DNA from: an uncultured Actinomyces sp.
GTDB taxonomy: Bacteria; Actinomycetota; Actinomycetes; S36-B12
Assembly (NCBI GenBank): GCA_964537955.1
Contig: CAZICY010000002.1
Coordinates: forward strand, 13,904-77,903
DNA: 64,000 nt
Reading direction: 5' to 3'
Shown: piece by piece, positions 1-64,000 of the stretch
How positions within the stretch are numbered: position 1 is the stretch's first letter
Layout of the letters: every line of letters begins with the position of its first letter
Made by a program: the position numbers and the translations under genes
The notes under the pieces: generated by a model
Told to the model about the DNA's origin: nothing
The model's input: the letters and a program-made list of their open reading frames with translations, nothing else
Databases searched by the model: none

Positions 1-361
1 CCCTCTCGGCGGACACGCGGCCGAGGCGGTCTCGGCCTATCTCGTGCGTGGACGCCCCGCCCTCATGACGCGATCCACGCCTGCGCTCTTCATCAACTCG
101 CGGGGATCGCGGCTGAGTCGCCAGAGCGCCTGGGCGGTGATCTCGGCGGCGGCGGACCGCGCCGGCCTCGCCGGGGTGTCCCCGCACACCCTGCGGCACA
201 GCTTCGCCACCCACCTGCTCGAGGGGGGCGCCGACGTCCGGGTCGTGCAGGAGCTCCTCGGGCACGCCTCCGTGACGACCACCCAGATCTACACTCGGGT
301 CACGGTGGACACGCTTCGCGAGGTCTACGCGACCAGCCACCCCAGGGCCCGGGGCGTCTGA
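1..361 (+). CDS. xerD: Tyrosine recombinase XerD, C-terminal part (5' end outside window)
   Basis: [14 protein letters not shown]...[14 protein letters not shown] catalytic motifs; precedes parA-scpA-scpB as is typical in Actinobacteria. Confidence 0.9.
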
Positions 362-414
362 GAGGATGTCGCGGTCCGGGAGGCTCCCGGCGGGTCCGCA
401 GGGGAGGAGGCGCC

Positions 415-1263
415 ATGGCCGCCGACGCTCAAGCACACGTCGGGCCCACGGGCCGGCCCACGCCTGACTTCCCGGTGCCGGCGCCCCTGGACCACCACGG
501 GCCCGCACGCGTCATCGCGATGGTCAACCAGAAGGGCGGCGTGGGCAAGACCACGTCGACGGTGAGCCTCGGCGCGGCCCTGGCGGAGTACGGCCGCCGG
601 GTGCTCCTGGTCGACTTCGACCCGCAGGGCGCCCTGTCCGTCGCGCTGGGAGTCCCGGCGCACGACCTCGACCGCACCGTCTACAACCTGCTCATGGACG
701 AGGGCTGCTCGGCCGACGACGTGATCGTGTCCACGACCGTGCCCGGCCTGGACCTGATGCCGAGCAACATCGACCTCTCCGCGGCGGAGGTCGCGCTGGT
801 CAATGAGGTCGCCCGCGAGCACGCCCTCGTGCGGGGTCTCGCCAGCATCGTCGACCGCTACGACTACATCATCATCGACTGCCAGCCGTCGCTGGGCCTG
901 CTCACCATCAACGCCCTCACCGCGGCCAACGGCGTCATCATTCCGCTCGAGTGCGAATACTTCGCGCTCCGCGGCGTCAAGCTCCTCACCGACACCGTGA
1001 CCAAGGTCCAGGGCAGGCTCAACCCCCATCTGGAGCTCACGGGGGTCCTCGCCACGATGTACGACGCGCGCACCCTGCACACGCGAGAGGTCCTCGAGCG
1101 AGTGGTCGATGCCTTCGGCGACCAGGTCTTCCACACGGTGATCAGCCGCACGATCAAGTTCCCCGATGCCACCGTCGCCGGCGAGCCGATCACCGTCTTC
1201 GCGCCGTCCAGTCCCGGAGCGGATTCCTACCGGCAGCTGGCCCGAGAGCTCATCGCCAAGTGA
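415..1263 (+). CDS. ParA/Soj family ATPase
   Basis: NQKGGVGKTT deviant Walker A, DFDPQG, IIDCQPSLG; GGAGG RBS. Confidence 0.93.
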   Translation: MAADAQAHVGPTGRPTPDFPVPAPLDHHGPARVIAMVNQKGGVGKTTSTVSLGAALAEYGRRVLLVDFDPQGALSVALGVPAHDLDRTVYNLLMDEGCSADDVIVSTTVPGLDLMPSNIDLSAAEVALVNEVAREHALVRGLASIVDRYDYIIIDCQPSLGLLTINALTAANGVIIPLECEYFALRGVKLLTDTVTKVQGRLNPHLELTGVLATMYDARTLHTREVLERVVDAFGDQVFHTVISRTIKFPDATVAGEPITVFAPSSPGADSYRQLARELIAK

Positions 1264-2216
1264 CGCAGACCCCTGTGGCCGGCGAGCACGTCGACCAGGC
1301 TGACGAGCACGGCGCCGCGGCCCCCGGCTCGGCGTTCTCCGTGACCGTCGGGTCCTTCGAGGGCCCCTTCGACCTGCTCCTGCAGCTCATCTCCAAGCAC
1401 AAGCTCGAGGTCACCGAGCTCGCCCTGCACGTGGTCACCGATGAGTTCATCGCCCACCTGCGCGCCCAGGGCCCGGAGTGGGACCTCGACGAGACGACGG
1501 AGTTCCTCGTCGTGGCCGCGACGCTGCTGGACCTCAAGGCCGCCCGCCTCCTGCCCGGCGGAGAGATCGAGGACGAGGAAGACCTGGCCCTGCTCGAGGC
1601 GCGCGACCTGCTCTTCGCCCGCCTTCTTCAGTACCGCGCCTACAAGGAGGTGTCGGCGCTCTTTGCCGACCGCATGTCGCGCGCGGCCAGGCAGGTCCCG
1701 CGCACCGTCGGCCTCGAGCCGCACTTCGCCGACCTGCTTCCCGAGGTGGTGCTCGGACTAGGCCCCGAGGCGTTCGCAGCGCTGGCGGCCAAGGCGCTCA
1801 CGCCGCGCCCCGAGCCAGAGGTGAGCGTGAGCCACCTGCACGTGCCGCTGGTGAGCGTGCGCGAGCAGGCCGCCATTATCGTGGGCCGGCTGCGCCGTCA
1901 GCGCACGGCGACGTTCCGTGCGCTGGTCTCGGACGCGACGACGACCATGGTGGTGATCGGTCGGTTCCTGGCGCTGCTCGAGCTCTTCCGCGAGGGGTCG
2001 GTGTCCTTCGAGCAGGTGGCTCCCCTGGGGGACCTCACCATTCGTTGGACTGGCAGTGACGACGGAGACATCGACGTGCGCGACGAGTACGACGACTACG
2101 ACGACGAGGCCGGCGCTCAGGGCGAGCAGCCCGATGAGGCCGCCGCCGTCGAGGGGGAAGTGTTCGACGTCGAGGCAGACGGCGTCGCCGTCGAGGTGGA
2201 AGGGATCGAGCCATGA
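1260..2216 (+). CDS. scpA: Segregation and condensation protein A
   Basis: FEGPFDLLLQLI, FLALLEL motifs; GTG start overlaps parA stop. Confidence 0.92.
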   Translation: MTQTPVAGEHVDQADEHGAAAPGSAFSVTVGSFEGPFDLLLQLISKHKLEVTELALHVVTDEFIAHLRAQGPEWDLDETTEFLVVAATLLDLKAARLLPGGEIEDEEDLALLEARDLLFARLLQYRAYKEVSALFADRMSRAARQVPRTVGLEPHFADLLPEVVLGLGPEAFAALAAKALTPRPEPEVSVSHLHVPLVSVREQAAIIVGRLRRQRTATFRALVSDATTTMVVIGRFLALLELFREGSVSFEQVAPLGDLTIRWTGSDDGDIDVRDEYDDYDDEAGAQGEQPDEAAAVEGEVFDVEADGVAVEVEGIEP

Positions 2217-2812
2217 CCGACGTGACCGTCGACGAGCCCGGCGACGAACTGCCTGCGCCGTCGCTGGGCGCTGCCCTCGAGGCACTGCTCATCGTCGCCG
2301 TCGAGCCGCAGACCACCGTGGAGCTCGCCGAGGCCACCCGGCATCCTGTCGATGTCGTGGCCGCCCGGCTGAGGGAGCTCGCCGAGGAGTACGCCGCCCA
2401 GGAGCGCGGGTTCGCGCTGCGCGAGGTCGCGGGCGGCTGGCGCTTCTACACGAGCGAGTCCTGCGCAGGCATGGTCGAGCGGTGGGTGCTCGACGGCCAG
2501 CAGGCCCGGCTGACCCAGGCCGCCCTGGAGACCCTGGCCGTGATCGCCTACCGACAGCCCGTCTCCCGGGCGCGCATCAGCGCGGTGCGCGGCGTCAACG
2601 TCGACGGCGTACTGCGCACCCTGCAGTCGCGGGGCCTGATCGAGGAGGCGGGCACCGATCCCTCGAGTCAGGCGATCCTCTTCCGCACGACCCCCTACTT
2701 CCTCGAGCGCATGGGCATTGCCTCCCTCGAGGACCTGCCCGATCTTGCCGAGCACCTGCCTGACCTGGCCGAGCTCGAAGCCGTCATCGACGCCGTCGCC
2801 GCGGGGGAGTAG
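2213..2812 (+). CDS. scpB: SMC-Scp complex subunit ScpB
   Basis: AALETLAVIAYRQPVSRA, RGVNVD, TTPYFLE motifs. Confidence 0.93.
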   Translation: MTDVTVDEPGDELPAPSLGAALEALLIVAVEPQTTVELAEATRHPVDVVAARLRELAEEYAAQERGFALREVAGGWRFYTSESCAGMVERWVLDGQQARLTQAALETLAVIAYRQPVSRARISAVRGVNVDGVLRTLQSRGLIEEAGTDPSSQAILFRTTPYFLERMGIASLEDLPDLAEHLPDLAELEAVIDAVAAGE

Positions 2813-3543
2813 TGGCGGACGACGGCGTGCGCCTGCAGAAGGTCCTCGCTTCCGCGGGTCTCGGCAGCCGTCGCGCATGCGAGGAGCTCATCGCGCAGGG
2901 CCGCGTCGAGGTGGACGGTCGCGTCGTGCGGGAGCAGGGCCTGCGGGTGGATCCCCTTCGCGCGGTCGTGCGCGTCGATGGGGAGCGCGTGCCGACCGCT
3001 CCCGACACCGTCGTACTCGCCCTCAACAAGCCGCGCGGTGTGGTCACGGCCATGTCCGACGATCTCGGCCGCCCGTGCGTGGGCGACTATGTCACCGAGC
3101 GCACCGAGCGGCTCTTCCACGTCGGACGCCTCGACTCCGACACCGAGGGCCTGCTCCTGCTCACCAATGACGGCGTCCTCGCGCAGCACCTGTCCCACCC
3201 CTCCCACGGGGTCGCCAAGACGTATGTCGCGCTCGTGCCGGGGCCCATCCCGCGCGATGTGGGCCGGCAGCTGCGCGCGGGCGTCGAACTCGATGACGGC
3301 ATGGCGCGCGTGGATTCCTTCGCGATCCTCGAGGCCACGCCCAACAAGGCGCTGGTCGAGGTCACCCTCCACGAGGGCCGCAATCACATCGTCCGCCGCC
3401 TGCTCACCGCCGTGGGCCATCCGGTGGAGGAGCTGGTCCGGACCCAGGTCGGACCCATCCGACTCGGGCAGCTGCGCCCGGGCCGCACCCGCGTGGTGAC
3501 CGGCCCGGAGCTGCACAGCCTCTACACGGCTGCGGGCCTGTAG
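2812..3543 (+). CDS. rluB: RsuA/RluB-family rRNA pseudouridine synthase
   Basis: N-terminal S4 domain (RLQKVLA..SRR), VGRLDSDTEGLLLLTNDG, EGRNH. Confidence 0.88.
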   Translation: MADDGVRLQKVLASAGLGSRRACEELIAQGRVEVDGRVVREQGLRVDPLRAVVRVDGERVPTAPDTVVLALNKPRGVVTAMSDDLGRPCVGDYVTERTERLFHVGRLDSDTEGLLLLTNDGVLAQHLSHPSHGVAKTYVALVPGPIPRDVGRQLRAGVELDDGMARVDSFAILEATPNKALVEVTLHEGRNHIVRRLLTAVGHPVEELVRTQVGPIRLGQLRPGRTRVVTGPELHSLYTAAGL

Positions 3544-3559
3544 TCACTAGGGTGGCGCC

Positions 3560-3922
3560 ATGCCCATGAGGGGAATCCGCGGTGCGACGGCGCTGCAGCA
3601 CGACGATGCCCAGGAGATGGCGGAGGCCGTCGCAGAGCTCGTCGGCGAGATGCTCGTGCGCAACGGCGTCACGGCGGATGACCTCGTGAGCATCCTCTTC
3701 ACGGCGACCCCCGACCTGCACTGTGCCTTCCCGGCTGCCGCGGCCCGCTCCCTCGGCCTCGCCGACGTGCCCCTCATCTGCGCCCAGGAGCTCGACGTCC
3801 GCGGTGCGATGCCGCGCGTGGTGCGGGTCCTCGCGCACGCCGAGACCGAGCTGCCGCGCGCCCAGGTCCAGCACGTCTACCTCCGGGGGGCCGAGGCGCT
3901 GCGCCAGGACCTCGCGACATGA
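3560..3922 (+). CDS. aroH: Chorismate mutase, AroH type
   Basis: RGIRGAT, FPAAAAR, YLRGAEALRQDL. Confidence 0.92.
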   Translation: MPMRGIRGATALQHDDAQEMAEAVAELVGEMLVRNGVTADDLVSILFTATPDLHCAFPAAAARSLGLADVPLICAQELDVRGAMPRVVRVLAHAETELPRAQVQHVYLRGAEALRQDLAT

Positions 3923-4983
3923 CGGTGCCCGTCGCCGGCCCGGTGCTCGTGATCGGCAGCGGGCTGCTGGGTGCCTCTGTCGGGCTCGCACTGCGACGTG
4001 CGGGCGTGCGTGTCTGGATGGACGACATCGACCCGGCGGCCGTGGCCGAGGCCGTGGCGCGGGGCGCGGGCGAGGAGTGGACGCCGGGTGCGGGAGAGCC
4101 GAGCCTGGTGGTCGTTGCCGTGCCTCCTGCAGTCGCGGGCGACGCGCTGGCACGCGCCAGCCTGCTGCCGGGCGCCGTGGTCACGGACGTCACCTCGGTC
4201 AAGGCCGAACCCCTGCGTGCCGCGCTGGCCCAGGGAGCTGATGCTTCGCGGCTCGTCGGCGGCCATCCCATGGCCGGGCGGGAGGTCCCCGGAGCCGCAG
4301 GAGCGCGCCACGACCTGTTCGACGATCGGGTCTGGGTGGTCTCGCCGCTGCCGGACAGCGCGCCCGAAAGCGTTGCGGTGGTCCGCGACCTCGCGCTGAC
4401 GTGCGGCGCGGTCCCCGTCGAGCTCGCCCCGGCCGATCACGACCGGGCGGTCGCGCTCACCTCGCACGCACCGCAGCTGCTGTCGTCGCTGCTCGCGGCC
4501 CGCCTGCTCGATGCCGATGCCGACGCGGTCGCGGTGTCCGGCCAGGCCCTGCGCGACATGACGCGCATCGCCGCCTCCGACCCCGGCCTGTGGCGCGAGA
4601 TCCTCGACGCCAATGCGCAGTCCGTCGCGGCCGTCCTGGAGGCCTACGCACGCGACCTGGACGAGGTCATCGCCCGGTTGCGCCGGGGGGAGGACGTGCG
4701 GCAGGCCCTCGAGAGGGGGTCGGCTGGTCGTCAGCGCATCCCGGGCAAGCACGGCGCAGCGGCCACGGCGTACGACCTCGTGCCCGTGATCATCAAGGAC
4801 GAGCCCGGTGAGTTGGCGCGCGTGTTCGTCGCGGCGGGGGATCTCGGGGTCAACCTCGAGGATGTGCGCATCGACCACGTGCTGGGCAAGCCGTCGGGGC
4901 TCGTGGAGCTCTCGGTGCGGCCCGAGTCGACCGACCGGCTCATCGAGGGCCTGCGCTCGCTCGGGTTCGACGTCCGCGCCTAG
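3919..4983 (+). CDS. tyrA: Prephenate dehydrogenase with C-terminal ACT domain
   Basis: GSGLLG Rossmann motif, DVTSVK, GGHPMAG, TSHAPQL, MTRIA. Confidence 0.9.
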   Translation: MTVPVAGPVLVIGSGLLGASVGLALRRAGVRVWMDDIDPAAVAEAVARGAGEEWTPGAGEPSLVVVAVPPAVAGDALARASLLPGAVVTDVTSVKAEPLRAALAQGADASRLVGGHPMAGREVPGAAGARHDLFDDRVWVVSPLPDSAPESVAVVRDLALTCGAVPVELAPADHDRAVALTSHAPQLLSSLLAARLLDADADAVAVSGQALRDMTRIAASDPGLWREILDANAQSVAAVLEAYARDLDEVIARLRRGEDVRQALERGSAGRQRIPGKHGAAATAYDLVPVIIKDEPGELARVFVAAGDLGVNLEDVRIDHVLGKPSGLVELSVRPESTDRLIEGLRSLGFDVRA

Positions 4984-4992
4984 GGTGTCACC

Positions 4993-5700
4993 GTGCCCGG
5001 GCCCATCATCGCCATTGACGGCCCCTCAGGGTCAGGCAAGTCGAGCACCTCGCGCGGCGTCGCGCGGCAGCTGGGGCTTCGCTACGTCGACACCGGCGCG
5101 ATGTACCGGGCGATGACCTGGTGGATGATCACGCACGGCATCGATATCGATGATCCGGACGCCGTCGCGGCGAGGTGCCACGAGCCTGTCATCGAACTGC
5201 GTGTCGATCCGGCTGCGCCCGGCGTGAGCGTCGATGGGACGGACGTGTCCGTGGCTATCCGTGAGAGCGCGGTCGCCGATGCCGTGAGCCGCGTGGCGGC
5301 CGTTCCCGAGGTGCGCGAGCGCCTGGTGCGCAGCCAGCGGGACATCGTCGACAAGGCGCTGGCCTCCGGTGCCGGCGTGGTGATGGAGGGGCGCGACATC
5401 GGCACGGTGGTGCTGCCCGAGGCAGATCTCAAGGTCTACCTCACAGCACACGTCGAGGCGCGCGCCGCTCGAAGGGCCCGCGAGGAGGCGGACAGGTCCG
5501 CGCGGGCTGACGCCGACGCGGCTCAGGCCCATGTGGACGCGGCGCAGGCCAACCTGCAGTCCCGGGACGCACTCGACTCGACTCGAGCGGTGTCGCCTCT
5601 GCTGCAGGCTGCTGACGCGGTCCTGATCGACGGCACTCACCTGTCGCTCGACGAGGTGATCGACGCGGTGATCCAGGCGCTGCCTCCGGGACTGCGATGA
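4993..5700 (+). CDS. cmk: Cytidylate kinase
   Basis: [31 protein letters not shown]. Confidence 0.95.
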
Positions 5701-6350
5701 GCGCCACCGCGACGGCGCGCAACCTGGTGGCCCCGGTCGTGCGCTGGGGCTATCGCCTGCGCGTGCAGGGCGCTCACCTGTGCCCGCGGCGCGGCCCGCT
5801 CCTCGTCGTCACGGCGCGCCTGGGCTTCCTCGATCCCACGATCGTGGCCACCTGCCTGCCCCGGCCGGTCGAGGTGCTGGTGGACCCGGGGGCGCTGTCG
5901 ACTCTCGGCGCGCGCATCCCGGGGCGGATCGTCGTCGATCCCGCCGATCCGGGCGCAGCACTGCGCCAGGCACGCGAGCGACTGGACAGCGGATCGGCGG
6001 TCGGTGCCTGGTCAGGGGACGGTCTGGAGCGCGCCGCGGGATATCTCGCCCTGCGCTCGCCCGCCCCGATCCTTCCCGTGGCCGTCCTCGGTGGCTCAGG
6101 ACGCCATCGCGGCGATCCGCCGCCCTGGCGCTCGCCGGTCGACCTCATCGTCGGAGAGCCCTTCGCCGTCGCGGACCTCCTCCCGTGCGGGGTGGCGGAT
6201 CCGCTCGCGCGATCGGAGGCGCTGCGCGTCGCGGAGCTCATCCGGCAGCGGGTCGCCGACCATGCCGCGGCAGCGGTGGTGCGCACGGGGCGCTCGGACA
6301 GGGTCGCCGTCGATCCCGCCGGGCCCGCACCGGACAATGGTCCGTCGTGA
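5697..6350 (+). CDS. PlsC-like lysophospholipid acyltransferase homolog with degenerate catalytic motifs
   Basis: Sits between cmk and der; P..GPLLVV....[24 protein letters not shown] fit the family, but HX4D His and FPEGTR are absent. Confidence 0.65.
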
Positions 6351-7840
6351 CCTCAGACGGCGACTTCCCCGACATCGAACCGGACGTGATCGGCGAGGAC
6401 GCCCCCTGGGTCGATGACCTCGCCGAGGACGACGCCTCGGACGCCCTCATCGCCGCCGCCCGGGCCGCCGCGGTGGCCGAATTCGGCGACATCGACGAGC
6501 TCGACGCCGATGCCGACGCCGATGACGACCTGCTCCCGGTGGTCGCCGTCGTCGGCCGGCCCAACGTCGGCAAGTCCACGCTCGTCAACCGGATCCTGGG
6601 CCGGCGCGAGGCCGTCGTGGAGGACATTCCCGGCGTCACCCGGGATCGCGTCACCTACGAGGCCGACTGGAACGGCCGCCGGTTCCTGCTCATGGACACC
6701 GGCGGCTGGCAGCGGGACGCGCGCGGCATGGCCGCGCAGATCGCCGCGCAGGCCGAGCGCGCCATGAATGACGCGGACGTGGTGCTCCTCGTCGTCGACG
6801 CGACGGTGGGCCCCTTGGACGCCGACGAGTCGGTCGTGCGTGTCCTGCGCAAGGCGGGCGTGCCCGTGCTGCTCGTGGCCAACAAGGTCGACGACTCCCG
6901 GACCGAGTCCGATGCGGCGTCGCTGTGGTCGCTGGGCCTGGGGGAGCCGCATGCCGTCTCGGCACTGCACGGGCGTGGGAGCGGTGACCTCCTCGACGAG
7001 GTTGTCGCCCTGCTTCCCGAGGAGGGCCAGGGCCGCGTCCGAGGCGGTGGCCCACGCCGAGTGGCGCTGCTCGGCAAGCCCAATGTGGGGAAGTCCTCCC
7101 TGCTCAACAAGCTCGCGGGGGAGTCCCGGGTCGTCGTCGACTCCGTGGCGGGGACGACGGTGGACCCCGTGGACGAGCTCATCGTCCTGGGCGGCCAGGA
7201 GTGGTGGTTCGTCGACACGGCGGGCATCCGCCGCCGGGTCCGCGAGGCCAGCGGTCATGAGTACTACGCGAGCCTGCGCACGCGCGCCGCACTGGAGAAG
7301 TCCGAGGTCGCACTCGTCCTCGTCGATGCATCCGAGCCCCTTGCCGAGCAGGACCTGCGGCTGTTCTCCCTGGTCGTCGAGACGGGTCGCGCCCTGGTCA
7401 TCGCCTACAACAAGTGGGACCTCATGGACGAGGACCGCCAGCGCTATCTCGAGCGCGAGATCGATCGCGAGCTCGTCCAGGTCCGCTGGGCGCCGCGCGT
7501 CAACGTCTCGGCCCTGACGGGACGCCATGTCCAAAAGCTCGTCCCCGCGCTCGAGGAGGCGCTCGCAGGCTGGGAGACGCGGATCCCGACATCGCGCCTC
7601 AATGCCTTCCTGGCCGAACTCGTCGCAGCGCATCCCCACCCGCTGCGGGGCGGCAAGCAACCGCGCATCCTCTTCGGGACGCAGAGCGGCACGCGCCCCC
7701 CGACGTTCGTCCTCTTCACCACCGGATTCCTCGAGGCCGGCTACCGGCGCTTCATCGAGCGGCGCCTGCGCGAGGAGTTCGGATTCGCCGGCACTCCGAT
7801 CCGCATCAACCTGCGCATCCGCGAGAAACGCCGCCGCTAG
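6347..7840 (+). CDS. der: Ribosome biogenesis GTPase Der (EngA)
   Basis: Two GTPase domains ([32 protein letters not shown]) and KH-like C-terminus (FGFAGTPI). Confidence 0.96.
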
Positions 7841-8004
7841 TTCGTTGAGTGGCGCCTCGTGCGGTCTCGCGCCGGCGTCTCGCGCCCACCAGCCGCCACG
7901 TATCGACGTCTCGTAGAGAGAGGCGCCCGGCGGCGGGGAGCTTTGCCCGCTCGGATAGGCTTTCGCGGTTCCCGCAAGCCAGTGATCCTGGGACTGCGGG
8001 GCGG

Positions 8005-8078
<74 letters not shown>

Positions 8079-8206
8079 CAGAAGGAATTCCGCTCCACGG
8101 CGGGGGCTCTGCCCCGGCTTTGCCCCCACTTGGCGGAGCAGATGCCGCTCCTCATGCTGCTACGCCCGGGGTTGACCAGGGGTGGTCGATCTGATGGAGT
8201 CACGTC

Positions 8207-8935
8207 ATGTCCTCCCATATGCGATCTGTCCTTGCCGTGGCTGCCTCAGTGGCCATCGCTCTTCCGATGGTGCTTGCCCATCCCGCGCAGGCAGCCGCCT
8301 ACGCCCCATTGAGCGAGCGCCACCTGTCGGCTTCCTCGCTCAGCGCAGGTGACGTTCCACGATGGATGTCGCGTGGCACCGAGCCGCAGGCCCAGCAGAC
8401 CTTCCGCAAGGGACGCGCGGCGGGTGCACCCGCGTTGTGTCTGGATCGGAAGGGCGAATCCCTTGAGGGCAGGCAGGCGCGCCAGTCGATGGATTCGTCG
8501 GTCGCCCTGCGCATGAACACCGATGTCGGTTCCTACATCTACCAGTACCGCACGCGCGAGGCGGCTGTGCGTGCCTGGAGCGATCTGAATTCGCGGGCTG
8601 CGCAATGTCAGGGCCGCGTCGAGGTGGACCTGTCAGACGACGGGATCAAGACCAGGATGGTGGTCATTACCGAGGTGAGCCAAACCGCACCTCTCTATGG
8701 CACGGCGGGCCTCACCCTGTTCATTGACTTCGACATCGTGGTGGACGCTTTCGATACGGAATTCGCCTTCGTCGGTGATTCCTACGTCAGCTACTACCTG
8801 GCCGGGACATCCATCGTGGGTGTGGCGTTCACCTCAAGCGAAGGGACCCGCGGCGTGGGTCGGGTGACGCGCGGATTTGTCGACACCATGTCCATCGTCA
8901 TTGCCCAGCGGGTGGAGCGCCGCAGCCTCCGATAA
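8207..8935 (+). CDS. Secreted hypothetical protein, possibly PknH-like extracellular fold
   Basis: N-terminal signal peptide ending AQA-A; two Cys; YQY..REAAVRAW...C pattern. Confidence 0.6.
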   Translation: MSSHMRSVLAVAASVAIALPMVLAHPAQAAAYAPLSERHLSASSLSAGDVPRWMSRGTEPQAQQTFRKGRAAGAPALCLDRKGESLEGRQARQSMDSSVALRMNTDVGSYIYQYRTREAAVRAWSDLNSRAAQCQGRVEVDLSDDGIKTRMVVITEVSQTAPLYGTAGLTLFIDFDIVVDAFDTEFAFVGDSYVSYYLAGTSIVGVAFTSSEGTRGVGRVTRGFVDTMSIVIAQRVERRSLR

Positions 8936-8951
8936 CGAGGACGCGCGTGTG

Positions 8952-8983
8952 GACGTGCGGGCCTATGGCTAGGCCCGCACGTC
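8952..8983. terminator. Perfect 14-bp hairpin between convergent genes, likely bidirectional terminator
   Basis: GACGTGCGGGCCTA-tggc-TAGGCCCGCACGTC between stops at 8935 (+) and 8995 (-). Confidence 0.7.
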
Positions 8984-8994
8984 GCACGTGCTGA

Positions 8995-9528
8995 TCAGCT
9001 GTAGCCGAGGGACAGCGACGACTGGCGGAACCCGATCGCGCGGTCTTGGGCGTAGGGGCCACCCGTGGTGACCGTGATCTGCGAGCAGCCGTCGAACCTC
9101 GACAGGCGAAGCGGTGAAGAGCTGTGACCCGTCGCGGACCAGCCGATACCGAGGGAGTTGCCGGAGAAGATCGGACGGAAGGGGTTCACGAGCTTGACCT
9201 TGAGCACCTGGCGCTTGTCGCCGCAGGCCGCCGTGAAGCGCACGCTGCTCGCCGAGTAGCCCGACCCGCCATCGACCCGGTTGGACACGAGGGCGTCCAC
9301 ATTGAGGAAGACGGTGCCCGTCTTCGCGGCCTGCAGGGACGTGATGTTGAAGGTCCACGACGCCGTATCCGTGTCCTGGTGCACCCAGGTCCAACTCCCT
9401 GACGGGGTGCCATTCGAGCTGAAGGCGGAGGCGTTGTCGATGCCTACGGCCGCAGAGGCCATCCCCGGTGTGGCGAACAAGAGGCCAGCAGCGGCAGACG
9501 CAGCAGCGATCGATCCAAGAATCTTCAC
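8995..9528 (-). CDS. Secreted beta-rich hypothetical protein
   Basis: AGGAG RBS before GTG at 9528; signal peptide (..GMASA-A); Ser/Thr/Gly-rich, two Cys. Confidence 0.7.
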   Translation of the reverse strand: MKILGSIAAASAAAGLLFATPGMASAAVGIDNASAFSSNGTPSGSWTWVHQDTDTASWTFNITSLQAAKTGTVFLNVDALVSNRVDGGSGYSASSVRFTAACGDKRQVLKVKLVNPFRPIFSGNSLGIGWSATGHSSSPLRLSRFDGCSQITVTTGGPYAQDRAIGFRQSSLSLGYS

Positions 9529-9669
9529 GGGTACTCCTGTGCTCGATGTTCCCCGGAGACCACCGGAGAGACAGCCACGTGCCGCAGCCGTCCCGATCAC
9601 CATCGGCCTGCATGCTTTCCCTGGGAAGGGCTGGAGCGGTCCCCGATCGGTCACTCCTACACTGCCCGC

Positions 9670-10455
9670 GTGTCCCTGGCCTGGTCCTACTGCGTGCTCG
9701 ATGCAGCGGGGCGCGTGGTCGACGAGGAGGCAGCGGACGCGGTGCAGCCTACGGCCAGCGTGGGCAAGGTCTTCCTGCTGTGCGAAGCGGCGGAACAACT
9801 CGCGGACGGCAGGCTCGATCCCGGCATGCGCGTCGCCCGGGACCCACGGGTGGCAGTCGCCGACTCGGGCCTGTGGCAGCACCTCGCCGAGGACTCGCTG
9901 CCTCTGGCGGATGCCTGCGTGCTGGTCGCCGCGGTGAGCGACAACTGGGCCACCAATGTCCTGCTCGACAGGATCGGTCTCGAGGCGGTGGCCGATCGCG
10001 CTCGGGCGCTGGGCTGCCGCGAGAGTGGACTGTTCGACCGCGTGCGCGACGTACGCACTGCTGACGATCCCGAGGGACTATCGGCGGGCACGGCGCGCGA
10101 GCTGGCAGAGGTCGCTCGGCGCATCCACCAGGCTGCCGCCGGACGCGCAGGGGAGGGCATCAGCGTGGGAGCCGCGCGTCTCGTGGAGGGCTGGCTGCTC
10201 ACCGGAGTCGATCTCAGCATGGTGGCCGCGCCCTTCCGCCTCGATCCGCTCTCGCACGAGCAGGGTCCGCTTCGCGTATGGAGCAAGACCGGGACGGACA
10301 CGGGCGTCCGCGCGGATATGGGCGTCGCCTGGAGCGCCTCCGACATGGTGTCCTACGCCGCGATCGCGTCCTGGGGTCCCGGCGACGAGGTCATCGACGT
10401 CGCCTTCGCGCGCATGCACGAACTCGGGGCCCGGCTCGCGTCGCGCATGTGGTGA
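9670..10455 (+). CDS. Serine hydrolase, class A beta-lactamase-like, no signal peptide
   Basis: SxxK (TASVGK), SDN and KTG motifs. Confidence 0.8.
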   Translation: MSLAWSYCVLDAAGRVVDEEAADAVQPTASVGKVFLLCEAAEQLADGRLDPGMRVARDPRVAVADSGLWQHLAEDSLPLADACVLVAAVSDNWATNVLLDRIGLEAVADRARALGCRESGLFDRVRDVRTADDPEGLSAGTARELAEVARRIHQAAAGRAGEGISVGAARLVEGWLLTGVDLSMVAAPFRLDPLSHEQGPLRVWSKTGTDTGVRADMGVAWSASDMVSYAAIASWGPGDEVIDVAFARMHELGARLASRMW

Positions 10456-10485
10456 GGCACCGGCGTCCGACATAGACTCCGCGAC

Positions 10486-11367
10486 GTGTACGACGTCGCC
10501 CTCAGTGTGTCCGCGTGCGCGCGGTCCGGCACCCGCGCCGACGTCGCGTGGATGATCGCCCCCACGCCCTCGAACGACGCGGTGGCCTTCACCCCGGGCG
10601 GAGGCCGCGTGGGGCGGCTGGCGGGCGGGGCCTTCGACGGGCTGCTGGGGGACATCGCCGCCCGCAAGCTGTCGAGGGGGCGCGTGGTCCGGCATGAGGT
10701 CACCCCCATCGAGGCACCCCTGTGCGGGCTCGCCGTGGGCACGCCCGTGGAGTTCCTCATCGTCCCGGCCGAGCAGCTCCCGTCCGATATCTGGCCGCTC
10801 CTGCTCGCCCACCGGCCGGTCGGGATCCTCGCCGAGACCCAGGACGGCGACGTCATGTCCCTGGAGGTCGCCGCACCCGACACGGCGCAGGGCCGACTGG
10901 CCGAGATGCTGCGCGGGTCGGACCCGGCAGTGGTGGCCGAGGGGAGCGCCGTCATCACGGTGTTCGCCCCCATCCCTCGGCTGGTCATCGCCGGGGGAGG
11001 GCCCTTCGCCGAGGCCCTCGCTGCCCAGGGGCGCCTCCTGGGCTGGCAGGTGGCTGCCGAGACCCGGCCGGAGATGGTGACGGGCCTGGCCGCCAGCCTG
11101 TCCGATCTCGATGCCATCGTGGTCATGGGTCACGACGTGGAGACGTCGAGCCGCTGCCTGCTGGCCGCCCTGGAGAGCGATGCCGGCTACGTGGGGGCCC
11201 TGGGCTCCGAGGCGATGCAGCAGGCGCGGGCGGACTGGCTGGCCTATCGGGACGTCACGGACATCTCGCGCGTCCACGGGCCCGCCGGGCTGCCGCTGGG
11301 GGGTCGCACCCCCGCGGAGGTCGCCGTCTCCATCGTGGCCGAGATCCTCGACGAGCGGGCCGACTAG
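10486..11367 (+). CDS. XdhC/CoxF/CoxI-family molybdoenzyme maturation protein
   Basis: RLVIAGGG, VVMGHD, YVGALGS, VHGPAGLPLGGRTPAEVAVSIVAEI. Confidence 0.85.
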   Translation: MYDVALSVSACARSGTRADVAWMIAPTPSNDAVAFTPGGGRVGRLAGGAFDGLLGDIAARKLSRGRVVRHEVTPIEAPLCGLAVGTPVEFLIVPAEQLPSDIWPLLLAHRPVGILAETQDGDVMSLEVAAPDTAQGRLAEMLRGSDPAVVAEGSAVITVFAPIPRLVIAGGGPFAEALAAQGRLLGWQVAAETRPEMVTGLAASLSDLDAIVVMGHDVETSSRCLLAALESDAGYVGALGSEAMQQARADWLAYRDVTDISRVHGPAGLPLGGRTPAEVAVSIVAEILDERAD

Positions 11368-11472
11368 CCCGCGCCGAAGCCGGTCGGGCCCAGTCTGGTC
11401 ATTCCCCGGTTGCGGACCCCTCCGGCGGTAGTAGTTTGCCCGAATTGACTCCGCCTCGGAGAGGAGCAGGCC

Positions 11473-11709
11473 ATGGCCGTCGAATCCACCGGTCACGAGC
11501 GCGGCAACCCGCGCCTGTACGCGCTCATCGAGAACTCGCCCAAGGAGGGCGCCAGCCCCACCGTGTGGGCCTGGCCTCAGTTCGTCGAATTCCTCAAGGT
11601 CGCGGGCCAGCCCGTGCAGGGCCCGTGGCCTCCGCATCAGGAGCCGCGTCCCGATCCCGATGCCGACTCCATGCCCGTCGCCGTGCGCGACACCCAGGGC
11701 CAGGCCTGA
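11473..11709 (+). CDS. Small hypothetical protein leading the cox operon
   Basis: GAGGAG RBS, host-like codon usage, 21 bp before coxM. Confidence 0.65.
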   Translation: MAVESTGHERGNPRLYALIENSPKEGASPTVWAWPQFVEFLKVAGQPVQGPWPPHQEPRPDPDADSMPVAVRDTQGQA

Positions 11710-11730
11710 CAGCACACGCGAGAGGACCCC

Positions 11731-12609
11731 ATGTATCCACCACGTTTTGCCTACGACGCTCCCGCGTCCGTCGCTGAGGCGGTCGCGATCCTCGACCGCA
11801 GCAACGGCGAGGCCAAGGTGCTCGCCGGCGGGCAGAGCCTCATCCCGATGCTCAAGCTGAGGTTCGCCTCGCCCGAGCGCGTCGTCGACATCAACAACAT
11901 CCCGGGGCTCGACTACCACCGCCTCGATCCGGACGGCACGCTGCGCATCGGCGCGCTGTGCCGCCACGAGGACCTGGAGTACTCCGACGTCATCGCCGGC
12001 ACGTTCCCGACGCTGCACCAGGCGGCGGCCCTCGTGGCCGACCCGCTCGTGCGCACGCGCGGCACCTTCGTCGGGTCCGTCTGCCACGCCGACCCCCAGG
12101 GCGACTGGGCCGCCACGATGATCGCGCTGGGGGGCCGCATCGTCGCCCAGGGCCCGAACGGCCGCCGCGAGATCGCCATGAAGGACTTCGTGCTCGGCCC
12201 CTTCACCAATGCACTGGCCTACAACGAGATCGCCGTCGAGGCCGTGATCCCCCCGGCGAAGGGCAAGGCGAAGGGCGGCTACCTCAAGCTGGAGCGGCGC
12301 GTCGGCGACTTCGCCACCGCGTCCGTCGCCATCGCCTTGGACATGGACGGCCAGACCGTGAGCCGGGCCGGCTGCGCGCTGGCGGGCGTCGGCGGCAAGA
12401 CCATCGACGCCAACGACGCCATCTCGGGGGCCCTGGTCGGCAAGACGCTCGACGCCGCGAGCATCGCCGCGGCTGCCGAGGCGGTGGCGGCGGCCGCGGA
12501 CCCGCGCACCGACCATCGGGGCTCCGCGAGCTACAAGCGGCAGGTGGTCAAGACCTTCGTCACCCGCATCCTCACCAACATCGCCCAGTCCGAGCAGAAG
12601 GCAGCCTGA
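11731..12609 (+). CDS. coxM: CO dehydrogenase medium (FAD) subunit
   Basis: AGGQSLIPMLKLR, RGTFVGS..HADP, GDFA; first gene of M-S-L order. Confidence 0.92.
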   Translation: MYPPRFAYDAPASVAEAVAILDRSNGEAKVLAGGQSLIPMLKLRFASPERVVDINNIPGLDYHRLDPDGTLRIGALCRHEDLEYSDVIAGTFPTLHQAAALVADPLVRTRGTFVGSVCHADPQGDWAATMIALGGRIVAQGPNGRREIAMKDFVLGPFTNALAYNEIAVEAVIPPAKGKAKGGYLKLERRVGDFATASVAIALDMDGQTVSRAGCALAGVGGKTIDANDAISGALVGKTLDAASIAAAAEAVAAAADPRTDHRGSASYKRQVVKTFVTRILTNIAQSEQKAA

Positions 12610-12610
12610 C

Positions 12611-13132
<522 letters not shown>

Positions 13133-13140
13133 GAGACGAC

Positions 13141-15519
<2,379 letters not shown>

Positions 15520-15520
15520 C

Positions 15521-16111
15521 GTGATCATCACCCAGTCCTTTGACATCGACCAGCCGGTCGACAAGGTGTGGGAGTTCTTCGACGACGTGCCGCTCGTCGC
15601 GGCGTGCGTGCCGGGTGCGAACCTGACCAACAAGGTCGACGACGACCACTACCAGGGCGATGTCGTCATCTCAGCGGGTCCGGTCAAGCTCGAGTTCTCC
15701 GGTGAGCTCAAGATCAAGGACCGCAACGAGGCCAAGAAGACCCTCGTGCTCGATGGCGCCGGCGCCGACAAGAAGGGGCGCGGCAACGCCACGACCCAGC
15801 TGGACGTCGGGCTGCAGCCGATGGGTGGTGCGTCGACGAGAGTAAACATCTCCATGGACCTGCAGATCTCGGGTGCGGCCGCGCAGTACGGACGCGGACT
15901 CGTGCAGGACGTCACGGGAGTCCTCATCGACCAGACAGCAGGGTCGATGAAGGTGCGCATGCAGGCCCTCGCCCAGGGTCAGGACCCCTACGCGGTGGGT
16001 GGCCCTCAGGCTGCCAGTGGCATCGCCATCGGTTTCACAGCCTTCATGCGCGCGGTCAAGCGAGTCTTCGGCCGCTTCTTCCTTCCCTACAACCCGGCTC
16101 CGAGCCGCTGA
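15521..16111 (+). CDS. coxG: CoxG (SRPBCC-domain) protein with C-terminal amphipathic helix
   Basis: VW.FF.D...VAAC.PGA, GPVK..F.G, G.AAQYGRG; follows coxL. Confidence 0.85.
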   Translation: MIITQSFDIDQPVDKVWEFFDDVPLVAACVPGANLTNKVDDDHYQGDVVISAGPVKLEFSGELKIKDRNEAKKTLVLDGAGADKKGRGNATTQLDVGLQPMGGASTRVNISMDLQISGAAAQYGRGLVQDVTGVLIDQTAGSMKVRMQALAQGQDPYAVGGPQAASGIAIGFTAFMRAVKRVFGRFFLPYNPAPSR

Positions 16112-16125
16112 GAAGGAGGTAGGAC

Positions 16126-16380
16126 ATGAGCCTGTGGTGGATCGGAAACATCATTCTCCTCATCGTCGTCGTACCCGTGCTCGTGGCGCTCCTCAATCGG
16201 CTCCTGGCCGCCACGGAGAGCGTTCGAGGCGCGGCAGACGACACGCTGGCGGGGGGAGTAGCCCTCATCGGCGAACTCCACAACACGCCCGAACTCCTCG
16301 CGGAGACCGACGTGGTCATTGAGGAAGTCGCCAATGGCGCCGTGCGCTACGCCGGCCCCGTCTCGAAGCTGCTCGGATAG
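16126..16380 (+). CDS. Small single-TM membrane protein 1 (84 aa)
   Basis: AAGGAGG RBS; hydrophobic N-terminus then heptad-like amphipathic helix. Confidence 0.8.
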   Translation: MSLWWIGNIILLIVVVPVLVALLNRLLAATESVRGAADDTLAGGVALIGELHNTPELLAETDVVIEEVANGAVRYAGPVSKLLG

Positions 16381-16389
16381 GAGAGGCAC

Positions 16390-16617
16390 ATGCCAGCAGA
16401 AGCGATCGTGACCCTCATTCTCGCCGCACTGATCATTGCTGCGGCCGCGCTGGGACTCCTGCGCGTCATCTTCCATCTCCGGGCTGTCGCGAAGACGCTG
16501 GATGCACTCGACGGTGGCGTCAAGGTCATCGTCCAGCAGACCTCGACGGTGACCCCGGTGGTCGCCTCCGTCAACTCCAGCCTCGCCCCGGTGCGGGCCT
16601 TCGCGGAATCGATCTAA
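16390..16617 (+). CDS. Small single-TM membrane protein 2 (75 aa)
   Basis: AGGAG RBS; same TM plus coiled-coil layout. Confidence 0.8.
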   Translation: MPAEAIVTLILAALIIAAAALGLLRVIFHLRAVAKTLDALDGGVKVIVQQTSTVTPVVASVNSSLAPVRAFAESI

Positions 16618-16626
16618 GGAGAGCAC

Positions 16627-16881
16627 ATGGACTTCACCGGACATGAAGGCTGGCTCGTCGGCTACGTCATCGGCCTCGTGGTCGTGCTCGTCGTGGTTGC
16701 GCTGGTCGTGCCGATTCTGCTCCTGGCCTACCGCATCGGCAATCAGGCGGGTGGCATCCTCGACGGGCTCAAGCAGGCCGAGATCAATACCGCCGGCCTG
16801 GCCGGACTCAACGAGACCATCGCATCCGCGCTGGCCATCATCGATGGCTTGAAGCGCGGCCGGACCCGGCTGGGAGGCTGA
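16627..16881 (+). CDS. Small single-TM membrane protein 3 (84 aa)
   Basis: AAGGAG RBS; same layout. Confidence 0.8.
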   Translation: MDFTGHEGWLVGYVIGLVVVLVVVALVVPILLLAYRIGNQAGGILDGLKQAEINTAGLAGLNETIASALAIIDGLKRGRTRLGG

Positions 16882-16882
16882 C

Positions 16883-17158
16883 GTGGATCCCCAGGTCGAG
16901 CAACTCTGGCAGATGGCCAACATCCTCGGCATCGTCGTCGTGGTGGCCGTCGCCCTGCTCCTCACCATTCTCGTGCTGCTCGTCGCACGCATCCGCAAGC
17001 GCGTCGCCGCCATCAAGGCGACGCTCATCGCCGCCAAGGCCAACACCGCTGACACGGCGCTCATCACGACCACGGCCGGCGGCGTCGAGGCGGTGCTGGC
17101 CGAAGGCCTCGAGCACCACCTCTTCCTCGGCCGCGTCCTGGACAAGGTGCGGTCATGA
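16883..17158 (+). CDS. Small single-TM membrane protein 4 (91 aa)
   Basis: GGAGG RBS, GTG start; same layout; EHH near C-terminus. Confidence 0.8.
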   Translation: MDPQVEQLWQMANILGIVVVVAVALLLTILVLLVARIRKRVAAIKATLIAAKANTADTALITTTAGGVEAVLAEGLEHHLFLGRVLDKVRS

Positions 17159-17514
17159 GCGCCCTCGCCTGGTGGTCGGTCATCGACATCGTCGCCCTCA
17201 TCGCGGTCCTGGCGATCTACCTCTACGTCGTCGGCTCGCAGCTCAAGGCCATCGCCGCAGACCTGGAGGAGTCCGCCGAGTTGGTCTGGCAGATCAAGAA
17301 GGACGCTGAGGCGATCCAGCCGGGACTGACGTCGATCAACACCACGGGTCGCGTCGTCGCGGGAGCGCTGCCGCTGCTCTACGGCATGGGAGAGGGCATC
17401 GTGGCCGGTGCGACCTTCCAGCACGACGAGCACGAGGCCGAGGGAGTCGCCCGTCCGGCGATGGGCACGCGTCGCTCGCGCCTGCTCGAGGGCGTGGGAA
17501 TCACGCTCGACTAG
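17155..17514 (+). CDS. Small single-TM membrane protein 5 (119 aa)
   Basis: ATGA overlap with previous gene; same layout plus C-terminal extension. Confidence 0.8.
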   Translation: MSALAWWSVIDIVALIAVLAIYLYVVGSQLKAIAADLEESAELVWQIKKDAEAIQPGLTSINTTGRVVAGALPLLYGMGEGIVAGATFQHDEHEAEGVARPAMGTRRSRLLEGVGITLD

Positions 17515-17523
17515 CCGAGCCCG

Positions 17524-17976
17524 TCACGTCGACGGGGCGGATCCTGGCTGGGCCGGGTCGCGCCCCGTCGACAGGGCATCGGTGACCGGCGTCTCGTACT
17601 CGCCGATCCACTCGTCCTTCCACGCCTGGTCGAACTTCTCGACGTTGCAGCTCGGGTCGTAGATCGCGATGAGCTCGCGCGAGATCTGCTCGCGATGCGC
17701 CCTCGTGCCCCCGGGCACCTCCAGCCAGCAGACATGCAGGTTGAACTTGCCGTCGGCGCGCTTCACCCAGGCCTGGGCGCGGGGATGGCGCAGTGGGAAG
17801 CCCTCGGCTGACAGGTCATCGGAGTGCCCGACGTAGATCACGGAGAACTCCTGCGGCCGTGCGGGATTGGTCTTGGCCAAGACGGCGTAGACAGCCGGCA
17901 CGGGCGGAGGCGTCCAGCCGGCGAGCGAGCGGGGCCCTTCGAAGGAGTAGCCGGCGAGGCTGCCGAGGCGGATCAT
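17524..17976 (-). CDS. GIY-YIG-like hypothetical protein (catalytic residues apparently substituted)
   Basis: AVYAV...IYVG and ELIAIYDPSCN; ATG at 17976 overlaps upstream stop. Confidence 0.6.
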   Translation of the reverse strand: MIRLGSLAGYSFEGPRSLAGWTPPPVPAVYAVLAKTNPARPQEFSVIYVGHSDDLSAEGFPLRHPRAQAWVKRADGKFNLHVCWLEVPGGTRAHREQISRELIAIYDPSCNVEKFDQAWKDEWIGEYETPVTDALSTGRDPAQPGSAPST

Positions 17977-18266
17977 TCCGTCTCGTCGAGATCGGCGTAG
18001 TCCTCGTCCTCGGCGATGGTCTCGGCCCGAGCCACGGGCCACGCCGGCAGGGACGTGGTCGCCACCGCCTCGGTGAACTTCTCGATGGCGATGTCGACGG
18101 CGGCGTCGGAGTTGTCGGCCTCGACGATGATCTGGGCGCCGTAGCCCATCGTGCCGAAGCCCGAGGCAATGCCGCCGAGGCCCGCGACCGCGTCGGCGAG
18201 CTCGACGACCTCCTCGAGGCTCACCTCTCGATCGCCCTCGGTCTCGAGGGAGACGCTGTATCTCAT
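17973..18266 (-). CDS. Acidic small hypothetical protein (possible ferredoxin-like fold)
   Basis: 2 bp after coxE stop; alternating strand/helix pattern. Confidence 0.7.
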   Translation of the reverse strand: MRYSVSLETEGDREVSLEEVVELADAVAGLGGIASGFGTMGYGAQIIVEADNSDAAVDIAIEKFTEAVATTSLPAWPVARAETIAEDEDYADLDETE

Positions 18267-18268
18267 GG

Positions 18269-19432
18269 CTATCCCACCTTCGGCAGTCGCTCGGCCAGGC
18301 GCTCGAGGCTAGCGAGGTTGTGGCCGGAGTGCACCTCGTCGATGTAGGGATCCGCGACGATCATGCCCAGGGATGCCGGGACATAGACCGGGGCGTCGCC
18401 GCGGTGCGGATTGACCCAGATGACGCGATGGGCCAGGCGGCCCAGAGCCTCCATGGCCTCCTCGAGCTGCGCAGGATCGCCGCGATCGAGCCCGTCCGAG
18501 CAGATCACGACGATCGCGCCCCGGCCCAGTCGTGTGCGCCGCGCCTCGCGGGTGAACTCCTTGAGGGAGTCGCCGATGCGCGTGCCGCCATCCCAGTCGA
18601 GTACGGCCTCACCTGCCTGGCGCATCGCCTGGTCGGGGTCTCGCCGGTCGAGTGCGCGCGTGATGCGTGAGAGTCGCGTGCCGAAGCAGTACACCTCGAC
18701 CTTGGCGTTGGCGCGCTTGGCGGAGTAGGCGAACTGCAGCAGATTGCGCGAGTAGTCGGCCATGGATCCGGACACATCGAGGATGAGGACCAGGGGGCGG
18801 AGCTTGGTCTTGCGCTGCTTGTAGGCCAGCTCGCGGGGTTCGCCCATGGAGCGCATGGTGTCGCGCGCCATCCGGCGCATGTCGAGCCGCGCGCTGCGGC
18901 GTGCCCGAGTCGTGCGATGGGTGCGGCGTCGCGGGGGAGTGACGCGCATGCGCGCCATGAGGCGGCGCAACTGGCGCAGCTCCTCGTCGGAGCAGTCGGC
19001 GAAGGCCTTGTGCCGGTACACCTCCGAGGTGCTCGCGACGTAGCCCAGCTTGGCCTCGTCGGGGCTCACGTCCCCTGGCAGGCCCTCCTCCGTGTTCGGG
19101 ATCTCGAGCGTGGCCCCGGCGTTGGCCGAGGCGCGCATCATCCGCTTGCGCTCGTCCGTGCGGACCGGATCGACGTCGAGGAAGTAGGTGCGGAAGACGA
19201 TGTTGTAGATCGGGACGTGCTCGCGCCGGCGGACGAGGGTCGCGCGGCCGGACCAGTAGACGTCCATGAGGTCGGTGACGTCGAGGTGGGCGCTGCCCTC
19301 GCAGAAGGTGAGCACGTCGTCCGTGCCCACGGGGAGTCCTGCCGCGCGCAGGGCGTGGCAGAAGCCGACGAGGAGCGCGTCGAATCCGTCGGGCTGGCCC
19401 GGATCCGACAGGGCGATCTCAGGCGACGACAT
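18269..19432 (-). CDS. coxE: CoxE-like VWA-domain protein
   Basis: MIDAS DVSGSM, FGTRL, WDGGTRIG, SDGLD, WVNP. Confidence 0.88.
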   Translation of the reverse strand: MSSPEIALSDPGQPDGFDALLVGFCHALRAAGLPVGTDDVLTFCEGSAHLDVTDLMDVYWSGRATLVRRREHVPIYNIVFRTYFLDVDPVRTDERKRMMRASANAGATLEIPNTEEGLPGDVSPDEAKLGYVASTSEVYRHKAFADCSDEELRQLRRLMARMRVTPPRRRTHRTTRARRSARLDMRRMARDTMRSMGEPRELAYKQRKTKLRPLVLILDVSGSMADYSRNLLQFAYSAKRANAKVEVYCFGTRLSRITRALDRRDPDQAMRQAGEAVLDWDGGTRIGDSLKEFTREARRTRLGRGAIVVICSDGLDRGDPAQLEEAMEALGRLAHRVIWVNPHRGDAPVYVPASLGMIVADPYIDEVHSGHNLASLERLAERLPKVG

Positions 19433-20291
19433 CCTGGATGCTCTTCGAGGCGAAGTCCAGGTCGTCGCGGTCCTTGATCACGGCGCCGAGGGTGTCGAGG
19501 GCGGCGTCGTCGGTGAGGGAGTCCACGCCGAGGGCATCGAGGCTCTCCGCCCAGTCGATGGTCTCGGCGACGCCGGGGGGCTTCTCGAGGTCCATCTCGC
19601 GCAGTCGATTGACGGCGGCGACCACCTGGGCGGCGAGCGCGGCCTCGACCTGCGGCAGTCGCGTGCGCACGATCGCCACCTCGCGGTCTGCGGGAGGGAA
19701 TCCGATCCACGTGTAGAGGCAGCGGCGCTTGAGGGCGTCATGGAGCTCGCGCGTGCGGTTGGAGGTGAGGATCACGATGGGCCTGGCCTCCGCGCGGATC
19801 GTGCCCATCTCGGGGATCGTCACCTGGAAGTCGCCCAGGAGCTCGAGCAGGAAGGCCTCGAACTCGTCGTCGGCGCGGTCCACCTCGTCGATGAGCAGGA
19901 CGCTGCGATCACCGGCCCGCACGGCCTGGAGGAGGGGGCGCTCGAGGAGGAAGCGAGGGCCGAAGAGGTCCGCCTCGGCATCTGCGGCGTCCGCCTGGCT
20001 CAGGGAGCGGATGTGGAGCATCTGACGGGCGTAGTCCCACTCGTAGAGCGCATGGTGGATGTCGATGCCCTCGTAGCACTGCAGGCGGATGAGGTCCCGG
20101 CCCAGCATGGTGGCGAGGGTCTTGGCGAGCTCGGTCTTTCCGACGCCGACCTCTCCTTCGAGCAGCAGCGGCTTGCCGAGCTTGAGGGACAGCAGGACGG
20201 ACGTGGCGAGGCCGCGGTCGGCGATGTAGCCCTGGGCGAGGAGGTCCTCGGTCAGCCCGGGGACGGTCAGGGAGTCGAAGGCGCTGCTCAC
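19419..20291 (-). CDS. coxD: CoxD/MoxR-family AAA+ ATPase
   Basis: GEVGVGKT, RLQCYEG, LLIDEVD, TSNRTRELHDALKRRC, PGVAETIDW. Confidence 0.9.
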   Translation of the reverse strand: MSSAFDSLTVPGLTEDLLAQGYIADRGLATSVLLSLKLGKPLLLEGEVGVGKTELAKTLATMLGRDLIRLQCYEGIDIHHALYEWDYARQMLHIRSLSQADAADAEADLFGPRFLLERPLLQAVRAGDRSVLLIDEVDRADDEFEAFLLELLGDFQVTIPEMGTIRAEARPIVILTSNRTRELHDALKRRCLYTWIGFPPADREVAIVRTRLPQVEAALAAQVVAAVNRLREMDLEKPPGVAETIDWAESLDALGVDSLTDDAALDTLGAVIKDRDDLDFASKSIQDVVA

Positions 20292-20298
20292 GCGATGC

Positions 20299-20583
20299 TC
20301 AGTTCGGGTCGCCGAAGACGAGGTCGGCGAGAGACCCGCTGCCCAGCTTGCCCTCACGGGCCAGGGTGTTGCGCCAGGCCTCGCGCAGGTCCACGCCCTC
20401 CTCGGCGAATCCGTCGAAGGTGACGTCCTTCATGTTGCGGCAGGCCTTCGTCGGGCTGCACTCGGCCTCGAGGTCCTCGAGTGCCCCCGGGGTGCCCTGC
20501 CAGACGGTGCGCAACACGTCTGCGGGGCCCGGCGAGTCGGCCACGCCGCCTGCGTCGGGCCGACCCTGCGCGTCAGCGTCCAT
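20299..20583 (-). CDS. Small hypothetical protein leading the coxD-coxE operon
   Basis: GGGAGG RBS before ATG 20583; 7 bp from coxD start; CSPTKAC. Confidence 0.6.
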   Translation of the reverse strand: MDADAQGRPDAGGVADSPGPADVLRTVWQGTPGALEDLEAECSPTKACRNMKDVTFDGFAEEGVDLREAWRNTLAREGKLGSGSLADLVFGDPN

Positions 20584-20682
20584 GAAGCCTCCCTTGCTCG
20601 TGGTGAGGGTAACAGCGCGGGGATAGCGCCGCAGGTCGGCGGCCCGGTCGCCCGGATGCCCGATCTCCCTCACAATCGAGCC

Positions 20683-21108
20683 ATGCGCCCCGTGATCGCT
20701 CTCCTCGCCGCTGCCGTCGTCCCGGTGCTGATCGTGTCCGCTGCGCCCGGCGCCGCAGCAGCCCCGGACCTGTCCGGCCGGTGGGTCTCGGACTCGCTTC
20801 GCGACAACCGCATCGGCTACTTCCTCACCCTGCGCGCGGCCCCCGACGGAGCCAAGGGGCACGTCGGCCACCTGCGCTTCGAACGCCAGGACGGCCAGCG
20901 GGATGCCCGCATGCCGGTGGCGGTCACCGTCGCGGGCGACCGTGTCGTGATCACCTCGCGGGAGGGGAGGTTCGACAGGGCTGGGCGCACGATCGCCGCA
21001 CGCCTCGACGGCCGCGGCACGCTGGTCCTCACCAACTGCCTCGACCGCCTCCAGCAGGTGATGTCGTGGGACCTCGCCTCGGACTGCACCCTGCGCCTGC
21101 AGCGCTAG
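20683..21108 (+). CDS. Secreted hypothetical protein (small beta-barrel-like)
   Basis: Signal peptide, DLSGRW motif, two Cys. Confidence 0.55.
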   Translation: MRPVIALLAAAVVPVLIVSAAPGAAAAPDLSGRWVSDSLRDNRIGYFLTLRAAPDGAKGHVGHLRFERQDGQRDARMPVAVTVAGDRVVITSREGRFDRAGRTIAARLDGRGTLVLTNCLDRLQQVMSWDLASDCTLRLQR

Positions 21109-22457
21109 CGCCAGGTGGGCCGTTCGTCGGGGCCGGGTCGCTCGAGCAGCCCGGCGGCGATCCCGCCGAAGAACGCCGCGCCCATGGCTGCCGCCTCGGC
21201 AACCGAGCTCGTGGAGTAGTCGCCGAGCTGTCGACGCTTCGCCTGGGCGACCGTCGGGTCGTGGGACCAGCCTCCGGTCACCATGGCCTCGGTGCGCGGA
21301 CCGATCACGGACTCGATGAAGTCGATGAGATCGGTGGAGAGTGCCGTGAGGTCGTCCACGGCAGCGCGCCAGGCCAGGGCCGGAGACAGGCCCTCGGTCA
21401 CTCCCGTCAGCGTGAGCCCCTCGTGACTGGACGCCGCAACGCGGAAGGGCACCGAATCGCGGTCGAGACCGGCAGCCTCCAGGGAGATGGCCCGGCGCCG
21501 ATCCCGGTCGGTGAGGCCCAGGAGGGCGGCCATGCGCTCGAGCGACAGCCCGGTGAGCAGGCCCCCGACCGTGCAGAGGAACCCGGGCACCACGCCCCAG
21601 CCGATGCCGATGTCGCGCTCGACCAGTCGGGCCACGGTGTCGCGGTCGACGGGCGCGAAGAGACGCAGGAGCGCCTCGGCGGTGCCGAGCGAGTCGGTGA
21701 GCACCCCGAGTCGCATGGCCCCCATGGCGAAGGCAGCGGACTCGTGGTCGAGGCCGGCCGCCGTGAGCGCGGCACCGCGCAGGCGGCGAGGCGCCTGGTC
21801 GCCGACGGTGCCGGCGGGCTCGCCCGCCCAGACGATGCGCTCCGCGACGAGGTCGCCCACGAGATCGGTCGCGGTCTGCCAGGGCTCGTCGGCAAGGACG
21901 TCGTAGAGCCCCGAGCGCGACAGGATCGAGCGCTCCGCGACTTGGTCACCGCCCATGGCGTGGATGACCCAGTCGCTCACGCTGAGGTGGCGCACGGCGC
22001 GATCTCGGCTGTCCGGATGCGCGTTGTAGAGGTAGAGCACCTTGGCGAGTGAGGGCTTGGAGTTGAGTCGGACGCCGCAGGTCCGCCAGAACTCCTCGTC
22101 CGTCGTGCGTTCGCGGATCGGCTCGGCCAGGCCACGAGGGTCGTGCCAGGCGAGCGTCGGGGCACACGGGCGGCCCTGGGCATCGAGGAGCGCGCCCGCC
22201 TCGGCCATGCCGGTGACCCCGATGCCGCGCACGACGGACCCGGGCGGGACGCGGGGGTCCTCCAGGCTGCGGTCGGCCAGCGACATCGCGAGGTCGGCGA
22301 GGACGTCGGCGTCGATGTCGGCGCAGGCTCCGTCGTGTCGCCAGGGAGTGCGCGCCTCGGACTCGCCGACGACGCGTCCGTCCACGGTGACCGCGAGCGC
22401 CTTGACGCGGGTCGTCCCCACGTCGATGCCGACGAGCAGCTCGAACCGATCGGACAT
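21105..22457 (-). CDS. FGGY-family carbohydrate kinase
   Basis: GIDVGTTRVK, LAWHDPR, GLDH, SLGTAE, TGGW, EAAAMGAA. Confidence 0.88.
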   Translation of the reverse strand: MSDRFELLVGIDVGTTRVKALAVTVDGRVVGESEARTPWRHDGACADIDADVLADLAMSLADRSLEDPRVPPGSVVRGIGVTGMAEAGALLDAQGRPCAPTLAWHDPRGLAEPIRERTTDEEFWRTCGVRLNSKPSLAKVLYLYNAHPDSRDRAVRHLSVSDWVIHAMGGDQVAERSILSRSGLYDVLADEPWQTATDLVGDLVAERIVWAGEPAGTVGDQAPRRLRGAALTAAGLDHESAAFAMGAMRLGVLTDSLGTAEALLRLFAPVDRDTVARLVERDIGIGWGVVPGFLCTVGGLLTGLSLERMAALLGLTDRDRRRAISLEAAGLDRDSVPFRVAASSHEGLTLTGVTEGLSPALAWRAAVDDLTALSTDLIDFIESVIGPRTEAMVTGGWSHDPTVAQAKRRQLGDYSTSSVAEAAAMGAAFFGGIAAGLLERPGPDERPTWR

Positions 22458-22459
22458 GG

Positions 22460-23497
22460 TCAGCGAGCTGCCTCGGGCGCGTCCGGGGACGGTGGGCGGC
22501 AGGCCACCGCCACGAGGGCGCCGTCAGCGGTCCAGTCGCCCGCCGCGTAGGGCATGAGCAGGACGTCGCCCTTGGCCACCGGATGGCTGCCGTGGCCAGA
22601 GGTGATGATGCCCGCGCCATCGAGCACCACGATCACCGAGAAGCCCGCGTCGACCGGGACTGGGCCGGCGCTCGTGTCGAGGTGCTGCGCGCGGAAGTAG
22701 GCGTCCGCCTCGCGGGGTAGTGCTGAGGTCAGGCCGGCGCGCTCGATGTCCTCGCGGCGCACGACGAGGCGATCGAGGTCGGCGTCCGTGACGGCAGTGG
22801 TGTCGACGGCCTGGAGGGCGACGTCGAATCCCAGGTCGAGGTGGCCGTCACGGTCGCCATCGACCGCGAAGTCCTGCCACTCCAGCAGGATCGACAGATC
22901 GGTCGGCTCCTGCAGTTCGAGGACGAAGACCCCCTCCTGGACCGTGTGAGGAAGTCCCGCGGGCACGAGCATCGCATCGCCAGGCCGCACCTCGCGCGTG
23001 CGCAGCGACGCGAGCAGTCCGGCGCTGTCGTGCGCGGCCACCATGGCGGCGACCTCCGCGAGCGGCAGGGCCTCGGCGAAGCCCACGCCGACGCGGGCCC
23101 CGGGGGGCGCGTCCACGACGTACCACGCCTCGGTCTTGCCGTGGGCGAGTCCGAGGTGCTTTCTGGCGAACTCGCGATTGGGGTGCAGATGCACGGGAAG
23201 GCGCTGGCCGAGGTCGAGGAACTTCACCAGGACCTCGACATCCGTGCCGTAGCGGGCGACGTGCCCCGGGCCGAGCCAGGCGGTCGGATCGGCGATGACC
23301 GCATCGCGCAGGAAGCCGTCGCCGGGGAGGGTGCTCAGGCCCTGCGTGGCCTGCCCGAAGCGCGTGGTGGTCGAGCCGATCCATTCCTCGGGTCGCTGCG
23401 GGCCGCCGGGGCCGCCGCGCAGGGCGCCGATGCGGTCACCGCCGCGATAGAAGTGATCGAACTGGTTGACGGGCAGCAGCACGGGGGTCGCGGTCAC
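22460..23497 (-). CDS. Class I mannose-6-phosphate isomerase-like cupin
   Basis: LVKFLD..QRLPVHLHP, GKTEAW, VPAGLPH, ELQEPTD. Confidence 0.82.
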   Translation of the reverse strand: MTATPVLLPVNQFDHFYRGGDRIGALRGGPGGPQRPEEWIGSTTTRFGQATQGLSTLPGDGFLRDAVIADPTAWLGPGHVARYGTDVEVLVKFLDLGQRLPVHLHPNREFARKHLGLAHGKTEAWYVVDAPPGARVGVGFAEALPLAEVAAMVAAHDSAGLLASLRTREVRPGDAMLVPAGLPHTVQEGVFVLELQEPTDLSILLEWQDFAVDGDRDGHLDLGFDVALQAVDTTAVTDADLDRLVVRREDIERAGLTSALPREADAYFRAQHLDTSAGPVPVDAGFSVIVVLDGAGIITSGHGSHPVAKGDVLLMPYAAGDWTADGALVAVACRPPSPDAPEAAR

Positions 23498-23595
23498 ACG
23501 GACATCCTGACACCCGCCGAGGGTTGCCCGCCTGCTGATCCCGCTAGGCTGACGGGAAACTCGGGGGACGCTTCCGACGACCTGCAGGGAGGGTC

Positions 23596-24435
23596 ATGTC
23601 CGACTCCGCCTACCGAATGCGCCGGCTGTTCAACCCGGACTCGGGCCGCTGCCTCGACATCGCGGTCGACCACGGGTTCTTCGGCCAGGGGGGCTTCCTG
23701 GCCGGCATCGAGGACCTCCCGTCCGCGGTGTCGGTGCTCGTCCAGGCCGATCCCGACGCGATCCAGCTCACGCCCGGCCAGGCGAGGCTCCTGCAGTCGC
23801 AGGGCGGGCGCCGACGGCCGGCCCTGGTAATGCGCACGGACGTGGCCAACGTCTATGGGAGCGTGCTGCCAGACCACATGTTCAGCGCGATCGCCCCGGA
23901 TCCGGTCCTCACGGCCGTCCGGATCGACGCGGCCTGCGTCGTGGTCAACCTGCTCGATCTCCCCGGGCGCCCTGAGGTGCGCGAGGCCTGCATCCGCAAC
24001 GTCATGGAGCTGCGCCAGCAGTGCGATCACTACGGCATGCCCCTCATGGTGGAGCCACTGGTGATGAAAGAGACGGATGCGGGGCCCTACACCGTCAACG
24101 GTGACGTGGAGCTCATCATCCCCATCGTGCGCCAGGCGGTGGAGCTCGGCGCCGACGTCATCAAGGCGGATCCCACCGACGACCCGTCGATCTACCACGA
24201 GGTCGTCCGCACGGCGTCGGGGATCCCGGTGCTCATCCGAGGCGGCGGCCGGGTCTCGGACGAGGAGATCTTCGCCCGCACCGAGGCGCTGCTCGCGCAG
24301 GGTGCCGCTGGGCTCGTCTACGGGCGCAACATCATCCAGCACGGCAATCCCGCCGGGATGACCCGCGCGCTCATGGCGATGCTTCACGACGGCGCGAGTG
24401 CCCAGCGCGCCCTGGAGATCCTGCGCGCGTCATGA
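23596..24435 (+). CDS. DhnA/LsrF-family class I aldolase
   Basis: IAVDHG, GMPLMVEP, AVELGADVIK, LIRGG, GLVYGRNIIQ. Confidence 0.88.
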   Translation: MSDSAYRMRRLFNPDSGRCLDIAVDHGFFGQGGFLAGIEDLPSAVSVLVQADPDAIQLTPGQARLLQSQGGRRRPALVMRTDVANVYGSVLPDHMFSAIAPDPVLTAVRIDAACVVVNLLDLPGRPEVREACIRNVMELRQQCDHYGMPLMVEPLVMKETDAGPYTVNGDVELIIPIVRQAVELGADVIKADPTDDPSIYHEVVRTASGIPVLIRGGGRVSDEEIFARTEALLAQGAAGLVYGRNIIQHGNPAGMTRALMAMLHDGASAQRALEILRAS

Positions 24436-25604
24436 GCGCGCCAGCCGACGCCCCACATGGGGGACCGGTCCGACCCGCCGGGCCCGTCCGCATCGGCATC
24501 ATCGGCGGCGGACTCATGGGGCGGGAGCTCGCAGCCGTCTGCGGCCGCTGGGACCTGCTGGTCGACCATCCGGCGCAGCCTCGCGTCGTCGCGGTAGCTG
24601 ACCCGGTGCCGGCTGCTCGGGAGTGGTTCGCCCGCATCGGCTCCGTCACGCGACTGACCGAGGACTGGCGCGACCTCGTCGACGACGATGGCATCGACGT
24701 GCTCTACATCGCGGTCCCGCATCAGCTCCACGAGGAGATCTACCTCGCGGCTACTGCTGCCGGGCGCGACTTCCTCGGCGAGAAGCCCTTCGGCATCGAC
24801 CTGCCGGCGGCCGAGCGCATCGTCGGCGCCATCGATGCCTCCGACGCCTTCGTCCGGGTCTCGAGTGAGTTCCCCTTCTATCCCGGAGCCCAGCGGGCCT
24901 TCGCCTACGCCGCCTCGGGTGCGCTCGGTGACATCCTCGACGTGCGCTCGGGCTTTTGGCACTCCTCCGACCTCAACCGTGCCAAGCCCATCAACTGGAA
25001 GCGCAGGGCCGAGACGTGCGGGGAGATCGGCGTCATGGGGGACCTGGGCCTGCACGTCGCGCACCTGCCGTTGCGGCTGGGCTGGATGCCGACCTCGGTC
25101 TACGCACGGCTCGACGACGTCGTGAGCGAGCGACCCGGACCGGACGGAGCGCCGGTGGCCTGCGACACCTGGGACAACGCACTCCTCACCTGCACGGCTC
25201 ACCCGCGCGCGGGCCGGGACTTCACGATGCTCTGGGAGACGCGGCGTATCGCGCCGGGGCACATGAACACGTGGTTCTTCGAGGCTGTCGGCATGGACGG
25301 CGGGGTTCGCTTCAGCACCCGCCAGGCCACTGTGCTGCAGCGCTTCGCCCTGCGCGACGGGGAGCAGGTGTGGGAGGAGATCCAGCCGGGCAACGTCTCG
25401 GCGTGGCCCGTGGTCTCTGGGCCGATCTTCGAGTTCGGCTTCGGGGACGCCCTCCTGCAGATGTGGGCCTCCTACCTCGCCGAGCGCGCCGGGGACCTCC
25501 AGGGACGATTCGGGACCGCCACGCCCGCCGAGGCACTGCAGGCCCACCGGGTCTTCGACGCGGCGCTGCGCTCGGCCCGGGCCGGGATGCCGGAGTCGCC
25601 CTAA
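24432..25604 (+). CDS. Gfo/Idh/MocA-family oxidoreductase
   Basis: GIIGGGLMG, YIAVPH..H, GEKPF, DLGLH. Confidence 0.88.
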   Translation: MSAPADAPHGGPVRPAGPVRIGIIGGGLMGRELAAVCGRWDLLVDHPAQPRVVAVADPVPAAREWFARIGSVTRLTEDWRDLVDDDGIDVLYIAVPHQLHEEIYLAATAAGRDFLGEKPFGIDLPAAERIVGAIDASDAFVRVSSEFPFYPGAQRAFAYAASGALGDILDVRSGFWHSSDLNRAKPINWKRRAETCGEIGVMGDLGLHVAHLPLRLGWMPTSVYARLDDVVSERPGPDGAPVACDTWDNALLTCTAHPRAGRDFTMLWETRRIAPGHMNTWFFEAVGMDGGVRFSTRQATVLQRFALRDGEQVWEEIQPGNVSAWPVVSGPIFEFGFGDALLQMWASYLAERAGDLQGRFGTATPAEALQAHRVFDAALRSARAGMPESP

Positions 25605-25633
25605 CCCCGGGTGAGCGGTGCTTGGATGGGGGT

Positions 25634-26452
25634 ATGGGCACCAGCAAGGCAAAGAAGCTGCCGCGTGAGTTCTATGAGGCCACTCTCTACGAGCTCCAGG
25701 GCGAGCTCGTCACGATGCAGGAATGGGTGAAGTCGACCGGGGCGCGCATCGTCGTGGTGTTCGAGGGTCGTGACGCCGCGGGCAAGGGCTCGACGATCAA
25801 GCGAGTGACGGAGTATCTCAACCCCCGCGTGGCCCGCATCGTGGCGCTGCCCACCCCGACGGAGCGGCAGCGGACCCAGTGGTACTTCCAGCGCTACGTG
25901 GAGCAGCTGCCCGCGGCCGGGGAGATCGTCCTGTTCGACAGGTCCTGGTACAACCGCGCGGGCGTCGAGCGGGTCATGGGCTTCTGCACCGCTGAGGAGT
26001 ACCGCCGCTTCCTGCGCCAGGCTCCCATCTTCGAGCGGATGCTGATCGAGGACGGCATCTACCTGCGCAAGTACTGGTTCAGCGTGAGCAATCACGAACA
26101 GGAGAAGCGCTTCGCCTCGCGCCTGAACGACCCCATGCGTCAGTGGAAGCTCTCGCCGATGGACCTGGAGTCGCTCACGCGCTGGGAGGACTACTCACGG
26201 GCGAAGGACGAGATGATGGTCCACACGGACACCACGGAGTCGCCGTGGTTCGACGTGGAGGCCGACGACAAGCGCAAGGCGCGCATCAACATGATCCACC
26301 ACCTGCTCTCGACGATCCCGTATGCACCGGTGACCCGGCCTCCGCTCGTGCTGCCCGAGCGGCCCGACGGGCACGGCTACCAGCGCCCCCCGCGGGACCT
26401 CACGCGCTACGTGCCGGACTACGCCGGCGAGCTGCTCGCGCGCACGTCCTGA
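25634..26452 (+). CDS. ppk2: Polyphosphate kinase 2
   Basis: FEGRDAAGKG, WYFQRY, FDRSWYNRAGVE, WKLSPMD. Confidence 0.95.
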   Translation: MGTSKAKKLPREFYEATLYELQGELVTMQEWVKSTGARIVVVFEGRDAAGKGSTIKRVTEYLNPRVARIVALPTPTERQRTQWYFQRYVEQLPAAGEIVLFDRSWYNRAGVERVMGFCTAEEYRRFLRQAPIFERMLIEDGIYLRKYWFSVSNHEQEKRFASRLNDPMRQWKLSPMDLESLTRWEDYSRAKDEMMVHTDTTESPWFDVEADDKRKARINMIHHLLSTIPYAPVTRPPLVLPERPDGHGYQRPPRDLTRYVPDYAGELLARTS

Positions 26453-27327
26453 GCGCCCCGGCCACTTGAGGCCGCCAAAGACCTGGCGAGAGCCGCATTG
26501 CCGACCGCGCCGAGGAGGATCACGTAGGCGGCGATGTAGAGGACGAGGCTGAGAATGACGGTGCTGGCGAGCGTGCCGTAGATCGCCTGGTAGCTCGTGG
26601 CGAAGCGCAGGTAGATGCCGAAGCCGATGACGACGGCGAAGCTGCCGACGGCGCCGAAGGCGGCCCCGGGCCAGTTCAGGCGCGGGGCCTGGTGGGAAGC
26701 GGACGCTCGGAAGGTGGCGACGAGCACCCCGGTGCCGAGCACGAGGGCCAGCAGGATCCCGACGGTGAAGGCGAGGGCACGCCAGGGTTCGTCGAGCGTC
26801 GAGGCCCAGGCCGCTCCCGCACCCGCGGCGACGAGCAGGATCCCGAAGGCGAGGATCGTGAGCACGCTCCCGACATAGGCCGAGGCGCGTGCGCGCACGT
26901 AGTGCTGAGGGTCCAGGCCGTAGGCAACGCGGACAGCGCGCTGGAAGGTGTAGATGCCGGTGGACACGGCCCACAGCACCGTGACGAGCGAGATGACCAG
27001 GCCCAGGGACACCTGGCTGGTCGTGGCCTCGGACGCCGACTTGATCTGGTTGGCCAGCAGGCTTCCCATCGTGTCCGGTGCGGCTGACTTGAGGGCCTGG
27101 ACGGCCTCGTTGAGGGTCGCGGGATCAATGAGCCGTCCGAAGATGATAGCGACGGCGATGAATCCGGGAGTGATCGCGATCGCCGTCCAGAAGGCAACCG
27201 CCGCCGCCGACAGGCTGATGCGCTCGATTGACTGCGCCTGGGCGACGTCCAGCGCGAGATCGACTGTCCGGGACAGCCGGGGACGCTGGCGGACGAAGCG
27301 CTTCGCGCGCTCCACGGCCGCCTTCAT
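26419..27327 (-). CDS. YihY/BrkB-family inner membrane protein
   Basis: AAAVAFW, LW.VS.G, WPGA, YQAIYGTLA, ILLGA; several TM segments. Confidence 0.82.
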   Translation of the reverse strand: MKAAVERAKRFVRQRPRLSRTVDLALDVAQAQSIERISLSAAAVAFWTAIAITPGFIAVAIIFGRLIDPATLNEAVQALKSAAPDTMGSLLANQIKSASEATTSQVSLGLVISLVTVLWAVSTGIYTFQRAVRVAYGLDPQHYVRARASAYVGSVLTILAFGILLVAAGAGAAWASTLDEPWRALAFTVGILLALVLGTGVLVATFRASASHQAPRLNWPGAAFGAVGSFAVVIGFGIYLRFATSYQAIYGTLASTVILSLVLYIAAYVILLGAVGNAALARSLAASSGRGAQDVRASSSPA

Positions 27328-27328
27328 G

Positions 27329-27616
27329 TCACACGACGGCGGCGATGCCGGCGGCGACGAGGCTCGCGATGCCGAGGTAGACGAGCACGACTCCGATGGC
27401 CGCGATGCGCAGCGGTGCGCGCTCATCGCTCACGGCGATGGCGAAGGCATGGGTGTAGACCTTGCGGAAGGGCGTGGCCTCGCGGGAGGGGTTGCCCTGC
27501 GGGTCGCGCTGGAACCAGTAGGCCTTCTCGCTCGACATGCCGTACGCGGCGAACGCGAGCCCGAAGAGGGCCAGGAAGACTCCCAGCAGGAGGAAGACGA
27601 TGACGGTGACGGACAC
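27329..27616 (-). CDS. Small two-TM membrane protein
   Basis: Two hydrophobic segments; 1 bp upstream of yihY-like gene. Confidence 0.65.
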   Translation of the reverse strand: MSVTVIVFLLLGVFLALFGLAFAAYGMSSEKAYWFQRDPQGNPSREATPFRKVYTHAFAIAVSDERAPLRIAAIGVVLVYLGIASLVAAGIAAVV

Positions 27617-27651
27617 GCCGGCAGCCTAGCGGCATCGCGCTAGCCTGCGGC

Positions 27652-28701
27652 ATGCCCGGTGAGCATGGCGCCCCTCGCGAGATCGACGTCGACGGCATCG
27701 CCGTACGCATCACCAGTCCGCAGCGCCCGCTGTGGCGGGATCCTGCAGGCGTCATCACCAAGGCCGATCTTGCGCACTACTACCTGCATGTGGCCCCGGA
27801 CCTGCTCGCGGCCGTCGGCGAGCGCCCCACCACCCTCCAGCGGTTCCCTGACGGGGTGATCGTCGACGGGGAGCGACGCGAGTCGTTCTACAACAAGCAC
27901 CTGCCCAAGACCGTGCCCGACTACGTCGGCCACGTGCGCGTCACCTTCCCCTCCGGGCGCACTGCGGAGCAGGTCTGTCCGGCCAATGCCGCCACCCTGC
28001 TCTGGGCGGCCAACCTCGGCACCGTCACCTTCCATCCGTGGCCGGTGACGCGCGCGGACGTCGACCGGCCCGATGAGTTGCGCATCGACCTCGATCCCCA
28101 GGAGGGAAGGGTTTTCGCGGACGCAGTGCAGGCGGCGGTTGCGCTTGCCGACATGCTCCGCTCGTACGGCGCCGAGCCCTTCGTCAAGACAAGTGGCGGC
28201 AGGGGCTTGCATGTCTTCGTCGCCATCGAGCCCCGGTGGGAATTCCTCGAGGTGCGACATGCCGCGATCGCGCTGGGACGCGCGCTCGAGCGGGCGCTCC
28301 CGGACCTGGTGACCACGGCCTGGTGGAAGGAGGAGCGCGGCTCGCGGGTCTTCGTCGACTACAACCAGATGGCTCGCGATCGCACGATGGCCTCCGCGTG
28401 GTCGGTGCGTGCCCGCCCGGGCGCTCCGGTGTCGATGCCCGTCACATGGCGCTCACTTGCTGAGATCGACCCCGCCGACTTCACGCTCCGGACGGTCCCG
28501 GGCATCCGTGAGGAGGTGGGCAACCCGTGGGCCGCGCTGGGCACCAGCCGATTCGACATCACGCCCCTGCTCGATCTGTGGCAGGCGGACGTGGCCGAGC
28601 GCGGGCTGGGCGAGATGCCCTTCCCGCCGGACTACCCGAAGATGCCGGGCGAGCCGCCCCGAGTGCAGCCCAGTCGTCGGCGGAGGGACACGTCAGGCTA
28701 G
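27652..28701 (+). CDS. LigD-type primase-polymerase (Prim-PolC-like)
   Basis: RFPDG, IDLDP, KTSGGRGLHV, WWKEERG.RVFVDYNQ, FPPDYPKMPGEPPRVQPS C-terminus. Confidence 0.9.
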   Translation: MPGEHGAPREIDVDGIAVRITSPQRPLWRDPAGVITKADLAHYYLHVAPDLLAAVGERPTTLQRFPDGVIVDGERRESFYNKHLPKTVPDYVGHVRVTFPSGRTAEQVCPANAATLLWAANLGTVTFHPWPVTRADVDRPDELRIDLDPQEGRVFADAVQAAVALADMLRSYGAEPFVKTSGGRGLHVFVAIEPRWEFLEVRHAAIALGRALERALPDLVTTAWWKEERGSRVFVDYNQMARDRTMASAWSVRARPGAPVSMPVTWRSLAEIDPADFTLRTVPGIREEVGNPWAALGTSRFDITPLLDLWQADVAERGLGEMPFPPDYPKMPGEPPRVQPSRRRRDTSG

Positions 28702-30581
28702 TGGCAGTGGCCGCTGGGAGCGGCGACGGCGATCCCGGGGTTGCGGCGAAAGAAGCCGACGGGCTTGAGCATGAATCCCGTGCGATCCACGGGCATCACG
28801 GGCCAATCCTCCGCACGAGGGATGTGGTTCGTGCCGAACACGTGCCACAGCACCAGGTCGGTGTCCTCGAGCGGCCGGTCGGCCGCGGTCCACTCGGGAA
28901 GCCCTGCGCCACCTGGATGCTGAAGCGGGAACTCACCTGCGGGGTACCGCTCGCCCCTGCGGTTCGGCGTGGCCCATAAGTGGTGGTACATGAAGGCCGC
29001 GCGCCGGCCGATGACCGAGTCGGGCGAGGCCATCGGCCACGTCACCGCACCGGGAACGAGCTTGTAGGCAACCGGGGCGCCGAGGTGGCCGCGCACCTCG
29101 CGGTTGACCACCTTCCAGTAGCGGCCGGTGAAGGGGTTCACCTCGCGCTGAGCGGCTGATTCCTGCGCCAGCACGGTCTGGCGGATCGTGTACGAGGAAC
29201 CCTCTGGATTCAGGGGGCCCGGGGGGAGGGGCTCGCACTCCACCTCTACCAAAGTGTTCGGTCCTCCATCGATGTCGAGGTCGAGCCGTGCGCAGAGAAT
29301 GTGCTGGTGGTAGGGCGCCAGGAGGCCGGGCTCGATCTCAGTCGCCGAAGGTCCCGGGTTGCCGAGGTCGCCCGCGGTGGTGAGCACAATGCCGGTGAGC
29401 TTGGCTTCGAATTCAAGGGAGCCGTCCTGGTAGAAGTACCAGAAGTAGCCGTACTCATAGTTGTTCACCGTAACGATCGATGACACCACGAAGCGGCGTG
29501 AGCGCCGCACCTCCACGTGACCGTCTTGGTCAGTGTGCTTCCACAGGATTCCGTGGTCCTCCTCATGCATGCAGATCGCCTGGGGGATCTCCTTCACATT
29601 GCCCTGCGCATCGGCCACTGCCACGTCCAGGTAGACGATCTCGCCGAGGCAGTCACAGCCCAGGGTGAGGGAGTTCGTGAAGTTGCCCAGGCCGAACTCT
29701 CCCGTGTCGAAGGCCTGCTTGCGCTGCGCACCTGGGGCGCTGTCGCCGTAGGGAATCACGAGTTCGGCAATCGACATCCGGTAGGCAATCGGGCGCTCGT
29801 GACCGTCATCGTCGAATCTCACATCGTGGAGCACGAGTCCTTCACGCTGATCGAAGCCGACGCGCAGCCGCCATCTCTCCCAGCGCACAGCCCAGCCGTC
29901 CACCGCAAACGACGGGCCATCCTTCTGCACTATGGCGAGGTCTCGAAGTCGCACGTCGGCACGAACCTGGTCGGCCCGGTAAGGGCCGGGAGTCAGCGGG
30001 ATGGGCGGGACGCCGTCGTCGTCTTCGACGCGCAAGACCTCACCAGAGTCAAGGTCAACGATGGCGCGCAGGCCTTCGATGGGGTGGGCATACACGTTGG
30101 ATTCGGGTTCGGGACGCAGCCACATCGGAGTCCACACGAGCCGGCGGGTGGCATCGACACCCGGGGGCACCTCAGATCCAAAGGACCAGGCCTCGATGTG
30201 CACGGTGTCCAGGTCGGTGACGCCTCTCCGGGCGAGCGCGGCGCACAGTCGCTCGTCGCGCTTCACGGCGTCGATCGCGCGCTGGCACTCCAGAGGGAGC
30301 ACCGAGGCAAGCGCGCCGGGCGCCTCCTGCACGTCAAGCACTCCGCCGCCCACCTCGACCATGGCGATGCGCACCAATTGCTCGGCGCCGTCCCAGATCG
30401 TTGCGCGCGCCACTCGCGGAAGGGTGTCGCCTGGCCGCCACGCGCGTACGGCGGCCTTGTGGGGCTCCTCGAGCTGCAGCATCGACAGCAGACGTGGGCC
30501 ACCGAGAAGTGCCTCTGCGCTCAACACGGCGCAGACCTCTCTCAGTTCGGAGGGCGACAGCGGGTCGAGTGGATGCTCCAC
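28698..30581 (-). CDS. Copper amine oxidase (TPQ-dependent primary amine oxidase)
   Basis: HPLDPL, FDTGEFG, LGCDC, TVNNYEY cofactor motif, HQH and H(IP) copper ligands, EDWPVMP. Confidence 0.93.
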   Translation of the reverse strand: MEHPLDPLSPSELREVCAVLSAEALLGGPRLLSMLQLEEPHKAAVRAWRPGDTLPRVARATIWDGAEQLVRIAMVEVGGGVLDVQEAPGALASVLPLECQRAIDAVKRDERLCAALARRGVTDLDTVHIEAWSFGSEVPPGVDATRRLVWTPMWLRPEPESNVYAHPIEGLRAIVDLDSGEVLRVEDDDGVPPIPLTPGPYRADQVRADVRLRDLAIVQKDGPSFAVDGWAVRWERWRLRVGFDQREGLVLHDVRFDDDGHERPIAYRMSIAELVIPYGDSAPGAQRKQAFDTGEFGLGNFTNSLTLGCDCLGEIVYLDVAVADAQGNVKEIPQAICMHEEDHGILWKHTDQDGHVEVRRSRRFVVSSIVTVNNYEYGYFWYFYQDGSLEFEAKLTGIVLTTAGDLGNPGPSATEIEPGLLAPYHQHILCARLDLDIDGGPNTLVEVECEPLPPGPLNPEGSSYTIRQTVLAQESAAQREVNPFTGRYWKVVNREVRGHLGAPVAYKLVPGAVTWPMASPDSVIGRRAAFMYHHLWATPNRRGERYPAGEFPLQHPGGAGLPEWTAADRPLEDTDLVLWHVFGTNHIPRAEDWPVMPVDRTGFMLKPVGFFRRNPGIAVAAPSGHCH

Positions 30582-30670
30582 CGCCTCAGCCTAGGGCCCG
30601 CCGACGGTCATCGCTGCCGCAAAGATCCCAGGGGCGCCGCCCAGGGCCAGCCCACGGGACCGCGTGAGGA

Positions 30671-32107
30671 CTAGGCGGGATCGATCTGCATGACCACGGC
30701 CTTCGGCTCGGTCATGAACTCGCGGCTGAAGTTGCCGCCCTCACGTCCCACTCCGGAGTCGCCAAAGCCACCGAAGGGCAGGCGCAGGTCGCGGATGAAG
30801 AAGCAGTTCACCCACACCGTGCCGGCATGGAGCTTCGCAGCCACGCGGTGGGCGCGGGAGAGGTTCTCCGTGAAGACCATGGCATTGAGGCCGTAGCGGG
30901 TGTCATTGGCGAGCGCGATGGCCTCCTCCTCCGTGTCGAAGGCAGTGGCCACGGTCACGGGTCCGAAGATCTCCTCCCTGACCACGCGCGCATCGGCCGG
31001 GGCATCGGTGATGATCGTCGGCTTCACGCTCCACCCCTCGCCGACACCGCCGGTGAGGAGGCGTCCGCCGCCGAGGGCCTCGGTGCCGAGGTAGCCCTGG
31101 ACCTTGGTGAAGTGCTCCTGGCTCGCCAGGGCCGCGGAAAACTGGGTCGCCGGATCCTTGGGGTCGCCCATGACCAGGGCTTCGGCGGCGGCCTTGTAGC
31201 GGACGAGGAAGTCCTCGTAGATCCCGCGCTGGACGTAGAGGCGGCTGCCGGCGAGGCACACCTGGCCGGCATTGCGGAAGATCGCCTCCACTGCCCAGTG
31301 CACCGCGTTGTCGATGTCCGCGTCCTCGAAGACGATGTTGGCGCCCTTGCCGCCGAGCTCCAGGCTCACGGGGGTGAGGTGGCGCGCGGCGACGGCGCTG
31401 ATGATCTTGCCGGTGCCGGACTCGCCCGTGAAGGTGATGCGCTTGACGTCAGGATTCTCCGTCAGAGCCGAGCCGGCGGAGTCGGGGCCGTATCCGTGCA
31501 CGATGTTGAGCACGCCCGGCGGGAAGCCTGCCTCGATGGCGAGGCGGCCCATGATGGTTGCCGACGCAGGGGTGTCCTCGGCAGGCTTCCAGACCACCGT
31601 GTTGCCCCAGGCCAGCGCGGGCATCACCTTCCAGGTGCCGAGCATGAGAGGGAAGTTCCACGGAGAGATGGCAGCGACGACACCGACGGGCTCCCAGCGG
31701 GTGTAGGCGTGGTGACCCGTGTCCATGGGGAGGGTCTCGGCCGTTGACATGCGCGCGTGGTCGGCGAAGAAGCGGACGTTGAGGACCGAGCGGGCGACGT
31801 CGTGCCGGGACTGCGTGATGGGCTTGCCCATGTCGCGGGTGTCGGCCATGGCCAGTTCGTCGGCGTGCTCCTCCATGAGGTCGGCGAGCCGGTGCATGAG
31901 CTGCTGGCGCTTCTCGTATCCCATGCGCGGCCAGGGGCCAGAGTCGAAGGCGGCCTTGGCTGCGGCGACGGCGCGGTCGGCATCCGCCTTGCCGCCGCAG
32001 GCGATCGTGGCCCACGGCTCGCGGGTGAAGGGATCGATGTCCGGCATCGTCGCGCCGTCGAGGGAGGGGACTTCCTCGTTGTCGATGATGTGGCCGAAGA
32101 ACTCCAT
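30671..32107 (-). CDS. Aldehyde dehydrogenase (2-hydroxymuconate-semialdehyde dehydrogenase-like)
   Basis: SPWNFP, FTGES.TG, LELGGK, GQVCLAGSR, EEIFGP, WVNCFFIRDLR.PFGG. Confidence 0.9.
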   Translation of the reverse strand: MEFFGHIIDNEEVPSLDGATMPDIDPFTREPWATIACGGKADADRAVAAAKAAFDSGPWPRMGYEKRQQLMHRLADLMEEHADELAMADTRDMGKPITQSRHDVARSVLNVRFFADHARMSTAETLPMDTGHHAYTRWEPVGVVAAISPWNFPLMLGTWKVMPALAWGNTVVWKPAEDTPASATIMGRLAIEAGFPPGVLNIVHGYGPDSAGSALTENPDVKRITFTGESGTGKIISAVAARHLTPVSLELGGKGANIVFEDADIDNAVHWAVEAIFRNAGQVCLAGSRLYVQRGIYEDFLVRYKAAAEALVMGDPKDPATQFSAALASQEHFTKVQGYLGTEALGGGRLLTGGVGEGWSVKPTIITDAPADARVVREEIFGPVTVATAFDTEEEAIALANDTRYGLNAMVFTENLSRAHRVAAKLHAGTVWVNCFFIRDLRLPFGGFGDSGVGREGGNFSREFMTEPKAVVMQIDPA

Positions 32108-32221
32108 GGCGCGCCCTCCCGTGAGTGATCGGGAGCATGCTCCCACGGTGGGGACGACGGGACCCACGAGCCCGTCCCGACTGGGGGAACGAGGGCCCGT
32201 GGGTCCGGTGGAGCGCAGCCC

Positions 32222-32935
32222 CTAGGCCTGGGGGAGGGCCGTCTCGAGCGCCGTGCGCGCGGTGTCGACCGAAGCCCGGAAGGCGTCGGCGGCGGAGCGA
32301 AGCGCTGTGCGCTGCGCCTCGCGGGCCGGCTCGATCGCGTCACGGTACGCCGACCACGCGGCACGGCGCTCCTCGCGCGTCGTCGCGGAGGTCATGGCCG
32401 CCTTCAGGGCCGTCTGGGCATCGGCCGTGGTGGCCTTGAAGGCTGAGTGAGCGGCCGCGACAGCGGTGCGCAACGTGTCGGTCGCCGTCGCCATCGCTGC
32501 GCGGTACGCCGTCACGGGGGCGAGCTGGTCGGCGGGCAGGGTGGCCGTGTCGTAGGCGAGCAGGGCGGCCGCCACCTGCGCTCGGTGCGCGGCCCGTGCC
32601 GCGTCGCGGGCGGCCTCGTCCGCGGCTGCGTCGATCGAGTCACGCAGGGTGTCGCGCGCGGAGTCGAGCGCCTCCCGGAGTGCGGCCTGGTCCTCGTCGC
32701 TCGCCGTCCGGTCCACGCGGCTCTCGAGCCACCGGTCCTTGACCTGCCCGTGGCCCAGTGGAGCACCCGGCCCGTGGCCCTGCTGGTGCCCGGCGCCCGG
32801 TCCTGCGCCGTGGCCCGGCCCGAAGCCGGGCGCCCGGCCCTCGCGAGCATGTGCCGCGGTGGCGCCTGCAGCGACAGCTCCCGTGCCGATGAGCAGGATG
32901 GCGGCGGTGGTGGCGATCGTGCGTCGAGTGGTCAT
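32222..32935 (-). CDS. Secreted Ala-rich helical protein
   Basis: GGGAG RBS; signal peptide ending AHA; Gly/Pro/His linker; repetitive amphipathic helices. Confidence 0.7.
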   Translation of the reverse strand: MTTRRTIATTAAILLIGTGAVAAGATAAHAREGRAPGFGPGHGAGPGAGHQQGHGPGAPLGHGQVKDRWLESRVDRTASDEDQAALREALDSARDTLRDSIDAAADEAARDAARAAHRAQVAAALLAYDTATLPADQLAPVTAYRAAMATATDTLRTAVAAAHSAFKATTADAQTALKAAMTSATTREERRAAWSAYRDAIEPAREAQRTALRSAADAFRASVDTARTALETALPQA

Positions 32936-33040
32936 GGCGACTCCCGAGTCCCGGACGCGTGGTTCGCGTCGCTGCTGCCACGCTCGCACGCGACCTGCGC
33001 CAGACGCGCGATCACGGGGCGCTTCCCAGGGGGTCCTCAC

Positions 33041-33093
33041 ACAATCCTGACAATCCCCGGCATTCCCCGGGCATTCCCCGGGTATTTCCCGAG
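33041..33093. repeat. Degenerate 9-11 bp direct-repeat array, (c/t)a(a/t)t(c/t)cccgg-like
   Basis: acaatcctga caatccccgg cattccccggg cattccccggg tatttcccgag in the intergenic region upstream of 32935(-). Confidence 0.65.
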
Positions 33094-33122
33094 GGATCCG
33101 GTCGTGTCCGGGGCTGAGGTGA

Positions 33123-34226
33123 TCACGCCAGCAGGCGTGAGATCTCGATGGGAGCGGGTGTGGGTGCCTGCGCATAGGTGCAGGACTGCGGTGTCCGATC
33201 AGGACGCCATCGCGCCCAGGTGGCGACGTGACGGAGCCGATCGCCCTCGAACTGGTCGTAGGCCACCTCGGCCACGAGGACGGGCGCGAGCGGGTGCCAG
33301 GACTGGTCGCGTCCGCGATTCCATCGGTTGATGCCACCGGGTCGTCGCACGCGCCCGTCGGCGGCCGTCGACCATGGGTGCCCCGCGTCGTCGACGAGGG
33401 CGTAGGGCGCGATGTGATCGGTGATCTCGCGACGTTGTGCAGCGGACATCCCCGAGGCTGCCCCGACGTGATGCAGCAGCCCGTGCGCGTCGTAGAGGCC
33501 GAGCAGCAGGGAGCCGACCTGGCTCGGGTCCTTCGCGTGACCTCGCCAGCCGGCGACCACCGCGTCGAGGGTGCGCCGATGCTTGATCTTGAGCAGTGTG
33601 CGCTTGCCGTGGGCGTACGCCGAATCGACGGGCTTGGCGATGAGGCCGTCGAGGCCACCGCCCTCGAACTCGTGGAACCAGCGCGCGGCGACCGCGTGAT
33701 CCCGCGTCATCGGCGTGACTGTCAGGGCATCGCACGTGCGTCCCAGGTCATCGAGCTGTGCGCGGCGGGACAGGTAGGCCTGGTCCATCAGCGAGTGGGT
33801 GCCGAGGGCGAGCAGGTCGAAGGCCACGTAGGTCGCGGGGACCTCGCGGGCGAGCCGGCTGACGGTGGCGGAGTCGCTCCGCGGCCTCAGCCGGCTGCCC
33901 AGCGCGGTGAAGTCCAACGCGCCGTCCTGGATGACGACCGCCTCGCCGTCGAGCACGACGCGGTCGGGGAGGGCTTCGAGGAGTGACGCCGTGAGATCGG
34001 GGAAGGCGTAGGACAGGTCGTCTCCGCCCCTGCCCTGCAGGAGGATGCGGTCACCGCAGCGGAAGGCGAGCATCCGGTAGCCATCCCACTTCGGCTCGAA
34101 CGCCAGGTCGGTGCGATCGGGAATCGCGTCCCCCGCGGGGGAGGCGAGCATCGGGCTCACGGGGGGCACCACCGGGAGGTCCCAGTCGCTCCCGTCGACG
34201 GCGCTTGCGCGCGGACCCCGTGCCAT
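33123..34226 (-). CDS. ligC: ATP-dependent DNA ligase LigC
   Basis: PPVSPMLA, EPKWDGYR adenylation motif, DGE, AFDLL, GLDGLIAK, GSLLLGLY, RWRPD. Confidence 0.9.
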   Translation of the reverse strand: MARGPRASAVDGSDWDLPVVPPVSPMLASPAGDAIPDRTDLAFEPKWDGYRMLAFRCGDRILLQGRGGDDLSYAFPDLTASLLEALPDRVVLDGEAVVIQDGALDFTALGSRLRPRSDSATVSRLAREVPATYVAFDLLALGTHSLMDQAYLSRRAQLDDLGRTCDALTVTPMTRDHAVAARWFHEFEGGGLDGLIAKPVDSAYAHGKRTLLKIKHRRTLDAVVAGWRGHAKDPSQVGSLLLGLYDAHGLLHHVGAASGMSAAQRREITDHIAPYALVDDAGHPWSTAADGRVRRPGGINRWNRGRDQSWHPLAPVLVAEVAYDQFEGDRLRHVATWARWRPDRTPQSCTYAQAPTPAPIEISRLLA

Positions 34227-34271
34227 GCAGCGATGGTGGCATGGGGCGCGCGTGCGCGTAGCATCCGGCAC

Positions 34272-35312
34272 GTGCCCGGACGCCTCGTCGATCGAGACCC
34301 TCACGTCTCGCCGGAGCGCCTCCTCACCGACCTGGTGCCTCCGCCTCACTTCGCGCAGGTGCGCTTCAGCACCTACGCGCCGGCTCCCGATCAGCCGAGC
34401 CAGACCGCCGCCGTGGCGGCCCTCGAGGCCTTCGCCGCACGGCTGGGCGAGCGCCCTGGGCGCAGGTGGCGAAGGCGTGCCGCACCGCCCGAGGAGCGCG
34501 CCGGCGTCTACCTCGACGGGGGCTTCGGGGTCGGCAAGACACACCTGCTCGCCTCGCTCTGGCACGTCGCCCCAGAACCGCGGGCCTACGGCACCTTCGT
34601 GGAGTACACCAACCTCGTCGGCGCCCTGGGATTCGCCGAGGCGGTGGCGCGGTTGTCGGCGTACCGGCTGGTCTGCATCGATGAGTTCGAGCTCGACGAT
34701 CCCGGCGACACCGTGCTCATGTCGACGCTGCTCGGGACTCTCGTGGACGCCGGCGTGCGGCTCGCGGCGACGTCCAACACCCTGCCCGAGCGCCTGGGAG
34801 AGGAGCGCTTCGCCGCAGAGGACTTCCTCCGCGAGATCCAGGGTCTGTCCTCCCACTTCGACGTGGTGCGCATCGACGGTGAGGACTACCGCCACCGCGG
34901 CGCGCCCCTCGCCCCTGCGCCATCCGACGACGACGCCGTGGTCGCGGCCGCGGAGGCGATGCCCGGCGCGACGCTCGATGACTGGCGCGAGCTTCAGCGA
35001 CACCTCGGCCGGGTCCATCCCTCGCGCTATTCGGCGCTCCTCGATGGCGTGAGCGGGGTGCACCTCACGCAGGTGCGCACTCTCACCGACCAGGTCGAGG
35101 CGCTGCGCACGGTCGTGCTCGTCGACCGTCTCTACGACCGCGACATCCCTGTCCGCGCGTCAGGCGTGCCGCTGGATCGCCTGTTCTCCGAGGAGATGCT
35201 CCAGGGCGGATACCGCAAGAAGTACCGCCGGGCCCTCTCTCGGATCATCGCCCTGGCTCGCGCGGGCGACACGCGCGAAGATAGGGCGAGCGGACCCTTC
35301 GTCATGCCATAG
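34272..35312 (+). CDS. zapE: ZapE/AFG1-family ATPase
   Basis: YLDGGFGVGKTHL, CIDEFELDDPGD, ATSN, DRLYD. Confidence 0.88.
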   Translation: MPGRLVDRDPHVSPERLLTDLVPPPHFAQVRFSTYAPAPDQPSQTAAVAALEAFAARLGERPGRRWRRRAAPPEERAGVYLDGGFGVGKTHLLASLWHVAPEPRAYGTFVEYTNLVGALGFAEAVARLSAYRLVCIDEFELDDPGDTVLMSTLLGTLVDAGVRLAATSNTLPERLGEERFAAEDFLREIQGLSSHFDVVRIDGEDYRHRGAPLAPAPSDDDAVVAAAEAMPGATLDDWRELQRHLGRVHPSRYSALLDGVSGVHLTQVRTLTDQVEALRTVVLVDRLYDRDIPVRASGVPLDRLFSEEMLQGGYRKKYRRALSRIIALARAGDTREDRASGPFVMP

Positions 35313-35319
35313 TCCCGGC

Positions 35320-35586
35320 ATGGAAATGACCGGATTCTTCAGCGTCCTGGGCGTGGGCATCGTCATCGGCGTCATCGCCCGGATCCTCGTGCCCAGCATG
35401 CAGCCCATCGGGTGCCTCATGACGATCATCTGCGGCATCGTGGGCGCCGCCATCGGGACGTGGATCGGAGTGCAGTTCTTCGACCAGGTGTGGGGCTTCA
35501 GCTGGCTCACGCTCATCCTGCAGATCCTGGTCGCCACGATCCTGGTCGCGATCGTCGCTGCACTCTTCCGCAAAAGCTCGGCCTAG
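35320..35586 (+). CDS. GlsB/YeaQ/YmgE-family small membrane protein
   Basis: GIVIGVIAR..VP, TII.GIVGA.IG. Confidence 0.8.
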   Translation: MEMTGFFSVLGVGIVIGVIARILVPSMQPIGCLMTIICGIVGAAIGTWIGVQFFDQVWGFSWLTLILQILVATILVAIVAALFRKSSA

Positions 35587-35588
35587 CC

Positions 35589-36428
35589 ATGGGTGCGTGG
35601 AGCAACAGCAGGGAGCTCACCCGGCAGTCGTGGGCGGTGCTGAAGGACAACCGCTACCTCATGGCGTATCCCGTCGTGGGGATCGCCTTCGGGATCGTCC
35701 CCTTCGCGGTGGTGTTCGCCGGCGTGCTCGCGCTTGCGGCCAACCTCAATTGGGTCGGCTGGGGCCTGGTCGTCCTGGGCGTCTACCTGCTTGCGCTCGT
35801 CGGCACCTGGATCCAGGCGGGGCTCACGGTGAGCGCGGCAGCCGAGCTGGAGGGAGGGCATTCCTCCCTCGGGCATGGGCTCTCCACGGCCATGGGCAGG
35901 TTCGGGCGCCTGGCGCGGTGGGCCTTCGTGAGCGCCGTGGTGGGCGCCATCCTCGGGGCCGTGCGCGGCAACGACAGTGGCGGCATCGCCTCCGTGATCT
36001 TCCGCAATGTGCTCGCAGCCACCGCCGGTGTCATGTGGCAGCTCATCACGTTCTTCGTGATGCCGGCCATGATGCTCGACGATCTCGGCATGATCGACGC
36101 GATCAAGAAGTCGGCCTCCACCTTCAAGCAGCGGTGGGGGACGCAGATGTCGGGCGGAGTGCGCATCGGCGGCCTGATCGGTCTCATCGTCATCCTGCCC
36201 GCCACTCTCGTGCTGGCCGGCGGCGTCGTTCTCACGGTGGTCGGCTACGTGGCGCCGGGTATCGCGCTCGCCGTCGTGGGCCTGCTCGCGCTGCTCGTCG
36301 GCGGGCTCATCCTCAGCGCCATCCGGGGGGTGTTCTCGGTCGTGCTCTACCGCTACGCGACCCAGGGGGTGCTCGAGGGGGGCTTCACCGAGCAGCAGCT
36401 GGCCGGGGCGGTCAAGGTCAAGGCGTAG
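35589..36428 (+). CDS. Multi-pass membrane protein (DUF6159-like)
   Basis: L..QSW.VL, W...TFFV.P, AIK.S..FK..WG, LYRYA. Confidence 0.7.
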   Translation: MGAWSNSRELTRQSWAVLKDNRYLMAYPVVGIAFGIVPFAVVFAGVLALAANLNWVGWGLVVLGVYLLALVGTWIQAGLTVSAAAELEGGHSSLGHGLSTAMGRFGRLARWAFVSAVVGAILGAVRGNDSGGIASVIFRNVLAATAGVMWQLITFFVMPAMMLDDLGMIDAIKKSASTFKQRWGTQMSGGVRIGGLIGLIVILPATLVLAGGVVLTVVGYVAPGIALAVVGLLALLVGGLILSAIRGVFSVVLYRYATQGVLEGGFTEQQLAGAVKVKA

Positions 36429-36804
36429 GCCAGGCGAGGCCTGCGGACGCGACCGCCGACGGCAGGGCGCGCGCCAGCCCCGAGACGTCCCTGGCTCGCG
36501 CGAGGTCGTCGCTGCCGAGCAGCATGACCACCTGCCCGTCGTCGCATTGGGCCACCACGCAAGCCTCGCGCCCGGCCGTCGCAGCCGTGACCTCGGGCGT
36601 GCGCTCGTTGCGGTGCACGACGTCGAAGGGCACGGGGAGGGTGGCGACGTAGGCGTCCCACTCCCGACGGCGTCGGACGGGGGAGTGGGTGATGTCGCAG
36701 AGCGTGCAGTGGCGGCCGGCCATCTTGCCGGCGATGTAGGCGATCTCCCCGCGCAGGCCGCCGTCGGCGTCGTAGACGCCGATGAGTCGTCGGACCTCCT
36801 GCAT
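36418..36804 (-). CDS. Hypothetical protein with CxxC (thioredoxin/DCC-like)
   Basis: GGAGG RBS; VYDADGG...HCTLCDITH. Confidence 0.65.
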   Translation of the reverse strand: MQEVRRLIGVYDADGGLRGEIAYIAGKMAGRHCTLCDITHSPVRRRREWDAYVATLPVPFDVVHRNERTPEVTAATAGREACVVAQCDDGQVVMLLGSDDLARARDVSGLARALPSAVASAGLAWPTP

Positions 36805-36873
36805 GCCTCCATGGTGGTGGAACGCAAGGGAATCCGCGACCGGGATTGCCGTGGTGCCGCGAGGTGGAGGCGG

Positions 36874-37263
36874 CTAGAGGCCCAGGGCCGCGGCTCGCTC
36901 GAGCTTTGCCTGTGTCAGCAGGGCGCGCAGGTCCGGTTCCTTCGGTCCCGCGGCTCGAACCTTGACGTGCCGAATTCGGGCACCTGTCCCTTCCAGGATC
37001 CCTTGCTCGTCATCAAGTGCGTCGGCGTGAAAGAAGCCGAGGTTCACCCAGGCGCGCTGGGGGGCGATGTATGCGTAGGACTCGCTCATCTTCTTCTCGC
37101 CCCAGCCATAGGCGGCGACGCCTTCACCCACCCGAGGAACTTCGACAACGTCGGGATGGATCTCCGCGATGAGGCCCCTCATGCGCCGGGCCAGAGCCGC
37201 GATGTCATCGGGACGACTGCTGACGATCTCGTCAAACGTCCCCAGGCGGGTTATCGAGATCAC
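36874..37263 (-). CDS. DUF1801-domain protein
   Basis: AAGGAG RBS before GTG 37263; WVNLGF, LEGTG..IRHVK. Confidence 0.8.
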   Translation of the reverse strand: MISITRLGTFDEIVSSRPDDIAALARRMRGLIAEIHPDVVEVPRVGEGVAAYGWGEKKMSESYAYIAPQRAWVNLGFFHADALDDEQGILEGTGARIRHVKVRAAGPKEPDLRALLTQAKLERAAALGL

Positions 37264-37310
37264 GCTTGACTCCTTGTGCTCGACGATGGCAGGACGAGCC
37301 ATAGCGGAGA

Positions 37311-37386
37311 TGGTGGGCGATACAGGATTTGAACCTGTGACCTCTTCCGTGTCAAGGAAGCGCGCTAGCCCCTGCGCCAATCGCCC
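37311..37386 (-). tRNA. tRNA-Val(GAC), CCA encoded
   Basis: GGGCGAT...ATCGCCCACCA; CTTCC-TTGACAC-GGAAG anticodon arm. Confidence 0.95.
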
Positions 37387-37412
37387 GTGCGGGTGGTGCC
37401 CTTGCCTGTCTG

Positions 37413-37446
37413 CAACTGCCGGTGGTGCTCAACTGCTGGTGGTGCT
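37413..37446. repeat. 17-bp tandem duplication in tRNA spacer
   Basis: CAACTGCCGGTGGTGCT followed by CAACTGCTGGTGGTGCT. Confidence 0.75.
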
Positions 37447-37449
37447 GCG

Positions 37450-37520
37450 AGGTGGAGACGGGATTTGAACCCGTGTAGAGGGATTTGCAGTCCCTTGCCT
37501 CGCCTCTCGGCCACTCCACC
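37450..37520 (-). tRNA. tRNA-Cys(GCA)
   Basis: GGTGGAG/CTCCACC acceptor stem; AGGGA-CTGCAAA-TCCCT anticodon arm. Confidence 0.95.
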
Positions 37521-37542
37521 GAAAGGTCTCGTGGACCCTTCG

Positions 37543-37615
37543 AGCGGACGACGGGACTCGAACCCGCGACCCTCACCTTGGCAAGGTGATGCGCTACCAA
37601 CTGCGCTACGTCCGC
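37543..37615 (-). tRNA. tRNA-Gly(GCC)
   Basis: GCGGACG/CGTCCGC acceptor stem; TCACC-TTGCCAA-GGTGA anticodon arm. Confidence 0.95.
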
Positions 37616-37707
37616 GCGGACGGCGCCCGGGGGCGCCGCCAGGGAGACGACGATAGCCGACACGCCGAGTGAGCCTCAACGCGCCCCCGAGGCGACAGGA
37701 TGGGCAC

Positions 37708-38739
37708 GTGACGTCTGCCGGCCCCGAGCCGGTCGCCCATCTGGGCGGCCTCATCGCCCGCAACCTCGTCGAGGTGAGCGCGGATCCGCGCGTCCTGGAC
37801 CGAGGGGGCCGATGGGCCGTCGCTGTCCCCTACGACGGCATACCCGTCTTCGCGCGCTTCGCGGACTGGCAGCCGGGCCCACCCGAGGCGGTGGCCGGTG
37901 CGTGGCGCGGACCGACGGCCTGGGCGACGTCGCTGGACCGCGACGGCTACGTGGCGGCGGTCGAGCGCATCCGCTCGCGCATCGCCGCGGGCGAGGTCTA
38001 CCAGGCCAACGTCTGCAGGGTCCTCCGGGCGGAGGTGCCCGATCCTGGACGCGCGGACGTGGGCGGACTGCACGCGCTGCTGTGCCAGGGAAACCCCGCG
38101 CCGCACGCGGCCATGATCCGCATCCCCGGGGTGATCGAGATCGCCAGCGCATCCCCCGAGCTCTTCCTGGCGCGCACGGGCGACGTGCTCGAGACCGGAC
38201 CCATCAAGGGGACGGGGCGGACCTCCAGCGACCTGCTGCCCAAGGATCGCGCCGAGAACGTCATGATCGTGGATCTCATGCGCAACGACCTGTCCCGCGT
38301 CTGCCGCACCGGCAGCGTCACCGTGCCCGCGCTCCTCGCCGAGGAAGCGCACCCCGGCCTGGTGCACCTGGTGAGCAGGGTCCGCGGACGGCTCGAGCCC
38401 GACGCGCGCTGGACCGACGTCCTCGAGGCCACCTTCCCTCCGGGGTCGGTCACGGGCGCGCCCAAGGTCGCCGCGATGGCCTGCATCGACGAGGTGGAAT
38501 CGGCTCCGCGCGAGGTCTACTGCGGTGCCGTCGGCTGGGTCGACGCCGACGACGCCACCGCGAGCCTCGGCGTCGCCATCCGCACCTTCTGGGTCCGGGA
38601 CGGGGAGGTCCGCTTCGGCACGGGCGCCGGGATCACCTGGTCCTCCGATCCCGAGGGCGAATGGCGCGAGACTGAGCTCAAGGCCGAGCGGCTCATCGCG
38701 CTCGCCGGCCGGTCATGGGAAGGGAGCGTGACGCCGTGA
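37708..38739 (+). CDS. Chorismate-binding enzyme (PabB/TrpE family)
   Basis: GEVYQAN, SASPELFL, PIKGT, KDRAENVMIVDLMRNDL, FPPGSVTGAPK; start uncertain (37669 or 37708). Confidence 0.88.
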   Translation: MTSAGPEPVAHLGGLIARNLVEVSADPRVLDRGGRWAVAVPYDGIPVFARFADWQPGPPEAVAGAWRGPTAWATSLDRDGYVAAVERIRSRIAAGEVYQANVCRVLRAEVPDPGRADVGGLHALLCQGNPAPHAAMIRIPGVIEIASASPELFLARTGDVLETGPIKGTGRTSSDLLPKDRAENVMIVDLMRNDLSRVCRTGSVTVPALLAEEAHPGLVHLVSRVRGRLEPDARWTDVLEATFPPGSVTGAPKVAAMACIDEVESAPREVYCGAVGWVDADDATASLGVAIRTFWVRDGEVRFGTGAGITWSSDPEGEWRETELKAERLIALAGRSWEGSVTP

Positions 38740-39569
38740 GGTTCTGGCTGTCGCACGCAGGCGGCCTGGTCGACGCGAGCGAGGCCAGGGTGTCCGTGCT
38801 CGACCACGGCTTCACCGTCGCAGACGGAGTCTTCGAGACGCTGAAGGTGGCCGACGGGGCAGCCTTCGCGCTCAGCCGCCACGTGGACCGGCTCATGCGC
38901 AGCGCAGGAGCGATGGGGCTGCCCGCGCCCGATCGCGCACAGGTGGTGAGCGCCGTACGCGAGACAGTCGAGGCCAATGCCCCACTGCTCGGAGCGCTCG
39001 GACGGCTCAGGATCACCTACACCGCGGGGGACGCCCCGCTCGGCAGCGATCGCGGCGAAGCAGGTCCCACGCTCGTCGTCGCAGTGTCGGCGATGCATCC
39101 CTGGCCGGAGTCCGCCGCCGTCATCACCGTCCCGTGGCCCCGCAATGAGCGAAGCCCCCTTGCCGGCGTGAAGTCGACGTCGTACGCCGAGAACGTGCTG
39201 GCGCTGGCGCGCGCGCACGATCACGGTGCGGGCGAGGCGCTCCTTCCCGACACGCAGGGCCGCTTGTGCGAGGGGACGGGCAGCAACGTCTTCCTCGTGC
39301 TCGACGGCCGTCTCCTCACCCCTTCGCTCGCGACGGGATGCCTGCCGGGCATCACGCGCGAGCTGGTCCTGGAGTGGTCGGATGCGGTCGAGGACGACGT
39401 GCCGCTCGCAGCCCTGGAGGCCGCGGAGGAGGTCTTCATCACCTCCTCGACGCGGGACGTGCAGCCCGTGCACCGCGTCGACTCCCGCAGCCTCGCGGCG
39501 CCGGGACCGGTCACTGCCGAGGTGCGCGACGAGTTCCGGCGGCGCTCTCGCGCTGACGTCGACCCCTGA
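38736..39569 (+). CDS. Class IV aminotransferase / 4-amino-4-deoxychorismate lyase
   Basis: DHGF.VADGVFET, VKSTSY, EGTGSNVF, LPGITR. Confidence 0.88.
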   Translation: MRFWLSHAGGLVDASEARVSVLDHGFTVADGVFETLKVADGAAFALSRHVDRLMRSAGAMGLPAPDRAQVVSAVRETVEANAPLLGALGRLRITYTAGDAPLGSDRGEAGPTLVVAVSAMHPWPESAAVITVPWPRNERSPLAGVKSTSYAENVLALARAHDHGAGEALLPDTQGRLCEGTGSNVFLVLDGRLLTPSLATGCLPGITRELVLEWSDAVEDDVPLAALEAAEEVFITSSTRDVQPVHRVDSRSLAAPGPVTAEVRDEFRRRSRADVDP

Positions 39570-39588
39570 TCGGGGCTACCGTTGCGGG

Positions 39589-40140
39589 ATGAGCGCGCGG
39601 CCCGACGAGCCCGAGACAGGGCCTGATCGCGACCGAGACCGTGACCGTCCGCATCGCCTGCGCGAGGGCTTCGAGGACGCCGTCGAGGGCCTGGAGGAGC
39701 GCGCCGAGGATCTCGCCGAGGACCTGGTCGAGGGCTTCGAGGAGACCGTCGACCGGGTGCTGCCCCCGCACATGCGCGCGCGAGCCTGGGCCCGGCGGCG
39801 CCGCTCGACGCATGTGATGTGGCAGGCCGGCGTCCTCATCTTGGGCTTCGGCCTCGTGCTGGCCGGCATCGCCATGCTCGTCTTGCCCGGTCCCGGCTGG
39901 GCCACGATCATCCTGGGCTTCATCGTGCTGGCGTCCGAGTACGCCTGGGCGAGCCGGCTCCTGGATCCAGTGAAGCGTTGGGCAAAGCGAGCGGCCGATG
40001 CCGCGCTGGACCCACGCGTGCGCAGGCGCAACCTCATCATCGCCGGCGCGCTCGTCATGGCGGGGGTCGCCCTCGCGTGGTGGTACGTCGCGACCTTCGG
40101 CCTGTCCCTGCAGCCGGTCACGGGGCTGCTCCCCGGCTAG
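39589..40140 (+). CDS. PGPGW-domain (TIGR02611-like) membrane protein
   Basis: LVLPGPGW..I..G..VLASEY.WA. Confidence 0.8.
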   Translation: MSARPDEPETGPDRDRDRDRPHRLREGFEDAVEGLEERAEDLAEDLVEGFEETVDRVLPPHMRARAWARRRRSTHVMWQAGVLILGFGLVLAGIAMLVLPGPGWATIILGFIVLASEYAWASRLLDPVKRWAKRAADAALDPRVRRRNLIIAGALVMAGVALAWWYVATFGLSLQPVTGLLPG

Positions 40141-40175
40141 ACCGGTGCGGTAGTCTCACGGTCCGCACCACGAGC

Positions 40176-40247
<72 letters not shown>

Positions 40248-40299
40248 CCGGACTCTTGCGCTCCCGCGGGAGCCTGCGACGCCTCACCGGGGAGGATCC

Positions 40300-42309
40300 G
40301 TGCCGACCGTCACCATCGCTGCCGCCGATGGCCTCCGGTCGGCCGAGATCGATGACGGGGCCACCGCCGGCGATGTCGTGGCCGATGGGCGACGTGTCGT
40401 GGTCGCCCGCATCAACGGGGAGCTCCGCGACCTGGCGACCGAGTTGGCCGACGGCGACGTCATCGAGGCCGTCGGCGTCGACACCGCCGAAGGTCTCGCG
40501 GTCCTGCGTCACTCCACGGCCCACGTGCTGGCGCAGGCAGTGCAGGACACCTTCCCCGAGGCCAAGCTCGGCATCGGCCCGCCGGTGCGGGACGGCTTCT
40601 ACTACGACTTCTCCGTCGAGCGGCCCTTCACCCCCGAGGACCTGAAGGCTCTCGAGAAGCGGATGCAGGAGATCGTGAAGTCCGGCCAGCGGTTCTCCCG
40701 CCGCGTCGTCACCGACGCCGAGGCCACGCGCGAGCTCGCGGGCGAGCCCTTCAAGCTGCGCCTGATCGGCAGCGAGGGCGGGGCCGAGGTGATGGAGGTC
40801 GGCGGGTCCGAGCTCACGATCTACGACAACGTCGACGCCAAGTCGGGCGCGGTCTGCTGGGCGGACCTGTGCCGCGGGCCGCACGTGCCCGACACCCGCT
40901 TCATCCCGCCCAATGCCTTCAAGCTCATGCGCACCGCGGCGGCGTACTGGCTCGGCGACCAGGCCAATGAGCAACTGCAGCGCGTCTACGGCACGGCGTG
41001 GCCGTCCAAGGAGGAGCTCCAGGCCTACCTCACCTTCCTCGAGGAGGCCGAGAAGCGCGACCATCGCAAGCTCGGCGCCGAGCTCGACCTCTTCAGCTTC
41101 CCCGAGGAGATCGGCTCCGGCCTCGCGGTGTTCCACCCCAAGGGCGGCGTGGTGCGGCGCGTCATGGAGGACTACTCCCGGCGTCGCCACGAGGAGGCGG
41201 GCTACGAGTTCGTCAACACGCCCCACATCACGAAGTCAGCGCTCTTCGAGAAGTCAGGCCACCTCGACTGGTACGCCGAGGGGATGTACCCGCCCATGCA
41301 GCTCGATGCCGAGGTCGATGCGGACGGCATCGTGCGTCGCCAGGGCTTCGACTACTACCTCAAGCCGATGAACTGCCCCATGCACAACCTGATCTTCGAC
41401 GCCCGTGGGCGCTCCTACCGCGAGCTGCCGCTGCGGCTGTTCGAGTTCGGCACGGTCTACCGCTACGAGAAGTCCGGCGTGGTGCAGGGCATGACCCGCG
41501 CGCGTGGCTTCACCCAGGACGATGCTCACATCTACTGCACGCGCGAACAGATGGCCGATGAGCTCGACAAGCTGCTCACGTTCGTGCTCGACCTGCTGCG
41601 CGACTACGGCCTCGAGGACTTCTACCTCGAGCTGTCCACCCGGGATCCGGAGAAGTCCGTGGGATCGGACGAGGTGTGGGCCGAGGCGACCGAGGTGCTG
41701 CGCGAGGCCGCCGAGAAGCAGGGCCTGGAACTCGTGCTCGACGAGGGTGGCGCGGCGTTCTACGGACCCAAGATCTCGGTGCAGGCCAAGGACGCGATCG
41801 GGCGCACCTGGCAGATGTCGACGATCCAGCTCGACTTCAACCTCCCCGAGCGATTCGACCTCGAGTACGCCGCCCCGGATGGCACGCGCCAGCGGCCCGT
41901 GATGATCCATCGCGCGCTCTTCGGCTCCATCGAGCGCTTCTTCGCCGTGCTGCTCGAGCACTACGCGGGCGCCTTCCCCCCGTGGCTGGCACCCGTGCAG
42001 GTCGTCGCGATCCCGGTCTCGGACGCTCACGTGGACTACCTGCACGAGGTGGCCTCTCGCCTGCGTGAGCAGGGGATCCGCGTCGAGGTCGACGACGCGG
42101 ACGATCGCATGCAGAAGAAGATCCGCACGGCGCAGAAGTCCAAGGTGCCCTACATGCTCATCGCCGGCGACGACGACATGGCCGCAGGAGCCGTGTCCTT
42201 CCGCTACCGCGACGGCAGCCAGCGCAACGGCGTGCCCGTGGACGAGGCGGTCGCCGAGATCCTCTCCGCGGTCGCCGAGCGACGCCAGGTGGAGAGCGCG
42301 CCGTCATGA
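40300..42309 (+). CDS. thrS: Threonine--tRNA ligase
   Basis: RHSTAH, DLCRGPH, RDHRKLG, KPMNCP, FTQDDAH, AFYGPK, MIHRA. Confidence 0.97.
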
Positions 42310-42848
42310 CCGAGGGGCCGGTGCTCGACCACGGAGGCATGCCGGATCGCTGGCAACGCCTGTGGACGCCGCACCGCGAGGCCTACCTCCGCGGCGAGAG
42401 CCGGCCTGCGCACGACGGCCCCGGTGACGAGTGCCCCTTCTGTCGCGCCCCCGGCCTTCCCGAGGGTGAGGGGCTCGTCGTGGCACGCGGGGATGCGGCG
42501 TACGTCGTGATGAACCTCTATCCCTACAACGCTGGGCACCTGCTCGTGTGCCCCTACCGCCACGTGGCGGACTACACCGAGCTCGACCCGGCCGAGGTGG
42601 CGGAGATCGGGCGCCTCACCCAGCGGTCCATGGAGGTTCTGCGCCAGGTCACGCGGGCGCAGGGCTTCAACATCGGCATCAACCAGGGCAAGGTCGGCGG
42701 TGCCGGCATCGCCGGCCATCTGCACCAGCACGTCGTGCCGCGTTGGGGAGGCGACACCAACTTCCTCCCGGTGGTGGGGCACACCAAGACGATGCCGCAG
42801 TTGCTCGACGAGACCCGGGAACTCCTCGCAGAGGCGTGGCTCGGCTGA
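42306..42848 (+). CDS. HIT-domain protein (Ap4A phosphorylase-like)
   Basis: LWTPHR..Y, CPFC, NLYPYN.GH, HLHQH, PRWGGD. Confidence 0.9.
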
Positions 42849-43300
42849 TGGCGATCATCAGCGGCCCCGGCGGCGTCGACCTCGAGGGTGCGCTCGCGGC
42901 AGCCGGCGTGCGGTTCGTCCATGCTCCGGGAGACGACGCACCCGCGGAACTCGTGGCGCAGATCCTCCAGCCCGACGAGCGCGAGATCCGTGCGGTCGTG
43001 GTGGCGGACCCGCCCGAGCCGGGAGGCGAGCACGCCGGCATGGGTGCATGGCACGTCAATGCGGTCGACGAGGTGCACTTCGTGCGCAGCGGACGCGGCC
43101 TCCTGCAGTTCTCGTTGCCCGAGGGCACGTGCACCGTGGAGGTTTCAGCGGGCGACGTCATGATCGTGCGAGGCGCCGAGCATCGCTACCTGCCGATCGA
43201 GCCGCAGGAGTGGGTGCTGCGTCACTCCGGGCCCGCGGATGCCGACCTGGGCGCCCGCGACACCGGCCGCGCAGCCGGGCCGTGGCCCGCACGCGATTGA
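42848..43300 (+). CDS. Cupin, acireductone dioxygenase-like
   Basis: HVN..DEVHFV.SG.G..F, GDVMIV...H. Confidence 0.65.
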   Translation: MAIISGPGGVDLEGALAAAGVRFVHAPGDDAPAELVAQILQPDEREIRAVVVADPPEPGGEHAGMGAWHVNAVDEVHFVRSGRGLLQFSLPEGTCTVEVSAGDVMIVRGAEHRYLPIEPQEWVLRHSGPADADLGARDTGRAAGPWPARD

Positions 43301-43350
43301 GGGTCTCCCAGACGCGCGCGAGCCCCTCGGCCACATGGGCCGGCATGGCT

Positions 43351-44850
43351 TCATGGCCGTGGTAGCGGCGCCCGGACCGGCTCGCTGTCGACGCTCACGC
43401 CGAACCGGCTCGCGAGGCGATCGAGCACGACGTCGACGTGCGCCTCGCCCATGCACCACAGCACGATGTGACCGGTGTCAGGGTTGCGCTCCACTCGCAG
43501 GGTCGGATCCTCGGCGGCGAGGCGCCCGAGTGCGGCCGTGAGCCTGCCCTCGTCCGACGACGCATGCGCCAGGATCGCGATGGGGAGCAGCGGCTCGGGC
43601 ATGGACCAGGGCTCGATGAGGAGCGGGTGATCGGGTGAGGAGAGGGTGTCCCCGGTCTCGGCGTGTGGGAGCTCGGCCACGAGGCCGATGTCACCGGCAC
43701 CCAGGGCTGCGATGGCCTGGAGCGACGTGCCCACGCGCGTGCTGATGGCGCCCATACGCTCGTCGACCTCGTGATCGTCGTGCCCGCGGTCGGACAGGAA
43801 GTGACCGGACACATGAAGCGCCGCATCGGGATGCAGCGTGCCGGAGAACACGCGCACGAGCGAGACACGTCCGACGTTGGGATCGGACGATGTCTGCACC
43901 ACCTCGGCGCAGAGCGGCCCCGAAGGGACGCACGACAGCGGAGCCATGGGGCTCCCGTCGGGCCCAGTGACGAGCGGCAGGGGATGCTCCAGCGGCGACG
44001 GGAAGCCGCGCGTCATCACCTGGAGGAGCTCGGCCATGCCGAAGCCCGTCGGGGCGGTGGCGGTGAAGAGCACGGGGAAGAAGTGCCCGCGTGCGACGGC
44101 CTTCTCCACTTCCGACATTGCCGCCTCGAAGGGGATCTCCCCTCCACTGAGGAAGCGCTCCACGAGTTCCTCGTCCTCGGACTCGGTGATGATCGCCGCG
44201 AGGAGCCCGGCGCGTGCATCCGAGATCAGGTCCACATGCTGTGGATCGGCATCGCGATCCACGCGCACCCCGTCGGAGTAGTCGCGGATGCCCTGGGAGA
44301 TCAGATCGATGAGGCCCGCCACTCGACCATCGTCCGCATGCATCGGCAGGTAGAGGGGCAGGATGCCCGTGCCTTCGCCGAGCATCGCCTGGCACGCCTC
44401 GACGGTGCCCTCGGCATCCGCGCGGTCATCATCCAACTGCGTCACCACGATGGCACGCGGCATGCCCACGGCCGCGCACTCGTCCCACAGCATGGCCGTG
44501 GCCGTGTCGACCCCCTCGACCGCTGACACCACGAACAGGGCCGCGTCGGCGGCGCGCAGGCCAGCACGCACCTCGCCCACGAAGTCGGCGTAGCCGGGAG
44601 TGTCGAGCACGTTCAAGCGGATGCCCTCCCACTCCAGGGGCACCAGGCTCAGCGAGACGGATCGCTGCTGACGCCGCTCGGCATCCTGTGTGTCGGACAG
44701 CGTGGTCCCGTCCTCGACGGTGCCGGGCCGGGCGAGGGCACCCGTCGCGACGGCGAGCCGCTCCACCAGCGTGGTCTTGCCCGAGTGGCTGGGCCCGACG
44801 AGCACGACGTTGCGTATCCGGGCCGGGTCGATCGGGGCGGTGAGGGTCAC
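43351..44850 (-). pseudogene. EF-G-like protein (EF-G2/FusA2) truncated after domain III
   Basis: IRNVVLVG..HSGKTT, DTPGYADF, RVFSGTL, ETGDTL, EDPTL, MGEAH; only 499 aa; C-terminus-like peptide in another frame at the stop. Confidence 0.7.
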
Positions 44851-45070
44851 GGCAGCCTCCCTGGCGATGCGACACGGCCCGGCCGGGCAGATGCCGAGCC
44901 TTCGCAAGCCACCCTTGCCGTCGGGGACGTCGGGCGCAAGGGACTTCGGCCTCCGCCTGGCGCATCGTCGGGCCGAGGCGAGCGCCGTACGATGGGGCGG
45001 CCGGACCCGCCGGCACGCGCCGAGGCGTCGGCGAGACCGCCGTGGACCCCTCCACGGCCGAGGAGTGGTC

Positions 45071-45691
45071 GTGCTCAACAATCCGGCGGCGCGCAAGGTG
45101 TCCACCGCCGTCCTCGAGCCCGTTGCGCGACTGCTCCTGAGGCTCCACGTGTCACCCGATGCCGTGACGGTGGTCGGGACCCTCATCACGTGCACGGCCG
45201 CGCTCTACTTCTTCCCGCGCGGCGACTTCGTCCCGGGCGTGCTCATCATCGCCGCGTCCGTGATCGCCGACCTGCTCGACGGCACGATGGCGCGGCTGTC
45301 CGGCCGGGCGGGGCCCTGGGGCAACTTCCTCGACGCCACCCTCGACCGCGTCGCCGACGGCTGCGTCTTCGGCGCCCTAGTGCTGTGGGCCGCGTCCACG
45401 GGCAATCCGTGGACCACGGGGGCGGCACTCACCTGCCTGGTGGGCGGCCAGGTCATCTCCTATGCCAAGGCGCGCGCGGAGGCGGTCGGTGCCACCGCCA
45501 ACGTCGGCATCGCGGAGCGTGCCGAGCGCCTGATCGTGGTACTCCTGGCCGCTCTGCTCGCCGGGCTCGGCGTTCCCTATGTCCTCCCCGTCGCCCTCGG
45601 CGGCCTCGCCGTGCTGAGCGTCATCACCGTCGTGCAGCGGATCGTCGTGGTCAGGCGCCAGCTGAAGGCACCGGGCGGGAGCGGCGCGTGA
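45071..45691 (+). CDS. pgsA: Phosphatidylinositol phosphate synthase (CDP-alcohol phosphotransferase)
   Basis: DLLDG.MAR...GPWG.FLDATLDR.AD; SYAKARAE; AGGAG RBS. Confidence 0.9.
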   Translation: MLNNPAARKVSTAVLEPVARLLLRLHVSPDAVTVVGTLITCTAALYFFPRGDFVPGVLIIAASVIADLLDGTMARLSGRAGPWGNFLDATLDRVADGCVFGALVLWAASTGNPWTTGAALTCLVGGQVISYAKARAEAVGATANVGIAERAERLIVVLLAALLAGLGVPYVLPVALGGLAVLSVITVVQRIVVVRRQLKAPGGSGA

Positions 45692-46590
45692 GCGTGTCCG
45701 ACACCCTGACGGAAGTGGGGTTCGGAGCAGGCTGGGCCGCCGTCAAGCGGCTCCCCGAGCCGGTCGTTGACCGCGCCTTCCGGGCGCTGGCCGATCGGAC
45801 GTATCGCAAGGACGGACCCGGCGTCCGCCAGCTGCGGGCCAACCTCGCGCGAGTGCTCTCGCCGGCACGCTCAGCGGAGCTGGAGGAGACCACCCACGAG
45901 GGCGTGCGGCGCTACCTGCGCTACTGGAGCGAGGCCTTCCGACTGCCCTCGTGGTCCCCGCAGCGGCTGCGCGACACCTTCGATCTCATCGAGGGGCAGG
46001 AAGCGCTCGACGCGGCCGTGGCCGCCGGGACAGGCGCGGTCATGGTGACCAGCCACAGCGGCAACTGGGACCACGCCGGTGCCTGGGCCTGCGACCGCTA
46101 CGGCGGCCTCGTCACCGTCGCGGAGCGCCTCAAGCCCGCGGGCCTCTACGACAAGTTCGTGGCCTATCGCGAATCGCTCGGCATGGAGGTGCTCCCGTTC
46201 GGAGGCGACGACACCTTCCGCACGCTGCTGCGCCGCCTCCGCGAGGGCAAGCTCGTCTGCCTGGTGGCCGATCGTGACCTGTCCGGCAGCGGCGTCCCCG
46301 TCGAGTTCTTCGGCGAGACGGCATCGATGCCCGCCGGGCCCGCGACCTTGTCGCTCCTCACGGGAGCCCCGCTCATGCCCGTGGAGTTGTGGCATGTGGA
46401 CGGCGGCCTCGCCGGACGCGTGCACCAGGCCCTGCCCACGCCTGACAGTGGCGAGCGCAAGGAGCGCGTCGCGACGCTGACGCAGTCCATGGCCGACGTC
46501 TTCGCCGAGTGCATCGCCGCCCATCCGGCGGACTGGCACATGATGCAGCGCCTCTGGCTCAGCGACCTGCCGCAGCGGGTCGCAGCGTGA
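45688..46590 (+). CDS. patA: Phosphatidylinositol mannoside acyltransferase
   Basis: RYW.EAFRLP, HSGNWD, DWHMMQ; pgsA-patA-pimA order. Confidence 0.88.
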   Translation: MSVSDTLTEVGFGAGWAAVKRLPEPVVDRAFRALADRTYRKDGPGVRQLRANLARVLSPARSAELEETTHEGVRRYLRYWSEAFRLPSWSPQRLRDTFDLIEGQEALDAAVAAGTGAVMVTSHSGNWDHAGAWACDRYGGLVTVAERLKPAGLYDKFVAYRESLGMEVLPFGGDDTFRTLLRRLREGKLVCLVADRDLSGSGVPVEFFGETASMPAGPATLSLLTGAPLMPVELWHVDGGLAGRVHQALPTPDSGERKERVATLTQSMADVFAECIAAHPADWHMMQRLWLSDLPQRVAA

Positions 46591-47759
46591 AGATCGGCAT
46601 CGTCTGCCCCTATGCCTGGGACGTGCCGGGGGGAGTGCAGGCTCACATTCGCGACCAGGCCGAGACGCTCATCGAGATGGGCCACGAGGTCAGCGTCATC
46701 ACGCCGGTCGAGGACCCGACCTCCTTGCCTCCCTACGCCGTCGACGGCGGCCGCCCAAGGCCCGTCCCCTACAACGGCTCGGTGGCCCGGCTCACCTTCG
46801 GGGTCAAGGCCACCGCACGCGTGCGTCGCTGGATCCGCGAGGGAGAGTTCGACGTGCTGCACGTGCACGAGCCGCTCGCCCCATCGCTCGGCGTCCTCGC
46901 CTGCTGGGCGGCCCGCGGCCCCATCGTGGCGACAGTGCACTCCTCCATCGAGCGCTCCAGGGTGCTCGTCACCGGCTACTACCTCGCCCAGACCGCACTG
47001 GAGAAGATCTCCGCCCTCGTCGCCGTGAGCGAGCATGCTCGCCGCACGATCGTCGACCACCTCGGCGGTGACGCGGTCCTCATCCCCAACGGCGTCCGCG
47101 TCGATCACTATGACGGCGCGCTGCCTCTGCGCGAGTGGGACGGCCCCGCCATCGGATTCCTCGGGCGGATGGACGAGCCGCGCAAGGGACTGCCGGTCCT
47201 GCTCGAGGCCTTCGCCGGCATCCGTGCTCGCCGGCCCGACGCCACGCTCGTCCTCATCGGGCCTGGGGACCCGGATGAGGTGCTCGCGGACGTGCCGGCG
47301 CACGTGCGCGGTGCCATCGTGGCGCTCGGCCGCCTCGATGAGGCGGACAAGGCTCGTGCCCTCGCGTCCCTGGACGCCTACGTCGCGCCGAACACGGGCG
47401 GAGAGTCCTTCGGCATCGTCCTGCTCGAGGCCATGGCGGCAGGCGCCCCCGTCGTCGCGAGCGACCTGGATGCCTTCGCTCGCGTCCTCGACGGCGGCCG
47501 GTGCGGGGTGCTCTTCCCCGTCGGCGATGCCGCCGCCCTGGAGACCACCGTGGTGGGGCTTCTCGATGATGCGGACGAGCGCGCACGGCTCGTGGAGGCC
47601 GGAGCGCGTCGCGTCACGGCGTACGACTGGCGCACGGTCGCAGGCGATCTCATCGACGTCTATGCCAGCGTCACCGCGGGCCAGGGCAAGGTCCGGGAGG
47701 ACCTGCGCGGCCAGATCGTCGGGCGACTGGCCAGCCGCCGGTCGGCGGGGGCCGGCTGA
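46587..47759 (+). CDS. pimA: Phosphatidyl-myo-inositol alpha-mannosyltransferase (GT4)
   Basis: CPY.WDVPGGVQ.H, PYNGSVAR, HVHEP, EPRKG, GESFGIVLLEAM. Confidence 0.9.
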   Translation: MKIGIVCPYAWDVPGGVQAHIRDQAETLIEMGHEVSVITPVEDPTSLPPYAVDGGRPRPVPYNGSVARLTFGVKATARVRRWIREGEFDVLHVHEPLAPSLGVLACWAARGPIVATVHSSIERSRVLVTGYYLAQTALEKISALVAVSEHARRTIVDHLGGDAVLIPNGVRVDHYDGALPLREWDGPAIGFLGRMDEPRKGLPVLLEAFAGIRARRPDATLVLIGPGDPDEVLADVPAHVRGAIVALGRLDEADKARALASLDAYVAPNTGGESFGIVLLEAMAAGAPVVASDLDAFARVLDGGRCGVLFPVGDAAALETTVVGLLDDADERARLVEAGARRVTAYDWRTVAGDLIDVYASVTAGQGKVREDLRGQIVGRLASRRSAGAG

Positions 47760-48310
47760 TGGGCGCCTGGTGGTGGGCCATCGCGGCGGTCGTCGCGATC
47801 GCCTTCGTCGGGCTCTACCTCAGCATGACGGCGGGCCGGCTGGACAGGCTGCACCGCCGCATCGACACGTCACTGCACGCCCTGGACACGCAATTGCTGC
47901 GGCGCTCGGCGCTGTCGCTGGACATGGCGGCGAGCGGGGTCTTCGACCCCGCGACAGCGGTGGTGGTGGCGGATTCGGCCCACGGCGCTCGGGCGGCGTC
48001 GGAGGACGACATCATCGCGCGCGGCCTCGCGGAGAGCGATCTCACACGCGTGCTCGTCGAGGCCATCCCCGATGCCCAGGAGGCCGAGGACCTACGCGAA
48101 GCGGCACCCGATCCCGCCATGCTCGATGACCTGAGGCGGACCTGCGTGCGCGTGCAGTTGTCGCGTCGCTTCCACAATGACGCCGTGCGTGCCTGCCGGC
48201 AGGTGCGCCGGCAGCGCCTCGTGAGGTGGCTGCGCCTCGCCGGCCACACGCCCTGGCCTGAGACGGTGGAGATGGACGACACGCCGCCGCCGGGCCTTAC
48301 CGCGCGCTGA
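47759..48310 (+). CDS. Conserved membrane-anchored helical protein (LemA-like)
   Basis: N-terminal TM, A.RLDRLH.R, LD.QL.RR, RRFHNDAV, RLAG; usual neighbour of pimA. Confidence 0.75.
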   Translation: MGAWWWAIAAVVAIAFVGLYLSMTAGRLDRLHRRIDTSLHALDTQLLRRSALSLDMAASGVFDPATAVVVADSAHGARAASEDDIIARGLAESDLTRVLVEAIPDAQEAEDLREAAPDPAMLDDLRRTCVRVQLSRRFHNDAVRACRQVRRQRLVRWLRLAGHTPWPETVEMDDTPPPGLTAR

Positions 48311-48337
48311 GCGGGTGTCCCGACGTACCGTGGATCA

Positions 48338-49375
48338 ATGCGCCTGACCGTGACCCTCGCCATCGGTGCGCTCTTCCTCGTCGGCTGCGGCGGCGGCGAG
48401 CCCGCCCCCGTCACGCCCAGCCCGAGCCCGACCCCGACGACCTCCTCGGCCTCGGCGAGCCCGTCGGCGCTGCCGACCCCGTCCGATGGCATCCCGGCGG
48501 GGGCCTCGCCCTTCTCCGGCCTGCCGGGCGGCGAGGGCAAGCCGGTCCTGGCCGTGAAGATCGACAACACGCGCCCGGCCATGCCCCACTCCGGCCTGCG
48601 GTCCGCCGACCTCGTCTACGTGACCGAGGTCGAGTGGGATCTCACGCGCTTCATCGCGATCTTCAACTCCCAGATCCCCGACGTGATCGGGCCGGTGCGC
48701 TCGGCCCGCGTCAGCGACATGGACATCCTCGTCCCCTTCGGCAAGATCGCCTTCTCGAACTCCGGAGCCCAGTCCAAGCTGCTTCCGGTGATCGCCGCCG
48801 CCAACCTCTACGACGTCTCGGCGGAGAAGGCCTACGCCGCGTTCTACGACGATCCCGGGCGCCCAGCGCCGGTCAATCACATGGCCGATCCCCGCACCCT
48901 GCTGGCGGCAGCGCCCGACGCGGAGGTCGCCCGCGACATCGGATTCGTCTTCTCCGCGGAGCCTCCCGCTGGCGGCACGCCGGTGTCGACGGTGACCGCG
49001 ACATGGCCTTCGTCCGAGGTGTCCTTCACCTGGGACGCCGCAGCGGGCGACTTCATCGTGGGACTCAACGGCGAGGAGTCGCGCGCCACCGAGGGCGGCC
49101 CCCAGCGCGCGGCCACCGTGGTCATCCAGTCGGTTCAGCAGTCCGATTCCGGCTACGGCGATCGCTACGGCGGCCGCACCCCCCTCATCGAGACCGTGGG
49201 CACCGGAGCCGCCATCGTCCTGCGCGATGGCCGGATGTGGTCGGTGACCTGGGAGCGGCCCACCCTCGAGGAGGGCACCCGCTTCTTCCTGCCCGACGGC
49301 ACGCAGATGCCGTTTGCCATCGGGCAGGAGTGGATCGTGCTCATGGACGAGTCCATGAAGCCCAAGATCACCTGA
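48338..49375 (+). CDS. DUF3048 (YerB-like) lipoprotein
   Basis: LVGC lipobox; AVKIDN, GL..AD.VY, GPVRSAR. Confidence 0.82.
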   Translation: MRLTVTLAIGALFLVGCGGGEPAPVTPSPSPTPTTSSASASPSALPTPSDGIPAGASPFSGLPGGEGKPVLAVKIDNTRPAMPHSGLRSADLVYVTEVEWDLTRFIAIFNSQIPDVIGPVRSARVSDMDILVPFGKIAFSNSGAQSKLLPVIAAANLYDVSAEKAYAAFYDDPGRPAPVNHMADPRTLLAAAPDAEVARDIGFVFSAEPPAGGTPVSTVTATWPSSEVSFTWDAAAGDFIVGLNGEESRATEGGPQRAATVVIQSVQQSDSGYGDRYGGRTPLIETVGTGAAIVLRDGRMWSVTWERPTLEEGTRFFLPDGTQMPFAIGQEWIVLMDESMKPKIT

Positions 49376-49381
49376 GGCCAG

Positions 49382-49410
49382 GGCCGACCGGGGCGGGCGC
49401 CCCGTCGGCC
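49382..49410 (+). terminator. GC-rich hairpin after DUF3048 gene
   Basis: GGCCGA-c-CGGGGC-gggc-GCCCCG-TCGGCC; no U tract. Confidence 0.4.
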
Positions 49411-49482
49411 TGCCGCTCGCGCGCACCCCGACTACCATGGGCGCAGGCCGCGGGCGTCGCGGCACTGTCGTGAGAGGTCACC

Positions 49483-50382
49483 GTGTCGGATTCCCCCAGC
49501 CTTGTCACCGGCACCACCCGCGTGAAGCGGGGAATGGCGGAGATGCTCAAGGGCGGCGTGATCATGGACGTCGTCACCCCGGAGCAGGCGAAGATCGCCG
49601 AGGACGCCGGAGCGGTCGCGGTCATGGCGCTGGAGCGCGTGCCCGCTGACATCCGCGCCCAGGGTGGCGTCGCCCGCATGTCCGACCCCGACATGATCCA
49701 GGGCATCATCGAAGCGGTCACCATCCCCGTGATGGCCAAGGCGCGCATCGGTCACTTCGCCGAGGCCCAGGTCATCCAGTCCCTCGGCGTCGACTACATC
49801 GACGAGTCCGAGGTGCTCACGCCCGCGGACTACTCCAATCACATCGACAAGTGGCAGTTCACCGTGCCCTTCGTGTGCGGCGCCACCAATCTCGGCGAGG
49901 CACTGCGGCGCATCACCGAAGGCGCCGCCATGATCCGCTCCAAGGGCGAGGCCGGCACAGGAGACGTGTCCAATGCCGTCACCCACATGCGGCGGATCCT
50001 GGGCGAGATCCGCGCGCTGGCCGCGCGTTCGGACGACGAGCTCTTCGTTGCCGCCAAGGAGCTCCAGGCCCCCTACGAGCTCGTGGTCGAGGTCGCCCGG
50101 TCCGGGCGCCTGCCCGTGGTGCTCTTCACGGCGGGTGGCATCGCGACCCCGGCCGACGCCGCGATGATGATGCAGCTGGGCGCCGAGGGCGTCTTCGTCG
50201 GCTCGGGCATCTTCAAGTCCGGTGACCCGGTGAAGCGCGCCGAGGCCATCGTGCAGGCCACCCGCCACTTCGACAATCCCGATGTCGTGGCGAAGGTGTC
50301 GCGCGGCCTGGGCGAGGCGATGGTCGGCATCAATGTCGCCGACATCCCGGTCCACCACCGCCTCGAAGACCGGGGCTGGTGA
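49483..50382 (+). CDS. pdxS: PLP synthase lyase subunit
   Basis: [44 protein letters not shown]. Confidence 0.97.
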
Positions 50383-51023
50383 CGGGCGCAGCGCCCTCGA
50401 TCGGCGTCCTGTCCCTCCAGGGTGACGTCCGCGAGCACCTCAGGGCGCTCGTCGAGGCCGGTGCCGAAGCGGTGCCGGTCGGCGATGCCGGGCAGTTGGC
50501 CTCGGTCGATGCCCTGGTGATTCCCGGGGGCGAGTCGACGACGATGTCCATGCTGGCCGTCCGGGACCAGCTCATGGAGCCGCTGCGCGCCGCGCGCGCG
50601 GAGGGCATGCCGATGTACGGATCCTGCGCAGGGATGATCATGCTCGCTGACGACGTCCTGGACGCGCGCGCCGACCAGGAGACGGTCGGGGGCATCTCCA
50701 TGGTCGTGCGCCGCAATGCGTTCGGGCGCCAGGTGGACTCCTTCGAGACGCACATCGACGTCGCCGGGATCGAGGGGAGCTTCCCCGCGGTCTTCATCCG
50801 GGCCCCGTGGGTGGAGTCGGTGGGGGAGGGCGTCGAGGTCCTCGCCCGGGTGACCCTGCCCAACAGGGGCGGCTCCGCCGTCCCGCCGGACACGGCGGGT
50901 GGGGCGGATACGATCGTGGCGGTCAGGCAGGGGCCGCTCGTCGCCACCTCGTTCCACCCGGAGCTCACCGGTGACGCGCGCTTCCACGAGATGTTCGTCC
51001 GGATTGTGAGGCAGTACGCATGA
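50379..51023 (+). CDS. pdxT: PLP synthase glutaminase subunit
   Basis: [30 protein letters not shown]. Confidence 0.95.
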
Positions 51024-51775
51024 GCGGCCACTCCAAGTGGGCGACCACCAAGCACAAGAAGGCCGTCGTCGACGCCCGGCGCGGCAAGCTCTTCGCCCGG
51101 CTCATCAAGAACATCGAGGTGGCGGCGCGCCAGGGCGGGGGAGACCCCGCGGGCAATCCGACTCTCTACGACGCCATCCAGAAGGCCCGCAAGAGCTCCG
51201 TCCCCCTCGACAACATCGAGCGTGCGGTCAAGCGCGGCTCGGGCGCTGAGGCCGGGGGCGCCGACTACCAGACGATCATGTACGAGGGCTACGGCCCCAA
51301 TGGCGTGGCGGTGCTCGTCGAGTGCCTCACCGACAACCGCAATCGCGCCGCGTCGGAGGTTCGCGTCGCGCTCACGCGCAACGGCGGCAGCATGGCCGAC
51401 CCGGGATCGGTGTCCTACCTCTTCAGTCGCAAGGGCGTCGTCATGGTGCCGCGCTCGGATGACGTCGACGAGGACTCCATCCTGTCCGCCGTTCTCGAGG
51501 CCGGCGCCGAGGAGGTCAACGATCTCGGTGACACCTTCGAGGTGCTCAGCGAGGCCGGGGATGTCGTCGCCGTGCGGACCGCCCTGCAGGCGGCGGGTAT
51601 CGACTACGACTCGGCAGAGGCGACCTTCGTGCCGAGCATGTCCGTCCCGGTCGATGCCGACGTGGCGCGCAAGGTCTTCCGGCTCGTCGAGGCCCTCGAG
51701 GACAGCGATGACGTCCAGAACGTCTACACCAATGTCGACGTGAGCGACGACGTGCTCGCGAGCCTCGACGCCTGA
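51020..51775 (+). CDS. YebC/PmpR-family protein
   Basis: MSGHSKW, YEGYGP.G, TDNRNR, DDVQNVY. Confidence 0.95.
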
Positions 51776-51804
51776 TCGAGCCAGGCGCAGGAGGGGAGGC
51801 CGGG

Positions 51805-53283
51805 ATGGCCGGAGCGGGACGGCAACTCACGGGATGGGATGCCGCGACGTGGCGCACCTCCGCGGGCAGTCCGCATCTGCGCTCGACGGTCGTCGCGCTG
51901 GTGCTGCTCGACTCCGAGCCGGACTGGGAGCGCCTGCGCGCGCGCGTCGAGCGGCTCACGCGCATGGTGCCCGTGCTGCGCCAGCGTCCGCTCAGGGGCG
52001 TCTTCGGAGTGGCGTCACCTCGCCTGGCGGTCGACCCCGACTTCGACCTGGGGCTCCACCTGCGGCGCATGCGCCTGGCGGGCGAGGGGACCTGGGCCGA
52101 ACTCCTCCAGGAAGCGCGGCGAGTGAGCCTGACCGATTTCGACCGCGATCGCCCGCTGTGGGAGCTCGTGCTCGTGGAGGGCCTCGAGGGGGGCCGGGCC
52201 GCATTGCTGCTCAAACTGCATCACGCCATCGCTGACGGACAGGCGACGGTGCTCATCGGCCTCAATCTCGTGGAGCTCGGCACCGACCCCAACCCGGACG
52301 AGCCCGAGGCTCCCGAGGCGCCCGAGCCCGTGGCCGCAGGAGCGCCCGAGGTGAGCGTCGCGGACATCGTCGACAACGTGCGTCGCGGGATCGGCGCCGC
52401 AGAGCGCGTGGGCGAGGCCATGGTGGCGCTCGCGCGCGGCACCTTCACCGATCCCGTCGCGACCTGGACCTCCGTGCTCGGCACGCTGGCCTCCGTCGGC
52501 CGCTTCACCGCCGTGCCGGACGGTCCGCTGTCACCGCTCATGACCGAGCGGGGTACGACGTACCACTTCGCGGCGTTCGACCTGCCCTTCGCCCACCTTC
52601 GCGCATCGGCCAAGGAGCGGGACTGCAGCGTCAACGACGCCTTCATGGCGGCTGTGGGACTCGGCCTGGAGCGCTACCATGTGCGGCGCGGGAGCGTGGC
52701 CGACGACCTGCGCTTCAACGTCCCCATCAGCCTGCGCGGCGATGCGGGTGACACCTCGGCCCAGGCATCCAACGCCGTGACGATCGCGCGCATCGCCCTG
52801 CCGGTCGCGGGGCTCACCGTCGACGAGCGCATGCAGGCCGCGCATGAGGCGGTGGCGCGATGGCGACACGAGCCGGCCCTGCGCTTGGCGGATCCGCTCG
52901 CCGAGATCAGCTGGCTCGTTCCCGTGCCCGTGCTCGCTCAGGCGGCACTCGCCAGCGACGTCACCACGAGCAACGTCCCGGGACCGCCCGTGCCGCTCTA
53001 CGTCGCGGGTGCGCGCATTGCCGGCATCTACCCGCTGGTGGCGACCATCGGCGCCGCGGTCAACGTCACGATGGTGACCTACGACGGGTCCGCCTTCGTC
53101 GGCGTCTCCGCCGACGATCGGGCCGTGCCCGACCTGGACGACCTCGTGGCCGACCTGCGTTCGGGCTTCGCCACGGTCACCGGAGGCCGCGTAGGCCCTG
53201 CTGATCCCCTGGGGCACGGGGGGCCCGACGACGGCACGCCGAAGGCCCGCGCGATCCGCGAGGCGGACACCGCAGGGCAGTAG
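51805..53283 (+). CDS. Wax ester synthase/diacylglycerol acyltransferase
   Basis: HHAIADG catalytic motif, RPLWE, SVND, SNVPGP. Confidence 0.88.
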   Translation: MAGAGRQLTGWDAATWRTSAGSPHLRSTVVALVLLDSEPDWERLRARVERLTRMVPVLRQRPLRGVFGVASPRLAVDPDFDLGLHLRRMRLAGEGTWAELLQEARRVSLTDFDRDRPLWELVLVEGLEGGRAALLLKLHHAIADGQATVLIGLNLVELGTDPNPDEPEAPEAPEPVAAGAPEVSVADIVDNVRRGIGAAERVGEAMVALARGTFTDPVATWTSVLGTLASVGRFTAVPDGPLSPLMTERGTTYHFAAFDLPFAHLRASAKERDCSVNDAFMAAVGLGLERYHVRRGSVADDLRFNVPISLRGDAGDTSAQASNAVTIARIALPVAGLTVDERMQAAHEAVARWRHEPALRLADPLAEISWLVPVPVLAQAALASDVTTSNVPGPPVPLYVAGARIAGIYPLVATIGAAVNVTMVTYDGSAFVGVSADDRAVPDLDDLVADLRSGFATVTGGRVGPADPLGHGGPDDGTPKARAIREADTAGQ

Positions 53284-53286
53284 TCT

Positions 53287-53302
53287 TCGCACAGGTGTTC
53301 GC
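53287..53302. promoter_or_regulatory. Putative LexA (SOS) box upstream of ruvC
   Basis: TCGCAC-AGGT-GTTCGC, two mismatches to actinobacterial TCGAAC-N4-GTTCGA, 35 bp before ruvC. Confidence 0.55.
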
Positions 53303-53337
53303 ATAGGCCCGGGTCCCGGGTCGCGGAGGAGGCGCTC

Positions 53338-53850
53338 GTGCGGGTCATGGGCGTGGATCCCGGGCTCACCCGATGCGGGGTCGGCGTCGTCGAGGGGGCA
53401 CCCGGACGCACGCTGCACCTGATCGACGTCGTGGTGGTGCGCACGCCACCCGAGGCGCCCCTCGAGGAGCGACTGACCGGACTGGAGCGGGCCCTCGAGG
53501 AGCTGGTGGCCCGCCACCAGCCGGAGATCATTGCCGTCGAGCGCGTCTTCAGCCAGCACAACCTGCGCACCGTGATGGGCACGGCCCAGGCTGGGGCTGT
53601 GGCGGCCCTGGCTGCTGGCCGTCGAGGCATCCCGCTCAGCCTGCGCACGCCCAGCGAGGTCAAGGCCGCCGTGACCGGCAGCGGCCGGGCCGACAAGGCG
53701 CAGGTGACGACCATGGTCACGCGCGTGCTGCGCCTCGATGAGCCCGTGCGTCCTGCGGACGCGGCGGACGCGCTCGCCCTGGCCATTACCGAGATCTGGC
53801 GCGGGGGTGCCGAGCGTCGACTCCAGGCCGCCGCCGGAGCGCGACGGTGA
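53338..53850 (+). CDS. ruvC: Holliday junction resolvase
   Basis: GVDPGL, AVERVF, EVK.AVTG.G.ADK, DAADALA. Confidence 0.95.
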
Positions 53851-54431
53851 TCGCCTCGGTCAGCGGAGTGGTGGCGGCGGTGCAACCCTCCGGCGTGGTG
53901 GTCGAGGTCGGCGGCGTCGGCATCAGCGTGGCCTGCACGCCGCAGACCGCCGCTTCTGCCAGTAGGGGTGACACCCTGGCCCTGCACACCAGCCTGGTGG
54001 TGCGGGAGGACTCGCTGACGCTCTACGGATTCTCCGACTCCGAGCAGCGGGACGTCTTCGAGCTCGTGCAGACCGTCTCAGGGGTCGGCCCGCGCACCGC
54101 ACTCGCGGTGCTGGCCACGATGGCGCCAGACGACCTGCGCCAGGCCATCGCCACCGAGGACGTCGCCAGCCTCACCCGCGTGCCGGGGATCGGCACCAAG
54201 GGCGCGCAGCGACTCATCATCGAATTGAAGGACCGGTTGCGCGCGGTGGCGCGTCCGGGCGAGCCGCCCTCCAGCGACGGTGCCGAGACGGTGCGCAGCG
54301 CGCTCATGTCCCTCGGGTGGCCTGCGCGCGATGCCGATCGTGCCGTCGCAGCGGTCGCGGGGCAGGTTGGCGCGGACGCGGACGTCGCACAGCTCCTGCG
54401 GGCGGCCCTGCAGCATCTGGACCGGCGATGA
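53847..54431 (+). CDS. ruvA: Holliday junction branch migration protein
   Basis: [25 protein letters not shown]. Confidence 0.95.
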
Positions 54432-55534
54432 CGGGCGACGAGTGGATCGAGGAGCGCGACCGTGAGGCGGAGCGCCTCGTGGACGCGCACGCTGACGAGA
54501 CCGAGCGGGCGCTCGAGGGTGCCCTGCGCCCCCGCAGTCTCGACGAGTTCATCGGCCAGTCGCGTGTGTGCGCGCAGCTCGATGTCGTGCTCCAGGCCGC
54601 TCGACGGCGCGAGCGACCCGCCGATCACGTGCTGCTCTCCGGCCCGCCCGGGCTCGGCAAGACGACCCTGGCCTCCATCGTTGCCGAGGAGATGGCGGCG
54701 CCGCTGCGCCTGACCAGCGGGCACGCCCTGCAGCACGCCGGTGACCTCGCTGCCATCCTGTCGAGCCTGCAGCCCGGCGAGGTGCTCTTCATCGACGAGA
54801 TCCACCGCCTGGCGCGGGCGGCCGAGGAGATGCTCTACGTCGCCATGGAGGACTTCCGCGTCGACGTCATCGTCGGCAAGGGGCCCGGAGCGACCGCGCT
54901 GCCCCTCGATCTCGCACCCTTCACCCTGGTCGGTGCCACCACGCGCGTCGGCCTGCTCCCGGGCCCGCTGCGCGATCGATTCGGCTTCACGGCGCACCTG
55001 GACTTCTACGACGAGGCCGACCTGCGCTCGATCCTCGAGCGTTCGGCCGACCTGCTCGCCGTGCGGATCGACGACGAGGGCATCTCCGAGATCGCCCGTC
55101 GCTCCCGCGGGACCCCTCGCATCGCCAACCGCCTGCTGCGCCGCGTGCGCGACTGGGCGCAGGTGCACGGCACGGGCGATGTGGATCACGCGGCCGCGCG
55201 CGCCGCGCTCGACCTATACGAGGTCGACGCGCTGGGCCTGGACCGACTGGATCGCTCGGTCCTCGATGCGCTGGTCCGCAAGTTCGACGGGGGGCCCGTC
55301 GGGCTCTCCACGCTCGCGGTCGCGGTCGGGGAGGAGCCGGAGACCGTGGAAACCGTCGCCGAGCCCTTCCTGGTCCGGCACGGGCTCCTCGCCCGGACAT
55401 CGCGCGGGCGCGTCGCCACCGCGGCGGCGTACGCCCACCTCGGTGTGGCGCCGCCGTCGGGCACCTGGCCCGAGCAGGGTCTCCTGGGCTTCCCCGACGC
55501 CTCCGGCCACGCCTCGCCGGGGGGCTCCGGCTAG
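54428..55534 (+). CDS. ruvB: Holliday junction branch migration helicase
   Basis: [34 protein letters not shown]. Confidence 0.96.
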
Positions 55535-55587
55535 GCTCTTGGCCACCTGCGCCGACGTCGGCGCTGCCGTCTTCGAGGGGTGCATTC

Positions 55588-55926
55588 GTGGAAAGCCTGG
55601 GCACGCTGCTGCCGATTCTCCTCATCGGCGTCGTCTTCTACCTCCTCATCATGCGCCCTGCCCGCAATCGGCAGCGCAAGCAGGCGGAGATGATGTCGTC
55701 GCTCGCCCCCGGAGCGCGCATCATGACGACGGCCGGCGTCTACGGCACGGTGGTCTCCCTCGACGACGACGACGCCGAGATCGAGATCGCCCCCGGGGTG
55801 GTCATCCGCGTGGTCAAGGCCGCGATCGGCAAGGTCATGGATACCGAGCAGACGCCTGCTGACGCGACCGACGCGCCCGACCGCGACGGTGCCGCCGAGC
55901 CGCCGCACTCCGGCGCCTCGTCGTAG
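55588..55926 (+). CDS. yajC: Preprotein translocase subunit YajC
   Basis: TM helix, RP...K, G..I.T..G.YG, EIAPGV. Confidence 0.9.
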   Translation: MESLGTLLPILLIGVVFYLLIMRPARNRQRKQAEMMSSLAPGARIMTTAGVYGTVVSLDDDDAEIEIAPGVVIRVVKAAIGKVMDTEQTPADATDAPDRDGAAEPPHSGASS

Positions 55927-55963
55927 CCCACCGCCCTCACGTCCACGCGCAGAAGGAAGACAC

Positions 55964-57592
55964 GTGCCTCCCGCCAACCGCAGCAGCCGCACCGGCTCGC
56001 AGACGCATCCCGGCCGCCTGCTCCTCATCATGGCGCTCATCACCGCCGCGCTCGCAGTGTGGGCCTTCTGGCCCGGCCAGGACAACGTCGTACGACTCGG
56101 ACTGGACCTGCGTGGCGGCACCCAGGTCATCCTGCAGCCCAAGGCGGTGCAGGAGGGCGCCACGATCACGGACGACCAGCTGGCACAGACGGTCCAGATC
56201 ATCCGCCAGCGCGTCGACGGCGTAGGCGTGGCCGAGGCCGAGGTCACCGTGCAGGGATCGGGCGAGGGAGCCGCCATCGTCGTCTCGGTGCCCGACGTGA
56301 GCCAGGAGCGGCTCGTCGAGCTGGTGGGTCGGACCGCGCTGCTGGACTTCCGACCGGTGTGGACCATCCTCGGACCCGCGCCCGCAACCCTCGACGACAC
56401 CGCTGCTCCGGCCCCGGCGCCCACGGGCGACGACACGGCCACCTCCGCGCGCATCGTGCAGGCCGCCGACAACACCCCTGAGTTCCAGGCCGAGGTGGCC
56501 GCGCTCGACTGCCTCGATCCGATCAATCAGTCCGGCGGCAGCCCGGACGTTCCGGAGCTGTGGCTCGGGACCTGCGACACCGACGGCGCGGCGAAGTACT
56601 CCCTGCAGCCGGCGTTCATCAAGGGCACCAACGTCACCGATGCCGTGGCCCAGCTGCCCCAGCAGGGCGTCGGCGGGTGGGTTGTGAGCCTCACCTTCGA
56701 CAGCGAGGGTGCCCGCGCGCTCGCCGAGTCATCCCAGGAGCTCTACGCGCTGCCCGACTGCACCCCCGGCGGAGCCAGCCCCTGCAACGCCTTCGCGATC
56801 GTGCTCGACGGGGTGGTCGTCTCGGCGCCGCGCTTCAACGAGCCGATCATCGGCGGCCAGGCCCAGATCGAGGGCGACTTCACTGCGCAGGAGGCTCAGG
56901 ACCTCGCCAACATCCTCAGCTACGGCGCCCTGCCGGTGAACCTCGAGGTCGTCGAGGTGACCAGCGTGTCCCCGACGATCGGCGGTGATCAGCTGCGGGC
57001 GGGGCTCATCGCTGGCGCGATCGGATTCCTCTTGATCGTGGTCTTCCTGCTCGTCTACTACCGCGTGCTCGGCATCGTCGCGGTGGCCAGCCTGACGCTG
57101 GCGGGCGGTCTGACCTTCTTCGCGTTCATCGCTCTCGGCAAGTCCGTGGGCTTCACCCTCACCCTCGCGGGCGTAGCGGGCGCGATCGTATCCATCGGTC
57201 TCACCGCGGACTCCTTCATCATCTACTTCGAACGCATCCGAGACGCGCTGCGCGATGGCAAGACCATGCGTCAGGCAGCCGAGGTGGGATGGTCCGCGAC
57301 GAGGCGCACGATCCTCGCAGCCGACTTCGTCACGTTGCTGGCAGCGATCGTGCTCTACATCGTCTCCGTCGGCAATGTCCGTGGCTTCGCCTTCACACTC
57401 GGGCTCATCACCGTGATCGACCTTCTCGTAGCATTCCTGTTCACCTACCCCTTCACAGTCCTGCTGTGCCGTTCGAAGTGGATGGATCGAGGATCGTGGT
57501 TCACCGGGCTCAGGACCGGTGCCAAGCGCGGTGACATCGAAGGCCGCGAGGCCGATCGTGAGGATCGATCGACCGTGGGAGTGGAGTCCTGA
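55964..57592 (+). CDS. secD: Protein translocase subunit SecD
   Basis: LGLDLRGG, AIVLDG, L.YGALP, D..IIYFERIRD, VRGFA. Confidence 0.93.
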   Translation: MPPANRSSRTGSQTHPGRLLLIMALITAALAVWAFWPGQDNVVRLGLDLRGGTQVILQPKAVQEGATITDDQLAQTVQIIRQRVDGVGVAEAEVTVQGSGEGAAIVVSVPDVSQERLVELVGRTALLDFRPVWTILGPAPATLDDTAAPAPAPTGDDTATSARIVQAADNTPEFQAEVAALDCLDPINQSGGSPDVPELWLGTCDTDGAAKYSLQPAFIKGTNVTDAVAQLPQQGVGGWVVSLTFDSEGARALAESSQELYALPDCTPGGASPCNAFAIVLDGVVVSAPRFNEPIIGGQAQIEGDFTAQEAQDLANILSYGALPVNLEVVEVTSVSPTIGGDQLRAGLIAGAIGFLLIVVFLLVYYRVLGIVAVASLTLAGGLTFFAFIALGKSVGFTLTLAGVAGAIVSIGLTADSFIIYFERIRDALRDGKTMRQAAEVGWSATRRTILAADFVTLLAAIVLYIVSVGNVRGFAFTLGLITVIDLLVAFLFTYPFTVLLCRSKWMDRGSWFTGLRTGAKRGDIEGREADREDRSTVGVES

Positions 57593-58695
57593 TGGCGCGC
57601 AAGAACTCTCTCGGAGACCGCCTCTACCGGGGCGAGTCGGGCATCGACTTCGTCGGCCGACGGCGCACCTGGTTCATCGTCTCGGGCGTGCTGATCCTGA
57701 TCTCTCTTGCTGCGCTCGGCTTCCGCGGGCTGAACCTCGGCATCGAGTTCCAGGGCGGTGCGGTCTTCTCCGTGCCCAATGCGACGTGCTCGGTGCCCGA
57801 CGCTCGCGAGGTGGCCTCCGCGGCCACAGGGGGTGACGTGATCGTCACCGAGACGGGCGCGGGCATCATTCGGGTCCAGACGCCGCCGGTCGAGCCTGCC
57901 CAGAGCCAGGACATCAGCCGAGTCCTCGCGGATTCCTGCGGTGTCCCGGTTGGTGACATCACCGTCCAGGTGGTCGGACCGACCTGGGGCGCGGAGATCA
58001 CGTCCAAGGGCATCCAGGCCCTCGTGGTCTTCCTCGTCCTCGTGACGCTCTTCCTCGCCATTTACTTCGAGTGGCGGTTCGCCGTGGCCGCACTCGTCGC
58101 ACTGGCGCACGACATCATCCTCACCGTCGGCATCTACGCCATCACCGGCCTTCAGGTGACGCCGGCGACCCTCATCGGCTTCCTCACCATCCTCGGCTAC
58201 TCCCTCTACGACACGGTCGTCGTCTTCGACAAGGTCAAGGAGGAGACGAAGGGCATCACCGCCCAGTCGGTGATGACGTACGGCGAGGCTGCAAACAAGG
58301 CGGTCAACCAGGTCCTCGTGCGCTCCATCAACACGTCCATCACCTCGCTGCTGCCGGTCATCGCGATCATCGTCGTGGGTGCCGGCCTGCTCGGTGCGGG
58401 CACCCTGCTGGACCTCGCAGTCGCGCTCGCCGTCGGCATGATCGCGGGTGTCTATTCCTCGATCTTCATTGCCACTCCGTTGGTGGTCGTCCTGAAGTCT
58501 CGCCAGCCTGAGATCAAGGCCCTGGATGTGCGCGTGGCGGCGCGCCGCGGAGGCTCGGGACGTCGCGCGGCCGAATCCCAGGAGGCAGCCGCTGCTGCCG
58601 TCGGGGTCGTGGGCGCGGAAGGCGCGGTAGTGATCGGGAGCGCTGAGCGCCAGCAGCCAAAGCGGCAGCCGCGCTCCAAGCGCGGCAAGAAATAG
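57592..58695 (+). CDS. secF: Protein translocase subunit SecF
   Basis: LGIEF.GG, VGPTWG, GYSLYDTVVVFD, RSINT, YSSIFIA. Confidence 0.93.
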   Translation: MARKNSLGDRLYRGESGIDFVGRRRTWFIVSGVLILISLAALGFRGLNLGIEFQGGAVFSVPNATCSVPDAREVASAATGGDVIVTETGAGIIRVQTPPVEPAQSQDISRVLADSCGVPVGDITVQVVGPTWGAEITSKGIQALVVFLVLVTLFLAIYFEWRFAVAALVALAHDIILTVGIYAITGLQVTPATLIGFLTILGYSLYDTVVVFDKVKEETKGITAQSVMTYGEAANKAVNQVLVRSINTSITSLLPVIAIIVVGAGLLGAGTLLDLAVALAVGMIAGVYSSIFIATPLVVVLKSRQPEIKALDVRVAARRGGSGRRAAESQEAAAAAVGVVGAEGAVVIGSAERQQPKRQPRSKRGKK

Positions 58696-58751
58696 CCGCG
58701 CGACTCGCCCACGCCTGCATGCTCGTACACTGACCGCTACAGCAGCGGGAG

Positions 58752-61016
58752 GTGAGGGTGACGCAGGAGGCGATGCGCGAGGTCCCGGCCGAGGCCGGAG
58801 CCAATGGCCTGCGCTCGCGTCTGGCGCGCCTCACCGGATCGCGCACGGGACCCTCGGAGCTGGACCCCCTGATCCGCACCCTGCGGCAGTACCACCCCAA
58901 GTCCGACGTCCGGATGCTCCAGCGGGCGTACGAGACCGCGGCCTACCTGCACAGCGACCAGAAGCGTCGCTCAGGGGACCCCTACATCACGCACCCCCTG
59001 GCCGTGGCCACCATCCTGGCGGAGCTCGGCATGACGGCGCCGACACTCTCGGCGGCGCTGCTGCACGACACGGTCGAGGACACCGGCTACTCCCTTGACG
59101 AGCTGCGCGAGGACTTCGGCGATGAGGTGGCCGACCTGGTCGACGGCGTCACCAAGCTGGACCGCGTCACCTACGGCGAGGCATCCGCCGCGGAGACCGT
59201 GCGCAAGATGGTCGTGGCGATGGCGCGCGACATCCGCGTGCTCGTCATCAAGCTGGCCGACCGACTCCACAACATGCGCACGCTGGGCTTCATGCCCCCC
59301 GAGAAGCAGGAGAAGAAGGCGCGCGAGACGCTCGAGATCTACGCCCCGCTGGCGCACCGCCTGGGCATGAACACCATGAAGTGGGAGCTCGAGGACCTCG
59401 CCTTCGCGACGCTCTACCCCAAGGTGTACGACGAGATCGAGCGCCTGGTGTCGCAGCGGGCCCCCTCGCGCGACCAGTACCTCACACGCGTGATCGACGA
59501 CCTCGAGACGGACATCCGTGGGGCGCGCATCAAGGCGTCGGTGACCGGCCGGCCCAAGCACCTCTATTCCGTCTACCAGAAGATGGTCGTGCGGGGCCGC
59601 GAGTTCGCCGACATCTACGACCTCGTCGGGGTGCGGATCCTGGTCGAGTCCATCCGAGACTGCTATGCGGTGCTCGGCATCGTGCACGCGCGCTGGAGCC
59701 CCGTGCCGGGGCGCTTCAAGGACTTCATCGCGATGCCGAAGTTCAACATGTACCAGTCACTCCACACCACGGTGATCGGGCCGGACGGCAAGCCCGTCGA
59801 GTTGCAGATCCGCACCTGGGACATGCACCGCGCAGCTGAGTTCGGCGTCGCGGCACACTGGCGCTACAAGCAGCGCGATGTCGGCGGCAAGCAGGGGCCC
59901 GACGACTTCGGCTGGCTGCGCCAGCTCCTGGAGTGGCAGCGCGAGACGGAGGATCCCGACGAGTTCCTCGATTCCCTGCGCTACGACCTGTCCTCGTCGG
60001 AGGTCTTCGTCTTCACTCCCAAGGGAGACGTGGTGGCGCTGCCCCAGGGCAGCACGCCGGTCGACTTCGCCTACAGCGTGCACACCGAGGTCGGGCATCG
60101 CTGCGTGGGCGCCCGAGTCAACGGCAAGCTCGTCCCGCTGGAGTCCGAGCTGTCCAATGGCGACGTGGTGGAGGTCTTCACCTCGAAGGCCGACGGCGCG
60201 GGGCCGAGCCGGGACTGGTTGACCTTCGTCAGGTCACCGCGCGCGAAGTCCAAGATCAAGGCGTGGTTCAGCAAGGAGCGTCGCGAGGAGGCGATCGAGC
60301 AGGGCAAGGACTCGATCGTGCGGGCCATGCGCAAGGAGGGCCTGCCGCTCCAGCGGCTCATGACCAACCAGTCGCTGTCGACGATCGCGGCGGAGTTCCA
60401 CCAGTCCGACGTGTCCGCGCTCTACGCCGCCGTGGGGGAGGGGCGCATCTCGGCGGCGAGCATCGTGCGCCGGCTCGTCGCGGCAGCGGGCGGCGTCGAC
60501 GGCGCTGCCGACGACGCAGCGGAGGCATTCACCCCCACGTCGTCGAGCCGGGCCATCGCCTCGGGGGATCCGGGTGTCCTCGTCAAGGGCGCTACTGACG
60601 TCTGGGTCAAGCTCGCCCGCTGCTGCACGCCGGTGCCGGGCGACGACATCGTCGGGTTCGTCACCCGCGGGTCAGGCGTCTCGGTCCACAGGCGCTCCTG
60701 CGTCAACGTGCCCGGCCTCGAGGCCCAGCAGGAGGCGGGTGCGCGCTTCGTCGACGTGTCCTGGGCGCCCTCGTCGGGCAGCGTCTTCCTCGTCAACATC
60801 CAGGTCGAGGCGCTCGATCGCGCGCGGCTGCTCTCCGACGTCACGCGGGCGCTGTCGGATCAGCACGTGAACATCCTCAGCGCCTCAGTGACGACCACGC
60901 GCGAGCGAATCGCCCTGTCGAGGTTCACCTTCGAGATGGCTGACCCCAAGCACCTGGGTGCTGTCCTCAAGGGCGTGCGGCAGGTGGATGGCGTCTTCGA
61001 CGCCTACCGGGTCTAG
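58752..61016 (+). CDS. relA: Bifunctional (p)ppGpp synthetase/hydrolase
   Basis: [38 protein letters not shown] and ACT domains. Confidence 0.96.
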
Positions 61017-62638
61017 GACCCGCCCGGGCCCGCGAACTCCGACACGGTGCCCTCGACCGCGGCCAGCAGGGCGCGAGTCGAGTCGACGCTCGCTTGGGCG
61101 GCCTCGATGCGCCGTGCGTCACCGCTGGCGCGCGCGGCATCGAGGTCCTGCTCCGCTCGCGCGAGAGCGCTGCGGAAGCGCTCGGCGGTGTCCTCGGCGC
61201 GCGCGCGACGGGCTGGATCGGTCGCCGCCCAGCGTCGCTCGTCGGCCTGGCGCACGGCATCCTCGACAGCTCGGAGGCGGCGCTCGATGCGGTCCTTGTC
61301 GCCGCGCGGGACGTGGCCGATGGCCTCCCACCGCTCCTGGATCCCGCGCAACGCGCGCTTCGCCGCGGCCACGTCGCCCAGGGGCAGCAGTGCCTCGGCC
61401 TCCGCGACGAGGGCCTCCTTGCGCTCGAGATTGGCCCGATGCTCCACGTCTCGCTCGGCATTGACGGCGTCCCGAGAGGCGAAGAACGCGTCCTGGGCGG
61501 CTCGGAACCGCGCCCACAGGCGATCCTCGTCCTGGCGACTGCCGCGCGGCGCCGCCTTCCAGCGGTCCATGAGCGTCCGGTAGGCCCGCGTCGTGCCCGC
61601 CCAGTCCGTCGACGTCGCGAGCGCCTCGGCCTCGCGGATGAGCGACTCCTTGGCCGCGAGGGCCTCCTTGCGCTCCACGTCGCGCGCGGCGAAGTGCTGA
61701 CGGCGCCGGCGATCGAAGGACGTGCGCGCGCTGCTGAAGCGCTTCCACAGAGCCTGCTCGCGCCCGCGGTCGATGCGGGGAGCCGACTTCCAGGCCTCGA
61801 GCAGCGCCGTGAAGCGGTCGCCGGTCGCCTTCCACTGGGTGGAGTCCGCCAGGGACTCTGCCTCGACGACGATGGACTCGCGCGCCGCGAGTGCCTCCTC
61901 GCGCTGCCGGGCACGCGCCGCCTCGCGCTCCGCGCGGGCCGTCGCCATGAGCGCCTCGACCTCGTCGCACGCGCGCTCGAGCTCGGCGACATCGCCGAGG
62001 AAGGCAGGCGCCACGAGCGCCTCGCGGGCGTGAGTGACGGCCGTGGGCGCCGTGTCGAGGCCACGACCCTCCTTGAGCCGGTGCGCGGCGAGATCTACCT
62101 CGACGAGGATGTCGTCGTACTTGCGGCCGAAGAAGGCCAGGCCCTCCTCGACGGTGCCCGCCGCCCAATTGCCGACCACGACCTCGCCGGCGGGGGTGCG
62201 CAGCCACACGGTGCCGTCGGCGTCGATGCGGCCGAAGCGCGACGGGTCCGTGCGTCGCTTGGGGGGCGCGGACGCGGTCGCGGCGGGGCGCGTCGGTCGC
62301 TTCAGGGCGCTCGGTCGGGGGACGGCCGGCGTCGGCCGCAGCGCAGGCGCCGGTGTGGCGCCCGGCAGGGGGATCGCCTGGACGGTCGTCGTCTCGACCA
62401 CCGCGACGCCCTCGGCGCTCGCGATGATCGTCGTCGAGGTCTCGATGGCCTGGACCACGGGAGGGGGAGGGAGCACGGGCGAGGCCTCGCGCGCCTCCAG
62501 CACGCCGAACGGCACGGCCGGAGCATCCTCGACGATCTCCACGGTGATCTCCTCCGAGATCTCCGACGAGGTCGCCTCGGGGACCTCCTCGGTGACCCCC
62601 GCGTCACTTCCGGGCACGCCCGGGGTGCTCTCGGTCAT
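61013..62638 (-). CDS. DUF349-domain protein
   Basis: FGRID.DGTV, repeated W...W...LW.RF units, IGHVPR. Confidence 0.88.
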
Positions 62639-62646
62639 CGACCCTC

Positions 62647-63549
62647 CTAGTTTGCCGGCGACGTGGTCAGCGTCGCCTTCTCGATGACGACCCGCTGGGC
62701 CGGCGGCCCATCGCTGCCGCCACCTTCGACTCCTGCAGCCGCAATGCCCTTCACCACGTCGAGGCCCTCGGTGACCTTCCCCCAGATCGTGTAGCCCGAA
62801 GGGAGGGTGGTGTCCTCGTAGACGATGAAGAATTGGCTGCCGCCCGTGCCCGGCCCGGCGTTTGCCATGGCCACCGTGCCGGCGGGGTAGTTGGCCTCAC
62901 CCTCAGCGGGGAGGTTCTCGTCGGGAATCGAGTAGCCCGGGCCGCCCGTGCCGTTGCCCGCGGGGTCTCCGCACTGGAGCACGAAGATGCCCTCGGTCGT
63001 GAGGCGGTGGCAGGCGGTGAGGTCGAAGTAGCCCTCCTGGGTGAGGAAGGCCATCGAGGCGACCGTGGCGGGCGCCTCGGCCGGGAGGGTTTCGATGACG
63101 ATGTCGCCGCAGTTGGTGGCGAGCGTCATGGTGTACGCCGTATCGGGCTTGACTGAGTCCTCCGGAGCCTTGGGCCAGGTGAGGTCATCGGCTCGGGTCT
63201 CCGGTGCGGGTGCGCAGTTGGCATCAGGCTGCGAGGTGCTCGTGGGATCCGGTGATGCGGAGGGATCGACGGAAGCATCAGGGCTGGGGGACACCTCGGG
63301 AGATGCGGAGGCGTCGGGCGCAGCGGACTCTGTCGGCAGGGATGTCTCCGCCGGTGCGGCGATGTCGGAGGTCTCAGACGGGCGGTTGAGGAGGGCCCAC
63401 GCGAGCACGCCACCCACGACGACGACCACGGCGACGACGGCGATGACGCGGTTGCGCGTGCTGCGCCGCTGCGCGGCCTCGGCCCGGCGCTGAGACTGGC
63501 GCTCCGCCTTGGCCCTCGCCACCTCACGCCTGCGCTTGCTCGACGTCAC
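62647..63549 (-). CDS. Membrane-anchored cyclophilin-type peptidyl-prolyl isomerase
   Basis: TM helix, Pro/Ser linker, CHRL, LQCGDP.G.G.GGPGY, AMAN.G, GSQFF. Confidence 0.9.
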   Translation of the reverse strand: MTSSKRRREVARAKAERQSQRRAEAAQRRSTRNRVIAVVAVVVVVGGVLAWALLNRPSETSDIAAPAETSLPTESAAPDASASPEVSPSPDASVDPSASPDPTSTSQPDANCAPAPETRADDLTWPKAPEDSVKPDTAYTMTLATNCGDIVIETLPAEAPATVASMAFLTQEGYFDLTACHRLTTEGIFVLQCGDPAGNGTGGPGYSIPDENLPAEGEANYPAGTVAMANAGPGTGGSQFFIVYEDTTLPSGYTIWGKVTEGLDVVKGIAAAGVEGGGSDGPPAQRVVIEKATLTTSPAN

Positions 63550-63672
63550 CGTCGTCCTCCTTCTTGGTCCCTCCAGGCTGACGCGTGAGTCTATGGCCTG
63601 GCTCCCGGGCGGGTAGGCTCATGGGGCGCCCAGTCAGTCCGGAGGTCCCCACATGCCCGCCCGCAGGCCATC

Positions 63673-64000
63673 GTGTTCGTAACGGGGTTCCCCGCGGGCG
63701 CCTGGGGCACCAATTGTTACGCGGTCGCAACCGCCGAGGGCGAGGACTGCCTCATCGTCGACCCCGGTCAGGCCAGCATGGGTCCGCTGAGTGAACTGCT
63801 CGAGCGGCACCGCCTGCGCCCCGTCGCGGTGCTGCTCACCCACGGTCACCTCGACCATGTGTGGTCGGTCGCTCCGCTCACGGCCGGCAAGGGCATCCCG
63901 GCGTACATCCACGGCGACGACCGCTATCGCCTCGCCGACATCATCGGGTCGACGTTCAGCATGTCGCGAGAGCAGTTGCTGTCGATGACCGAGGGCGTAC
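63673..64000 (+). CDS. MBL-fold metallo-hydrolase (3' end outside window)
   Basis: Read from sequence, absent from ORF track: VFVTGFPAGAWGTNCY...VDPG...LLTHGHLDH. Confidence 0.85.
   Translation, partial: MFVTGFPAGAWGTNCYAVATAEGEDCLIVDPGQASMGPLSELLERHRLRPVAVLLTHGHLDHVWSVAPLTAGKGIPAYIHGDDRYRLADIIGSTFSMSREQLLSMTEGV

Follow-up and report, generated by a model that had tools for sequence, protein, structure and literature searches.

The window, i.e. the whole 64,000-nucleotide stretch of DNA that was analysed, carries the genes coxM, coxS, coxL and coxG followed by five small open reading frames (ORFs), p1 to p5, all of them placed on the forward strand by the ORF calls and translations. A convergent unit on the reverse strand lies next to them, the CoxE-like and CoxD-like genes of which are named from their sequence appearance and position.

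11731-12609, forward strand: coxM (ORF and translation; tblastn query that recovers cox genes in related loci)
12611-13132, forward strand: coxS (ORF and translation; tblastn query that recovers cox genes in related loci)
about 13144-15519, forward strand: coxL (ORF and translation, AYRCSFR loop; tblastn query, related loci)
15521-16111, forward strand: coxG, 196 aa, its stop 14 bp before the p1 start (Pfam COXG, 1.2e-17)
16126-16380, forward strand: p1, 84 aa (ORF call), subgroup (1,3,4)
16390-16617, forward strand: p2, 75 aa (ORF call), subgroup (2,5)
16627-16881, forward strand: p3, 84 aa (ORF call), subgroup (1,3,4)
16883-17158, forward strand: p4, 91 aa, GTG start (ORF call), subgroup (1,3,4)
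17155-17514, forward strand: p5, 119 aa, ATGA overlap with p4 (ORF call), subgroup (2,5)
17524-18042, reverse strand: o172, convergent unit, no Pfam or NCBIfam match
17973-18266, reverse strand: o97, convergent unit, no Pfam or NCBIfam match
18269-19432, reverse strand: CoxE-like gene, convergent unit
19419-20357, reverse strand: CoxD-like gene, convergent unit

These coordinates confirm the description given in an earlier note on this DNA, namely five ORFs of 84, 75, 84, 91 and 119 aa separated by gaps of 1 to 14 bp or joined by an ATGA overlap: the gap is 14 bp between coxG and p1, 9 bp between p1 and p2 and again between p2 and p3, and 1 bp between p3 and p4. A ribosome-binding site of their own had been claimed for four of the five genes, and Shine-Dalgarno-like sites can indeed be read before p1 (AAGGAGG, 16113-16119, 6 nt before the start), p2 (GGAGAGG, 16380-16386), p3 (AAGGAG, 16616-16621) and p4 (GGGAGG, 16872-16877), the site of p5 (AAGGTG, 17144-17149) being weak. 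The placement directly after coxMSL and coxG holds as well, with the COXG match of the latter and with the AYRCSFR motif in the large subunit, which we take to be the form I active-site motif. Pfam and NCBIfam scans, which do assign the neighbouring gene to COXG, gave nothing above cut-off for p1-p5, and no curated cox accessory family of either collection is matched by them. At the RNA level, the region appears in contigs of metatranscriptome libraries from two studies, one of them, 1882 nt long, spanning 16043-17600. This evidence is weak, as it consists of contigs only and DNA carry-over is possible, and stretches uncovered in single runs carry no meaning. The labels of the RNA libraries in which the region occurs read freshwater or lake water.

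All-against-all profile comparison with hhalign, using deep alignments, relates p3 to p4 (98.5%), p1 to p4 (97.5%) and p1 to p3 (95.1%), as well as p2 to p5 (98.6%), and the p2-p3 pair (91.3%) links the two subgroups; reversed-sequence controls reached at most 9.3%. The deeper alignments were required, an earlier shallow comparison having been clear only for p3-p4 (95%). Judged from these profiles, p1-p5 are all paralogs, and they fall into the same two subgroups, (1,3,4) and (2,5), that had been drawn by eye. Taken with the gene spacing, the comparison bears out the view of five diverged paralogs within one operon-like unit.

The five proteins also look similar in their build. The short N-terminus and single transmembrane (TM) segment described earlier are found in each of them, as one 19-residue segment of strong hydrophobicity close to the N-terminus (mean Kyte-Doolittle value 2.6-3.5). 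Hydropathy puts the TM helix at about residues 5-23 in p1, 6-24 in p2, 14-32 in p3, 17-35 in p4 and 9-27 in p5. The heptad-like helix said to follow it is reflected in a hydrophobic periodicity of 3.4-3.5 residues, above 500 of 500 shuffles for p1, p2, p3 and p5; for p4, the observed value is reached in 49 of 500 shuffles. Lysine plus arginine amount to about 0 in front of the TM helix and to 2.1-2.7 within the 15 residues behind it, and 176 of 178 sequences have the higher number behind it. This bias puts the long helices in the cytoplasm, the compartment of CODH. The AF2 monomers are long helices: p1 shows helices 2-52 and 55-83 (mean pLDDT 75.7), and p5 a helix 3-86 and another at 106-113, with pLDDT below 50 at 93-101 and 103-105. 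An invariant PAMG.RRSR motif is carried by this low-confidence tail of p5, and the cytoplasmic helix of p4 ends in an invariant EGLEHHLFLGRVL.KVR motif. Such a build, an N-out/C-in TM helix prolonged by a long heptad helix in the cytoplasm, agrees with a coiled-coil stalk anchored in the membrane. A four-chain complex prediction, run without controls (p4 scored against p3, p5 and p1), gave ipSAE values of 0.25 and 0.28, the mark being 0.32, and weighs neither in favour of binding nor against it. Sequence searches of the PDB found no natural solved relative.

Conservation was followed in 80 syntenic loci, which are in essence one lineage and, as kin, are not independent; the majority are named as Nanopelagicales or Actinomycetota MAGs. 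Median protein identity to the window is 76-83.5% for p1-p5 (81% for p1, over 69 related loci, and 83% for p3), 72% for CoxG and 80% for CoxM and CoxS, which indicates that p1-p5 are real genes, as conserved as CoxM and CoxS. All 55 related loci that extend 2.1 kb or more upstream keep the order coxG-p1-p2-p3-p4-p5. Where at least 7 kb are available upstream, coxM, coxS and coxL precede the set in 33 of 34 loci; of the 64 loci that extend 3.2 kb or more downstream, 63 have o172, o97 and the CoxE-like gene on the opposite strand. Database relatives of p5 number 1338, and 207 clusters were obtained for p5 at 50% identity. Among 24 genomes of the genus, p5 is absent from four, and the same four are without an orthologous CoxL (best 60, 60, 38 and 34% identical). 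Within this clade, the set and form I cox genes are tightly linked. The window's genome (86% complete) yielded no [NiFe]-hydrogenase large subunit above the Pfam cut-off, so that the set can here serve only CODH.

The picture changes at the scale of the phylum. A p4 profile search detects the set in 31 of 401 genomes, with no detection in most large-genome families of the sample. The loci of 28 of these 31 carriers were examined: 10 are cox-linked, 17 are linked to a [NiFe]-hydrogenase and one to neither, the set adjoining cox or hydrogenase genes in 27 of 28. The linkage to form I coxL that the earlier proposal of a candidate membrane module of CODH calls for holds for this clade, being seen in all 55 near loci, but the module is not specific to CODH, the hydrogenase context being the commoner one in the phylum. 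Moreover, a CoxL at least 56% identical is present in 88 of the 401 genomes, only 10 of which have the set beside cox, so that CODH does not in general depend on the set. In genome G292, the set is missing from a 72%-identical coxL cluster, and p3-p5 lie on a different contig.

In a second cox arrangement, seen in six genomes, p3-p4-p5-p1-p2 precede coxM, either immediately or at a distance of up to about 7.5 kb; the CoxL of these genomes is 56-58% identical to that of the window. In one such upstream-type locus (L140), CoxG has 146 aa and consists of the SRPBCC domain alone. Upstream-type loci also contain long p2-type proteins of 152-254 aa; fusion of a CoxG domain into them was ruled out, as 7 of 7 are without a Pfam match. 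Replacement of CoxG by the set was ruled out too, since 4 of 5 upstream-type genomes have coxG in that cluster as well. In six hydrogenase loci (L134, L137, L138, L139, L142 and L145), the small and large subunit genes enclose all five types, again in the order p3-p4-p5-p1-p2, and the order of the five orthologous types is retained from one context to the next. The window set is thus the five-member set also found in [NiFe]-hydrogenase clusters of other Actinomycetota. Further afield, a p1-type profile from the between-subunit loci gave 738 matches, the best 120 of which are all close relatives, and those named among these best 120 are Rubrobacter or Rubrobacteraceae. The nearest ESM Atlas clusters, unnamed and to be taken as leads only, belong to Chloroflexota, Actinomycetota and Gemmatimonadota.

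Comparable small proteins have been described in hydrogenase clusters. Ortiz et al. (bioRxiv 10.1101/2020.08.06.239558) reported HylTM1-5, five short predicted TM proteins encoded between hylS and hylL of a group 1l [NiFe]-hydrogenase, and an AlphaFold model in a 2026 paper presents them as tube-like scaffolds anchoring Hyl to the membrane (PMC13554262). The window set resembles them by its five tandem short ORFs with one predicted TM helix each, and the role proposed for HylTM1-5 is likewise to hold a soluble trace-gas enzyme on a membrane scaffold. Homologs of the window set occupy the small/large subunit interval in the six Actinomycetota loci above, and it is through homology to these loci and through their arrangement that the set is likened to HylTM1-5 of Hymenobacter roseosalivarius. 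In contrast, the window set itself follows coxG of a form I Mo-CODH cluster instead of lying between hydrogenase subunit genes. Similarly, two small single-TM proteins of 82-92 aa were described in group 1m [NiFe]-hydrogenase clusters by Ray et al. 2022 (PMC9561532). Hydrogenase loci with the NifU-like, CooC-type, TPR and DUF1059 genes reported there have p1- and p2-type genes of 80-90 aa adjoining DUF1059 (L124, L128, L132, L135 and L136), a description that applies to the homologs and not to the window itself. They differ by the additional presence of p3-, p4- and p5-type genes across the structural genes, the five being complete but split; no mention of these three types was found in PMC9561532. 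The refuting condition of the earlier note, a match to an already characterised family, thus applies only in part: HylTM1-5 and the 1m small TM proteins are named in print, without experimental characterisation. In a concatenated p3+p4+p1 tree of 28 rows, from which loci without one of the three types are excluded, the window type groups with the 1m-type sets, and sets of the upstream type join those of the between-subunit type (SH-aLRT 95 each). Two independent recruitments to cox were considered on this basis, and a single cox clade is not rejected by the AU test (p 0.31). On the CODH side, the literature search found no paper placing such a set beside Mo-CODH, nor any description of such genes for the CODH system of M. 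smegmatis.

How could such a set serve two kinds of enzymes? CODH and [NiFe]-hydrogenase are chemically unrelated, and their common trait is that of soluble enzymes feeding the membrane quinone pool, which supports the reading of the set as a dock. The set is probably a shared membrane dock for soluble gas-oxidising enzymes, CODH and hydrogenase alike. For the window, the more precise version, a hetero-oligomeric membrane stalk docking CoxMSL, together with CoxG, at the membrane, has about an even chance of being right. Each of the five proteins would be bitopic, its short N-terminus lying outside and its single TM helix being followed by a heptad-patterned cytoplasmic helix of 50-60 residues, and one copy of each would most likely combine into a hetero-oligomeric bundle or tube. 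The TM helices would sit in the membrane and the cytoplasmic coiled coil would form the stalk, which would keep soluble CoxMSL and the quinone carrier CoxG at the membrane, so that the electrons from CO could pass efficiently to menaquinone. We infer the assembly of the five, its contact with CODH or CoxG, and the effect of this contact. Mo-CODH is soluble yet membrane-associated, with CoxG as its menaquinone carrier, and CoxG of M. smegmatis carries a C-terminal anchor helix of its own (Kropp et al. 2025, PMC12202499). In the Mo-CODH system this helix provides the membrane attachment, as is proposed for the set; unlike the set, it is part of CoxG itself, and the window has, besides the five proteins, a CoxG of 196 aa that is extended at its C-terminus. 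Since CoxG is present beside the set and has an anchor of its own in M. smegmatis, a separate anchor is not obviously needed.

Rather than only docking the enzyme, the set could provide the quinone path itself, as a five-helix barrel whose hydrophobic lumen would lead menaquinone from the bilayer to the enzyme or to CoxG. The analogy is with HucM of the Huc hydrogenase of Mycobacterium smegmatis, where a tube of amphipathic coiled-coil helices links a soluble enzyme to the membrane and the hydrophobic lining of this C-terminal region can accommodate menaquinone (PMC10017518). Both enzyme classes are tied to quinone, menaquinone being shown for Mo-CODH (PMC12202499) and predicted for Hyl (PMC13554262), and the best PDB matches of the p5 profile are designed coiled-coil bundles and barrels (best 3.9e-14). 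This last likeness, however, mirrors composition and heptad pattern, not kinship, and the lumen is hypothetical. HucM is moreover a homotetramer in peripheral association with the membrane, with no N-terminal TM helix (PMC10017518), and Pfam scans of p1-p5 and 106 family members detected no HucM-type family. A dedicated quinone carrier, CoxG, is also kept beside the set, and the barrel reading looks rather doubtful.

Less likely still is a platform for maturation or assembly, holding the apo-enzyme and its accessory factors (CoxD/E-type or Hyp/CooC-type) at the membrane. The set does sit among accessory genes in both contexts, facing the CoxD/CoxE-like unit in the window and adjoining NifU-like, CooC-like, TPR and Hyp genes in hydrogenase clusters. 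These accessory genes do not overlap, though, and neither do the cofactors, Mo-Cu in CODH versus Ni-Fe in hydrogenase, so that a common maturation factor is hard to picture. What both enzymes have in common is membrane coupling, and conservation at the level of the structural subunits suits a stoichiometric partner. It is quite improbable that p1-p5 are general envelope or scaffold proteins of DUF948/FacZ architecture, merely travelling with these operons without an electron-transfer role. FacZ of Staphylococcus aureus, in the DUF948 family (PF06103), has the same build, with an outside N-terminus, one TM helix and a cytoplasmic coiled coil, and its disordered, positively charged tail recalls that of p5; it differs by its cell-division role and predicted homo-oligomers (PMC10914604). 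At E up to 0.01, DUF948 is matched by 2 of 31 p2, 3 of 33 p5 and 2 of 42 p4 family members, every match lying far below the Pfam cut-off, and the best window score, 15.2 bits for p2 (E 0.024), falls outside DUF948, whose gathering cut-off is 37.2 bits. The near-constant company of cox or hydrogenase genes (27 of 28 examined carriers) and the constant order of the five types between contexts also speak against mere travelling companions.

The docking stalk, which remains the preferred reading, touches on a problem that is only partly solved, the electron hand-over from soluble trace-gas enzymes to the membrane: Huc achieves it through the HucM tube and mycobacterial Mo-CODH through CoxG, and Hhy has been reported to be membrane-associated without any TM region. 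Many genomes of uncultured Actinomycetota contain the set, which accompanies CODH genes as well as hydrogenase genes. In a bolder and unlikely version, it would be a universal adaptor, a single heteropentameric barrel connecting Mo-CODH in some cases and high-affinity [NiFe]-hydrogenases in others to the membrane, with menaquinone passing through its lumen; it would have moved between operon kinds and would be the normal route by which CO electrons enter the respiratory chain in abundant freshwater Actinomycetota. If the set is a docking or quinone-access module, it would be a concrete candidate for the missing membrane link, and the scavenging of CO and that of H2 would be tied to one common piece of hardware.

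ORF calls confirm the five tandem ORFs of 84, 75, 84, 91 and 119 aa that the earlier note had placed after coxMSL-coxG, with gaps of 1–14 bp and one ATGA overlap. These ORFs encode the small single-transmembrane (TM) proteins p1–p5, referred to together as the set, and are arranged as follows.

Upstream: an XdhC-like gene, coxM, coxS and coxL with an AYRCSFR loop (from ORFs and translations)
16126–16380, + strand: p1, ORF of 84 aa
16390–16617, + strand: p2, ORF of 75 aa
16627–16881, + strand: p3, ORF of 84 aa
16883–17158, + strand: p4, ORF of 91 aa, GTG start
17155–17514, + strand: p5, ORF of 119 aa
Downstream, convergent: o172 and o97 (conserved, no named function), CoxE-like and CoxD-like genes

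The 196-aa gene whose stop lies 14 bp ahead of p1 is a Pfam COXG match (1.2e-17). The p1–p2, p2–p3 and p3–p4 spacings are 9, 9 and 1 bp, the ATGA overlap joining p4 to p5. Good Shine–Dalgarno-like sites precede four ORFs, in line with the four ribosome-binding sites proposed earlier, the one ahead of p5 being weak. None of the five proteins matches a Pfam or NCBIfam family at curated cut-off. The o172 (172 aa) and o97 (97 aa) genes, which occupy 17524–18266 on the minus strand and separate the set from the CoxE-like gene, have no match in these two collections either. Elsewhere in the cluster, 28 of 40 related loci have an additional gene of ~0.8–1.1 kb separating coxL from coxG (e.g., L029 at ~7400–8370, L042 at ~4458), in some of them with a weak XdhC-like match (~31% identity); the window and 11 other loci are devoid of it.

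Hydropathy reveals one strongly hydrophobic N-terminal segment in each protein, which bears out the single long hydrophobic helix described after a short N-terminus. The post-TM parts all display a hydrophobic periodicity of 3.4–3.5 residues. Its power is reached by none of 500 shuffles for p1, p2, p3 and p5 and by 49 of 500 for p4. According to the positive-inside rule, positive charge flanking a TM helix marks its cytoplasmic side. Among family members, Lys+Arg means are 0–0.18 ahead of the TM helix and 2.1–2.7 in the 15 residues after it, and 176 of 178 members have more of these residues on the post-helix side. Because of this enrichment, the long post-TM helices are predicted to be cytoplasmic. 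The AlphaFold2 monomer of p5 has one helix at 3–86, followed by a tail of low confidence and a short second helix at 106–113; that of p1 has helices 2–52 and 55–83. Profile searches of the PDB with p5, p4 and p1 returned no natural solved relative; designed coiled-coil bundles and barrels match p5 (best 3.9e-14), a likeness read as heptad composition, not kinship.

The five proteins were compared all-versus-all by hhalign on deep alignments (31–42 sequences each; reversed-sequence controls at most 9.3%). Scores were 98.6% for p2–p5, 98.5% for p3–p4, 97.5% for p1–p4, 95.1% for p1–p3, 91.3% for p2–p3, 68% for p2–p4 and 56% for p3–p5, with p1–p2 (7.6%), p4–p5 (5.5%) and p1–p5 (2.5%) at control level. 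With shallow alignments, p3–p4 alone was clear (95%). Judged from these profiles, p1–p5 belong to a single family that divides into subgroups (1,3,4) and (2,5), exactly reproducing those drawn by eye.

Searching a large protein collection with p5 yielded 1338 relatives; where a name is given, it is usually "hypothetical protein" and the source an Actinomycetota MAG; a few carry JGI names for unrelated functions that look automatically assigned. The p5 profile retrieves 207 clusters at 50% identity. A scan of species-representative genomes gave 334 stretches encoding a relative, the best 80 loci being mapped by tblastn. All 55 loci that extend 2.1 kb or more upstream of p5 keep the order coxG-p1-p2-p3-p4-p5, coxM, coxS and coxL lie upstream in 33 of 34 with at least 7 kb (exception L079), and o172, o97 and the CoxE-like gene are found on the other strand in 63 of 64 with at least 3.2 kb downstream (exception L066). 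Median identities to the window are 81, 76, 83, 83.5 and 77% for p1 to p5 and, in the same loci, 72% for CoxG, 80% for CoxM and CoxS, and 91% for CoxL. As these loci are closely related, their synteny describes the operon of a single lineage and should not be counted as 55 independent cases. Within the window's genus, p5 is present in 20 of 24 other genomes; orthologous CoxL is missing from the four without p5, which is co-loss of one operon. Metatranscriptome contigs from two studies cover the region: a 1882-nt contig spans 16043–17600, and another, of 246 nt and identical in sequence to the window, runs from p1 into p2. A single transcript is not demonstrable from such RNA-library contigs, in which DNA carry-over is possible.

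In an even sample of 401 genomes from across the phylum, 31 match the p4 profile. For 28 of these carriers (the unpublished G088, G160 and G188 left out), a stretch of about 20 kb surrounding the set was mapped with the window cox proteins, the p1–p5 profiles and the hydrogenase proteins that Pfam had recognised in one of the loci.

Context of the set in the mapped genomes
After coxG, as in the window: 4 genomes (G000, G422, G252, G419)
p3-p4-p5-p1-p2 directly upstream of coxM: 3 genomes (G276, G185, G428)
p3-p4-p5-p1-p2 2–6.5 kb upstream of coxM, other genes between: 3 genomes (G340, G250, G198)
Beside [NiFe]-hydrogenase structural or accessory genes: 17 genomes
Beside neither cox nor hydrogenase: 1 genome (G292)

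The cox linkage expected of the homologs is thus found in 10 genomes, and hydrogenase linkage in 17, so the set is not CODH-specific. Nor is it general to CODH: CoxL at least 56% identical occurs in 88 of the 401 genomes, the set beside cox in 10 only. CoxL of the six upstream-type genomes is 56–58% identical to that of the window. In G292, p3–p5 and a coxL cluster that does not include the set lie on separate contigs, and G198 has two further set copies elsewhere. With few exceptions, the loci preserve the order p3-p4-p5-p1-p2 and each of their small genes has one specific type as its best-scoring profile; the window shows a circularly permuted form of this order. In a concatenated p3+p4+p1 tree (28 rows, loci missing one of the three types being left out), the window type groups with 1m-type sets (group 1m being a published [NiFe]-hydrogenase type) and the upstream-of-coxM type with sets lying between hydrogenase subunit genes; a single cox-linked clade is compatible with the data (AU test, p 0.31).

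Two upstream-type cox loci (L146, 10483–12006; L131, ~7348–9610) carry, immediately ahead of the set, longer relatives (246–258 aa) with p5-, p3- or p4-type matches; Pfam yields nothing above cut-off for them. Small globin-like genes, with truncated-haemoglobin-like N-termini by eye, adjoin extra or upstream-type set copies (L148, 10460–10843; L146, 6963–7337), near MoaA- and MoeA-like genes (by eye, molybdenum-cofactor look-alikes). L125 has translations resembling RuBisCO large and small subunits (8807–10724), at a distance of ~5 kb from its p3-p4-p5 set and CooC-like genes.

Several hydrogenase loci have a split set, p1-p2 adjoining a DUF1059 gene and p3-p4-p5 the small-subunit gene, surrounded by NifU-like, CooC-type and TPR genes. 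Such a gene content is described for group 1m clusters, in which two small single-TM proteins are listed (Ray et al. 2022, PMC9561532). In six loci, the small- and large-subunit genes enclose all five types. This is the arrangement described for group 1l hydrogenase, whose interposed proteins are named HylTM1-5 in the relevant passages of Ortiz et al. (bioRxiv 10.1101/2020.08.06.239558). The set may be equated with HylTM1-5 on this arrangement together with homology among the Actinomycetota loci. Two genomes with a full set beside one hydrogenase also carry a second large-subunit gene (570–606 aa), directly after which come p3-, p4- and p5-type genes together with a conserved ~135-aa gene (L129, 3750–6924; L130, 10847–13947). 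A CooC-like P-loop gene beside hydrogenase genes has an in-frame stop at the same place in two genomes (L128, 18635–19417; L124, 17002–17500), which may reflect a gene split in two, stop-codon recoding or an error common to both.

The passages of the HylTM hydrogenase papers that bear on these proteins do not mention CODH. Literature searches directed at CODH, with CoxG, coxL or Nanopelagicales, returned no paper placing such proteins beside Mo-CODH, although supplementary tables may list the genes; in Kropp et al. (PMC12202499), the passages on transmembrane, gene cluster and anchor all concern CoxG.

The set is best explained as a candidate membrane docking stalk for both enzymes. Mo-CODH and [NiFe]-hydrogenase differ in fold, cofactor and maturation system. 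Both are described, in the passages concerned, as soluble cytoplasmic enzymes delivering electrons to membrane quinone (PMC12202499; bioRxiv 769216; PMC10017518). The docking reading follows because membrane-anchored, putatively cytoplasmic coiled-coil helices are kept beside both, whose common trait is this quinone-linked solubility; such helices would hold the soluble gas-oxidising enzyme at the membrane. The set may be more than a tether and also form a quinone path, by analogy with the tube of HucM, the stalk of the M. smegmatis Huc hydrogenase. Replacement of CoxG by the set is rejected: the window retains coxG next to it, and four of five upstream-type genomes have coxG in the cluster that carries the set. 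Since CoxG is retained, the docking stalk would therefore add to it. In the window genome (86% complete), no [NiFe]-hydrogenase large subunit reaches the Pfam cut-off, so that here the set can serve only CODH.
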